A stretch of 62,862 nucleotides of DNA, counting the filler, from Globobulimina sp. (lineage: Eukaryota), in the NCBI GenBank assembly GCA_003354225.1. It is 34 parts of 34 records of this genome, joined end to end, with 100 filler letters (N's around TTAATTAATTAA, not from the genome) between each part and the next. Parts side by side here need not be neighbours in the genome. Positions count along the whole stretch, not along the records: positions 46,304 to 48,054 come from PIVH01012364.1; 33 more parts are not named here. One strand, 5' to 3'. Shown here one piece after another: positions 1 to 62,862 of this stretch. The notes under the pieces are model-generated. The model was not told where the DNA came from. It saw only the letters and a list, made by a program, of their open reading frames with translations, and did not search any database. Position 1 is the stretch's first letter; every line of letters begins with the position of its first letter. The position numbers and the translations under genes were made by a program.

Positions 1-1
1 A

Positions 2-625
2 AACCGTATTATTTAATTCGTGCGTTTCTAGTATATTTTGAAAATATTGATTTACGTTTTCAACCATTTCCTTTGCTATTTCCATATCTCCATTCACTGC
101 TAAACGTTCGTTAATTCTCCAATTTGAACTGTTTTTATATATTAAATGTAAAATACCGCCACGATAATAACCAATGTCTGGAATAATTCCTTCACATAAA
201 CATCCGCATTGTTCCTCTGTTTTAGATTCAAAACATAAACAACCAAATTTATTATATTCAACTGAATGTATAATAGTGCCATTTTGATAAATATTTACTG
301 TACATTCATTTTCATCAAATATAACATCATATTTGTTTCTTGCATAAAAATAATACTTACAATAATTATGTATGATATAAACAATAAAAATTATTAAACC
401 TATTACAATAAAAAAAAATGATACAAAATGATGGTTACCAAAAATAATGCCAATAATTCCAACAATTATGAATGGTACACCATATAAGTATTTCTGACCA
501 TGTATCCAACAATTATCAGATGCTTCAAAACTAAATGATTCAGTTAATGTTTCTGATTGAGAGCATAATAATAATTGTTCTTTGTCTATCTGTGATGGGA
601 ACATGTTTGGTGGGAAAGTTTTCAT
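2..625 (-). CDS. Hypothetical two-TM membrane protein, 3' partial
   Basis: Read by hand: ATG at 625 (MKTFPPNMFPSQ...), two hydrophobic stretches (GVPFIIVGIIGIIFG; FVSFFFIVIGLIIFIVYII), open to the window start; absent from the ORF track. Confidence 0.7.
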   Translation of the reverse strand, partial: MKTFPPNMFPSQIDKEQLLLCSQSETLTESFSFEASDNCWIHGQKYLYGVPFIIVGIIGIIFGNHHFVSFFFIVIGLIIFIVYIIHNYCKYYFYARNKYDVIFDENECTVNIYQNGTIIHSVEYNKFGCLCFESKTEEQCGCLCEGIIPDIGYYRGGILHLIYKNSSNWRINERLAVNGDMEIAKEMVENVNQYFQNILETHELNNTV

Positions 626-716
626 TGACTGTACCAAGATGAAAGGGTGTTTAAATTTGTATTTTCACATAAAAATAAGGTATATTAAACTAGAATAATT
701 AAATTTAAAGCAAAAA

Positions 717-1753
717 TTAAACTGTATATTTCGTTGTGCTTGTATTAAATTGTGTCATTTGCTTATTTTGTAGTATTTCTTTTAATTTTTCCCTTTTTGC
801 ATAAACTGTTGCAAAACAAGCTATAAATGCAGGACCAACAGTACATAATACAATTAGCCATTCAACAGTGGATGATAATGTACATTCATCCCGTTTATCA
901 TTTGGCTCATATCCTGCACCACATTCAACATCACAAACACCAGATGTTCCAACATATCCATCACTACATGGCTGACAATATTTGTTATCTAAAGTCTCTT
1001 CATATCCATCATTACAATTATATTTATCCTTTTCCTTCAAAATCCAGCCTGTCTCAATTGCAACAGTGGCAATACTGTTTGTTGGTGGCGATGTTGGAGA
1101 ACCAGTCGGATGTAATGAAACTGATGGATTATATGTTGGATGTTTTGATGGTACTGCGGTTGGTTCAGTTGGCTGTTGAATTGGTGATACTGATGGAAGA
1201 TTTGTTGGAGCGGATGTAGCTATAACTGCATATTGAGTGAGGTGAGTCTTTCCAGTGTATCCGCCAAGAACTTGCCCACTATATCCACCCATCACTTTTA
1301 TAGTATTATCCACCATAAACACCGCAGCTACAGCCAACACTGGAATATCCAAATGACTCTCCGGATTTGACAGATATTCAAACGAATCAGTCACTACATT
1401 TAATGTATACATATCATTGCAATATACATCGTAATACATTCCTCCTCCCCAATATATAAGCTTATCGACACTAGAATATACTGAAAATGCATGAGTCCTT
1501 AATACAGGATAGGGATTATTAAAAGTAGCAAGGTCTCCAATGATACTGTCAGATATTTCCGTGACTGTATTCAAGTTCGCCACATTCAATTTTCTCACGT
1601 ATTGGTTGTATAAATCAGGGAATACAAAGATTGCGTCATTGTAATATTCGCATGCGCCATTATTAGTGGTGAATCTAATATCTTTTTGATCCCAGCGATC
1701 TGTTGTAACGTCATATATTTGCAGAATAGAGAGAGCGTATTGCGTTTGATTTA
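717..1753 (-). CDS. Type I surface protein: Kelch-like repeats, PT/PS stalk, Cys-rich repeats, TM; 5' partial
   Basis: LIYWGG and IKVMGGY Kelch-like motifs; PTxxPS repeats; CxxCxxGY Cys-rich units; TM WLIVLCTVGPAFIACFATVY. Confidence 0.7.
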
Positions 1754-1853
1754 NNNNNNNNNNNNNNNNNNNNNNNNNNNNNNNNNNNNNNNNNNNNTTA
1801 ATTAATTAANNNNNNNNNNNNNNNNNNNNNNNNNNNNNNNNNNNNNNNNNNNN
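1754..1853. other. Artificial contig linker (N44-TTAATTAATTAA-N44); 33 copies, one about every 1852 bp
   Basis: Identical 100-nt spacer with stops in all six frames; intervening contigs are 1753, 1752 then 1751 bp (length-sorted). Confidence 0.99.
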
Positions 1854-2095
1854 TATCCCAAAAGATAACCCCCCCGCGTTTGGATAACCCCCCCCCTTTG
1901 TATACCGAAAATTCAATTATAAATTTGTTCTGACTTTGTTCTCGATTTTCAAACCCAACACAAAGTTATAACAAACACAGAACAAACACAAGACAAACAT
2001 ATAGCAAACTGTTTCTGGATTTGCAAAGCGTTTCTCAGATAATTGAATTAAATGTATACAACTTATCGACCAGGGGGGGGTTATCTTTTGGAATA
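1854..2095. mobile_element. MITE-like element with about 22-bp terminal inverted repeats
   Basis: TATCCCAAAAGATAACCCCCCC at 1854 and GGGGGGGTTATCTTTTGGAATA ending at 2095 (1 mismatch); non-coding; related pieces near 20390-20460, 26018-26052 and 31095-31202. Confidence 0.65.
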
Positions 2096-2101
2096 TATCG
2101 T

Positions 2102-3577
2102 TTATTCAAAATGTCGAAAATGATTAAGTAAAATATCTCTCTGTGCATACACATTTTTGTTGGTCCTGATTATATTTACACCCGATTCAACAGCAGCACC
2201 TAAAAAAAATATCCTTCCCTGTATTGTTTCATATAAATCTTTTAAATCAGGCTCATTTTTAAATTCCTCTCTATAACTATCACATTCTGCATTCGTTAAA
2301 GTCTGTGAAAACGATAAAATAACTGACAATTCCACCTCCATTCCGGCCAATAATCCACTAAATAAATGGAATGCTGTTATGTCATTGCGATTTAATCCTT
2401 GTTCTACAGACATAACAAAATAAATATGATGTATTTTATGCATAGTTTGAAGGCATTGTTTAATGTACAACTCGTTGCTGCCATGTATGAAACCGGGAGT
2501 ATCCATAATATTAATATCCAAATTTTCAGCATTGTCAATGGAATAAATTGTACATTCTTCAGTTTTTGTAAACATAGACCACCATTCATCCGGTGCATAA
2601 TCCCTATCCTTCAACACTTCGATCAATGTTGTTTTGCCTGCCTTTGGCCCGCCAATCAAAATAATATTACGCACATTTGCGTGGACAAAATCAGTGTAAT
2701 GACTGATAAAAGAATCAAATTTCGGGATATCTATGCAATTTTGCATATTGGTGCAACATTCAGCCAATGTGTTCCTTACTTTTCTTATCAACGAGAGATA
2801 ATCCTGATAAATTTTTAATTTTTTTAAATTATATGATGATCTCTGTTTTATTATATGTTCAAATAATGCACGTCTTTGCGAATAAACATTTTTCTGCAAT
2901 TTTGCAACATCATACATCGATCCTTTTTGAACCGCTCCTAAGAAAAATATCCGACCATTTATTTTGTGATACAACTCTTGTAAATCCGGAACATTTTTAA
3001 ATTGATCCCTGTAATGATCATATTGTTTTTGTGTTGATAAATTTTGTGAAAATGATAAAATAATTGATATTTTTTGTTCCATTCCCAAGAATAATTCAGT
3101 AAATAAACGAAATGATTCTAAATCTTGGTCATTTAAACCTCGCTGAATGGACATAACAAAATAAACATGATTTATCTTTGTAATTTCGAGTTCAATGCAT
3201 TTTGTGATTGTATCCAAAATAATTTCATTGGTCCTTTTATCATTAATATCTAATGTCCGCTCAAATAAACCTGGCGTATCCATAATGTTGAACTGTAAAT
3301 TCAATTGTTTATATTCTAGATCTCCAATCCCTTTTACTCTCATTGTAAATGACTCCGATGTTACATCTTCAGTTCCACGTAAAATTGTAAATAAAGGAGG
3401 GAAATAGTCTTTATTTTTCAAAACATTAATGAGTGTTGTTTTACCTGTTCGTGATCTACCCACAAAAATAATATTTCGCGTTTCTGCTTTCACCAATTTA
3501 TAATCATTCTCCTCGAGCTCACTTTTACAAAGCCATACTATTAACACTAGCAAGCTGAAGCAGAACAATGGTGACAT
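2102..3577 (-). CDS. Tandem AIG1/GIMAP-like P-loop GTPase with N-terminal signal or anchor
   Basis: Two homologous domains: G1 GRSRTGKT and GGPKAGKT, both G3 IMDTPG, shared HxYFVMS; hydrophobic N-terminus. Confidence 0.8.
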   Translation of the reverse strand: MSPLFCFSLLVLIVWLCKSELEENDYKLVKAETRNIIFVGRSRTGKTTLINVLKNKDYFPPLFTILRGTEDVTSESFTMRVKGIGDLEYKQLNLQFNIMDTPGLFERTLDINDKRTNEIILDTITKCIELEITKINHVYFVMSIQRGLNDQDLESFRLFTELFLGMEQKISIILSFSQNLSTQKQYDHYRDQFKNVPDLQELYHKINGRIFFLGAVQKGSMYDVAKLQKNVYSQRRALFEHIIKQRSSYNLKKLKIYQDYLSLIRKVRNTLAECCTNMQNCIDIPKFDSFISHYTDFVHANVRNIILIGGPKAGKTTLIEVLKDRDYAPDEWWSMFTKTEECTIYSIDNAENLDINIMDTPGFIHGSNELYIKQCLQTMHKIHHIYFVMSVEQGLNRNDITAFHLFSGLLAGMEVELSVILSFSQTLTNAECDSYREEFKNEPDLKDLYETIQGRIFFLGAAVESGVNIIRTNKNVYAQRDILLNHFRHFE

Positions 3578-3728
3578 GATTGAACATATACTGTTTCAAT
3601 TATAAANNNNNNNNNNNNNNNNNNNNNNNNNNNNNNNNNNNNNNNNNNNNTTAATTAATTAANNNNNNNNNNNNNNNNNNNNNNNNNNNNNNNNNNNNNN
3701 NNNNNNAGATATACCAATTCCAAACGGC

Positions 3729-5087
3729 ATGAAGCGACATTTCATTGTCGATATTTATGATTCCAGACCGCATTATCCACGAAACAACGGCTTAAATTTA
3801 CCGGTCCGACACCGTTTGACCTTACCCAGAAACGGAAAAGTATCGGATTTAGAAACTATAATCACGAAATTGTATGCGATAAACACCGATACTGAGCGTA
3901 TATTTTTGTATCGTTTATGGGGTTTCCGGTGTTGTTATGTATGGAATGGATTTGAGCCGTTGACCGATGTGGATGATAACATCGCTTGTTACATCATCAA
4001 AGACTGGCAGCCAACCAGCCATATCTGCCATATTCACCAAGTTCGACCGATCCAAAAAGCAGAGATCAATGACGTACAATATGAGGATAATTATTGTGTA
4101 GATTCAGACGATGAATCCGAGGCAGTGGAGGTATTAAAACATCATTGTCATAGACACCATGACCAAAAATGTCACCAAATACATATGAATGACAAACATG
4201 TGATCAGTCCGTATGCGTTTGGCCAACCATTCCTAATCTCATTGCCTGCTAATAATACGACCGGGCGCTTGGTGCATAAGATGATTTATGACCGGCTATA
4301 TTCGTGGATTGGTGCCACATATAATATATTGCCCCGTGCCCCGCCTCGTATGTATGGAGTGGAGGAAGAGGACGAATGGGACATTATATTTATAAATCTA
4401 CCGTATAAATTGCGTTGGGTGCACAAGGATTATAACTTTTATTTTGATGCATATAAGCCTCCATTGGTGAGTCTGGACGAAAACGTGATTAATTATACGT
4501 GGAACTATCACGCCAATGTCGTGATTGAATGGAATGAGGAGAAGTATGTCGATGCGAAGCGGTTATTGAGTAAAATAAGGAGAAGTATGTCGATGCGAAA
4601 CGACGAGGGAGTAAATGCGAAGTGTGCGCATGATGTGGATGTGATGGATATATATGAATGTTTGGACGGCTTTATGGATGGCAAAAAGTTATGGGCGTTG
4701 CCGGAGGTGTTAACGTTGCATTTGCCGAGGTTTTATAAGTTCAGTGTGCAGCGGGAGAGAGTGAATAAATGCGTGGAGAGGAACGGGGAAATTCCGTCAA
4801 TGGTAACATATCCAGTTTATAACTTAGATTTAAGTCCGTTTATGGCTGAAGAGTTGACCATGAATGCAAAATATGATTTGTATGGCGTCATATGTCATTC
4901 CCAAATCAATCATTTTTATGCGTTGTGTAAAAATAGTGATGGCAAATGGTATAAATTTGAGGATAGTAAAATTATAAAAATTGGTGAATTTCAGTTGGTA
5001 AATAATAAGGCTCTGATATTGTTTTATAAAAAAACAAAACAAAATACAAAACTTGCCAATCATTCATTGTTTGATAGGTATTTCTAA
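3729..5087 (+). CDS. Ubiquitin-specific protease (C19, USP4/11/15-like), C-terminal part
   Basis: FGQPFLI, LWALPEVLTLHLPRF, YPVYNLDLSPF, YDLYGVICH, HFYALCKN, WYKFEDS; Cys box not in this contig. Confidence 0.8.
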   Translation: MKRHFIVDIYDSRPHYPRNNGLNLPVRHRLTLPRNGKVSDLETIITKLYAINTDTERIFLYRLWGFRCCYVWNGFEPLTDVDDNIACYIIKDWQPTSHICHIHQVRPIQKAEINDVQYEDNYCVDSDDESEAVEVLKHHCHRHHDQKCHQIHMNDKHVISPYAFGQPFLISLPANNTTGRLVHKMIYDRLYSWIGATYNILPRAPPRMYGVEEEDEWDIIFINLPYKLRWVHKDYNFYFDAYKPPLVSLDENVINYTWNYHANVVIEWNEEKYVDAKRLLSKIRRSMSMRNDEGVNAKCAHDVDVMDIYECLDGFMDGKKLWALPEVLTLHLPRFYKFSVQRERVNKCVERNGEIPSMVTYPVYNLDLSPFMAEELTMNAKYDLYGVICHSQINHFYALCKNSDGKWYKFEDSKIIKIGEFQLVNNKALILFYKKTKQNTKLANHSLFDRYF

Positions 5088-5559
5088 AAAAAAAGGAAAT
5101 TTGTTTTTTGTTTCTTGTTTCTTGCTCTTTCTTTTTGTGATCAAAGAGTTTTTCTGTATTATATATAGTATTTGTGTCATTGTATGATATGTTTTGTGTA
5201 TTTAATTTTATTTTTGTTTTGATTTGTGTATCGATCTGTTTTATGAACTCTTTTTTCTTTCTTTTTTCCTTCCTTTTTGTTGTTTAAATTGCAACTATTC
5301 TACCATACATAGTAATGTTTCCCAAAAGTTCTATAGTAGTAAGTAGATGAAATAAATCTTTTTGTCCGATGCTATAAATCCGATAAAAACATCGGTTTAT
5401 AAAACACTGTTCATAAATGAACCAAAATCACAAAATAAGTCAATTATAATACAATATATNNNNNNNNNNNNNNNNNNNNNNNNNNNNNNNNNNNNNNNNN
5501 NNNTTAATTAATTAANNNNNNNNNNNNNNNNNNNNNNNNNNNNNNNNNNNNNNNNNNNN

Positions 5560-6900
5560 ATGTTGCTGTTTTTTATTGTTTTGTGCTTGCTGTTGGGCCT
5601 CACGCAACTGATCGACATTAATATCATTATCACTAGCTATTTTTAGCAGTTGTTCATATTCTGCCGCTTGTTTGGCATATTGTTGTTCTCTTAAATTTGA
5701 TAATTGATACAAATCCAACTCATCAATTAATATGTTCAATAAATTATTGCCAGTGTTGGTTCCAAACTCTTCTCTCTGTCTCAATATTTGTATCTGATCC
5801 CTTTGTATGTTGATATTGATCATTTCAAAAAATAACTTTGAACTTGTAATTGGATATTTATATTCATTTAACATACTCAGTAAATAATTTATTTGATTCG
5901 ATGGCTCATTGTCATGGATTCTGTCATTAATATTAATTATAAACTGTTTAAACAAAACATAGTTGAAATGCGCTCTAAATTGTACATAAATTGTAATTGT
6001 TTGCAGATTAATTTTATATGGTATTATAAAATGAAAACTTTGCATATCATCAAATTGATGAATATGATAATTATTACTAGCAACATCTTCATATTTTATT
6101 TCTTTTTCTTTTTGATCAGCATCTAATAATATTATATATTTCGAATTTAATATCTCTTCATAATATCTTTGATGAATGGAACCACTGTCTCGTAAAACTA
6201 TTACTTTATCATCTCGTAATTCCAAATTGTCATAAAAAGCAGTTGAACAGTTATGAAATATGGATGCATCAACTTCTTGCATTTGAATAAATTCTTTACA
6301 ACCAAATAATTGCTCGTTTTGTATAGATATTTGTAATTGCTTTAATCTCAAAGAATTTACTGAGTGTACCGATGTGTCACAATAACTAAACGATGTTGCG
6401 GTATTATTGTCAATAATTTTACATTTTATTTCAGTTACATCAATTGGACAAGATTCAGATATTGTAACTGGTATTTGTGTCAAATCAAATGACACAAATA
6501 CAGAATGTATCTTCAATGCAACAGTCATCACATTTTTGTCACCAATAAAATCTGCAATGGATTTATTAAATTCCTTTGGTGACATTTCCATTAACGTTTT
6601 ACCGCTAAATTTGTTAGCTTCAAAATATTTAATTATTTTATCTGTATATCTTGTAATAACATTAATTTTCATTAACTCGGGTATTACATATTTAGTTAAA
6701 ATAAATAATATTTGTTTATAATTGCAATCTTTTATGCTTTTTACTTTTCCATCCCATGGCCATAAACTAGTACTGTCATTTATTGAAATAGAATAATAAT
6801 TAAACGCAAAATGTGGCGTTATTTTAAATTTGGAGGATAATATTTTATACTCATCACAAAATACTTTAATATGTAATTCTTCATTCAATCTTTCCAGCAA
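5560..6900 (-). CDS. Hypothetical protein, partial
   Basis: Long ORF open at the contig end; no motif recognised. Confidence 0.5.
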
Positions 6901-7412
6901 ACATTTTGATTTTATAGCAGTTGGTTGATATAAAAACTGTTTTTTCGATTTGATTATAGGAATCCACTCCGGGTTACATTTTATTTCTGCATTTTGTTTG
7001 TCATTGTTTTTATATTGTAATCCGGTAATATTGTAAAACGTATTTGGGTTTGTTATAAGTTTTCGATATGATCTTAAAATAGTTCAGCAATGAATCAATA
7101 GAATACAATTTATGTTTATCTTGAAAATATATACAGAAACGTTTTGAATATTGTATACAAAGACAAATATAAATTATATTCCTTACACATTACCTTAAGG
7201 GTTTGGTCCCCTATTTTTTTGACAAATTGACAAAAACGATTTGACAATTTGACAGTACCGCTAACTCCTCCATGGCCCAAATGTTTTCACTTGTCAAATT
7301 TTTCATTTTTCANNNNNNNNNNNNNNNNNNNNNNNNNNNNNNNNNNNNNNNNNNNNTTAATTAATTAANNNNNNNNNNNNNNNNNNNNNNNNNNNNNNNN
7401 NNNNNNNNNNNN

Positions 7413-7537
7413 AATGCCATTTTATTGCGAAATTTGTGATATATGTAGAGATTATAGATGCCAAATGGTGCCATTATGCAGCATAATATACAGATGGTAA
7501 CCCATACCAAAATGTGCGTTACAAGAAGGGCTGCCAT
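7413..7537 (-). CDS. N-terminus (first TM helix) of a probable 7TM protein, partial
   Basis: MAALLVTHILVWVTICILCCIMAPFGIYNLYIYHKF resembles TM1 of the other 7TM-like ORFs in this window. Confidence 0.4.
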
Positions 7538-7927
7538 GGTTGATTGATTAAGTATAATTAAATATAAAAAACCTGACTTTACTAAAAACAACAAGTACCT
7601 CAAAATGGAACTTGAGACAAAAATGTCAGATCAAATAAGTAACCAGTTTTGTTTAATAAAGATCTTAAAAAATTGGATATAATATGATCAGCATGACTTT
7701 TTTGCTCGAATAATGTATCATATATTTATATTGTTTGTGTGTTTTCGAGTTGTTATTTTGTATCATGTCGTTTGTTTCTGTGTAACATTTTACCCTCAAA
7801 ATCGAAATTTGTGATATGTGTAGCGATTTATATATACCAAATGGTCACAACAAGGGCTACCATGGTTGGTTGATTAGGTAAAATGAAATATAAAAAAAAC
7901 CGACTTTCCCAAAAAACATCAATAACA

Positions 7928-9165
7928 ATGGACACAGTCACCACCAGTCAATCCACACAAAATCAAGACAACAGTCAGAACAATCCACACGAAATCATTA
8001 CCATCGCAGTCGGCCAATGTGGCATATACATGCTCAATGCATTCCTCTCCACCATCAGAGCTGAACACAAAATCGACAGAAACGGTAACTTCACAGGCAA
8101 CTGGAACCACACAAATGACAAATTATTAATGTTAAAAAACAACGTATATTTTGACACTGACAAACGCCACAATCGATATGTTCCCAGATCAGTATTTATG
8201 GACATTGATAAAACGCATATTGACAACCTGCGATCATCCTATTTAGGCTCATTAATATCAGACGATAACTTCCTCTCTGGTTCATACGCAGAACCCAGCG
8301 TGCTTTGGTCGACTGGTCATTACATCGAAGGCGCAGAATGCATTGACGAATATTTGGACAGAGTCAGGCAAATGTTTGAAGTGTGTGACTCACCTCAAGG
8401 TTTTCAAATGTTTCACGCCATGGCAGGTGGCTGGGGCGGTGGCTTTGGCACTTTGTTGCTACTCAAAATCCGCGACAATTACCCAGATCGTTGCACTAAT
8501 AACTTCAGCGTCTATCCGAGCTCAAATAACTTCGCAGATTATCCCAGTCACAGTCACAATTTCGCAGTGTATAATACAGTCTTAAGTGTGCATCAAATAT
8601 TGGAAAACAGTGACATGTGCTATACGTTTGATAATGGAAAACTATTTCACTTTGCACAGAAACATTGTAAATTAAAAAACCCCACTTACAGTGACTTAAA
8701 CTTTTTAATCTCACAAATTGTCAGCGGCGCTACAGCTACGCTACGATTTCACTGCGAACCAACGGTTAATGTTACTTTACAGTCTTATAATGTTTGTTTT
8801 TGTCCATTCCCTCGCTTACATTTCGTATCGTTATCACATTCACCGTATTTTTCAAACACTGCACGGTCGCAGTTGACCAATGTGAATGCAATCATTGATG
8901 GCTTATTGGGTCCAAATGATGTTAGCAATGTAAAATATGAAGATGGTAAACATTTGAATATGGCAATTTGTTATCGGGGCAGTGATGAAACTGCCATTGA
9001 TAAAATGGATGAATATATATCGACTATTCAACAGAGGATGGCTGAGGATGTTGAGTATAAAATATATAATTCATGTTATTGTTTTTTTATTGATATTATA
9101 ATTAATACAGTTTGTGACATGGATACCAGGCATTAATGTGCATTCAAGTTTTATTTATGATGGGG
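7928..9165 (+). CDS. Highly divergent beta-tubulin (foraminiferal type-2-like), intron 9050-9110, 3' partial
   Basis: EIITIAVGQCG, RYVPRSVFMD, GHYIEGAE, CDSPQGFQMFH, LLLLKIRDNYPDR, PFPRLHF; removing GTTGAG...ACAG restores AED|FVTWIP. Confidence 0.9.
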
Positions 9166-9345
9166 NNNNNNNNNNNNNNNNNNNNNNNNNNNNNNNNNNN
9201 NNNNNNNNNTTAATTAATTAANNNNNNNNNNNNNNNNNNNNNNNNNNNNNNNNNNNNNNNNNNNNTTTGGAATATTATTAACATTAAAATACTCCCTAAT
9301 GAAATCCATAGCTTTTTGCATCATCGGGTACATTTTCGATAATAT

Positions 9346-11018
9346 TTGCATATACTTTCTATTTGGCTGCAATTTAAGGATGAATATGATATGGTCGTGC
9401 CAATCATAATGAAATTACAGAAAGTTATGGTAGATAGAAATAAAAAGATGATTGGTTGTCATATTCAGCCAATTTATGTGCTCACAAAATACCGTGTTTG
9501 CAAAATAATAATTTCCAAATTTAATGTCGCAGCCGAAAATGTAATAAATTATGCAATAAGGGAACAAATATGGTATTATTGTACCAATGAAGATGATGAA
9601 AAATGCATATTGTTATTGAATGAAGATGAATATTTATATTTGATTAATAAGCATAAAATAATTAAATCAAAATTAATTGATTGGTTAAATACGTATAGAA
9701 ATTATGAATTTTCAATGGATGGCACTACCAATCATAAACATTCCGATAGCTTTGTGATATTAGGGATGGAATTAGATAATCGATGGTCGTTTAACTTACA
9801 TACTAAGAAGATATTGAATGATATGCAATTAATACGTCGTAGTTGCTACAAATTATTGGATAATAAACACAGTAAAATAAGTGCCGGCGTTACAAAGTAT
9901 TTTATCGAAGCAACGGCAATATCCTTATTAAATTATGCAGGTTCAACGTACATTAATATGGTAAATGATAATAAGATAAGGACAGAGTACAATAATTTGA
10001 TTCGGATTTTTAACAATAAATTGTATACATTATCGATAATGGAACGGAATAACTTTAATGGGTTCAATACATTCGACTCATTTATGAAAAGAATAAATGC
10101 AAAATCATTCTCAAAATTGCTGAGATGCAATGAAAATAATGGTTTATATGAAAAAAAATGTGATTTTATTAAGCAAATTAAACCATTATATAATCGTATT
10201 AGATTTGGCCATGACGCCCATGATAAATTGAAGCATATTCCGAGAGAAAAAAGAAGAAATAATATTTTATGGAAATGGTATATGGATTCGATAGAATTGG
10301 ATACCATGGATATAAAAACGTACATTTGTGGTAACTATGTACAGAGATTTGTATACAACTTTGTACCATGTACGTTGCCGAAATCTATCCAATTTATTAG
10401 TTTTGACAATATGTGGAAGGATTCTATGTTAGAAGCCAATAAATTGTATTTCCTTCCCGATGGCTCTGTGTATCCCTACGACAATGACCCGAAAAGTTCA
10501 ATTTTTGGTATTGGAGGCTGTGCATTGGTCGTTTACTATGGTTTGGAAATTATTGACACCATCACAATACCATTGACAGTACGTACACACATTAACATTA
10601 TGGAATTCTATGTGATTTTACATGCATTGATTTGGATGAATGAACCAAAAAATAAGTCAAAATACGTGGATAATGCTGATGGCGTAGCAATAATAACAGA
10701 TAGCCAGAATTGTTTAAATATCATATCACAAAAACATACACCAAAAGATGATGTGATAATAAATCTATACACGAAAATAAATCAGGAAATATTGAAAATA
10801 TCGGACTTTAACTATATTGCGAATTTTATAAAATTCTTTTGGGTCCACAGTCATTCGGAGTCTATGATGAATGATCTCGTTGATGAATTAGCAAAATGTG
10901 CAGCGGGAGTCGTTAAAATGTGTTTTACGAAGGAAATAAAACCGAAAGAAAAAGATGCAAAGAATGACGAAATAAAATGTGGCAACCAATCTGAAATTGA
11001 GAATAAAAATGCAATAAA
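9346..11018 (+). mobile_element. Long intronless ORF with an RNase HI-like domain, probably retroelement-derived, partial
   Basis: LPDGS...GIGGCA...NIMEF...IITDSQ...FWVHSH...NDLVDELAK gives a complete D-E-D-D site at about 10450-10900. Confidence 0.7.
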
Positions 11019-11118
11019 NNNNNNNNNNNNNNNNNNNNNNNNNNNNNNNNNNNNNNNNNNNNTTAATTAATTAANNNNNNNNNNNNNNNNNNNNNNNNNN
11101 NNNNNNNNNNNNNNNNNN

Positions 11119-12859
11119 ACGACGTTGTTCTAGCTTTAAACGTTTCGATAAATTTAGTAATTCGAATTCTTTTCTTTTCGGCCAAAGTAATTAAATAATT
11201 TGCATTTATATCTGGTTCACGCGCATAACTATCGATTTTGAATGGTTTACATTGGATATTATCACTTAACATTTTCAATGATGGTTTCATTTCAAATAAT
11301 ATTCGAATCAAATTTTTCGTGGTTAAGTTATTGACACATATCATATGTCCTAAACAGGTCCATAATGCATTATAATCAACAACGTGAATATCGTTTCTTC
11401 CGCTTAAAGTATGCGATAATATCTCTCGAATGTACGGATAACTGGATTTAAAATGTGCCATATTGCCATAAATCGGAAATATCCGTGCATTAATTGACTG
11501 TCTGCAGCTATCTGAAAATCCAATATCCGGATCCATCATTTTCTTTTCATCGTCGTTATTATTCGATGCTGCTTCCAATGCCAATCTAAAATACGAGTCG
11601 GAAACCAAATCATTTGAAACGTATTCAATTTGTATCAATTCAGGATTACTCACAGCAACACCGCCACTTCTATTTATTCTGCCACACATCCATAATGAAT
11701 CCGCGTCTAATACAACTTCCAAAAATGAACAGGTCGACAAATAACAGCCAGTGCCAACACCATCGGTTATATTTTTGCATTCTTCCGCTGTGGGAACTAT
11801 TATCTTATCGTACATTTCTTGTCTTTTTGTTAATTGCTGGTCCGTCAATATCAATTTCTCCATTCGTTTGGCGTGTTTCTTTCGAAAATGTAAGTCCAAA
11901 ATATGTTGCCTGATCTCTTGAATTCGAACTTGTCCTAAAACTATTTCGCGGACTAACAATTTTAAGCTGGATAACGTATTTTGAAATATTTTGATCACAG
12001 CATGGAATTTTCTCCAATGTTTATTCATTCGTTTGTATTCTTTCATTAATTTTGCTCTGCGTTTGCTAATACTTTCGCCGCTCTCCGTACTTTTATTATC
12101 ATCATCGATATTTGTTACAGTCAATAACTGTTTAATTTCATTTTGCAATTTAACTTTTTCCGCAGGTTCGGCTGTAATCGTTTTAAATATTTTCGCATAT
12201 TTATTATTTAATTCATGTTCAATTTCTTTTGCTGTTATTTTCAATCTCTGTCCATCTGTAATATTCCTTAACGTATACAACATATCTTTTAGCACTTGAT
12301 TATAAAATCCAATTGCTTCATATTGGCATTCTTCACACTCCTTAACTTCATTAACAACAATTGGTATTTTAACATCATTCACAATTAATTGTAAATCGCC
12401 GCCACCGGTTGTTTGACTTTGATCAAATGTATCCATTGAGACCCAAAAATCGGCAGAAAAATCTTGTGTAGTTACCACCAAATCGTGCACAGTGAATTTA
12501 TGGTTATGGCCACGGTCAGAAACATTATAAATGTGATCAACCACATTTAACGGAAATTCAATGGATAGCTTTATGGCTGTGCTTCGGCACATTGTTTCAT
12601 TTTGCGCTCTTTCAAATGCGTCACTAACTTGTTCAGCTCTGCCGCATTTACAATAATTCCCGACTTGGTCATTAACAATAAAGCCATCTAATACATCCGC
12701 ATCATGATTGCTGGAAATACCAATGGTGAACACATACGGGGCAGTTTTGTGTACTGTTAAATATTTGTTATTTACAAAATTTTTCCAGTGCGCATGTCCC
12801 TGTTTTGCGTTATCTTTGCTAACTTCACCATCACTGCACATAATGACTGTTAACTGCAT
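11119..12859 (-). CDS. von Willebrand factor A domain protein (C-terminal half of vWA plus helical region), partial
   Basis: VIMCSDGE and VFTIGISSNHDADVL vWA motifs. Confidence 0.65.
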
Positions 12860-13074
12860 AAATATATAAACNNNNNNNNNNNNNNNNNNNNNNNNNNNNN
12901 NNNNNNNNNNNNNNNTTAATTAATTAANNNNNNNNNNNNNNNNNNNNNNNNNNNNNNNNNNNNNNNNNNNNTGACTTAAATCCAGCAAGCGCAGTCCAGG
13001 CAGGATATTATTACCTAAAGCACTGATGAGAGATAGTCTCGTTTCTTCCTCATCTATTTGTATATTCAGGTGCA

Positions 13075-13268
13075 GCTCCTCCAGCTTTCTCAAGAGCATT
13101 ATCAAGAAATTCATGACCGTCAAACTTCTCACCTTTAATAGCAAAAAACAGATCGCCGTCTGACACCGATCTCGAATCAATAGAAACCCTGTTAAAAGTC
13201 CCTGCATTATCCTTCAGCAGTTTCCCTCCAGTTGCTTCAATAATGTCGTCTACAGTTATTGTCTGCAT
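13075..13268 (-). CDS. murF: Bacterial MurF N-terminal fragment (chimeric or contaminant)
   Basis: MQTITVDDIIEATGG...VSIDSR...GDLFFAIKGEKFDGHEFL; purine-rich RBS-like upstream; truncated. Confidence 0.85.
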
Positions 13269-13292
13269 TTCCTTAACTCTTAACTCCTTAAC

Positions 13293-13682
13293 ATGTCCTC
13301 TTCAAACAAAAAAGTAATGAAAATTGATGCAGATAAAGTGGTGATTCCATTTGCGTCGAAATTGGTGGTCCAAGCGCGTTATGATCCGATGGTGAAATTA
13401 GAACAATTTAATCAAGAATTGCAAGATGACGTAGAATTAATGGAGCAACGGATGGAAGATAAAGATGAAGAAATGATGGATTTGGAAATTGAATTAGAGG
13501 ATGCCAATGAAGTGGTGGATGATTTAAATAAACAAATTAGTGTATTAAAAGAGGTTCAATTGGATGAGATTATGGATATTCATTTGGCGTGCGAGGATTT
13601 TGAAGATGAAGTGGTTCGTGTATTTGATAATGACGCGGCGCAAATTAAATTATTAAAGAATAAAATCCAATTTAATATTTGA
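13293..13682 (+). CDS. Acidic coiled-coil hypothetical protein
   Basis: 129-aa ORF with E/D-rich heptads. Confidence 0.4.
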   Translation: MSSSNKKVMKIDADKVVIPFASKLVVQARYDPMVKLEQFNQELQDDVELMEQRMEDKDEEMMDLEIELEDANEVVDDLNKQISVLKEVQLDEIMDIHLACEDFEDEVVRVFDNDAAQIKLLKNKIQFNI

Positions 13683-15145
13683 GGATTATGCGGCATTAAA
13701 AGATGCAGCATTTCAAGCAAAGAAAGAAGAGTTAGAAAAAGAAAAAGAGAAAGTTTCGGCACGTCAACATATCCATATTGTGCGTGTTTATAATGACTAT
13801 AAATAATTTCTTTTTTTGTATAATATTTCATTATTAATCAAATTTGTTTATATAAATAATAATAATAATAATCTAATTATCTATTTTCATCTATTTAGTA
13901 TTTGCGTATTTATTATTTGGTTTCTTTTTGATTTGTTGTGTATACAATTAATTAGTTTGTCTATTTTCTTTTTGATTTGTCGATTTTGAATTGATTAATT
14001 TTGTCCATTCATTTGAATGAGACTCCAATCCGATATTTAGTCACTAATATATCCAGATATTGTAGTTTGCGGACAATGTTCACATTTAACATTGACACAC
14101 TTAAGTTTAAACTACTAAAACTTTGACATCTCCATTTCAGTCACCATGTCATGGATAATGTATGTTTGTATTCAATCTGTTTTTGTTTGTTTGTATACAT
14201 ATAAATATACACAAAACAGGTATCATTATTACAGTTAAAGAAATTTGGCTGTTGGAAGAGTGATGCTGTGGCAGAGTCGTATTATGATAATGCGGTACTA
14301 AACAAAGAAAAAGATGCGGATATTATTAATTTATCGATTGGAATGGATGAGAAAGAAGAAACAGAACAAAAACAATAAGAAAAGAATGGTATTAAAGCGA
14401 TAGAAATGGATGGGAAAAGATTTACAAATTGCTCATTTACGAATTGTACATTCTCAAATTGTGCATTGTACATTTTTTTGTGTTCTTCGACTTTTATCTC
14501 ACGTACAAAAAAGTGTTTTTCGTTTCTAATTTTTGAAACACTTAAAGTTTGGAGGCTTAGGTTGGTAAAAAATAAAACAGTTTTATTGGCGTTTTTTTTG
14601 ATAAAAACTTATAATTATTTTGCAAACTGTTTGTGTGTTTTTCAAGAATAAAAAAACAAAAACAATAATTTAAATTATGGTAATATGATCGAGATGGGCA
14701 TACACTGCCTCATCATCATCGTANNNNNNNNNNNNNNNNNNNNNNNNNNNNNNNNNNNNNNNNNNNNTTAATTAATTAANNNNNNNNNNNNNNNNNNNNN
14801 NNNNNNNNNNNNNNNNNNNNNNNTTCGTGTTTCAACTCTTGCACTACTTCGCCAGTCAGCATGTTCCAGGCCAACACCACATGTTTGTCATTGTTGTACG
14901 ACACAAACATGAACTCACCACAATAAATTAGCTCAACAGTTGTGTTTGCAGTGCATGGCAAAAGAGCAAATCAGCAATAAAACAGTAGATATAATTATTA
15001 CTGCTAAGTCTTTGCTTATGGGAATCAGCACATTAAAATTACAAAAACATAAAAACATTACAAATATAAACAACAAAAAACATTTCATATACAATAAAAA
15101 AACAATAGTGAAAAAAAGGGCAATGCTAGATTTCAATCATATGCA

Positions 15146-16199
15146 TTATTGTGGCGCAAACTTAAACGCTGAGCTTTTATGTTGCTTTTCCATATTTGCT
15201 ATCATAGCATCCAATTCTCGAACCGACTTCATTGTAAACAATCTTCTTCTCGATATTCCCAACGAACTGCATCTACCTTTTAATAATTGTTTATATTTCC
15301 CCTCAAATTTATTTATAACGTTCAACGTCCGCTGCGATTGATATCTTTGCAGTAACTTTTCTTCGTTACGTACCAACTTAACCTGCTCCAAAATAATCTC
15401 TCTCAACGTTTTCAAAAACTTTATTTTTGAGTGAATCCCTGTCGGCGATGGCAATGCATTTAATTCCATTTTTCTCTCTGCCGGTAATGCCTCGATCATA
15501 TGCGACAAACCACTCATTATCGGAACTCGGGAGCCTTCAAACCACAATTTCTCATTCAAAAATGTCCCACTTTGCTCATTATATTTATATTCGATCTCAT
15601 TCCACCCTTTCGGTGGAGCACCAACCTCAGAGACTGTGCCTCCTATAAAATAAATAAAATTATACTAGAAACGTTTTAATTTTGTATACATACGAAGTAA
15701 GCACACAACTTTTGGCAACTTTTGTTCCTTTGAGAGCATCCAATTTGTTATTGGGTGGTTTCATTGGTCGCTCCTTTAACCATTGGTCAATTTGAATACG
15801 TTTCATTTCCTGATCCATGTCATTGGAAAATAGTGGTTTGTGCCATCCATTTGGAGCGCCAATTTGCGAGATGGTTTTCCTTTTCTTTATGGGATTTTTG
15901 GATTTGCGGAAAGCAAAGGATGCGGCACGAGCATGCCTATGGACCTTGTCCTGCAAAAAAGATGTTTTGTCGTTATCGATGTATACAGTGCCTTTATATT
16001 GAATGCGGCCAATGTCGCGCGGGCCTAATTTTCGGGGAACTTTATATTTTTTTTGCTTTTTATGTGATTTCCGAGCCCGAGTAGGCTCTGCATAGGTTTT
16101 TCCACGGCGTAGTTTCGATTTACGTGATCGAGTTGGTTTTATATTGGGGGTATATTCAACATCAGCGGATTTTGTTTTTTTTAAAGACTCATATGCCAT
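15146..16199 (-). CDS. Basic hypothetical protein, probably spliced
   Basis: Same-strand ORFs 16199-15660 and 15559-15146 separated by an AT-rich intron-like stretch. Confidence 0.45.
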
Positions 16200-16675
16200 T
16201 GACTGAGCTTGTTGAATATATCTAAATTTTAAACATTAAAAAACCTGTCAGTCACTAGTCAGTATGTATGTTCCGATCATGTCAATCTCCAAACTACATT
16301 ATCTGCGTAAATACAATCCATTTTATACTGAAAAAAAAATTAAAATTATATTTTGTTTGTGCAAGGATAGAAAATCTAAAAAGAAAGAGATTTATTTGTG
16401 TTTTCCATTCAAATAAATTTTCGTTGAATTCGATCATTGGGAGAAAAATATGGCAGAAGCTCCAGGAATAACAGATGCAGAACAAAAAGCAGTTGAAACC
16501 CAACAAGAAATTATCAAACAAAAGGAAGTCTATTTAGAAAAAGCAAAAGCGAAAAGAGAGAAACAAGAAACAAAANNNNNNNNNNNNNNNNNNNNNNNNN
16601 NNNNNNNNNNNNNNNNNNNTTAATTAATTAANNNNNNNNNNNNNNNNNNNNNNNNNNNNNNNNNNNNNNNNNNNN

Positions 16676-17902
16676 AATGATAGATATGGTAAATCCAGAC
16701 CGAGCATTCCTCACTGCATTCTCTTCGATTTCATTCATTTCTTGAATCGATGCATTTCTCTCTTTCTCCTGTTTTATTTTATCATCCATGCCATCCATGC
16801 CATCATTCAATATCTCCCTCTTTTCCTCCTCATCCTCTTCCTCTTCCTCATCATATTTATCCTCCTCATCCTCCAGCTGTGTATTCCTATATTCATTGTA
16901 TTCACTTAAAATATGCTTTTTTTCCTCATTCAACTCACGATTTAATTTTTCCAACGATCTCGTTTTTGTCTCTTCCGTTTTCCATCGCACATTCAATTCA
17001 TCCCTCTGCGCCAATGTCTTCCTCGTAAATTGATACAACTATATACAACATACAATATTTATCAATATATAATCAATGCACTGTGTATTTAAAACCTCAT
17101 CATATTCCAACGCTTTTTTCCTCCATCCTTCCACTGTTTGCTATGTTAAAAATATACACAAATTAAAAATATTATTTATTAATATAAATATCATTAACTT
17201 CATTATATGGACAGGTATCCGTGGGGGTAATATTAGCGTCAATGAGAGCGTTTTCTTTATCATTATCATCATCATTATCTATGGCAGTGACAGAAATCTC
17301 TGTTTTTGTGTCCATAGTTTCAATGGTTTGCGTAGGATTATTCTGTTTGGTGTTTGTGTTTGTGTTGGATTGAGAGGCTACGTAATCTTCAATAATATTT
17401 GCTTTTTGTTCAATATTTAAGAAACATTTAATTGTAACAGATTGATATGCAAACACATGTCTTTTTTTGTCATGTTTTGATTCACGTTCTTTCCATAATT
17501 GAGGTAAACTTTTGTCGCTTGTGTGTGGGTTAACTTTGGTCGCTTGAATTAGACATTTATCCGGTTTTTTAGTGTCAGGAACTTGCTTTAATTTGGACAG
17601 TACCACTGTACAATCTTTGTGCTGCTTCGCTAAAATAATACCTTGCTTTGGACTTGTAAGAATTTATAATTTTAATACTTTTGATATGAGAATAATAATG
17701 TATTTACTACACACCTCACCATGTAGCGTCCAGGACGGTTTGTTTTTAATTTCCATGCAATACAATCATTACAACTGTTAATAATCGATAATTTAAGGAA
17801 TTCTTCTTTTTGTAATGCACACGACACATTAAATACACGCGGCGACACTTGGAATAGATTGGACCATTGCTGTGTATTAATATACTCAACACTCGCTGCC
17901 AT
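16676..17902 (-). CDS. VAP: VAMP-associated protein (MSP domain, coiled coil, start of C-terminal TM), three introns
   Basis: LSIINSCNDCIAWKLKTNRPGRYMV|SPKQGII after intron 17653-17714; DKCLIQ; later exons give WRKKALEYDE|LYQFT...AQRD; ends SGFTISI. Confidence 0.8.
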
Positions 17903-18783
17903 GGGACTTAGTAACTGTTAGTCTGTTACCAACTGTCAGTTTTACATCAAAAACAATTTTACACTTTCGGTCTTTCCCTATTAAACCTTACAACTAGTCT
18001 ACTTACAACAATGTCGAGCTTTTCGATACCAATTGGCAGACAAATAGAGATCCAGTTAATTATCTCCATTATCACGACCATGCACATGAGTAATATTTCA
18101 CAACAAACATCAAAAAACATATTTGAATATAGAAACAAAATTAGGAAACAAAATAGAAAATGTAATTATAAAATATCACGGTTTCTCAAATCCAAATTAA
18201 ATCAATTTAGCAAAAAAAATTCAAATACAAATCCTGTTGACGATTTTATTAAGAATCACAAGAAAACTGATTCCGTCACAAATACTCCCCACAACACAGT
18301 TAATATCAACTCATTAGATGTGCGGCGCACAAAATTTGTGAGTTTAATAGGTCTTTATAATTCATTGAAAAAATGGCCATGATTTATTTTATATTCTACT
18401 ATTTTTATATTACCATTGAAAAAAGAANNNNNNNNNNNNNNNNNNNNNNNNNNNNNNNNNNNNNNNNNNNNTTAATTAATTAANNNNNNNNNNNNNNNNN
18501 NNNNNNNNNNNNNNNNNNNNNNNNNNNAGTGATCCGGCTTTAACTGCGTTGCAGCCCGTAAGTATTGTGGCATATTCATTTTATCCGCTTGTTGCCTATG
18601 CTTTTTCCCTCGTAATATATGCGTCACCTATGAAAAATATCCCATATTGGAAAGAGGAAATTGTTCAAGAATTACATATTGATAATCAAGATCAAGATCA
18701 AGATGAAGGTGATAATGAATAAGCTAAATCTAAATATCATGTTAAATAAAAGTGACAGTTTTTTTAAGTGCTCAAGTTTGATA

Positions 18784-19918
18784 ATGAAGTCTCTTTTGCG
18801 TCGCGTTCAAGTAACCAGACCATCTAATTATGGAATTATGCGCCACTCGCAACGATTTGCAACAGCAAAAGGTCAGGTTGAAGGGGAAGCAATTCGTATT
18901 TATGAAACAGGAGGTGTTGATGTTATGAAATCAGAAAAGGTACAATATTCAACATCAAACAATGATTTATTAATTCGGAACGAATTTGCTGGATTAAATT
19001 TTATAGACACATATCATCGAACCGGTCTATATCCATTTCCATCATATCCAGCGACCTTAGGAGTAGATGGATGTGGTGTCATTGAAGCAATGTCACCTCA
19101 AATATCTGATACTTATGGGCTCAAAGTTGGTGATAAAGTCGCGTATTATGATCAAGGTTCTTATGCGCAATATAAAACATTACCAATTGCAAAAGCAATA
19201 CCAATTCAAAATAACATTGATTCAAAAGTTGTGGTTGCTGCTGTTGTTCAAGGAATGACTGCACATTATTTGACTCGGTCAACTTATGACTTGCAAAAAG
19301 ATTCAACATTGGTAGTGCATGCTGGTGCTGGTGGTGTTGGGCAATTTTTGATACAGATTGCAAAGAATGTGGTTGGATGTAAAACAATTATTGCCACTGC
19401 TTCTTCCCCAGCAAAGATGGACATTGCTAAAGCATTAGGTGTGTACTTTAAAGTTTTTTTAGTGAAATCGTTTTTAGATTTTGACTGTAGGAGCGGATTA
19501 TGTGTGTCATTACAGCGAGTTGGAAGATACAGTGAAAGCAGCAACAGATGGACAAGGTGTTGATGTGGTTTATGATGGAGTGGGAAAAAATACCTATGGA
19601 TGGAGTATGAGTGTATTAAAGAAACGAGGATTATGTGTGTTTTATGGCAATGCATCTGGTCCGGTTCCAGCAATATCGCCATTGGAATTGAGTAAATTAG
19701 GAAGTATTTATATTACACGATGTATTTTGGCACATTATACATTGACAAGAGATGAATTATTGGGACGAAGTAATGATTTATTTCATTGGATTGAAGCAGG
19801 GAAAATTAATGTAAATATTGATAAAGAATTTAAATTGTCACTGGATGATGTTGTGAAAGCACATCAGTACATTGAAGGTGGTAAAACTACAGGAAAGGTT
19901 GTGTTTGATTGTAGATAA
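18784..19918 (+). CDS. qor: NADPH:quinone oxidoreductase (zeta-crystallin/Qor family), intron 19439-19490
   Basis: AGLNFIDTYHRTGLY, QGMTAHYL, HAGAGGVG, VDVVYDGVG, GNASG, TTGKV; splice restores ALG|ADYV; Arg/Ser-rich N-terminus resembles a mitochondrial presequence. Confidence 0.92.
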
Positions 19919-20570
19919 GTTTTTATAGCTTGTTAATAATTCATTAATATCAGTTATCTCGCAAGTCGCAACTACTAATTTTAATCCACGGAAAACAAAG
20001 CCGAAAAAAATTATATATCCGCCATGTTGGCGGGATAGTAATAAACTAATACGTGATTATACATTTTTTTTTAGATTATGTGTTGAATTCTATTTGAAAG
20101 CATGCGTAGTAGAATACAAAACGTACACACTCTAAGTAATAATAATAGAAAATATAATATTATATGGTAAAATATATAGATAAGCAAAATGCAAAATGTC
20201 TATATCAATCTTCATTACTTTGTTTATTCGCAAATTAATCTTCATTTTCTTTACTTTCTGCTGCATCTTTGGCTGCATTNNNNNNNNNNNNNNNNNNNNN
20301 NNNNNNNNNNNNNNNNNNNNNNNTTAATTAATTAANNNNNNNNNNNNNNNNNNNNNNNNNNNNNNNNNNNNNNNNNNNNATTTGCCAAGACAAAGTTATA
20401 ACAAACAGTTTCTGGTATAATTGAATAAAATGTATACAACTTATCGACCCCTGGGTTATTTACTGAAAGCACGCAATGAAGTACACGAAAAACAAGACCA
20501 CCTAAACTAACTCGAAAAGTATTTCACACAGACAGAAATTTCCAGAAACTTTGCAAAATAGAATAAAAAA

Positions 20571-21869
20571 TCAGTTCAAGTTATTCAACAGATAATGTAA
20601 TTTGCTCTCATTCATAAGATTTGAGGAAATGTGGTTGGTGAAATACGATTTGCTTTTACCATAATGTTCAAGTGTAAAATCATCCGAATATGCTGCTTCA
20701 ATATTCATTTTTACTAAAATATCGACCAACATTGAATAATATCCTTTATCATCAGTCTCATCAAAATACACAATATCTCTTACAAATTGCATCCCATTCC
20801 GAGCATGAAGTTGTTTTATTATTTGTTCCAGAATTGCATACAATTTGTGTTGATACACAGTAGTCACGCAATGGAAAATAAATGTGAATCCGGACGCTAC
20901 TCTTTGTGTGGTATACACTGACAAATCATAATCATAACTTTGCAGTGCATGCAACAAAAACATTGCAGCCATTGTATCGGGATCAGAGGAAAAATTTCTA
21001 TTTCCATTAAAAACGGCGCTATTATGTAAAACACTCATTATTCGATCGTAACACTCCAAATAGAGATGAAATGGCCACTTTCTGTTACTTGGAATAGTTT
21101 TTGTGTTCCATGGAATAAAATGGAATGTGTCAATTAAGTGGTTTAAATGTTGAATATTATTTTTATTGCTTGATAAATACTGCATTGATTGCACAGTTTC
21201 ATTAAAAACGAGGTGAAATGTGTACTGATAAATCCATTTAAATACATCCAAAACCGCATATCTGTCATAGCTTAGGTTGATCCATGGAAGCTGTGGTATG
21301 AGAATGATAGATAATGGATAATGATACAAAACAACTTGAAAAGGAAAGCCGTTCGAATGTATAATTGTCCGCGATGATACGATTAATAATTTTGTTTCAA
21401 TATCTAATCTGCTAAAGTTATCTGAATGTATTTCGTTCATTGTAATTGGTACAATGTGTAAAGTGTCCATTAAACGGCAAAAGTCTAAAGAAAGTATAGT
21501 AGAGCTGAGAGGGCTTGATGTCGTGTTTAACATTTTCGAGCTGTTTTGTATTATTTGTGGCAATTTGTTTAAATATAGTTCATTTAATTTCATTTTATCA
21601 TAAATTTTGCCAATTCGAATTAGGTTTCTTTCATTGGGGTTTAATATTAACATTTCTAATAATTCCATGTCGTGAATCATTTCCTGATGCATGTCTGCAA
21701 ATATTTCGTTAAATTCCCTGCTAATTTTTCTACTATTTTGCTGTTGTGCAAATGTTTGAAATTCAATCATAGTTCTTCTCAAATCATGTGGTATTTTTGA
21801 TAAATCAATGCACGCGATTAATATAGGTGTAAATACAACAAATACAGCAATAAGAAATTTAATGCCCAT
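20571..21869 (-). CDS. Hypothetical secreted protein
   Basis: Complete 432-aa ORF with signal peptide MGIKFLIAVFVVFTPILIAC. Confidence 0.65.
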   Translation of the reverse strand: MGIKFLIAVFVVFTPILIACIDLSKIPHDLRRTMIEFQTFAQQQNSRKISREFNEIFADMHQEMIHDMELLEMLILNPNERNLIRIGKIYDKMKLNELYLNKLPQIIQNSSKMLNTTSSPLSSTILSLDFCRLMDTLHIVPITMNEIHSDNFSRLDIETKLLIVSSRTIIHSNGFPFQVVLYHYPLSIILIPQLPWINLSYDRYAVLDVFKWIYQYTFHLVFNETVQSMQYLSSNKNNIQHLNHLIDTFHFIPWNTKTIPSNRKWPFHLYLECYDRIMSVLHNSAVFNGNRNFSSDPDTMAAMFLLHALQSYDYDLSVYTTQRVASGFTFIFHCVTTVYQHKLYAILEQIIKQLHARNGMQFVRDIVYFDETDDKGYYSMLVDILVKMNIEAAYSDDFTLEHYGKSKSYFTNHISSNLMNESKLHYLLNNLN

Positions 21870-22231
21870 TTGTAACGCAGCAGCTCAGGCTACGATTTGC
21901 AAATCAAAGCTTTTGATGATCTTATTATTGTGATGACAAGATAACTGAACGAGATGGATACTTACTGGCTAGTAGAAAATGAAATATACAAATTATATTA
22001 TTTGATAGAAAAACCTGAACTAGAGCTTTTACTAACGCAGTTTATTTTCTGTGACATAAAAATTGCGTTGAAACAGAAACGCAAGTTATCTTCGTCGTAC
22101 CTTTTTAAAAACACAAGATTTGGTTGACATTNNNNNNNNNNNNNNNNNNNNNNNNNNNNNNNNNNNNNNNNNNNNTTAATTAATTAANNNNNNNNNNNNN
22201 NNNNNNNNNNNNNNNNNNNNNNNNNNNNNNN

Positions 22232-22803
22232 TCACCTATTGAAGGGGTCAGCTTTGCCCAGAGTTTTGACGAGGTATCCTCCGAGACAAAGCACCATACT
22301 CAATACTTTGAGATGTTTGGCTGTCGGGCAGTAGACCACGAAGGTTGGCGAGCGGTGTGTGGTTTCCCTGGTCCCAGTTATGCCGAAGGCGCAGAAAAAG
22401 GCCGCCATCTGGGCGATGAAATCACACCAGAAATTCTAGATGATTTGGATGCTAATGGTTGGGAACTGTATCATGTCGCGGAAGACCCGGCGGAATGCCA
22501 TAATTTGGCTAATGAGCATCCAGAAATATTGGCGGCGATGATTGCCCGTTGGTATGTGGAAGCTGGCAAATACAAGGTTATGCCTTTGGATGGCAGCTTG
22601 ATGCAACGCTTTGCGGTAGAACGTCCGCGCATCACCAAATCGCGCAATCAATTTGTATTTTACCCCAACCTATCTGTGGTACCGAATGGCAATGCGCCAG
22701 CTGTCTTTAATCGCCCACATAGCATCACGGCAGAGGTTAACATTCCAGCCGGAGGTGCAGAAGGTGTGTTGTTGGCACAAGGCGGTGTGGCTGGCGGTTA
22801 TCC
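22232..22803 (+). CDS. Bacterial arylsulfatase, internal fragment (chimeric)
   Basis: PIEGVSFA...TQYFEMFGCRA...GWRAV...WELYHVAEDPAECHNLA...GAEGVLLAQGG; GC-richer, then an abrupt switch to AT-rich DNA. Confidence 0.85.
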
Positions 22804-22809
22804 CCTTTC

Positions 22810-23983
22810 ATCTGTCAATTGAATTATTGATCATCATAAGTGGAGTTGGGATTGTCTTGTGTAACATTTATAAAGTTTTGAACAACATTACTGATTACCA
22901 CCAAGATTTTATTTTATTACCAGATTTTTTGTCAATAATGTCAATAATGATGTACATTAAAACTCAAGTTGACATGCGATTATTTTGTGCGTTGCTAAAA
23001 TCATTTAGATCAATTATTATCATAGGCTCAACAGTAGTACTTATTGGGTGTGATATAGCAAATAATACAATGGCAAAGAATGATGTTACTAATTGGATAC
23101 GTATTGTAGCGGATGACATGGCATATATAACCCTTGTTATTGCCGTATTATTTATTGATTGTGTTGCAAATATAACAAATATAAGTCGTGTATTATTTCC
23201 ATTAGTATTAATATCAGTTACCGCACATTATCTGTATTTATCATATGTTAAATGGGCCATTGGGACAATATTACTCTATGAAAAAGGCTCAATATCCATT
23301 CTGGAAATAGAGAGAGCAGCCATGGCTCAAATTATATTATATTGCGCAACATGTGTTTTCAGAGTGTTTTTTGATGCGAGACATGAAAGATTCACAATGT
23401 TAACACAAGCAATACCACGCAAGCAAGTATTGCATATACAAACAGCACACGCGGACATGGAGAAGGATGGATTGATTGGTTGCTGTTGTTTTTATATTAC
23501 AGATGCAGTGTATTACGGATTACTATTCTTCTGTACTTTTGTTGTGATGATGGTATATATAGCAAAGTATAATAATCCATGGATTTTAGGTTCTTTTCTC
23601 ATTACCAAAATATTTTTGATTGTTAATGCTTTCTATCAACATTTTGATACAAGAATTTGTATTCGTTGGTTAGGCGAATTTCGGTGTTGGTTGTTAATAT
23701 TATCCATCTTAATTAATACTTACTGTGTGATACAAAGATTAGTGTGGGGAGTGTATGTATTTGATGTTGATTTGTTTAATGGATTATTTATTCATTTATG
23801 TTATTTAATTGCTTATAATGGTGCTATATTGCTATGTCTTTGTCGAGATGGAATGAGACAGACATATCCTTTATATTTTACTGTTTTATTGTGTTTGTTG
23901 GTATTATTTGTAAGTTCATATAATATATTCTTTATACAATTTGATATCGACGCTGTAAATAATAAATGTCAAGCATGGTTTAT
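22810..23983 (+). CDS. Eukaryotic multi-pass membrane protein, partial
   Basis: Many hydrophobic helices, apparent internal duplication, AT-rich codons. Confidence 0.6.
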
Positions 23984-24324
23984 NNNNNNNNNNNNNNNNN
24001 NNNNNNNNNNNNNNNNNNNNNNNNNNNTTAATTAATTAANNNNNNNNNNNNNNNNNNNNNNNNNNNNNNNNNNNNNNNNNNNNAAATTTTGAATTAATTA
24101 ATTAAAAAAAAAAAAACATTCATTTGATATTGCATTCACTCATTTTTTATTTGCAATATATATCATAACAAAATACACACAAAAGTTGATTTTTTTACAT
24201 TGCATTGTTTAGATACATTTTTATAGGCAACGCAAAAAAAATCAACAAAAAAGAAAATGGAGGCATAAATACATAAAATTATAGGTGTCATTATTTATTA
24301 TAATACAAAAACATTGATAACAAA

Positions 24325-25652
24325 TCATAATCCTAATATCTCCGCTAAATCCACCAATTTAACCAATATTGTCGTCGCATCTTGGTTTTGCGAACAAAGT
24401 CTTTCATATTCCTCAATGACATAACTTGGCTGCTTAAATATCGCTCTTCTTACAGCTCTGAATTGTGTTTTATCCAATCCTCCACCTTTGGCAATATGCT
24501 CACTTTCCACCGCATCAATCATATTCTTTATTTCATTTGTTGTTGTTTTTTTATATTCAGCTTTTTTTTGTTCCATATCAATTTCAATTTTTTTCCTTTC
24601 ATTTTCAGATTGCAACATTCCAACACATAAACGTAATCCCTCTGCTACATCTTGTTTAGTTTGATCTTTTTGTTCCTTCTCTTTCTCTCTTTTTTCCAAT
24701 CTTTTTTGCAATTTAATAGTGGCGCGATGTACTGTTTGTTTTCCTATTTATTATTATAATATATATAACAAAATATGATTGGCGCGCATGTCAAAAATTT
24801 AGTATATTTATTATACAAAGTCCGGTGTTATAGTGGTTATACTATGCAGTGTTTGTACTGCGTATAATATCTATTCAAAATATGATTGGTACGCACACAA
24901 ACTCCGTAGTTATATTGGTTATATTATGCAGGCGTATAAAATATGATTGGTGGCATGCAAAATATGGTTAACTTACCTGCAGAGTCTGCTGTTTTTGCTT
25001 TACAGGCAGTTATTCTCTGAGAGACTTTGACAAACTCAGTGTGTCGATATTTATCCTTTCCATTTGCGTCTGCCATGCTCGCTGCTTTCGATTTTATTCT
25101 TGCCGCGGCCCGCGATGATCTCATTTTTGTTTTACAATATTTAAAAACTTTCTTTTCATTAATACCATTATCCAATGCTTCATTTGCAAACAATAAAAAA
25201 TCATCCAATTCCTCATGGGTCCATTTCGCATTTTTTTTATATTTATATAATATTTCTGTCGGTTGGGTGGCAGCAGCGTTTAAAACAGGAGCTTGATGAT
25301 TTGCAGTACGCTCAAATGTTTGAATATTTGCTTTAAATTTTTCATCATCATCAAATGTCAATGTTCTTTGTATTTCAGGTGATAAATGATAATATGTTGC
25401 TGCTGGTGGTGGAGTTTTTGGTCCTTTTCTTTTTCCTTTTTTTGGCAATGATAATTGTGGTAATGATAACTGTGGTAATGAACGCAAACGCATGCTTCTT
25501 ACGTTAGGAATAAGTGCAGGAAGTGCAGGGAGTTGAGGCAGGGATTGATTATGTTTTCTCTTGCGAATTGCTGGTGGGATTTGGAATGTCATACGACGAG
25601 AACCAAGATTTGATTTGTTGTTGTCATTTGTTTGTTGTTTGTTGTCAGCCAT
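24325..25652 (-). CDS. Hypothetical nuclear protein with Myb/SANT-like motif and coiled coil, intron 24744-24976
   Basis: KWTHEELDDFL; removing GTAAGT...ATAG joins DSAG|KQTVHR in frame. Confidence 0.55.
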
Positions 25653-26068
25653 TTTGATCTGGACGAACGTTTACTTAAGTTTTTTCTCTGACAAATCACA
25701 AATGATTAAGAAAAGTAGCTCATGAGCAAAATCAAGGTTAAATAGGAAAACTCTATTGAATGATTTTGTCCTTGACTTGCATTAAAAGCTCCGACGACAA
25801 ATAAATAAGGGCAGAAACGTTGCTGATCTCACTTTNNNNNNNNNNNNNNNNNNNNNNNNNNNNNNNNNNNNNNNNNNNNTTAATTAATTAANNNNNNNNN
25901 NNNNNNNNNNNNNNNNNNNNNNNNNNNNNNNNNNNCTTAATATAATATATTTATTTGACTATCTATTTAATGATACATTTAACGATATATTACAAAAGAT
26001 AATTTAATATATATATTTATCACAAAAGATAACCCCTCTGTTTGGATACCCCTCCTTTCTTTGAGTTA

Positions 26069-27262
26069 TCAAGTTTTTTTTTGTAATTTAACAACCTTTG
26101 CAGCAACCTCTGACAACGGTGTCATTTCGCCGCGCAAATTCCTTTCAAATAAGTGTTTTAACTCATTTCCTCGCAACCCCTGACCCATTAAAAACGATAA
26201 TTTGGTAACCACACTTTCCACAGTCATGTCATGCGCATTTATAAAGCCTATTTGTTCCAAATCCAATGCATTGTTCTGCTTTTTTTCTTCATCCTGCTGT
26301 TTGTTTGCATTTCTTTCATAAATATCAACATGTCCTTTAGAACACTGACTCATTAAAATAATCTCCTTTTTGAATTTCTTTTTTGCGATGGATAACAAAT
26401 TAAATAATTTGATAGATTGCGGGCCATATGACACTCCATAAAATGACAAAACAATTGCAATGTCAGCATCAGATTCAATCAAACCGCGCAATAATTCGCC
26501 ATTAAATCCCGGGATTAGCCAAATTACAATGATATTATTGAACAATTTCAAGTGTGTTTTGAATCTTTTTTTTGGCGCAGCAATAAAATATTCCTCTTCC
26601 ATTTCCAGCTCAATGCCAAAGATCCCCAATGGCGGGAAATTTGGCGACGTGAATGCATCCTGGTGCCAGGCATCGAATTTAGTCGACCTATTTCCTGTGC
26701 AGTTGCATGCAAAATCTATAGGTAGCATTTAGAGAGAAGTACCTCTCAACAATTTATTGTTAAACATTAAGCAGACTTCGCAGATTTGGCACTGGCCAGC
26801 AACGCACAGCGAAGCGATCAAATTGTTTTTCGCATCGTTGAAGACCTCACCGATTGGTATTTGCGCACCAGTTAAGACTACAGGTTTTGACAAATTTTCT
26901 AACATAAAGCTCAACGCCGAGGCGGTGTAACTCATTGTGTCGGTTCCATGCAATATTATGAATCCATCATAGTTGTAGTAATTTGTTGATATTTGCTCAC
27001 AAAGTTTGAGCCAATCGGAGGGCTGAATACATGACGAATCGATGGGGTTTTCCCATTCAAATATATCATAGGATGGCAATGCACCATGATGGAAATCAAT
27101 GTCATTCGACATTCTTTTGGATAAATATCCCTTTTGGACAATTAAACCGTTGGACGTCGGCGCCATTATAAAGGTGCCGCCTGTTACAATGATTAGTACC
27201 TTCGATTCGCAATCTTCCTCATATAGATTCGAGGCAAGTGTTTTGGATGGGGACGAGTCCAT
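26069..27262 (-). CDS. ansA: Type I (cytosolic) L-asparaginase, intron 26695-26742
   Basis: IVTGGTF, IDSS, ILHGTDTMSY, KPVVLTGAQIP, LLRG|NRSTK, FTSPN, DMTVES, NLRGEMT. Confidence 0.93.
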
Positions 27263-27306
27263 TATCACAGTACTAAAATCTTACTATTAAACCTTCTCAG
27301 CACAGC

Positions 27307-27687
27307 ATGTCAACTTTCCGACCGACATGTCTTATTTTAACACTTCTCTTCTCGACCTGCGTATCACTAAACACTTACACCATAGCACAAGAACAGACTG
27401 CCATGGTCTGGCGCTCAACCTCTCCATTCTACCCACAAGTGGCCACATCTTACGGCGAAATAAGAATAGGACAAGAAATGAGCATCGAATTCGATTTCGT
27501 TTACGAAGGCAGAACCTCCACATATCTTAACCAATTTTTTCGTATCGGCGCTGCGTCAGACACTCAAAATTGCGACGGAGGAGACTCGAAATATCCATCA
27601 ATGTGGTTGAAATATGGCAGTATGAACAGTGCAATACTCGATATACAATTTACTGGCGACACTACAGAGTGCGGCAAAAATTATTTA
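27307..27687 (+). CDS. Secreted or surface protein N-terminus, partial
   Basis: Signal peptide MSTFRPTCLILTLLFSTCVS; open to the contig end. Confidence 0.6.
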
Positions 27688-27787
27688 NNNNNNNNNNNNN
27701 NNNNNNNNNNNNNNNNNNNNNNNNNNNNNNNTTAATTAATTAANNNNNNNNNNNNNNNNNNNNNNNNNNNNNNNNNNNNNNNNNNNN

Positions 27788-28137
27788 ATAAGGGAAATCA
27801 GATAAGATGTATCCATCATATTATTGGTTGAATATGATATGGGTATATTTTGTGTGATAAACTTGTTTTGCAAGGATCGATATTTTATTTTAAATTTTTA
27901 AAATGATATTTGCGCATAAATGCTGCATTTTTTTAAACAATGAACCTGTGAAACGTTTGTTTTCTTGGCTACAAAGTGCAAGGATATATTAAAAAAAATC
28001 CGCATTTATGCGCAAATATCATTTTAAAAATTAAAAATAAAATATCGATCCTTGCAAAACAAGTTTATCACACAAAATATACCCATATCATATTCAACCA
28101 ATAATATGATGGATACATCTTATCTGATTTCCCTTAT
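27788..28137. repeat. Near-perfect inverted repeat, about 136-bp arms (27788-27923 and 28002-28137), at the contig start
   Basis: Arms are reverse complements with a 78-nt spacer; typical amplification fold-back. Confidence 0.9.
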
Positions 28138-28696
28138 CCCCAACCAAACCCAACAACCTTTTATCATTTCCAAATAAAAACACAAATTTGTTGTGCGAAA
28201 TTGCGGGAATATGCCCTTAATTCAATAATCAACAATATCCATCAATGCCACATGTAATTATCAATTAATGTTCCATAAAATCCTATAATATTTCCATAAA
28301 AATCCTATGATATTTGCTTCCTTTATTTACCGCATGACTTTTCAAACCGATAAATCTAACTTTGCCATATCGAGGAATTGAAGTCTTTCCTTTTAGAACC
28401 TGTCTGATTGATACAATACACACACAATACAACAATCAAAAAAGCAAGCCAAATGACGAAAGAGTTAGTGTTCTCATACCTAAATTTGCATCTCTTTTGA
28501 ACTGAAAAAGCAAAACTTTGATGGCATTTTAGAAAACTAGTCGAACAAGGATGGCATTTTAAAATAGTCAATATCGTGTCGCTAAAAAAAATGGGACAAC
28601 GCAATGTGTATATAAAAATGATACAACAATTCTGGAAATAGTTTTTTTTTTTTAAGACACTGAAAATTATTAAAACCGCTTACGATAATACTTAAT

Positions 28697-29539
28697 ATGA
28701 CTCAATCCGAAATAATTAGTGACCGCAACGGTACAATTTATGGCTGCAAAGAAACAAAACAATCATTATTATTATATGGATTTCTTGATCAAAAAATGGA
28801 GTTTTTAGATTTATTTGGGTTAATTTATTGTTTTACATTTACTCAAAACATGAATAGTTTCTTTATTACATCAAATTATATTAACTCATTGAATCTATCT
28901 TATATCCATTCGGTATATGGACCAAATCCAAAATGTATTTGGAAAAATTCTAAATCATATTCAATATCAAACATTGACATTGCTGATTACACATTATTAA
29001 ATAAATCAAATTTATCAACAACAAAAAAATTTAAATATGCATTCATGATAAATCCTGGAGGACATAACGTTGTTTTATCATCCATCATTTTTCGACTTCG
29101 ACATCCAACCAATTCGTTTCTTATTGTTAACAATGGCGTTTATGATGAAACATTAAACGAAGAAGTTATGACACCAAAATTTAATGCATTTCTTGAAGGC
29201 AAAGTAGAAGACGATGCCGATCAATTTATCATTACAACGTATTCTTTGACGGTGTGTATGGATTTAAAAGATTGTGAGAGAGCAATGGCTCTGCAAATTG
29301 CTATTGAAAATTGGTTATATTTGATAATGTATAAAATAAAATGTTTATTAAACACAGAATTTGTTCGAAATTATACAGAGAAAGACATGGTGGAAATTTG
29401 TAAATATTATACCGTGGAATCTGACGGATTTGTAAATATTTTGCATTTATTAAATAACATTATTTCTAAACAAATTGATAATTTCCAACAAATGATGCAA
29501 TCTTCATTACATTCACCAATTTCACTTTGTATGTTCACC
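28697..29539 (+). CDS. Hypothetical protein, 3' partial
   Basis: Long ORF open to the contig end. Confidence 0.5.
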
Positions 29540-29639
29540 NNNNNNNNNNNNNNNNNNNNNNNNNNNNNNNNNNNNNNNNNNNNTTAATTAATTAANNNNN
29601 NNNNNNNNNNNNNNNNNNNNNNNNNNNNNNNNNNNNNNN

Positions 29640-31049
29640 TTCTCAGTGTAATCTGGAATCAAGTGTTGTTTTTGGCTGTTTTGCTCTGTCGTTATTTCAT
29701 TCGTTCTTTGCATTAGCTGTCTCATCAAAACATTCCAATTTGCAAATGCCTCCTTCTCCAATTCTTTCTGTGCCTCATCAAAATTAATGATTGTCCTGCT
29801 TTTATTTTTCCACTTTAAATAAAACTCATAAAACAAAGCCACATATATTTCATGAACCGCATCAGACACAGACTTTCTGGCATTAATTTCATTATAAATC
29901 AAGCACGACCTTAACAATTTGATGACTATTCCAGAAATTGTAAAGGAAACAATGGTCAATGGGAAATGTTGATGGCCGTGAATTGACGACAAGTATATCT
30001 TCGAAGTGATATACTCATACTTTTCAATCATATAAATTAACTGCAAGACACCAAACAATCCACAGCCACGAATGTCTGTCGATGGCTCATTGCCTTGGAA
30101 ACCAATCTGTTGCCAATGCGAACCGGTTTTGTCGCATTGCCGCGTGTCATCTGTCAATTTCATCCATAGTGTTTGCAGCATTCTGTTGTGTACAATATCA
30201 CCAACATCGAATTTCAGCTTTGCCATTTTGAAGATAGCATCTCTTTCGTCATTCAATTGTTGCGTTTTTAATGCGACCGCACATCGGCCAAAGATAAACA
30301 TTCTCAAATAATCCAACCACGAAATATTCCGAAAATCTTCGATGGTGATGTCTTCCCAATCGATTTCTTCATTTGCTTGTTCCATTAAATATGGATACAA
30401 ATCTTCAAAGCCAATCGGATCAAAATCGGACTTTTCTTCTTCGTTTTCAGATTCTACAGTTTCGTCTTGATATTCTTCATTAAATCTATACGTTACATGG
30501 TTGAATGTCGCTTCTTCTTTGCTTGTCGGCCATTCTTTTTCCTCTTCTTCTTGTTCTTGTGCTGGTGCTTCGGTGTGGTTATTATCCATATGATTTGCTG
30601 GAGGACCGTCTGTTTATTGGTTCAATGTTTGGCTGTGGTAATGGAGTAAATTTAGTGATATTTAACAGAACTTTGGTATTTGGATAATATATTTGTCGGT
30701 TTTAAATAATCGGATAATATTTCAGTTTGTATTGCAATGCCATCTTTGTCATCATCATTATCAGTATGTTGTGGATCATTAATTTGGATCTCTACAAATT
30801 TTGACTGTATGTTGAGGATTTTAATTAGTTGTGATTTGTTTGTATGAAGAAATAAATTCTTTATACCTGTTTCTCAGCATTTTGCTGCACTTTGGATGGT
30901 TTTAATTGTTTAGAATTCTCTTTTTCCGAAAAAGCCATCTCAAATTCATCAGAACCGTTGTCTTGTTGGTTTTTTTGGTGTTTAAGGGACAAATCATCTG
31001 AAAAGTCAGAGGATGTATCAGTAGACGCATTTAGGAGACTGTCTGCCAT
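29640..31049 (-). CDS. ELMO/CED-12 domain protein (ELMOD); upstream exons probably begin at 31049
   Basis: WQQIGFQGNEPSTDIRGCGLFGVLQLIY and HFPLTIVSFTIS; GT-AG intron 30805-30866 upstream. Confidence 0.88.
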
Positions 31050-31491
31050 TCTATGGACGTGTTAAACTTTAAACGATGAGTTAAGAGAGAGAATGAGAGA
31101 TAACACACCCCCTCAATGCGTGGAGACCCCCCCTTCCCCATTCATCGACCTGGGGTTGGTTATCGATCAACCCCTCCATCCTATCACATGGGGTTATCTC
31201 TCGTACTCATCGCTAATTCATTATTTGAACTGTTGCACTGCTGTACGCTACCAAAAAATAAATAATACACGCTGTTTTATAATAATATACTTGCGCAAGA
31301 AATAAAAACAGCGATTGTATATAAAATTATATGGTTGTTCTAGTTTATTATCAATACTAACATAGAAAAAAAAATAACACAACCACAACCTNNNNNNNNN
31401 NNNNNNNNNNNNNNNNNNNNNNNNNNNNNNNNNNNTTAATTAATTAANNNNNNNNNNNNNNNNNNNNNNNNNNNNNNNNNNNNNNNNNNNN

Positions 31492-32166
31492 TGTTTCTCT
31501 CGGAGGTCCTCGATCACCCAAAAGCCTTCGTCTTTCGCAAAACCCGTGACCTGAGCGACCAGGAATGGTTTGACATTCTTGGCAATAGCTGGCAAGGCGC
31601 AATACACAACTACATAGGCAAACCAACCCTGCTGATGAGGCTTCGCGGTGCCGGCGACACCCCCACCGCTCAATCGGAACAGGGCCACGATGAAGAAAAA
31701 TCGACCGCCCTCTCAAAGCCGCTCAATGAGTGGCCGGTAGTCAATGATTATCAGTGGAATACCCTTGCCAACAACAATTCGTCAGCAGCAATTGTAATTT
31801 GGTGGCTGGCGGTACAGGTCATCGGCCTGCTCGCCTTCCCCATTTCATTCTTGCTGCTACGAAAACTGGTTGACGGTGGCTACCTCTTCAGTAAGAGTTT
31901 GGGACTGCTCCTTATTAGCTACGGTGTGTGGCTGTTGTCGGGCCTCGGGTTGCCCGCCAATCGGCTGCCAGTTATAGCGGCAATGATGGTTCTGCTGGCC
32001 GCCACCAGCCTCATATTGGCCTGGCGCAACCACGGCGAACTGGGTCACTTCATTCGCCGTCGCTGGCCGTTGCTGCTCATTGGCGAGGGCATCTTCGCCT
32101 TTGTCTTCCTCCTGTTCATCAGCTTTCGGCTGGCAAATCCCGACCTGTGGCAACCCTGGAACGGCC
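31492..32166 (+). CDS. Bacterial DUF2298/YYY-type membrane protein fragment (chimeric)
   Basis: GC-rich; open from the contig start (LDHPKAFVFRK); WWLAVQVIGLLAFP, DGGYLFSKSLGLL, RLANPDLWQPWNG. Confidence 0.7.
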
Positions 32167-32187
32167 TGGAAGTCTGGCACCCTGACC

Positions 32188-33243
32188 ATGTCTACCAACA
32201 GCAACGAACTACAACATCGTTGTGATAATATCCAATCGGATATATGCTCTTTGCATTATTCTTTACAACAATTAAATTGGAAATCATTCACTCGGCAATC
32301 ACTATTGAACATTAGAACAAATATTCTAAAGCTCAAACAAAAAGAGGAAATGTTGAAAAAATCAAACAATGATTTACATTTACAAATGCATCAATTGTCA
32401 AAACAACTGGAAGTGCATCAATCGCAACATATCATTGTTGATATTTTACATCTGGATCATCAATTTTGTATTGTTAACAAACCAGAAAATATTTGTATTG
32501 ACGGTGATGAAGATATCACATTAGAAAAATTAACATTAAACACTTTGAAAAATACATCCAAAATTAGGCATTGCCATCAATTGGACAGAGCAACTTCAGG
32601 AATATTAATTTATGGACTTACAAGGAAAGCTGCAGCCAAAGTAAGCACATTATTTCAAAACAGAAACGTTATCAAGATTTATTATGCAATTGTTTACGGA
32701 CACGTCATATTGAATCATTTTATAATTGATTTCCCACTTTCAAAATCTCCAAATGACCCAATTCGAGAAATGGTTGGTAACCACCTGCATCATGGCAGAG
32801 CCGCAATAACTGAATGTTTTGTACGAAAACGAGGATTTTTCAAAGGTATACAAGTATCTTTAATTGAAGTACATCTTCATACGGGAAGAAGACACCAAAT
32901 TCGTTTACATTTATCCAAATGTGGCCATCCTGTTATTGGTGATCCAACTTATTGTGATATTAATAAATTGAAAACAGTTAAGTTTGATAGAATGTATTTA
33001 GACGCACATCGAATAATTTTGAACTTCAAAACTGATAATAAAGTAATTGATGTCTCAACAAACAGTAAATATGTATTTGATGCATTCATTCAAGCAACAA
33101 ATGGTCCGTTTGATGCATGTATCAAACGCCGCGAAGACATACTATTTCCGCCGCCACATTCATTCGATCAATATCATTATTCAATGATTATTCCGTTTGT
33201 TGTCTGCGATGGTTCGAAAGATGTAAAGATATTAATGAAGAAA
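32188..33243 (+). CDS. RluA-family pseudouridine synthase (RPUSD1-like), 3' partial
   Basis: VNKP, HCHQLDRATSG, KIYYAIVYG, TGRRHQIRLH, GHPVIGDPTY; likely ATG at 32188. Confidence 0.9.
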
Positions 33244-33790
33244 NNNNNNNNNNNNNNNNNNNNNNNNNNNNNNNNNNNNNNNNNNNNTTAATTAATTAAN
33301 NNNNNNNNNNNNNNNNNNNNNNNNNNNNNNNNNNNNNNNNNNNAATTTAAACATAGAGATAAAAAGATACTAATTATTGAGTTTGAGAAATTAATGGATG
33401 AACGATATAGGAAATCGGAAATGAGTAAAATGTTACACTTTCTGTTTACTGACAATTATTTGAAGCAATATGAACAGGAAATGTTGCACAGAATGGACAA
33501 AATGATGGAAGATATTCTAAATCTGGAAAGAGCTCAATTAATATACAGGAATAAAAAAAGAAAAAATAGAATTGATGAAATATATGCTTACTCATTGTTA
33601 TCTGACCTATCTCATCAGCATATTTGTAAAATGTTGCAATATGCACAAAATCAATCCACAGTCAGATGGAAACAGATTGTAATTAAAAACTGTAAAAACA
33701 TCAAAAAAACTTAACCTTAAACCTTTTCATTTCAAACTATAAACACTTACCCTGTTTCGCATTTGCCTCAATATAGTTGCAATTGCAAAA

Positions 33791-35095
33791 ATGAATAGAA
33801 TTATATGGCTGGTAATTGTAATTATTACCTGCCAAATCCAATCTAAATTTATTGATAATGAATTACGTGAATTCGATATTCCTTTCAATTTAGACGATTC
33901 ACGGCAAATTAATTTAGACGATAACGAGATAATTGGTGAACCATTTGAAACGTCTCAATTTGAATTAAAATTTAAAACGCAACAATCATACCAAGGCTTA
34001 CCGATATTTGGTGCAACGTTAGTTGTTGAACAAGATCCGCATAATCCGCGAAAAACCATTCCAATCTCTGGCAAATGGTATGATAAAACCGATATTGATA
34101 AATTAGTGCCAAGCATTAAGCCGCAAGTGGCTGACGAAGAAGCATTAAATATCGCTTTGCGTGGATTAAATATCGATGCAGACGATGTTTATTCCAAACG
34201 TCCCTCCAAATTATATATTTATTATCATAACTCGTATCCGTATTTGTGTTGGATTATAAAAGTGTCATACAAGAGTCCAGCAAAAGAAGACCAAATCCAT
34301 CATCCGATGGTAATAATTGACGCCTTAAACGGTAATATCTTTGAAATCTATGATGAATCATATAATGTGATTGAAGGCTGCGGCGATGGCGGTAATCTCA
34401 AAACTGGTTTGTATCAATATTGTGTTGATTTGGCCCCATTGTTAATTAATGAGAATATTAGTCCCGTGTTGGAAAATGATGTGATCCAAGTTTTTGAGAA
34501 TCATAATTATCTTTATACTGAGCATTCATATGCAACAAAAGTCACATGTTCAGGTTTAACCAATCCAACAAATGGTACAAATGCGCGTTGTAATATTGAT
34601 GACGTGTATACAAATGGCGCATATTGCCCAGCTTGTGATTTATTTGCTTTTGCGAATGTTGCATTTGAAATGTTTGCCGAATGGTTAAGTAAAAACTAAA
34701 TAACTTATATCTTATTTATATGCACTCCAAATAACTTATTTATAACTTATTTATATTTTAAAGGACGAATGCAACCTATCCCATTTCTTCTGCTTTCATT
34801 CCAATGAGATTATATATGCATGTTGGTATGTAAAAATCAGTAAATTCAAATAACAGAAATTAGGATCACGAGCCGTATGCTGACGTATCTGATATATATA
34901 TACGTATCTGACACGCTGTCAGTTAGCATACACGTCGTGGTCCACAAATTACAGAGTTTATATCCAAACGTTTTTGCAATTTTGTGTGATCGAACAGGTA
35001 GTTCCTGGGCTAATGCTAACTATGTTTTTGCCACTGGCGAAATGAATTTTGGTGATGGCGATTCCTCAGTTTATCCACTGACCGTTTTGGATATC
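33791..35095 (+). CDS. Secreted M4 (thermolysin/elastase-like) metallopeptidase precursor, introns 34684-34763 and 34826-34997, 3' partial
   Basis: Signal peptide; FTP-like QQSYQGLPIFG; PepSY-like IIDALNGNI; mature GDGGNLKTG, NGAYCP, MRLYMHVG|SSWANA, MNFGDGDSSVYPLTVLDI; HEXXH lies beyond the contig. Confidence 0.85.
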
Positions 35096-35264
35096 NNNNN
35101 NNNNNNNNNNNNNNNNNNNNNNNNNNNNNNNNNNNNNNNTTAATTAATTAANNNNNNNNNNNNNNNNNNNNNNNNNNNNNNNNNNNNNNNNNNNNCTCAA
35201 CTGAACGAGCTACTCTCATAAAAAGGATAAACATTAATAATACAATTTAACATTAATAAAAACT

Positions 35265-35777
35265 TTAATTATATTGGCATTTCTTTCTCCTCCCATGATT
35301 AAACCAGTCAAGGTATTTGATAAATATTTGATTGCATGCTTTTGATCCCTTTGCCTTGATACATTGGAAAGCATATGTTCCATCCTCAAGTTTGTACGGT
35401 TCCCAATCTATCCATTTCCAGGTATTTATTTTTTTAATCTCTCCAGTGACGGTATTTAAATGCAACTCTTTATGAATGATCCTTCTCATTAAAGATGGTT
35501 TTTTCACTTTTAAATTCGCATTCTCATCGGCTATAGCCACTGCCATGCAATGTTCATAATCCAAATAATCTATTTTTTTATTTATTGCCATTATTCGTAA
35601 TGACTTAAGTGATGATACTTTATCTTTATTGTGTTTAATGAATAATTCACAATACTTATGTGAGTTATGTCCATCACCACATCCAACTTTTTCTTTAGTT
35701 TTCTTATTCGCGGAGATTTTCCTCTTTTTCTGTGGTGGTTCATTGGATGAAATCAATGGATGTGCCTCTTGATCCAA
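35265..35777 (-). CDS. Basic hypothetical protein or last exon, possible Zn-binding C-terminus
   Basis: NLS-like PPQKKRK; C-x8-C-x12-H-x5-C at the end; same-strand ORFs upstream may be further exons. Confidence 0.4.
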   Translation of the reverse strand: MDQEAHPLISSNEPPQKKRKISANKKTKEKVGCGDGHNSHKYCELFIKHNKDKVSSLKSLRIMAINKKIDYLDYEHCMAVAIADENANLKVKKPSLMRRIIHKELHLNTVTGEIKKINTWKWIDWEPYKLEDGTYAFQCIKAKGSKACNQIFIKYLDWFNHGRRKKCQYN

Positions 35778-37607
35778 ATCATCACAATTTTTTCTTTTTC
35801 TGTTTTTTATTTATTGTGACAAACATAAACAGTTTGTTTTGTACAACAAAAACGATACAAACCTATTTTTATTTGACGATTGTATTATATTATGACAGTC
35901 GACTGGCGATGGGTGTGGATGCAATACATTGTTGTTAACAACGACTCCGACTGTATCTATAGCAATGTCATCATCATCACTCTCATCAAACTCACATCTA
36001 TCTGCTTGCAATAATTCATCCGATTTCGCATCTGAATCATCCATATCTTCATCAATATCAATCATAGCGGGCATTTCCATAGCTTTCTCATCAAACACGT
36101 CATTATTCTCCTCATCACCACATTCTGTTTCTGATGGGAGACGCGAGCCCCAAATATCATCCCAAGAAACATTATATTTCTCCTTATATACATAATAATC
36201 TTATTTATATATTAATGTATAACAAAGTCAAACATTGAGAAAAAAAAACAAATAGATTTGAATAACCTGGGATTCTATACTGCCAATTCACGACACTTGG
36301 CGGGAGGTCCGGCCTATAATTTTTGTTTATTATGTATGTTTGTTGTGTATGTTGGGTTTGCTGTGTCTGTTGACACACAATTCTATTTATTAATGAATTT
36401 CTGGATTGATAATCAACATTCGGATCAATTACAAATTGGAATATTGTGGTGTGGTTATGGTTATTGTTGTAGCTGTCAGAGGTGTTGTTTTTTACAGTTG
36501 ATGAAATGATAGAACTGTCTCGATTGTTGTGGCCACTGAACGACCGGGCAGACTCAATTCGAGACATCGTCCTTTCTTCTGGTTTAGAAGACATTATAAT
36601 TATTAGTAACAGTAATCTTCAGTTGAAAACGTTTTTGAAATGTGGAATTTTCTTTAAATGTGACTCATCAAACTGTATTGCATATAAAGATTGATTACAT
36701 GCGACTCATCAAGATTGATTACATTCTGTACTATCTATGAAAAACTAAGCATGATATTTTAATGTTTTTGCATTTGTACATATTTATTATTATTATTTAT
36801 TCTTGTTTACGTAAATTACGTTGTATACTCCGTTCCAGTTATTTGAATGAGATGGTATTAAGAAAATAATTTGATGACATTACACAATTCTTTTTATGAT
36901 AAATATCAATTACAGCGAATGAACCAACTATAACTATAACCAGTAACNNNNNNNNNNNNNNNNNNNNNNNNNNNNNNNNNNNNNNNNNNNNTTAATTAAT
37001 TAANNNNNNNNNNNNNNNNNNNNNNNNNNNNNNNNNNNNNNNNNNNNATACAAATAGGTCCATTGTATGGCAAAACCAATGACATTGGCGGGATATTAAT
37101 AATTTGCGTCAAGGAGCAGGGCGGTATTAAGGACATTGAAAAGAGACACCTGCAAAGGGAGGAGGAGGATGGCTACTCATTGAATTTCGAGAAAACAGTG
37201 ATAATTTCGATTGGCGAAAGTGATGATAATATGAGAAATATTGAATTGTTGCCGTATAATGATGGCATTGAACAGTTGCGAGTGCAGGATACGCCATTTT
37301 ATCTTTCATGCAAAGTTGAGTTTAAGTTTCCGAATTTTATGAATTTGCGATGAGTTTGTATATATATTCAGAAATGGAATAGAAATACAAAGAAAAGTGC
37401 AAAGAATCAGTTAGAGAGAGAACATCAGGAATTGATTGCACAGCAATTAGCAGAATTGCAAAGGGACGAAGAGGAGACAAAAAAAATGGAAGCCAATAAG
37501 GATAAAAAAAAGAAAAAGAAAAAACAAAAGTGTGATGATGAGAAAAGTGATAGACCATCTACTCAATATCAACATCGTCGCAATGGTATGTACTATATAC
37601 AATATCC

Positions 37608-38799
37608 TTGCACTTTGAGCATGATTTACTTCAAAGTAACTCAAAAACTTACTTGACTGTTGATAATGTCACACCTGTTACATGTACAGGCACAGACTCG
37701 TCGCTTGCGAGTTGCAAGTCGGAGAATGACAGTCCATACGTCCCCACTGACCAATCCCCAGTGCTGTCCACCCACCATTCGTTTACTTCAGCCAATGTGG
37801 ATCGTTATGCTGGCTCCCATGCCATTGAAGACCATGCGGCCATGAAATTAATATTATTGGCTGAAGAAGCCGAGAAAAATAATGATATCGAACTCGCCGC
37901 ATTGCACTACGAAAATGCAATTAAACAGTTTAATAATACCATTCATGAGATTCTTAACAATAAAATCAAACGGAAATGGCGAGAGAAAGTGAATGATTAT
38001 GAAATCCAAAAATTGCGCATCAATCGGAAATTGCGATTGCGTAAAAAAATTGCAAAAGAAACCAGATTAAAGCCAGGCACCCGAATGAGCCGCAGGGCGA
38101 ATACGATGCAGCCAATGAAGCGGAAACAGAGGAAATCGTCTGGCGATTATACGGCTGATATGAAGTCTGAATCGGATAAAGCCAAAGGCAATTCTGGTGA
38201 TAATGGCGACGGCGATGAGAGCAATTCGAGTAAAAAAAATAAAAAAGCCAAGGATCAGGACAGTGCATTTCGGTCCCGCTTGGAAGCTGATATTATTTCC
38301 GAAAAACCAAATGTTTCGTTTAAGGATGTCATGGGTTTAGCCAATGTTAAGTTAGCCATTTATGAAACTGTGGTTTTGCCACAAAAGCGACCCGAATTAT
38401 TCACTGGACTGCGTGCTCCTGCCATGGGTTAAGTAAAAATGAAAAACTTTGATGATTTTTTGAGTGTGGCTTTACTTTGAAAATGACGGGTTTTTTTACA
38501 TTTTCAAAGGTCTGTTGTTATTTGGGCCGCCGGGAAACGGAAAGACCATGATTGCAAAATGTGTAGCAACGGAGATTGATTCCACATTTTTTAGCATCTC
38601 TGCGTCCTCCATCACGAGTAAATATGTGGGTGATGCGGAGCGAATAATGCGTACATTGTTTGGTTTGGCGCGAGAGAAGGCACCGAGTATAATATTTATT
38701 GATGAGATTGATTCATTATTAACTGCCCGCGGCGGTAAAAATGAAGCACAGAGCAGTCGGAGACTAAAAACGGAGTTTCTGGTGCAATTTGATGGTGTA
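37608..38799 (+). CDS. SPAST: Spastin (MIT domain plus AAA ATPase), intron 38428-38509, partial
   Basis: MIT-like helices; [60 protein letters not shown]; further exons likely upstream. Confidence 0.88.
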
Positions 38800-38899
38800 N
38801 NNNNNNNNNNNNNNNNNNNNNNNNNNNNNNNNNNNNNNNNNNNTTAATTAATTAANNNNNNNNNNNNNNNNNNNNNNNNNNNNNNNNNNNNNNNNNNNN

Positions 38900-40194
38900 T
38901 CATTTTTATTTTCCTTCTGTTCCTTGGATATCGCCATCGTTTTCATTAAATGTCCTATTTTATTTTTCATTATGTACTAAAGTGTTTGCCACAGAAATAT
39001 GAATTTGATGATCAAACCTATATCTTCCATATCTGCCAATCCATGCTCGTTAACATCATCATCGATATCGCTAATTTGAGTTGCACCATTCTTAAATTTC
39101 AGAGCTTTTTTGTTTTTTGGATATTTGTTGTCAATCAATGCTTTGCTAATATGTGGCAATAATTCGCTGCTCCATTCATTAAAAGCAGCCGTAACATCAC
39201 CGGAAGCATCGCCTAAACCCAATGCAAGCAATGGCAGAGCGCCTAATAACAACAAATTGTTATATAATGTTTTTGCCACAGTATTGTAATATTGCTCATA
39301 TACAGAATTACCAAAACCAAACACAGAGATTCGTACATTGCTCAAAAAAGCATCATGTATGCGACAATCAGAAGGTGCCTCACCTATCCATTTCATAAAA
39401 TATTCTGCATCATTGGGAGCACAGCCATTTGCATACGTGGATACTAGGAAAATTACAATACTTTCTTTCTCCAAATCTTCTGCATCAAACTCGCGCATAT
39501 TTTTAATTACAATGCGTCTGTTTGCATGGTTTAATCTCAATTTACTGTCAAGATTATTAGCAAACTGCTTGGCTGTGCCGGTCTGTGTGCCGTATAATAA
39601 TAAAATATCTTTACGCTCCCACTCAGTATTAATATTAACATTGTTATTGTCTGCCGGTACGCTCATATTTGCAAATTTAGTTTGTTTTTGCTTATTTGAT
39701 GCGTTTTGGTTTGAAGGTGGATACTTTTGAGGCTTCTAATCATTCATAAAATAAATAAAGAATTTTCGTTTTTGAAAAAACGTATTGAACCAAACTTTTT
39801 GAACATTATTTTGTGGATTTAGTGAGGTCGGCAATGCTAAAGCTTGTTTTTTTGTTTTTGACACTCTTAATTTGCCGATTAGGTAACTTTTGGATTTAAT
39901 CCTTGCGCTCTCCGAATGAATAGCTGCCTCAAATTCTTGCGTTGCGTCCTCGCCGGCGACTTCCAATAAAAAGCCACCACCGCCAGGGTGTAATGGTAAA
40001 AACGGCGTGACATCATACACCAAACCGTTTAACACAATCCATACCCCATTTGCTTTGCTATTATGTTTCGCTACATCTGGCATTGTGTATTGTGGCAAGG
40101 AATCTATATCAATTTCGGGATTTGTGTTTCCATTTTTTGCTGTCTTGTCATTTTGCTTCTGTGATGCTTCTGATGTACTGTTGTTGTTTCCCAT
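38900..40194 (-). CDS. Cytochrome b5-flavodoxin fusion, probably TYW1-like N-terminal half, intron 39736-39795, 3' partial
   Basis: VYDVTPFLPLHPGG...FEAAIHS; LYGTQTGTAK, LVSTYANG, VFGFGNSVY; phase-0 intron joins NVQK|KPQKYP in frame; DMEDIG linker. Confidence 0.8.
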
Positions 40195-40750
40195 GGTTTT
40201 ATATAACGTTTTTGATGGAGTTTTGCACGGTGAAAATAATGAACATTTTTCAAGGGTCATGTGCCTGTCGTAAACAGGCACGATCTCTTTGTCTTTACCT
40301 TTCAGGCATACAAAATCCCATTGATAATATACTAAAATCATTGTGTAATAAACACCTGATTGTTGGAACAGATCGTAATGAATCTAATTTTCAAAGGTGA
40401 AGCCTGCAAATTAATGTCTTACATTATTATGAAAGCAATACAAGAATGTAAATAATTGTTATGGCTATGATATTAAACAGTTTTTAAATTATGTGGTGAT
40501 GGAATATAAAGATGTTGTTACAAAGGAATTGAATGTATCTGTTTGTAAATACCACGGGCGAGATTCCCCAGAACAACAGCCTGCGACAAAAAAGAGAAAG
40601 TATTAATGTAAACTTTGTTAAAATCATAATTTAATCTTTTTTTTATGAAANNNNNNNNNNNNNNNNNNNNNNNNNNNNNNNNNNNNNNNNNNNNTTAATT
40701 AATTAANNNNNNNNNNNNNNNNNNNNNNNNNNNNNNNNNNNNNNNNNNNN

Positions 40751-42501
40751 GTATAGCGAAATACTTACAACGTGGCCAAGATGCGACTCGTTCAATTGCA
40801 CAAAGACGTGAATCCTTACAAGAAATACGATCGATAATCTTACATCGGGACAATCGATATTATATAAAAGCATCATATTCGATTTTAGCGCAACAAATAC
40901 AACATTTATTGCAAGATAACTCGAATGAAATTGGCAACACTGCAGCCTTATTATTAGGCGCATTGGGCTCCATTTTGGATGTCACGGTCCAAGGCTTTTA
41001 TTCTTATATTTTCCAGGAACTATTAAAACGACAATCGCATCCCGACCATTTAAAGCAATTTCGACATTTAGTATTGTCGCTGGCGGAGGTATTTATTGTG
41101 TCATTTCATTTATATCCTTGCACTCATTGATTATTAAGGAATATATATAAACAAAACAGTGCATCACTTGTGGCGATCCCGCCTATCACAGTCCGTGTAT
41201 TCCCAATGTATCCATGCAATTAAGCTCTTACTTTCAGAATCTAAAAGTAATTGAATTTGTAGGCTCTGCCACCTATCCAATATTTGCCATTGCAAAGAAA
41301 TATGCATTGCTATTCTATCAGCAATTAAATGGTATCGCTTTGAACCGATTATATGACTTTTTGTTAACAAACGCGTGGCAAAAAGAAAAGACTCAGATTG
41401 CTGAAAAGATTATAACTTATTTTGAGATCCAATCGCAAGCAATGGGCAACTTTCCAAATGAGTCCTTTTCTATGTTAAATTTGCTGATAAATGTCTTGAA
41501 TAAATCCATCAAATATTTTATTAAAATGGTAAATAATATAAAAGTAAATGCAAATAATAGCCATTCAATTCAGTTACAATTAACATTAAAATCATTCTAT
41601 CATTCCATGCATAGTTACAATAATAATGAAAGCAAACAAGATAACGAGAAAAAGCATGCTTATGAAGAGGATGGAAATGCGTTATTATTGGTAGATTTTT
41701 TAAATATCAATTTTGTGAGTGTGCTTTTAATGAATTTGGAGTGTATCAAATGTTGCATTGTGACATTACCAGATATCGGCTCCAATGAGTTGCAATTATT
41801 TCAATTACTATTCCAATGTTTATCTATTATTCCAATCGAATGCTGTTTAATTGGCAAAGGCGACAAATTAATCCGTAAAATATATTCAGTGATTCGCGAA
41901 TTTACAGAGAGGTTTTTAAGCTTTCCATCGGTGCATAAATTTAAATCTTTGTTATCAAATAATACGAATTTGCATAATAATGAAACGATATGGTTTAATG
42001 ACGGCATATTAATCATAAATAATTATATTCGATTGATATTTGATTATCATTTAAGTAATAAAATCTTATTCAAATATAATAACAACGAATGTTTACGTAT
42101 GTTCTTGAAAACCATTGAAATCTTTATCAAAAATTTTGGCAGTTATTGGTTGACCATAATTCACGATGTGCTGCATTTGCAAAATATATACAATTTAATT
42201 TTAAATTGCAAGTCTTCGGTCACCATGTTTTTTTTAGAGATTTTAGGTTTAAAACTCATTCAAAATAAGCAAATTACCATCGGTATTACCACCATCTCCG
42301 TCATATCCTCACATATTCACTATTTATTATCAGAAGTGACGCAATTATCTGACCGAGAGACCCATGGTCGATTATTCCGTATTGGATTACATCGATTAAC
42401 TAACAAACAGCGCCAAATCATATTATCGTTTTTTATTCAAAGTTATGCGTTTATGGAAGCGTCGGATGCCAAGGACGATAATAGCAACAACAACATTTTA
42501 T
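40751..42501 (+). CDS. Large helical hypothetical protein, internal fragment with a probable intron
   Basis: ORFs 40909-41130 and 41214-42501 on the same strand; Leu/Ile-rich. Confidence 0.5.
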
Positions 42502-42783
42502 NNNNNNNNNNNNNNNNNNNNNNNNNNNNNNNNNNNNNNNNNNNNTTAATTAATTAANNNNNNNNNNNNNNNNNNNNNNNNNNNNNNNNNNNNNNNNNNN
42601 NGCCAGCGGCATCATTGCCGGGTCGCCAACTGCCCAGGCCGGTTGTTCCCCTGGAACGGTTTGCGCAGGCCGGGCCGGGACCGGTGGTTGCGAAGTCCTG
42701 ACCGGGGCCGCTGCTTGCTGTACTGTCGCTTGCTGCGCCGCTGGCTGCTGCGCCTGGGCCACGACCTGCGGTACAACATCCGG

Positions 42784-42999
42784 CGCGTTTGCTACACCTC
42801 CGGCTGACACAGTGTTGATATCTTGTGTTCTGTTATCAGAGGCCCTCTTCACTTGATACAATGCACCGTTGAACGCGGAGAAAAGTGCTCGTACGGTGCT
42901 ATGTGCTGCCACGCACCGATTACCATCTGATGCGAAAATATCACATGGCCCAGCGATACTATTCCCAATCAATAATATAGTAATTGCTATTATAGACAT
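42784..42999 (-). CDS. abfB: GH54 alpha-L-arabinofuranosidase B N-terminus, truncated by a GC-rich segment
   Basis: Signal peptide then GPCDIFASDGNRCVAAHSTVRALFSAFNGALYQVKRASD...AGGVANA. Confidence 0.85.
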
Positions 43000-43215
43000 C
43001 ACTGTTGTTTGGTTTATATATTGTCATATTTTTATATATTTGGTTAACAGTTCAAATGATTGGATACATACTTTCTTCAAAATATATTAAGAGGATAATT
43101 TAAACGTATTCCGTATTAAAAAACTGTAGAGTTACTCTGTTATCTTTTCTTAAAAACGTTATCTTTCTGTCAAGCTAGAATACTAAAATAAGTAATTTCA
43201 ACGCTAGAAACATTA

Positions 43216-44169
43216 ATGGTCAGAAACACAACAGAAAGTACACAACTTTTGAGCACCATAGCTTTCATAGGTGTGGTGTGCGTGGTATCGTTGTCACTTA
43301 GCATACATTTAGTGTATAAATTATGCGTCAAAGACTCGTCTTCATGGATAAGTAATACATATAAAAATCTGACAATTATTGTGATTATATCGCATACATT
43401 CTGTAGTATTTTTGATTTAGTTCATGTTGTCTTAAAATATACAAATTTTCCAGACAGGACATATGCAGATGACAAAGAAAAAATATTTTCAGCAACAGTT
43501 TCTGGCTTATATTTTTTTAGCAATATCACATTTTATATATTAATATTATTGCGAATTTCTGTCCCATTCCGATTAAGCAAATGCATATTTTATGGTGTTT
43601 TATTTTTAATATTAATCTTTGCTGCGATGTCTGTGATTTATTGCATTTCATTGTTTTTAATCATGAATTTGAGTTTGAATGGAATTGACGCAACATATAC
43701 AAAAGCGATTATATTGACATTATCTGCAACTGATTTGATTTTAAACATATTTATATTCCTAATATTTATATCCAAAATGAAAAATACCATTCGAAATATT
43801 GATACATCGCTGTCTGAACAAGCTGAGAAAAACGTAAACATCATCACAAATGTCATAATTCGGCATTCTTTATTGTTCGGAGTTGCAATCTTTGTGAACC
43901 AAACATTCTTTTTGTCGCGATTAATATATACATTTCAGATATTTTCTGGTCAATATAGTGTTTTAATGATTTATTGCATCCCATACTCGTTTCGTGCATT
44001 ACAAACTGTAATAATTGCATTGGTTTTATGGTTAATTTTGCGGGTTAATTACAATAAATATATTTGCTGCTGCAAAGTGTGTCATTTGTGTGTTGGACAT
44101 TGTTGTTTGAAGAATGGATCTGCGAAATTACCGATTGATAATCCATATCAACCATTAATTAATACGTGA
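43216..44169 (+). CDS. 7TM GPCR-like protein
   Basis: About seven hydrophobic helices; Cys-rich tail YICCCKVCHLC. Confidence 0.7.
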   Translation: MVRNTTESTQLLSTIAFIGVVCVVSLSLSIHLVYKLCVKDSSSWISNTYKNLTIIVIISHTFCSIFDLVHVVLKYTNFPDRTYADDKEKIFSATVSGLYFFSNITFYILILLRISVPFRLSKCIFYGVLFLILIFAAMSVIYCISLFLIMNLSLNGIDATYTKAIILTLSATDLILNIFIFLIFISKMKNTIRNIDTSLSEQAEKNVNIITNVIIRHSLLFGVAIFVNQTFFLSRLIYTFQIFSGQYSVLMIYCIPYSFRALQTVIIALVLWLILRVNYNKYICCCKVCHLCVGHCCLKNGSAKLPIDNPYQPLINT

Positions 44170-44452
44170 ATTTTGTCGATGACTCTTTTTTTTGTAACTG
44201 ACGATTTGTGTATGTCTCGTTGTGTATGTCTGTACTTTGTCTTTGTTCGTAATTATTACGTGTTTTATTAAATCATTTTTCATACAAATAAAAGATTAGA
44301 TGAGTTGGAAAATGCTCTGACGCTGAAACAAAAAAATGGGACCATACCAAAGNNNNNNNNNNNNNNNNNNNNNNNNNNNNNNNNNNNNNNNNNNNNTTAA
44401 TTAATTAANNNNNNNNNNNNNNNNNNNNNNNNNNNNNNNNNNNNNNNNNNNN

Positions 44453-44952
44453 CATTGTTTTTGCGGGCGGATGAGCTGAGTGCTCGGCCTGCGGCCATTG
44501 ATGCGGGCGGGAGGACGTTGGGGCAGTTATTGGAGAGCGTGGAGATGTTACGGGTGAATTATTCGTGGGTGAATGGGACAGAGATTGACAAGTTGGAGAA
44601 TATGACGCGGAAAGCGGAGGGTTGGCTGAATGAGAATGTCGAGGGCCAGGACGAGAAGAGCTTGTTGGAGACGCCGCTGTTTTTCTCGTATGAGGTGTAC
44701 TATAAAATTGAGCCGATTGTGGAGTATGCTAAGAAGTTGTTGGCGAGGCCAAAGCCGTATGGTTGGGACAGGAAGGAAAAGAAAGGGAAGAATGGCACGA
44801 ATGATACTGATTCGGTGGAGGGTGCGGAGGAGGAACTTACTGCGAAGATTGAGGTGGATGTGGACGGAGATGGTGGTGAGGCGGAGGAGGGTGCAGATGA
44901 TGGGGAGGAGGGGAATGATGAGGATGGGGATAAAGAGAAAGAAGACTTGTGA
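44453..44952 (+). CDS. ER Hsp70-family chaperone (Grp170/HYOU1-like) C-terminus
   Basis: FLRADELSARP, WLNENVEGQ...LLETP, KLLARPKP, acidic tail, terminal KEDL. Confidence 0.75.
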
Positions 44953-45126
44953 TTTAGTTGACTTTTTTTTTGATTTTATTTAGCATTGACATTGATTTTG
45001 AATGACACGTTGATTGAATATTGAGGACAATTTATTATTAATCTTTAATAGTTGTTCTGTTCACCTTTTTTTTTTAATTTATTTGAGCTCGCAAACAGTT
45101 TTCAAGAAGTTATTAAAAACGTTCAC

Positions 45127-46203
45127 TTAGAAAATACGAGAAAACAATGCGTTCCAAATTTGCTCTTTAAATATAACAGCGCAGATCACGAGCAATATGA
45201 GAATATGGATATTATTTTTCAACACTGTTTCCATCCAACTGAACCTAGTTTGTTTTTTTTCATTGTACGCAACATAACAACTGGTACATACTCTGATTTG
45301 TTCTGAAATAACCATAGATTTCGGATCCGAGATTTTAAAATCTGAACATTTGCCGCAAACCAATTTCCCGCATTTTGTATTATAACAATGATGTCTCCGG
45401 TTAGTGATTGAAAACATATCCTCGCATTGCATACAAATATCGCTAAAGTCATCAGGCATCAAACAAACACTTTGAATCAATTCACATTCACCTTTATTAA
45501 TGCGGATGTTTTTATTTTTATTTAGTTTGGCCTTCAATGCATTATTTGTTTTATTCATCCATTCAATTTTATACTTTTTACATTTAAACGAGATCCAAAT
45601 CGATGCATTTGATGATAATATTTTAATACAATGCAATTCTTTATATATTTGGCCAATATCATCCATCTCAAAAACACGGTTAAATGGTAAAAAATTATCA
45701 AATATAAACTTACAATTCTTCATCAACGATGTTTTTGAATGGCCATAAATCAATCCATCATTAAATAGAACCATATAAATATTGACTTTATGACCAAATT
45801 TATCATGTTTTGTAATCAAAGCATGTTCAGTTTGCGCGCCGTCATTATCCATAATAAAATATCTGGAGGGAATAATAATTTCTATTTTTAAGGATGTCGC
45901 ATCAAATCTATTTTTAATTTGTTTCACTTTCTCCCTTTGTTCATGTTCTTTCATTCTATGATTTATTGTTCCATTAATACACGAAATTTGCTTTAATGCC
46001 GCTTTCAAATCATTTAACTCATTCTTGTGTTTTCTATTTAATTTTTGTGTTCTTTTTATCAATTCTTTTAGTAATAATTCGTAGCGTGGTATGCGTTGAA
46101 TTGGTAATATCAATAAAGAGGATAATGTCTGATTATTCATTTTTGATTGTTGCTTTGTGCACCATTTTGCAAACTGTTTATTTTGAACTTTATTTTAACA
46201 TTA
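45127..46203 (-). CDS. RhoGEF (DH)-PH-FYVE protein (FGD-like), 5' partial, hydrophobic tail
   Basis: LSSLLILPIQRIPRYELLLKEL; PH-like YMVLFNDGLIY...EWM; FYVE CMQC...RRHHC...CGKLVCGKCS...RVCTSCY. Confidence 0.88.
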
Positions 46204-46303
46204 NNNNNNNNNNNNNNNNNNNNNNNNNNNNNNNNNNNNNNNNNNNNTTAATTAATTAANNNNNNNNNNNNNNNNNNNNNNNNNNNNNNNNNNNNNNNNN
46301 NNN

Positions 46304-48054
46304 CATAGTCAAATCTGGAGCCTTTCTTCGAGATCTCGACCAATACGCCAGATTGCGTAATGTTTGAGCATTCAAATTGGAGAGACGGTAATGCAGCCAC
46401 TATTTATTAATATTTTAGCTGCACAGAATCAAAACTTTTCGTTTTATGCATACAAATAGACGGAGGTTTTATATGTAAATAACCGTAATACAATACCTTA
46501 ATATCAACAAAAAATAAAGATTCTATCTGTTGCTGTAAATCAGTCGCAAACTGTTTTTTATTTCTAAATTCAACATTTATTAAAAAATCGTTATGGGTCA
46601 ATACATCTTCCACATAAAATGTATTATAATTATCATCGACATCCAATGTGTAAACTTCTATGCCATCATTAACGCGATCACATATTGTATAATCTGTCAC
46701 TGTTATTTTTGTGTTGTCCGCACTAAATAATTCATCACCGATTTCCAACCGTTTGTGAGCAGCATATGGTTTAATACCTGCCCATCCTTTATTTTTTACA
46801 TAAAATGGATGTTGGAGGGTACATTGGATCAATTTGCCATTTGATAATAATATTTCAACGTATTCATAAACGATAAATGTATACAATTTTCTTACTGCAC
46901 AAACTATTTTATTTTCATCACACAATATCAGGTCGTTTCTTTTAATATTTTTTATTTTTTTATATGAACCGTCGCTGACTGATACTAAACATTCTGATAG
47001 GAAACAACCATTACGTCTGGAATTTGTTTGCTTTGCTTCAAGGTGAAAACCAAATATTTTCGCCAAATGTGATACATCTTCATCATATTTTTCAGCTCTT
47101 TTCGAAATGCTGCTCAATTCTTTTACTTTTTGCATTTTTTTAAAGTTTTCTTCATCAAACTGCTCTCCGTCTTTTTCGTCATTCTTCTGTTCATCGCCTT
47201 TTTCCTCTTCTTTCTAAGTTAAATATGGCAAAAATATGTATATAATGATTATTGCGAATTACATACCAATAAAAAGTCACTAAAACTAAAAAATAACACA
47301 TCATCAGATTGTATACTGTATGATGCCAATGATCTGTGAGCTGACAATATCTCGTTGTCTTTGCTTATTGTTAAAACTTCACGGTTAGTTTTATCAGTAA
47401 TAATTTTTAATATTGACTCAATTTTATCCATTGTATGTAATGCAATCGGTAACTCTTTCAATTTAATAATATTTTCATCCAAAATCAATTTCGGTTTCAT
47501 AATGATATTAATTCTATCATTTTCGTCATAAACTATTAATTCTAAAATTGACGAATTATTAATATTATAATCTTCTAATTGATAATCATTGATCAGCGCA
47601 TTCCCTTTAAATGAAAGGAACATCATTGACGTATCATATGTAATATTTTCGTATATTGTCGATAATACGACCTTCAACTCATAAATGTTTTTATTCGCTA
47701 AAATATCAATTTGTTTAATTCCATGAACAGAATTATTTGCAAATATTCTGATTAATTTTGGGAGGACATCGTTATTATTCATTTTCACATCATCCTCAAT
47801 ATTATCGCTATCATCCATCTATTAGGACATTATAATTATTATAGGAATTTGACAGATGATGGCGAAGAGTCAATATTAATATTACTAAACTTTCATATCA
47901 GGATTAGGGACATTCTGTAAATTGTAAAAAGATACTTGTTGTATTTCAGGGAGCTCGTTGTCATATTGTTTCGCTAACATTGAGACATATTCATCATTTA
48001 TTTCAAAATCAATATCATCGTCACCGTCATTTTTCGCTTCAATCGACGGTTTGT
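46304..48054 (-). CDS. Protein with two ubiquitin-like domains and a Hint domain; introns 47819-47890, 47214-47266 and probably one near 46400-46496; partial at both ends
   Basis: Ubl motifs FLSFKGNALINDYQLEDYNINNSSILELI and LSAHRSLASYSIQSDDVLFF; Hint 47006-46590 with G|CFLSECLV, TLQHPFYV, VYTLDV, FYVEDVLTHN; phase-0 introns keep the frame. Confidence 0.85.
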
Positions 48055-48172
48055 NNNNNNNNNNNNNNNNNNNNNNNNNNNNNNNNNNNNNNNNNNNNTT
48101 AATTAATTAANNNNNNNNNNNNNNNNNNNNNNNNNNNNNNNNNNNNNNNNNNNNACATCTATCGGAACTAAT

Positions 48173-49470
48173 CTAAATACCATGTGATTTCAGAGTATAT
48201 TGTTTGAGTGAACTGCTCCATTTTATTACACTTTCTTCTTTTTCAAAGAGTGCTTTCTCTGTTTTCAACTGCTTTCTATATTTTTCCCTACTTTTCTGTA
48301 ATTTTGAACAATACATTTTATGTGTACTCCAATCACATTTTTGACAATGTTTGTTGCAATATCTTGCAGTTCGACATGCTTTGCATTTATACAATTTTCC
48401 ATTACAAATATCTTTTCTTCTGACATTACATAATTGATATTGACACTGCACATCATTCCTCTTCAAATCATACACTTCTTTACCAAATAAAACATATTTC
48501 TCATGCAATAATTCCACATTCTTTGCTTTTTCCAATGAAATAAATGCTGCGGCAACTTGAAAAACCTCCAAATTAAAATTATTATATGAAATACTATTTT
48601 GTGTATTTTTTATATTCGCAAACCAATCACAAACCGACATTTACATTCCATAATAGCAAACCAGTGATATTCATTAATGTAATATAAACCAAACGCAATT
48701 AATATGAAAAAACAATACATACATTCAACTCCAAATGGATAATTTACAAATAAACCATATTCTAATTGTTTTTATACGAAATGTAGCCATTCACAAAAAT
48801 ATCGTGCATAAAATACAATGCTTTGCCAATGATATTTCTTCAAAAATTTAATATTTCTGATTAACTGCAATAAAACAGTCATATTGGTACGATAACATAT
48901 ATTTGTTGCAATATTTGCTACGCGTGAATCGAATTTATTTTTCAATCTCGATCGTTTCTCTGTTTCTAATTTACATCGACGGCTTATGTCCAGTATGAGC
49001 ACGTTCTGATACATCAACAATGTTTTCCATAAACCACTATGATTAAATATGAAATTTGCTGTTTGTGGATATTGCAAACAAACTATAAAATAAACGCACG
49101 CTCTTTGTATATCATCATCATCATGTTTTTGGATTGTTTTTTTGCCGATTTTCAATGAAAATGGAATATAAAATAAATCTTTAATATTTGTAGCAATATA
49201 CAAACTGCATTGTTTGCAACATCCCACTCCAATTAATGCATGAATTTGGTGATTAATTCTATCATCTGAAATGTCGTCGATATCCCCTTTTTTGCTGTTG
49301 AATAAATTTTGAATTTTGTGAAAAAAATTGCTTACTGATCCAAATTTATGATGTGCACATATTTTGTCCATATAGAGCATTCTTGATCGTTCCAATTGAT
49401 ATCCATCGCCGAAAAAAAGTCTCGTAATATCGCATACAGAGTTTGCAATGCCATTGCTTTCACGAAACAT
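48173..49470 (-). CDS. MYND zinc-finger protein, spliced
   Basis: CQYQLC...LYKCKACRTARYCNKHCQKCDWSTHKMYC; upstream ORF on the same strand. Confidence 0.8.
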
Positions 49471-49716
49471 CAACTAGGCAATATGAACGAAGGATGGTGC
49501 AATGAATTGAAAGTTTTTTTGTAAAAATAATAGCTCGGACTTTCTGTAATTTATTGTTCAATGTATTATGTATATTGTGATCACAATACGATGCAGCTGC
49601 ATTAATTAATGATAAGACGACGCAAAATCGGGCTAAGTTACTTCATGCAAAATAACCAATCAATTGATTTCGTACTAAATTAATACCGCAAGCAAACTAA
49701 CAAATTTTCAACGTAC

Positions 49717-49905
49717 ATGATGGATTTGCTTTTATTGCAGCTATTTTGTTTGAATATCATTAATTCGACATTTATTCCTTCACAAAATGTGAAAGCAGTT
49801 CCAGGCAAAACATTTTTTGTTCATTCAGCCCTCAAACTTGTACAAATTGCAGGAAAAGGAGAAGGTTTAATTGTTACAAAGAATGTATCATTCGGTGAAG
49901 GATTG
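49717..49905 (+). CDS. Possible SET-domain protein N-terminus, partial
   Basis: LKLVQIAGKGEGLIVTKNVSFGE matches the SET N-terminal GxG motif. Confidence 0.5.
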
Positions 49906-50005
49906 NNNNNNNNNNNNNNNNNNNNNNNNNNNNNNNNNNNNNNNNNNNNTTAATTAATTAANNNNNNNNNNNNNNNNNNNNNNNNNNNNNNNNNNNNNNN
50001 NNNNN

Positions 50006-50086
<81 letters not shown>
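50006..50086. repeat. (AGAC)n microsatellite, about 20 units, probably intronic
   Basis: Perfect tetranucleotide run downstream of a GTAAGG donor at 50137 on the minus strand. Confidence 0.95.
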
Positions 50087-50137
50087 TCCGAAGCTGGTTG
50101 CTATTCTCCATCTCAATGCAGATGATGAATGCCTTAC

Positions 50138-51188
50138 ACGAAGAAAAATGTGACTGTTCAAACGATGCTATATTACAACCAAAAAAAGTAGAATCCACAG
50201 ATGGCCTTTCATCATTTTGAGAGCTTTGATATTTGCCAGGATTTGGATAGCAAACTGCTAAACGCCCAAAATATTTGTTATGCAGTATGCCAAACTTTTC
50301 ATTTGCTGCAATATCATTTGTGCAATACTTGCCATACAACGCCCAAAGCGCAGTAGAACCAGTCGAGAATAATATCTTTAGATGTTTGGGAAGGAAAAAC
50401 TGATAATAACCCGTATCATGATATTGTGGGAGATTGTCAATCACATAAAATAGAAAGTTGCTTTTTTTTATAGAGCCAAATAATGAGTTTGTAGTGCCTA
50501 AGTTGGGAGTTTCAACTAAAAATATCTCAATGTCAGCTAATAATGACTCGATATTATGTTTTGGAGCTATATCTAAATCACAATATATGCCACCAAAGTG
50601 ATACAATATGAAATATCGCGCAACATCGACTCGTTGGATTTGATGCGGATATGAATAATAAAAAGGAGTGAACCAGGAATAATATTCATTCATAAAGGCA
50701 TCAATATCCTCATCGCTCCAAAACATATATTCCCAATCTGGGTGGTATTTTTTCCATGATTTGGCACTATTTTCCCAGCGCAATGGGATAGAATCAAAGG
50801 CTTTATATGTTTGATGAATTATTTTCGGTATTAATATATTTATTTGTTTAGCAGAGCTATCGATATTATGATCAGGAGTAATATATGGATGATGCCAATA
50901 CATTATATTCCCGCCGAGACCAACAGTTAATTGAGCTGCTAATTTGGTTAAAAATGTGGTCACCAAGAAATTTAATGAGATGATTGAAATGAATAGAAAA
51001 AACATTTGGAAATAGAAATAATATTTTTTATCTAAAATTAAATAATTGTCAATAAATGTACATAAATTGAACCAACATCGTTGAACATTTTTGCCAAATA
51101 AATTTATTCCACGCTTGCTTAATTTGCCACGCTTAAGTTGCAATTTACTATGTAATGATTCTAATAATGATGGGTTCTTCTTAGACAT
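50138..51188 (-). CDS. GT32 glycosyltransferase (MIPC synthase SUR1/OCH1-like), 3' partial
   Basis: IPKIIHQTYK, HPDWEYMFWSD, IQRVDVARYFILYHFGGIYCDLD, LFSTG; N-terminal TM. Confidence 0.9.
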
Positions 51189-52418
51189 GGAATGGAATGG
51201 ACTGAGGCAATTTATATTATATGTTTCAGAAAAACTGTGGAGCCATGATTACTAGGTAAAAAAACTTGAGCAAATAAAGTATTTTAAATCAAGCCTTCAT
51301 GTTACTGTTCGCAATAACCGGATTGATTGTTTTGATACTTATATTATCATTACATTATACTCAACATTTCCAATTTCATTTCAAAAAATGCTGTCGAAGA
51401 TCAACACAGATGATAAAGTCATCGGATACTGCCTCCAATACTTTTCAAAAACAAATGGAGTTTATTAAAAGTGTTACGTATTGTGTCTAAATAACCAAAT
51501 ATTTCAATTAATTTGCAATTGTATTTAGTCGGATAACACAACAAGTTGTTGCTGTGAGTTACGTGGCAGAGAAGATTTTGATTTTTTCCCAATGTCATTT
51601 TTATTCTATGTATCATTTCTAACATTATTATGTTTCTTAATTATCATTGTCCAATGTTTAGATTATAACTACAAAGACAACACATTCATTAATTTATATC
51701 ACAATAATTCTTTGCTTGAAATGCATAAAGTTAAAGTTGTTTATATCTTGGATTATNNNNNNNNNNNNNNNNNNNNNNNNNNNNNNNNNNNNNNNNNNNN
51801 TTAATTAATTAANNNNNNNNNNNNNNNNNNNNNNNNNNNNNNNNNNNNNNNNNNNNAGTCCTCAAAAAACCAAAAAAAAAGTTATATAGTGTTAACATTC
51901 CAGCGGTTGTTCATCTTGATCGACAACACTTGGATTGTTTTTATTAAATTTACCAAGCTCTACATTTACATTCTCAGCACCAACATCACTGTCATCTGAA
52001 TCAGTATCATCAATATCATATTTTAAAACTTTTTCACAGTCATCAGTTTCTCCGGTGCCCTCTTTGTTTTTTGCGAAGTTTGCTGCACAGCCAGCATGTT
52101 GATCAAATGTCAAATTTAACATTCCATTCGAAAGTAAGAAAATAGTCGATAAAATTGACCACCATTCATCTAAATCGCATAGTTTTTATTATAATATAAT
52201 TTTACGGAAAAAAAAAACAAAAAAAAATGATTTGCTCAACTTCCAATGGACAGCGTCCCCAAAAATAAATACCACAATCCTTTCCCAGCGAATGTAGATA
52301 AAATAGCACAATGTTCAGCTAATTTTTTAAACTGTAATTCCAGCGCTATAGTAAATAAACCAAATACCACGTAATAAAACGATAAAGTATAAGATCTTAT
52401 ATTTGCTACATATAGTTA

Positions 52419-52646
52419 TCAACACATATATACAATGAAAATTTGTGGAATAAAGAAAAAATAAACACCTGAACATAATGTAAAACATAACAATCCCTCC
52501 ATAATAAATCCAATTGATATCATAATGCCAAGACCAACTAAACATTTTGGTGACGTAACAAATGAAGAAAATACCAACCAACATTTATCCAGCAAAATGG
52601 TTGAAGTTATTACATTTTTGGTTGAATTATTATCTTTTTCCATCAT
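52419..52646 (-). CDS. Small membrane protein, first exon
   Basis: Hydrophobic ORF; same-strand fragments downstream may be further exons. Confidence 0.3.
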   Translation of the reverse strand: MMEKDNNSTKNVITSTILLDKCWLVFSSFVTSPKCLVGLGIMISIGFIMEGLLCFTLCSGVYFFFIPQIFIVYMC

Positions 52647-53049
52647 GTATTTGTTATTTTCTTCAGCTAGTTACTAGTATAGTATGGGATAATGATGAGG
52701 GTTTTTGGGAAAGGTAGGATAGTTAATAGTGTATAAAAACTCTTTAAATCTTCAGCAGTTAACTGAAATGACTTGATTAGCACAGCGGGAATATTTTATA
52801 CATATAACGGGTTTATCACCAGAAAAGTAACAATTTTATGACTATAATCAATTATGCATATGTGGACATAAAAATATACATATCGATATTTCTGCGCGAT
52901 ATGCAAAGCAATAAAAAATACAATACAAATTATATACAATTAACGACACAAACAAGAAATTACTAGCTATACATCGTTATCATTATTTTTTTTATGGAAT
53001 TTCATCGTCGATTATTTCCAATCCAACATTTGTTCGTTCATTATCAGCA

Positions 53050-53607
53050 TCATTCTATATATATACGCGAAATTGCGATTACTTGACCAAAAAAAATATA
53101 AATAATATAAATCTCACGTACCTCAACATTATGGCTCTCCGAGTGAACACTATTTGCTTTATCTAATGGCCTTTTTAAATGAAGATCAGTCGCAGTATCC
53201 TCCTCCTTATCATATTTCATATCCTCATTGAGATTCCCTGTGCTTTCATCATCCAACAAAGCAAGATTTGCTACACCTGCAGTTTCATTTGTTTTTTGCT
53301 GCACTTTTCCCGTATCCGTAGGTATTAAGTCCTTCATCACACTTTCTAACAAAACAGCGCATTTTTGAAGATCAATACTGGTCAACTCAATGGACAACAT
53401 TTTCATATCAGCTCTATACGCTAACTCTGTGACCAATGCATCAAACAATAATAACAATTCCTTCCCCGTCGGGTCCTTTACATGAGCCTCATACTCTCGT
53501 TTCAATGCTTCTTCTTTATCGTTCTCAGAATGTTCTTCCTTTTCTTCTTTTTTATAAACGGCTTTAAACTTTGGATAAAATAATAAACAAAGCACCATCG
53601 CAACCAC
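53050..53607 (-). CDS. C-terminal part of a possible class C (GABA-B-like) GPCR
   Basis: LCLLFYPKF TM7-like motif followed by a cytoplasmic tail. Confidence 0.5.
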   Translation of the reverse strand: MVAMVLCLLFYPKFKAVYKKEEKEEHSENDKEEALKREYEAHVKDPTGKELLLLFDALVTELAYRADMKMLSIELTSIDLQKCAVLLESVMKDLIPTDTGKVQQKTNETAGVANLALLDDESTGNLNEDMKYDKEEDTATDLHLKRPLDKANSVHSESHNVEVREIYIIYIFFGQVIAISRIYIE

Positions 53608-53880
53608 NNNNNNNNNNNNNNNNNNNNNNNNNNNNNNNNNNNNNNNNNNNNTTAATTAATTAANNNNNNNNNNNNNNNNNNNNNNNNNNNNNNNNNNNNN
53701 NNNNNNNGCAAAAGTTGATTAATTTATTATTATTTTACGTAGGGAGGCCAACACATTTCTCAATTGCAGCTTGCAACGTCCATCCTTTACTGCAACGTCC
53801 ATACCTTATAAGGTGCAAGATAATTGCATGCATTCCAAAAAACCACACATTTTTCTTTACCTTCAGTTTTCATTTAAAAC

Positions 53881-55290
53881 ATGACGGTTAACTCTTGTGT
53901 TGGCATCGCACTTTTCATTTTTATACAAACTATAATTGCCGAATTAACTAATACAGATGTTACCATCGCAACGCATCCAGACAATATCGAAAATATTCAA
54001 CAAGACCTATGTGCCAGCGATGCCTGGTCTCTTTACGATGAAACCGTAGTTTATTGTGCACCGCAAGTTACCGTAGTGAGATACACCGCTACCGGTGATC
54101 TATATACATGTAAATGGTGGACCCAAGGAGATCTGCCATATCCAATTGAACCAAATGGTCCATGGGCGTTACAAAAAGAGTGCATTGCATGGACCGAATC
54201 ATTCGTACAAGGCAGTATTACCCCATTTACCGTAGTCAATGTATTGAAAGATGCTGAATTGGTCATCGATATCGAACCATATCTCGGATTCCGCATTGGC
54301 GCCATCTATGTCGTGGTCAATAATATGTACAGTACCTTGGCGAGCAAATTCAATAATTACCAATTAATTTATACCACGGCCAGCCCCGATTCTTCTGCCC
54401 AATTAAGGATCACCTTCGATAACATCCAAACGCCTGCCTATAAAATCGAGATCAGATTCACTCCCTTCGTTGCTACCACTGCCGCCCCGTCGCAATCCCC
54501 CATAGAATCGCCCACCGAGTCACCCATAAAAGCGCCCACAGCGTCGCCCGTAGAGTCACCCACAGCATCTCCCATAGAATCGCCCTCAACCTCACCCACA
54601 AAATCGCCTTCTAGCAATCCATCCGTGTCGCCATCGCAGAATCCTTCGATGAGTCCTTCATTGTATCCGTCTGTATCGCCCTCAAGAAACCCATCGCTAT
54701 CTCCCTCGACCAGTCCTTCATTAAATCCGTCAGTATCCCCCTCGCAAAATCCCACCACGTATAGCCCATCGTATCATACATGGAGTCCTACATTGCCGCC
54801 ATTACAGGAAAACAATGAGGATGATCAAGGTGATGATGATCAAGGTGATGATGATCAAGGTGAGGATGAAGACGGTGATGGATCTATGCGCGGATCAGCA
54901 GGAAATAACTCGCCTGCTGGGATGGAAGAAGACGTAGCTACAAAATCGACACAATCAGTCATAGTATTTGCGGTTCTTGGGATTATACCGCTATTCTTTA
55001 TATGTATGGCGGTTTGTTGTTTCGTACGTAACTGTAAGAAAGAAGAAAGTGAAACGTCTGATGCTGATACCGATATATATGTGGTGAGTGATGATGATTC
55101 GCCATCGCCACGGTTAGGGGATGTGACCCCGAAAGGCGGTGTGACACCGAATGGGGATGAAACTCCCAGGAATGCTGCGGGTGATAATGATGTCGACAAA
55201 ATGATGGTGATTCAAAGGAAATTTAAGAATGCTCCGGCTGTGAAGGAAAGTGATATTCATATGGCGATTGATATTATGTTCAGAGATTAA
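53881..55290 (+). CDS. Type I surface protein with CBM5/12-like chitin-binding module, PS/PT stalk and TM
   Basis: Signal peptide; YTCKWWTQGDLP...GPW; SPxxSP/PSxSPS repeats; TM VIVFAVLGIIPLFFICMAVCCFV. Confidence 0.78.
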   Translation: MTVNSCVGIALFIFIQTIIAELTNTDVTIATHPDNIENIQQDLCASDAWSLYDETVVYCAPQVTVVRYTATGDLYTCKWWTQGDLPYPIEPNGPWALQKECIAWTESFVQGSITPFTVVNVLKDAELVIDIEPYLGFRIGAIYVVVNNMYSTLASKFNNYQLIYTTASPDSSAQLRITFDNIQTPAYKIEIRFTPFVATTAAPSQSPIESPTESPIKAPTASPVESPTASPIESPSTSPTKSPSSNPSVSPSQNPSMSPSLYPSVSPSRNPSLSPSTSPSLNPSVSPSQNPTTYSPSYHTWSPTLPPLQENNEDDQGDDDQGDDDQGEDEDGDGSMRGSAGNNSPAGMEEDVATKSTQSVIVFAVLGIIPLFFICMAVCCFVRNCKKEESETSDADTDIYVVSDDDSPSPRLGDVTPKGGVTPNGDETPRNAAGDNDVDKMMVIQRKFKNAPAVKESDIHMAIDIMFRD

Positions 55291-55558
55291 TTATATTTTA
55301 TTTTTATTTTCTTTCCATTAAATTGCTTCAATAGTATATTAATATTATATGTATCGTATGCGTACTATTTATAATTAAGAGGTCATTTTTTAGATTGATA
55401 CTGTTTACTTTCTAATTATATTTTTTGTTGTTGTTTAAACATTCATTCTTTTCTCACTNNNNNNNNNNNNNNNNNNNNNNNNNNNNNNNNNNNNNNNNNN
55501 NNTTAATTAATTAANNNNNNNNNNNNNNNNNNNNNNNNNNNNNNNNNNNNNNNNNNNN

Positions 55559-56476
55559 TGGCTTGTTGTATTAATTGCTGTGCCAACACATCCATTGGAT
55601 CCACCAATCTTACTCCAAACAATTCATTTTCCGGCAAAACAATTGGTATTTCTGTACAGCCCAATATCACAGCAACTATTCCTTTGCCTTTTAAATCTTT
55701 TACATATGTTTCAAAACTGCCTCTCACTCTTTGTGACGCTGCCGATAATTTCTTAATTCCATCTTGTTGATTATATATACAATCATGTAATTCGTCCTGT
55801 TTCTTATCATTAACTTCCACTATCTTCATATTGAATGTATTGGCAATGTCAGAATACAAATTAGTTTGTCTGGTTCCTGTGGTGCTCATTAAACCAACAC
55901 TGTGTAATTTCAAGTCATTTAAAATATGCTTTAATGTCAACTCAATCATATGATTAATATGCAAATAGCCAGGAATTAACATTGATATTTTGTCATCCAA
56001 ATGAATATCATATTGAATATTATTCAGTTTACAAACTTGCTGATTAATTTTATTAATTTCGTTTTTAAATCGATTAAAAATTGCTGGCGCATGGAATGTA
56101 TTACAAATTACGCCGACTACAGAACATGTATTCAATGCCAAACAGGCTGAACTTAATCCTTTTGCTATTTTAGCCATTCCTAAGGCTGGATTGTCAAGAT
56201 TTGATTTTCCAAATTGTTTTAAATCCATCAAATATGCTGTTCTATCACCAACGTATTGAGATAGAGATAAATGAATTACATCTAAATGTTGTTGGTCTTT
56301 TGATACTACACATTTATTGATAATAGTTTTGTGCTCAATTATTCCCGCCATTGGTCCAACTGATTTGTTATATGGCCATGGATATATTGCTCAAACAAAA
56401 AGCCAGTAAACCTGACGCAGATAGTACCTCCGCCTAATATACCAATGATAGGCCGACGACTATTATTTTGCGCCAT
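55559..56476 (-). CDS. PLP-independent aspartate/glutamate racemase, intron 56360-56427
   Basis: MAQNNSRRPIIGILGG|VGPMAG after splicing; DQQHL, VICNTFH, VGLMSTTGT, VILGCTEIP, LVDPM. Confidence 0.9.
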
Positions 56477-56588
56477 TATTTTGCGACGACTATTATATCA
56501 AAAACATTTTCATTTGTATTGTGAGAACATTTATATACAAAAACTGTTGGTTTTCAAAGAACATAAATATACAAATTTTAAAAATATA

Positions 56589-57309
56589 TTAGTCGCGTTT
56601 ATCTGTATCATTGTGATAGAATGAATTGTTGATAGAATCTCTAAAATGTGTGTTAAGTGCTGGTCCAATACAAAAAGGAGGAATTGTTCTTATCAGAAAT
56701 ATTCCCAATGTCGCAGGATATGCTTTTATTATTAGCGAGTGTCTTTGCCACATTTTTAATTCTCTACGGTTATAAATATCCAATGCCCATAAATGTAAAT
56801 ATACACTGATCACATTGGCAAGTACTGGTAATGTGAGTTGTGCAGTTGTTTGGAATTTATCCCTATTGTCGTTGTGAATGATGTTGTATTTAACAGTATA
56901 CTTCGTTAAAACAGTCGGAAATGTAAAAGAAAATATCATTTGATTTGCATCTCGTATTAAAAATAAAAAATATGCTCTCAATGGCAATCCTGTGGGTAAT
57001 ATTGCACCATATTTCCTCGCAAACATTCTATCCTTCCATATTGATACGGATACATTGACCGCAGTCACTGCGGATATTTTGAGCGCTTCATTAGATGGAT
57101 CAATATGGTTTGGGTTATTCTTGTGTAAGTTATCAAAGTATGTGTCGAATATATTGACTGTGGAATATGTTAATGTATAAACAGGAATTGTACAAAAACA
57201 GTGCCACGATGTCATCCATCGATGAGGCTTTCTTGTCGCTAAATATATCTCTTCTTTTATGCTTCCTTTCATTGTGTTTGTACCTGAGATATTTTGAGTT
57301 GCTGCCTTG
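56589..57309 (-). CDS. Conserved eukaryotic membrane protein (possibly mitochondrial carrier or sideroflexin-like), 5' partial
   Basis: VYTLTYSTVN, WKDRMFAR, AYFLFLIRD...FSFTFP, LHLWALDIYNR. Confidence 0.5.
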
Positions 57310-57674
57310 NNNNNNNNNNNNNNNNNNNNNNNNNNNNNNNNNNNNNNNNNNNNTTAATTAATTAANNNNNNNNNNNNNNNNNNNNNNNNNNNNNNNNNNN
57401 NNNNNNNNNAACATTATCACTGTCAGTTATATTCATTAAAAATCTAAATTCTGAATATTGCGATATCTGATATGGAATATTTATGTCACATAACGCTATT
57501 TGTTGCAGCGGATACTTGTTTACATCAAACGCTTTCATTGATTGTTTACGAAAACAAATATCCAGCACACTGACTCGCGACTTATTGTCAGGTAACGTCG
57601 ACGCTGCGATTTCTAATATAGGCTGTATACACATAACAAATACAACAAAAAAACATACAAAAGATACAATACAT

Positions 57675-59160
57675 TCATACGGTGAGCATTTCAGCGGATA
57701 ATGGCTCATTTGAAGCGTGCGAATTGTAATTATTTAATATTTGATTGATTGTGGCAGCAGACAGCGATGGACAGAGATGTAATAATTCTTCGCCACGTTG
57801 AGCCACAGCACAGGTCAGCAACAATGCGCTCACCTCATCCAACAGCAACATTATATCCGCAAATAAGTGTTTTTCAATTAAATTGGACTGCGACCAATCA
57901 GCAATCATTGACTTAATAATTTTTAATCGAAATCCACCAGCAACGGTGCAATATTCTGGGTGCAGCAATAAGTCATTAATTAAGCGGACAATCGTATATT
58001 GTAATATTTGTTGACAGATTTGAATTCTGTACACATTGAACAGTTTGATATCGTGCCATAGGAACCATACACCGTTCATCACTGCGAATATCATATCCAT
58101 AGTATTGCTGCCTTGCTCTCCACACTCATTCTCAGCAAATACATTCTCATACGGTACGCGGGACAGTTTAAGCAATGTGTTATCGATAATATTATCAAAG
58201 CAGAAATGGCATAATTTGGTGAGTTTTTCAACGAACCAATATGGTAAATTCAATGGTGTTTCTATAGAGATCGAATCAACTGTCATTTCCAAAGGGATTG
58301 CGGTTATGGACGCTGTCGAATCGTTGGTAGCATCTGTTTGATTTTCACTTATTACGCCAACTTGCACGCAATTATCGCTGCTGATTTCGTCAAGAAGCTC
58401 GCCCTCAAGTATGGGGGATCGAATTGGCTCAAAGGTGTCATTGCGACTTAACTCAAGCGGTTTTTGAGAGAAATCTTTTTGAGGTGAACCTACAATGTGT
58501 GGATAATATAACTGTAACCAGTATATAATGGTCGTCAATCGTAATAACCAGTAACTTTGTTCCAAATCGTTTTTAATGTGACCCTGTGTGGCTGCTGTAA
58601 CTCCGCTAAGATAGCCTTGTAATATTAACTGTGTTTTATCAACATTCTGTTCAAAAACCTTCCAATGTATAAAACAACGGAATATAATAGCACAGTGTAT
58701 TGGTATTAAATTGCTCCATAATCGGTCTGCAATGCTTAATTTTTCCATATCATTGATACAGACTTTGCACATAACATCAATTAGGTGCTGTATATCCATT
58801 TTATTCTCATCGTGCTCATACTTTGCTAATTCATTCATTTCTTCATCGATTCGAATTAATTCATCCTCCAATAAAAAACTCGCATTACTCACCTCATGGC
58901 CGCATTTTGAGTCTGTGTCTGTGTCGGATGGTAACGCCGTATTTTCTGAATTTGTACCAGTCTCTTTCCGTGGACTCACCACAAGTGATAAATTTGCAAA
59001 ATTTTCATTTCCATCTTTTACACATTCCGATGATAGATTTCGTAGTGAATATCGAGAGCCTGTCTCGTGAAACGAATCTAACACAGACTGGTTCATAGAA
59101 GATGGCGCCGACGGATTAAGAATGGAATGTTCTTCCGGCAATGCAGAAAATAGTACATTA
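57675..59160 (-). CDS. Dilute (DIL) domain protein, C-terminal part
   Basis: QQILQY...LINDLLLHPEYCT...GFRLK...DW...LCPSLSAATINQILNNY. Confidence 0.75.
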
Positions 59161-59713
59161 NNNNNNNNNNNNNNNNNNNNNNNNNNNNNNNNNNNNNNNN
59201 NNNNTTAATTAATTAANNNNNNNNNNNNNNNNNNNNNNNNNNNNNNNNNNNNNNNNNNNNAATGGCCAATAAGAAGAAATGTATAATTGAAACATCCCAC
59301 CAGAGAGCAAGGTGGGCCAATCTACATCACTCGCACTGAGGTGGCCTGGTCAGTACAGTTTAAAGTTTACGGTATAAGAAGAGCAATATTGCATAGGCAA
59401 TACACCCAGGGGCATCCCGAGACTTCCAACGCCAGTCACAAGTCTAGTGCATTATTTGCTAGCTGGGTTTTGTCCCAACTGTGAACATGAAAATAGAAGT
59501 CCTTCTCCAAAGAATGTGTTACATTGGCAACATAATCTAGGTTGGGACCTTTTTTAGGCTTCAAATATGCCTTTTATGTTCGCTGTACTCATATTGTGAG
59601 TCACTGTACCAAAAAAAAATTTTTAAATTTTTTTAAAATTTCTAAATTTTTTATTCTAATTTTTTATTCTAATTTGAAGGAAAAGCATAGTGTCTCCCAT
59701 TGGGGATAAATTT

Positions 59714-59754
59714 GCATAACCGGTTTCGCCTGATAAACAGGCATCTTCAGATGC
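59714..59754 (-). ncRNA. Minimal type-I hammerhead ribozyme (Penelope-like element type)
   Basis: Minus strand reads GCAU CUGAAGA U GCCUG uuuau CAGGC GAAA CCG GUU AUGC: core boxes, 5-bp stem II, 4-bp stem I, palindromic ACCGGU stem III. Confidence 0.75.
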
Positions 59755-59908
59755 GACACCATCACTATAAGTCTACCGACTTTCTGTAACTTGCCATTTT
59801 GCAAGTTTAAAACAAATTAAAATGTCAGGTCTAAATTTCAAAACCACTTTTAGTGATTTTCGCTTTTTTGTTTTTACTAAAACCATACCAGTTCAGAGCT
59901 ACAATAGT

Positions 59909-60152
59909 CCTTGATCAGTTGGTCAACTGAACAGTGCCTTTGTTATAGGTAAGTTTTGGCAAAAATGTGCCTAGATCAGTTGGTCTACTGATCGGTGCCT
60001 TTGTTGTAGGCAAAATATGGCAAAAAAGTGCCTTGATCAGTTGGTCTACTGATCGGTGCCTTTGTTGTAGGCAAAATATGGCAAAAATGTGCCTTGATCA
60101 GTTGGTCTACTGATCGGTGCCTTTGTTGTAGGCAAAATAGGGCAGAAAACTG
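59909..60152. repeat. 61-bp tandem repeat, four copies
   Basis: Units start at 59909, 59970, 60031 and 60092 (CCTTGATCAGTTGGTCTACTGATCGGTGCCTTTGTTGTAGGCAAAA...). Confidence 0.95.
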
Positions 60153-61867
60153 CCATGAGAAAAATTATTGTAAGGGTAAAAAAGTTGTTTTCGAAAGTTG
60201 AAATTCCTGTTGCTGTTCTCACAAAAAGTTGAGTGAGAACAATCAGTAGGTATAGGCGACCGTTAGAGTGGCCACCGGAAAGTCAACTGACGTTTGTTTT
60301 CTAAGCTCAGCTGGACTCTCTTGGCTCTAGCTTGGCTGGCCTGTTTCTCTTAAGAAAAGGCCCTAGTGGTAAACAGAGAAAACAGGCGCGTTTTCCCTTG
60401 GCTCTAGCCCAACTAAATAGTTTAGAGGGCGCCAAATTTGACCTGGCCGTGGTGTGGTCACTATTTGTTTTAGTAACCGAGGTCTCTCCAAGGGTACAAG
60501 GAGCCTCAAACAACACATTAGACGAGCACATCTTACCAGACGCATATGTCCTTTTTTGAGACGTTTTAAATGGCTAATTTAGAGTTGTAATTTTAAAACG
60601 AAATACAGAAAGAAATTTACTGTATTAAAGCCATTTTTAAAGCAAGGAAAGTTTGTCAAAATGTGACAAAACAAACACATAAAAGTTACGTAGGAATATG
60701 ACAAAGGTAAAATTGTCTTTTAAAAAGTTTGTGATTCTCTTTTAACCAAGCTTTAATGTTAAAAAAACGTCAAATATGCGTTTTGGAGTATAGGTTAGGT
60801 AGTAGAGTAACTGCATTGAAAAGGCATAAACAGCCAAAAATGAAAGAACAGATTTTTTCTTTTTATTATCTGCAGTTCAAAGTTTGTTAAACTCCATTTA
60901 GAAACAGGCAAGAAGTGACAGACCAAAAAGTCGAGGCGCCTGTAATTTAAGAACATTTTTTAGAAATATTACTGCAAATGGTGCTAATCACTTTTTTGTT
61001 TATCAGATTCANNNNNNNNNNNNNNNNNNNNNNNNNNNNNNNNNNNNNNNNNNNNTTAATTAATTAANNNNNNNNNNNNNNNNNNNNNNNNNNNNNNNNN
61101 NNNNNNNNNNNTATATGAAAGCAGTAAGTAACTGGAAAATACGGACACCATATATTAGTTTATTTAGTTACAAATGATGGTGTATCTATATATTGGTTCA
61201 ATAAATTACTTGCTCCACAAGTTGTATCTCAACCAATCAAAAACAGGTACACATTTTTTTAGTATACACTCTGTAAAATGAATATACGAATACAGATAAA
61301 CCATTTGACTTTTTATGGGAGGATAGTTCATGGAAAACAACATTATCACAAGGATGGAACCATGAATTGGTAAAACATATTTGCGGTGAAGTTAATTAGC
61401 AATAAATTTAAATCAGGATTGGTTCAATTATCTGACGATATTACTATTTAAAATGAAGGTATTATGCAAAAGGAAAAAATTAGCAAATGAAATTAAACAA
61501 TTTTATATAAAGAGAATAAATGAAAATAATAAAGTGAATTAGAATAAAATGGAAATTGTTACATTTGTTGTTTGTGTCAAGATGATATTTTATATTGGAT
61601 TTGGATCAGCAATTGAATTTTTAAGAAGGATATTCCATTCAGAAAATGATATTGGAAATTTTGGAATGTTAGGTATGAAGGGATATAAAACAAAGAAGAG
61701 AAATCATACAAACATGTATAAAACAAAGGAAGCATCGACGTTAGGAGTTATTGAATATTGAGGGTTTAGAATATTATGGACCGCGTTTATTGAATTGCGA
61801 TTTATAACAAAAAACAAAACTTTTTACATAAAAAACTTAACTATTTTTGACGAATAAAACCAACATA

Positions 61868-62815
61868 ATGACAACAATACTGAGTGAAAGTAGAATTGCT
61901 GATAAAATGCAAATTGTGATGATACCCATTATGCTGATCAATAATGTCGTACTATTGGCGTACCATACATACAAAGTGATGAAACGAAACAAAGATCACA
62001 ATATGCCAAAAAAAGAAAACAATATGACTCAAAATTTATCAATCATATCACTATCATCCATTTGCATCTATACACTGTATTTAATCATTGTCGACGGTTT
62101 TTATAATGAATTCAGAATAAATTATGTATCATGTACCATTGTAGTGGATATTTCATTGGTATTGTTTGGCAATTCTCGATTTATTGTATATTTCTTATTT
62201 TTTCAACGATTAGTAGACATTTTCAATAATTCTGCCTTTTCGTTTCAAGAATCAACAGTTAAAACATCGTATATAGTATTAACTATCGCATATATTATTT
62301 GCTTTGTTTATGTAATCGTATTTGGTGAAGGTATATATTCAGAAATTAATGATTCATGCTCTGCTAATTTTACATGGTGGTTTATTATGATATTTTCCCT
62401 TTTTGATGTATTTATTTGTACTTTGCTGCAAGTATTGTTTGCGAGAAAATTATTGAATGTGATAAAGTTAAATGAGCATAGTGGCAGACAAAATGCATAC
62501 AGTCGCATGATTTTAGCATTAAATAAATCGACGGTACTGGCATTTATAGCGATTTTTACAAACGAATCAGCGATGGTGTTAACTGCCATATTTTTATTGC
62601 CGTCGGTGTGGACTGCTATTAATTCTGTGGTGAATTGTTGGTGCATAATATTGATTTTCAGTATGCATTCAAAATTGTATGATATTATTTGTGTTGGATT
62701 TAGAAAACCTGTTAGTATAAAGTGCTTATATTGTTTTGCTTGTAATTGTTGTTGCAAAATAAACAAAATGGAATATCAATTGCAAAAAACAGATATAGAA
62801 AATGTGCCTGAGTGA
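61868..62815 (+). CDS. 7TM GPCR-like protein
   Basis: About seven hydrophobic helices; FFQRLVDIFNNSAF; Cys-rich tail. Confidence 0.7.
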   Translation: MTTILSESRIADKMQIVMIPIMLINNVVLLAYHTYKVMKRNKDHNMPKKENNMTQNLSIISLSSICIYTLYLIIVDGFYNEFRINYVSCTIVVDISLVLFGNSRFIVYFLFFQRLVDIFNNSAFSFQESTVKTSYIVLTIAYIICFVYVIVFGEGIYSEINDSCSANFTWWFIMIFSLFDVFICTLLQVLFARKLLNVIKLNEHSGRQNAYSRMILALNKSTVLAFIAIFTNESAMVLTAIFLLPSVWTAINSVVNCWCIILIFSMHSKLYDIICVGFRKPVSIKCLYCFACNCCCKINKMEYQLQKTDIENVPE

Positions 62816-62862
62816 CAAAAAAAAATACATCTCTGATTTTTTGTTTTATTATTATCAGCTGA

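Follow-up and report, generated by a model that had tools for sequence, protein, structure and literature searches.

The window analysed here, a 62,862-nt stretch of Globobulimina DNA, contains at positions 46304-48054 the entire 1751-bp contig PIVH01012364.1, which is bounded on both sides by artificial N44-TTAATTAATTAA-N44 linkers. Because 34 unrelated contigs are concatenated in the window, its neighbouring parts were dropped as evidence of genomic context; the genomic neighbourhood was rejected as an argument, adjacent parts being other contigs and not neighbours in the genome. On the minus strand, the contig encodes an acidic motif, two ubiquitin-like (Ubl) domains denoted as Ubl-a and Ubl-b, a charged linker of 69 aa, a Hint domain and the start of a C-extein, in that order. 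The gene is truncated at its 5' and 3' sides by the contig limits, and a spliced protein of 476 aa, whose exon junctions fall at residues 54 and 238, was used for the searches.

Exon 1 (47891-48054, minus strand, coding from 48052) encodes 54 aa, and since its frame is open up to the contig end, the contig must lack the gene's 5' end. On the same strand, it is followed by intron 1 (47819-47890; 72 nt, GT...AG, phase 0, GC 0.26, stops in all frames), exon 2 (47267-47818; 184 aa), intron 2 (47214-47266; 53 nt, GTATGT...TTAG, phase 0, GC 0.23) and exon 3, which starts at 47213 and comprises the linker, the Hint domain and the C-extein start. The acceptor of intron 2 is a predicted one, as ten phase-0 GT..AG pairs leave both ORFs open, and the junction falls inside the unconserved linker. 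A splice-site survey across the window was too ambiguous to give any consensus. The 476 codons across the three exons contain neither stops nor frameshifts. Since exons 2 and 3 lack in-frame TAA and TAG, the standard genetic code fits, and the ciliate code, in which TAA and TAG are read as Gln, was rejected; the introns also contain TGA. When the spliced protein was compared with Bolivina argentea P0011 using phmmer, a single domain was aligned (142.7 bits, E 4.4e-45) between residues 10-456 of the query and 82-550 of the target, spanning both exon junctions. As such, the original prediction was right that the ORFs join in frame through phase-0 GT-AG introns, and its order of acidic region, two Ubl domains, charged linker and 139-aa Hint (47006-46590) could be followed in the sequence.

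The acidic N-terminal motif of exon 1 has 13 D/E and 4 K/R among its 54 aa, and no family was found for it in Pfam. It matched the N-terminal motif 'YD..L.K.YD..LPE...FY' of Bolivina P0011 (E 6.3e-6) and P0022 (E 9.2e-5), in which it is placed as in the window gene, upstream of the Ubl pair. Exon 2 contains two divergent Ubl domains arranged head to tail, Ubl-a (~47758-47525, minus strand) and Ubl-b (~47515-47276, minus strand), with E values of 1.9e-10 and 1.6e-5, respectively, against a local ubiquitin HMM. The exon also matched Pfam ubiquitin PF00240 in two stretches (E 1.2e-6, 28.6 bits; cut-off 25.4) and polyubiquitin in a PDB sequence search, and the Ubl pair aligned with five Bolivina proteins (alignment A1), while the 'longer' word-index homology search with exon 2 gave no match. 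By this sequence homology, the exon 2 domains are assigned to the ubiquitin family, with a putative beta-grasp fold. Ubl-a ends with ..LIVYDEND in place of the ..LVLRLRGG of ubiquitin and directly joins Ubl-b, which ends with ..FFSFSDFLL. Gly-Gly is absent from both ends, and the nearest Ubl end lies 72 residues upstream of the first residue of the Hint domain, in line with the earlier description of Ubl domains lacking a di-Gly and sitting about 70 aa away from it.

The Hint domain (46590-47006, minus strand) is 139 aa long, a length that leaves no space for a homing endonuclease. It starts with Cys1 (codon 47006-47004, CF..), carries the T-x-x-H motif of block B as TLQH (46820-46809) and the block F sequence VYTLDVDD (46655-46632), and ends with His-Asn (46595-46590, with the Asn codon at 46592-46590). 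The +1 residue is Asp (46589-46587, THN|D). Exon 3 matched Pfam PT-HINT with an E value of 3.2e-9 (37.6 bits; cut-off 27.7). The best PDB sequence matches of the Hint alone were the BIL domain of Clostridium thermocellum, 2lwy (6.7e-8), and 6tmm and 6y75 (4.2e-6 to 5.5e-6), and the inteins in the same search gave 0.015-0.26. PDB entries 6TMM and 6Y75 represent BIL2 of Tetrahymena thermophila BUBL1, under the deposition name 'NAD(P)(+)--arginine ADP-ribosyltransferase'. When a profile of the family was used in place of the single sequence, the values were 1.5e-35 for 6tmm and 9.4e-34 for 2lwy. In the family alignment (A2), C70, T132, H135, H207 and N208 are near-invariant columns, and the window Hint retains Gly at -1, Cys1, T..H and HN when aligned with its relatives. 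Taken all together, the codon positions agree with the original prediction in Cys1, TLQH, the terminal His-Asn, the lack of an endonuclease and the Asp at +1; its assignment of the domain to the BIL type is supported by the two top PDB matches, with inteins comparing far more weakly; and PT-HINT (exon 3) and ubiquitin (exon 2) are both above their curated Pfam cut-offs.

The sequence directly before Cys1 is where the window gene departs from most of its relatives. In proteins of the BUBL type, the hallmark is a ubiquitin or Ubl ending with RGG that abuts Cys1, and the window gene does not have this arrangement. Its linker (47007-47213, minus strand), the C-terminal end of the N-extein, contains 15 K/R, 18 D/E and no Pro among 69 aa, and ends with RRNG. 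We considered the linker as a degenerate ubiquitin and rejected this, the local ubiquitin HMM giving an E value of 0.58; its interpretation as a remnant of the C-terminus of a preceding Hint was dropped as well, since only low-confidence alignments to tandem Hints were obtained. Gly, the putative thioester carrier, is present at -1 in the window gene (RRNG|C). When 16 ubiquitin-bearing relatives were aligned, Gly was found at -1 in 18 of 19 Hint segments, the exception being P0007a with ..RGA|C, and GG was found at -2/-1 in 11 of the 19. Among the 285 Cys-starting Hints in the 150 best matches, 108 have Gly at -1 and just two have NG at -2/-1. A second species shows RNG|CF behind a linker that is not ubiquitin, namely in Bolivina P0026, where RPNRNG precedes Cys1; the linkers of the window gene and P0026 are not alignable to each other.

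The C-extein start (46497-46589, minus strand) comprises 31 aa, the +1 Asp being followed by FLINVEF... and the last residues being ...FFVDIK. In the alignment, it is matched to the Ubl-like stretch found behind the first Hint of the relatives, HN|GF(I/M)(L/I)Y.... On its own it does not score as ubiquitin (E 0.36 against the ubiquitin HMM), whereas its counterpart in P0011 does so weakly (3.2e-4). The remaining contig tail (46304-46496) is a high-copy repeat outside the protein, where word depth below ~46500 reaches 1580-1966 per bin vs ~8.6 in the gene body, a ~200-fold excess. Its GC content is 0.36, rising to 0.44 over the last 100 nt; within the window it has no other copy, and no notable repeat structure was seen in it. 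The contigs X1, X2 and X3, which are of unknown kind, come from one sample and are uninformative on expression and splicing, show loose ends grouped at 46496-46504 and alternative flanks in X2 and X3. In one X1 contig, the tail is swapped for a sequence that keeps the ORF open as PNNDVNDVK, and this continuation fits the (V/I)KPxDxVxDIK motif of the relatives. A further exon in the tail was rejected, as the tail has no similarity to downstream parts of the relatives and matches no Rfam family. Either the assembly was joined at a repeat here, or an inserted repeat cuts this copy short. The original prediction had described a C-terminal region of unknown nature in the protein, and this part did not hold; what follows the Hint is the short start of a putatively Ubl-like C-extein and then the over-covered repeat.

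To place the window gene among its relatives, we compared the proteins returned by the Hint library search, which gave 1899 matches. Among the library matches listed, none exceeds 44% identity to the query, and the nearest relatives are at 35-44%. Canonical ubiquitin lies beside the Hint in 19 of the 150 best Hint matches, and ten of these 19 are named foraminiferal proteins (six from Bolivina, three from Nonionella and one, ETO18620.1, from Reticulomyxa). As related ubiquitin-Hint proteins are found in Bolivina, Nonionella stella and Reticulomyxa filosa, the window gene is best placed as a foraminiferal member of the BUBL family, and the membership in a Ubl+Hint family that had been proposed for it is supported by the alternation of ubiquitin or Ubl with Hints in the foraminiferal relatives. 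An order of acidic motif and/or Ubl pair followed by Hint is found in five Bolivina proteins. The fuller foraminiferal layout begins with the acidic motif, two fixed Ubls, ubiquitin, a Hint of the active type and a Ubl, and continues with a second Hint, which lacks Cys1 and the TxxH of block B but has the terminal His-Asn, followed by ubiquitin and an ART domain. The ART domain is also present in the relatives P0026, P0009, P0033 and P0034. Our literature searches found no paper that describes this foraminiferal BUBL layout.

The closest counterpart in architecture is Bolivina argentea P0026 (EukProt EP01084 P023310, 1323 aa), which shares with the window gene the Ubl pair, a non-ubiquitin linker ending with RNG, a Hint starting with Cys1 and a candidate Ubl-like C-extein that starts with (G/D)F and a hydrophobic residue. 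The two Hints are 36% identical across 151 aa (E 2e-24) and fall into one clade of the Hint tree. In contrast to the window gene, P0026 has Gly at +1 and is complete, adding a second Hint, from which Cys1 and TxxH are absent, then a ubiquitin and then an ART domain, whereas the window contig ends earlier. Gly is also the +1 residue in the closest relatives generally. Four further Bolivina proteins, P0011, P0022, P0048 and P0081, have the acidic motif, the Ubl pair or both in common with the window gene, but in them the divergent Ubl pair is followed by a canonical ubiquitin that ends with LRLRGG and abuts Cys1. These four, Nonionella P0007, P0036 and P0077 and Reticulomyxa filosa ETO18620.1 (P0049, 'Ubiquitin family protein') are all ubiquitin-Hint(-ubiquitin) polyproteins. 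Most foraminiferal relatives, unlike the window gene, have a canonical ubiquitin ending with (L)RLRGG or a near variant directly before Cys1, and those of the Nonionella type, again unlike the window gene, have S or A and then MQIFVK after HN. Judging from the aligned proteins, the window copy is one that has lost the canonical RGG-ended ubiquitin usual before the Hint in its family. In the Hint tree, the window Hint groups with those of P0026, P0011, P0022 and P0034 (support 98/95), a topology that suggests either two independent losses of the ubiquitin or an unresolved branching order.

BUBL1 and its BIL2 domain in Tetrahymena thermophila were reportedly studied by Dassa et al. in 2004 and Chiarini et al. 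in 2021. The window gene has in common with BIL2 a small Hint of the BIL type with Cys1 (mutated to Ala in the crystal), T..H in block B and the penultimate His, as well as Gly at -1, the lack of an endonuclease and flanking Ubl modules, of which the downstream one is putative in the window gene; the ART domain is shared through the relatives of the window gene. Tetrahymena BUBL1 differs in having RGG where the window gene has RRNG and a 69-aa non-ubiquitin linker, and it belongs to a ciliate, whereas the window gene is foraminifer-like (Rhizaria), with the standard code and spliceosomal introns. The Zn ligands of BIL2 have been given as H48 and H125 (parts of PMC8616854 and PMC9200820); counted on the alignment of the PDB match, they are not kept in the window gene, where one position is a gap and the other is occupied by Thr. 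A passage of PMC9200820 regards the RGG motif as the hallmark of ubiquitin activation in BUBL. Section 2.4 of PMC8616854 places BIL2 between ubl4 and ubl5 and has it join ubl4 by an isopeptide bond without ATP. For A-type BIL domains, His-Asn is described as kept and the +1 nucleophile as often absent, with cleavage at the N- or C-terminal side (PMC7765530 section 3; PMC5874633 section 5 and the legend of Fig. 2). The A-type BIL domains, for which we used Clostridium thermocellum 2LWY and PT-HINT, share with the window Hint the C-terminal His-Asn, the lack of a +1 nucleophile and an expected self-cleavage at the N- or C-terminal side, but they are found in variable regions of prokaryotic proteins, often secreted ones or toxins, whereas the window Hint is situated between Ubl modules, the downstream one putative, in a eukaryotic gene with introns.

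We consider the contig to be, with a probability of roughly 0.7, the middle of a nuclear, intron-containing gene of the BUBL kind, in which Ubl or ubiquitin modules are parted by self-cutting Hints of the BIL type. Its closest relatives point to a foraminifer-like rhizarian, and Ubl-a and Ubl-b, for want of a di-Gly, would form a pair that is not cleaved. Against the BUBL-type reading count the RNG in place of RGG, the N-extein end that is not ubiquitin, the loss of the Zn ligands and the Asp at +1; moreover, the assembled gene meets the high-copy repeat right after ...VDIK, and this copy could be disrupted. Based on the conserved residues and on the analogy to Tetrahymena BIL2, the encoded protein is likely to act as a self-cutting joint of a polyprotein. 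Cys1, aided by the Thr and His of block B, would attack its bond to Gly(-1) in an N-S acyl shift, upon which the entire N-terminal part would be held as a thioester by its C-terminal Gly. Given that Asp at +1 offers no nucleophile for splicing, the thioester would be resolved by water or, less probably, by an amine. By the water route, a fragment consisting of the acidic motif, the two Ubls and the linker would be freed, whereas the less probable amine route would lead to isopeptide ligation. Separately, the terminal Asn, assisted by the penultimate His, would cyclise and so detach the Hint from the downstream module.

The amine route could instead be the main function of the protein, a conjugation role of the kind put forward in the original prediction. 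The Gly thioester of RRNG would then be passed to lysines of targets or of the downstream Ubl, and the whole N-terminal fragment with its two Ubls would serve as one large modifier that activates itself without E1/E2/E3. Section 2.4 of PMC8616854 reports isopeptide conjugation for Tetrahymena BIL2, and in the window gene the Hint precedes a putative Ubl-like module, just as BIL2 precedes ubl5. The junction itself is also suggestive, as Gly at -1 and the Arg residues at -3/-4 are kept in both the window gene (RRNG) and P0026 (RPNRNG), although NG at -2/-1 is so rare elsewhere (2/285, as above). On the other hand, the end that would be activated is not a ubiquitin tail and lacks RGG, no acceptor is known, and the window gene has not retained the Zn site by which BIL2 is proposed to place the acceptor lysine. 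In addition, PMC7765530 gives hydrolysis as the default fate of such thioesters in BIL domains. As such, conjugation as the main function is unlikely, and release by hydrolysis remains the preferred outcome for a self-cutting joint.

A bolder form of this idea, which we regard as quite doubtful, is that in one foraminiferal lineage the BUBL Hint has ceased to activate ubiquitin and activates a non-ubiquitin tail of the type ...R-x-N-G, and that a fragment of at least 300 residues with two uncleavable Ubls is attached to targets, or passed on to the downstream Ubl, without E1/E2/E3 or a di-Gly. If this were true, it would represent a novel type of protein tag that conjugates itself, and a new rule of junction recognition would lie behind the RNG|CF that two species have next to unrelated linkers. 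The cited parts of the literature describe BUBL from ciliates (Tetrahymena) and as the sole reported natural case in which conjugation of the ubiquitin type proceeds by protein-splicing chemistry and not by E1/E2/E3. The window gene and its relatives show that polyproteins of the BUBL kind are present in at least three foraminifera, where the layout is richer. A looser consequence of the bolder idea would be that BUBL-ART polyproteins are common to ciliates and foraminifera and perhaps ancestral in the two. Within this family, the window gene amounts to an experiment done by nature, its Hint being intact and the ubiquitin ahead of it gone. It could reveal to what extent BUBL chemistry needs a ubiquitin tail, and a small module for self-cleavage or self-ligation that follows another junction rule might be derived from it.

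The loss of the ubiquitin could alternatively mark a decaying or disrupted paralogue, in which a BUBL copy minus its ubiquitin received a repeat insertion after ...VDIK and no longer gives a working protein. The assembled ORF does enter the repeat in ~200-fold excess and meets a stop 30 codons on, the ubiquitin of the four Bolivina relatives is absent, and identity to the nearest listed relatives is just 35-44%. However, the reading frame is uninterrupted over all 476 codons and the catalytic residues are all intact. Furthermore, a read contig keeps the ORF open beyond 46498, where it encodes a motif conserved in the relatives, and the RNG junction without ubiquitin is also found in P0026, a protein of 1323 aa. 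Considering these points, a non-functional copy is improbable.

A further alternative is an artefact of the gene model, with the exons for the Ubls and the one for the Hint coming from separate genes, or with a chimeric join of the contig inside the gene. The contig is indeed chimeric or joined to a repeat at its other end, and an odd X1 record joins 47811 to 46638. Nevertheless, this explanation is highly improbable, because one collinear alignment with P0011 runs through both junctions, the domain order is kept in the five Bolivina proteins, and a single X1 contig (46738-47671) bridges intron 2 and both flanking exons at an even depth.

Canonical inteins and the Hog domains of Hedgehog proteins belong to the Hint superfamily, as does the window Hint, and share with it a Gly/Cys junction at which a thioester would form. 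Sub-cut-off Pfam matches to Hint/Hog PF01079 (22.7 bits; cut-off 29.7), Vint and Intein_splicing (14.7 bits; cut-off 35.8) were obtained, but a mobile intein or a Hog domain in place of a BIL/BUBL Hint is hardly credible, as a Cys/Ser/Thr at +1, an endonuclease and a single host protein are all lacking and the flanks are separate modules, the intein matches in the PDB are weaker by orders of magnitude than the BIL match, and the domain, unlike Hog, has the terminal His-Asn and is followed by a putatively Ubl-like segment without a sterol-recognition region.

Among the Hint-related metagenome and viral loci, ubiquitin was encoded in 0 of 14, a count that is uninformative on BUBL. In the word-index searches with exon 3, 'near' gave one weak match and 'longer' gave five tandem-Hint proteins; the named tandem-Hint matches are archaeal MAG proteins. 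A Pfam match to AXH (31.5 bits; cut-off 33) was not accepted as an AXH domain, since this model cross-matches Hints of the BIL type and reaches up to 175 bits on tandem-Hint proteins.

The candidate gene lies on the minus strand of 46304-48054, and the gene model of the original prediction, with its exons, phase-0 GT-AG introns and Hint domain, was reproduced to the base. Exon 1 (48052-47891) stays open as far as the end of the contig, encodes 54 acidic residues and matched no Pfam family. Intron 1 (47890-47819, 72 nt) starts with GT, ends with AG, carries stops in all frames and is in phase 0. Exon 2 (47818-47267, 184 aa) holds the two ubiquitin-like domains, Ubl-a and Ubl-b, and is followed by the phase-0 intron 2 with predicted bounds at 47266-47214 (53 nt, GTATGT...TTAG). 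Exon 3, from 47213, comprises a linker, the Hint and the start of the C-extein. The Hint of 139 aa is bounded by a Cys codon (47006-47004) and an Asn codon (46592-46590), with TLQH at 46820-46809, a terminal His-Asn and Asp at +1. Intron 2 could be formed by any of ten in-frame GT..AG pairs, and its splice junction falls inside the unconserved linker. A ciliate-type genetic code was ruled out by the lack of in-frame TAA and TAG in exons 2 and 3.

Pfam assigned exon 3 to PT-HINT (E 3.2e-9, 37.6 bits against a cut-off of 27.7) and two stretches of exon 2 to the ubiquitin family (E 1.2e-6, 28.6 bits against a cut-off of 25.4), in agreement with the two ubiquitin-like domains and Hint proposed earlier; the beta-grasp and Hint folds are thus assigned from homology. 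With a local ubiquitin HMM built from 37 ubiquitin domains of relatives, Ubl-a and Ubl-b gave E-values of 1.9e-10 and 1.6e-5, respectively. As had been noted, neither domain terminates in Gly-Gly: Ubl-a ends in ..IVYDEND and runs directly into Ubl-b, and judged by sequence the pair looks like a polyubiquitin with erased cleavage sites. Separately, the Pfam AXH model (ataxin-1/HBP1 module) cross-matched the block-B region at 46770-46865 (exon 3 aa 128-159; 31.5 bits, cut-off 33). The same model matches BIL-type Hints of relatives, up to 175 bits on the tandem-Hint protein P0002, and PDB HBP1 AXH chains score 5e-4; the match on BIL-type Hints reflects a model artefact or else a true relationship.

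With exon 3 as query, exhaustive phmmer searching returned 1899 proteins at E ≤1e-3 and 138 at 1e-10. None of the best 150 of the 1899 exceeded 44% identity to exon 3, so neither the window gene nor a close copy is among these 150. When exons 1 and 2 were searched against a local set of 155 proteins (the 150 best and five found earlier), the exon 2 Ubl pair was matched upstream of a Hint in five of them (P0048, P0011, P0022, P0026 and P0081; E 1e-13 to 1e-7), and in two of these the acidic motif of exon 1 was also matched in the correct position (6e-6 and 9e-5). The product of the exons joined in silico (476 aa) aligned with P0011 as a single domain (query 10-456, target 82-550; 142.7 bits, E 4.4e-45) that spans both exon junctions. 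This collinear alignment and the five proteins with a Ubl pair upstream of a Hint support the claim that the separate ORFs would join in one gene. All five are EukProt entries from the foraminifer Bolivina argentea. We take the EukProt sets of Bolivina argentea and Nonionella stella to derive from the Trinity transcriptome assemblies of these species and, if this is right, the mRNA of a related organism carries the fused architecture in spliced form. The sequence resource found for both species consists of Trinity transcriptome assemblies (PMC8153729). In X1, the contig set of one of three runs from a single sample, a single 934-base contig spans 46738-47671 with even depth, which shows unbroken DNA across intron 2. 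Another X1 record links 47811 and 46638 through a single intervening letter at depth 6.9; this join is absent from the supported joints and is probably a contig-graph artefact.

The window Hint contains every residue for both standard Hint reactions. Cys1 and the block-B Thr/His would promote an N-S acyl shift at the Gly(-1)-Cys1 bond, while the penultimate His and terminal Asn would form a succinimide. Transesterification and splicing are excluded because the +1 residue is Asp. A-type BIL domains are described in a comparable situation, with cleavage at one or both ends (PMC7765530, PMC5874633). Considering the catalytic residues, Asp +1 and the likeness to A-type BIL domains, we read the window Hint as a predicted self-cutting joint. 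One cut would free an acidic-Ubl-Ubl-linker fragment that ends in Gly, and the downstream module would be set free in a separate cut. The thioester might also be handed to a lysine: in Tetrahymena, BIL2 is flanked by ubl4 and ubl5, and ATP-free isopeptide conjugation of ubl4 to ubl5 and other substrates is reported (PMC8616854). However, an RGG motif ahead of the Hint is described as the hallmark of activation (PMC9200820), and since this motif and the ubiquitin tail are both missing in the window gene, we consider such transfer unlikely here.

The Hint is followed by the start of a C-extein. When contigs of the three runs were laid on the region, word depth was ~8.6 over the gene versus 1580-1966 over 46304-46480. 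Loose ends clustered at 46496-46504, and the repeat was flanked differently in other runs. In one X1 contig, other sequence replaces all below 46498, and its first 30 letters on the minus strand keep the frame (...VDIK to PNNDVNDVK), in fit with a (V/I)KPxDxVxDIK motif at the same position in P0022, P0011 and P0026. The tail is higher in GC (0.44 over the last 100 nt); its 46304-46496 part showed no similarity to the downstream parts of relatives, no Rfam match and no further copy within the window. Based on the depth jump, loose ends, X1 alternative and dissimilar tail, we assign no more than the 31 residues following the Hint (46589-46497) to the protein, and the proposed unknown C-terminal region has to be abandoned, as everything beyond these residues is repeat. 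The stretch 46304-46496 is a high-copy repeat, attached during assembly or else inserted into this copy. While a repeat at the 3' end would suit a disrupted or decaying copy, this is quite improbable given the 476 intact codons, the intact catalytic residues and a full-length Bolivina protein with a like junction type.

Canonical ubiquitin adjoins the Hint in 19 of the 150 best Hint matches, often in an alternating Ub-Hint-Ub-Hint order. Ten of the 19 carry an organism name (six Bolivina argentea, three Nonionella stella and Reticulomyxa filosa ETO18620.1, whose sole annotation is 'Ubiquitin family protein'), and the other nine are metagenome or Logan proteins. The remaining top Hint matches are tandem-Hint proteins, two with an organism name, both archaeal MAGs. 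Four relatives (P0026, P0009, P0033 and P0034) end in an NAD:arginine ADP-ribosyltransferase (ART, PF01129), which parallels Tetrahymena BUBL1, whose BIL2 bears an ADP-ribosyltransferase name in the PDB. The closest PDB matches of the window Hint were the Clostridium thermocellum BIL 2lwy (6.7e-8) and Tetrahymena BIL2 (6tmm/6y75, ~4e-6), with inteins at 0.015-0.26 only; a profile of the window and 29 relatives gave 1.5e-35 for 6tmm and 9.4e-34 for 2lwy. Together with the Tetrahymena BIL2 layout, the ubiquitin-Hint relatives, ART parallel and closest PDB Hints make the original BIL/BUBL assignment right. The source organism is in all likelihood a foraminifer. In the literature searched, BUBL is so far described for ciliates: queries on BUBL or intein-like domains with ubiquitin and ciliates gave only Tetrahymena work and reviews (Dassa 2004 and Chiarini 2021 might mention other lineages), and those on Hint, foraminifera and ubiquitin or Reticulomyxa and intein gave nothing relevant. 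The window gene is a member of a foraminiferal BUBL branch for which this search found no description.

Within this branch the window gene is a sub-variant, with a non-ubiquitin tail before the Hint. Its Hint was aligned against 19 Hint segments linked to ubiquitin, which come from 16 of the 19 relatives that bear ubiquitin. In these the common junction is ..LRLRGG|CF.. (a few variants: RGA, KKG, RQG, TGG, AQG and AGG), and the terminal HN usually leads into strand 1 of the next ubiquitin. P0011, P0022, P0048 and P0081 share the acidic motif and/or divergent Ubl pair with the window gene and continue into a canonical ubiquitin that precedes the Hint, whereas the window gene has in its place a charged 69-aa linker (15 K/R, 18 D/E) that ends in RRNG and showed no ubiquitin similarity with the local HMM (E 0.58). 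P0026 likewise has a linker instead of ubiquitin, which ends in RPNRNG and is unalignable with that of the window. The 150 matches hold 285 Hint starts with Cys, of which 108 have Gly at -1 and 67 have GG at -2/-1; NG is confined to P0026 and one tandem-Hint protein. In a tree built from 18 Hint domains, with the partial rows P0048 and P0081 left out, the window clustered with P0026, P0011, P0022 and P0034 (98/95) as sister to all four and not to P0026; therefore, either ubiquitin was lost twice or the branching order is not settled. The +1 residue is Gly in these four, in contrast with Asp in the window. The Zn ligands described for Tetrahymena BIL2, H48 and H125 (PMC8616854, PMC9200820), correspond to a gap and Thr in the window, by manual count on the PDB alignment.

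Several features were seen in the relatives. The N-terminus of P0026 is weakly similar to its own ART domain (two-sequence BLASTP, E 0.001). The second Hints of P0011 (aa 607-756) and P0026 (aa 584-742) have no Cys1 and carry SIQQ or SASQ in place of T..H, but keep the terminal His-Asn with ubiquitin directly after it (WEIFVK or MQIFVK), and look able to cut at the C-terminus only. In several Nonionella/Bolivina BUBL proteins and P0057 (P0007, P0036, P0077, P0092 and P0057), the HN of the Hint and the MQIFVK of the next ubiquitin are separated by an additional S or A (by SG in P0057); Ser at +1 could in principle permit true splicing. A connection with the 1-2 aa A/S/T insertion described at polyubiquitin monomer junctions in Rhizaria (PMC3014934) is pure speculation.

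The window (GC 33.6%) consists of 34 contigs of ~1751-1753 bp each, ordered by length and joined via 33 artificial linkers N44-TTAATTAATTAA-N44, such as 46204-46303 and 48055-48154. Adjacency within it consequently has no genomic meaning, and the RhoGEF-FYVE and MYND-finger fragments on either side of 46304-48054 are not genomic neighbours. Since 46304-48054 is one entire 1751-bp contig, its gene may be truncated at both ends. Elsewhere in the window, long ORF halves in the same frame are split by a single stop at 26729-26731, 35811-35813 and 39736-39738 (minus strand) and at 37351-37353 (plus strand), including N and C halves of an asparaginase and Cyt-b5 and flavodoxin ORFs. The sequence near 26729 resembles a GT..AG intron of 27 nt, and very short introns seem more likely for these splits than a reassigned stop codon.
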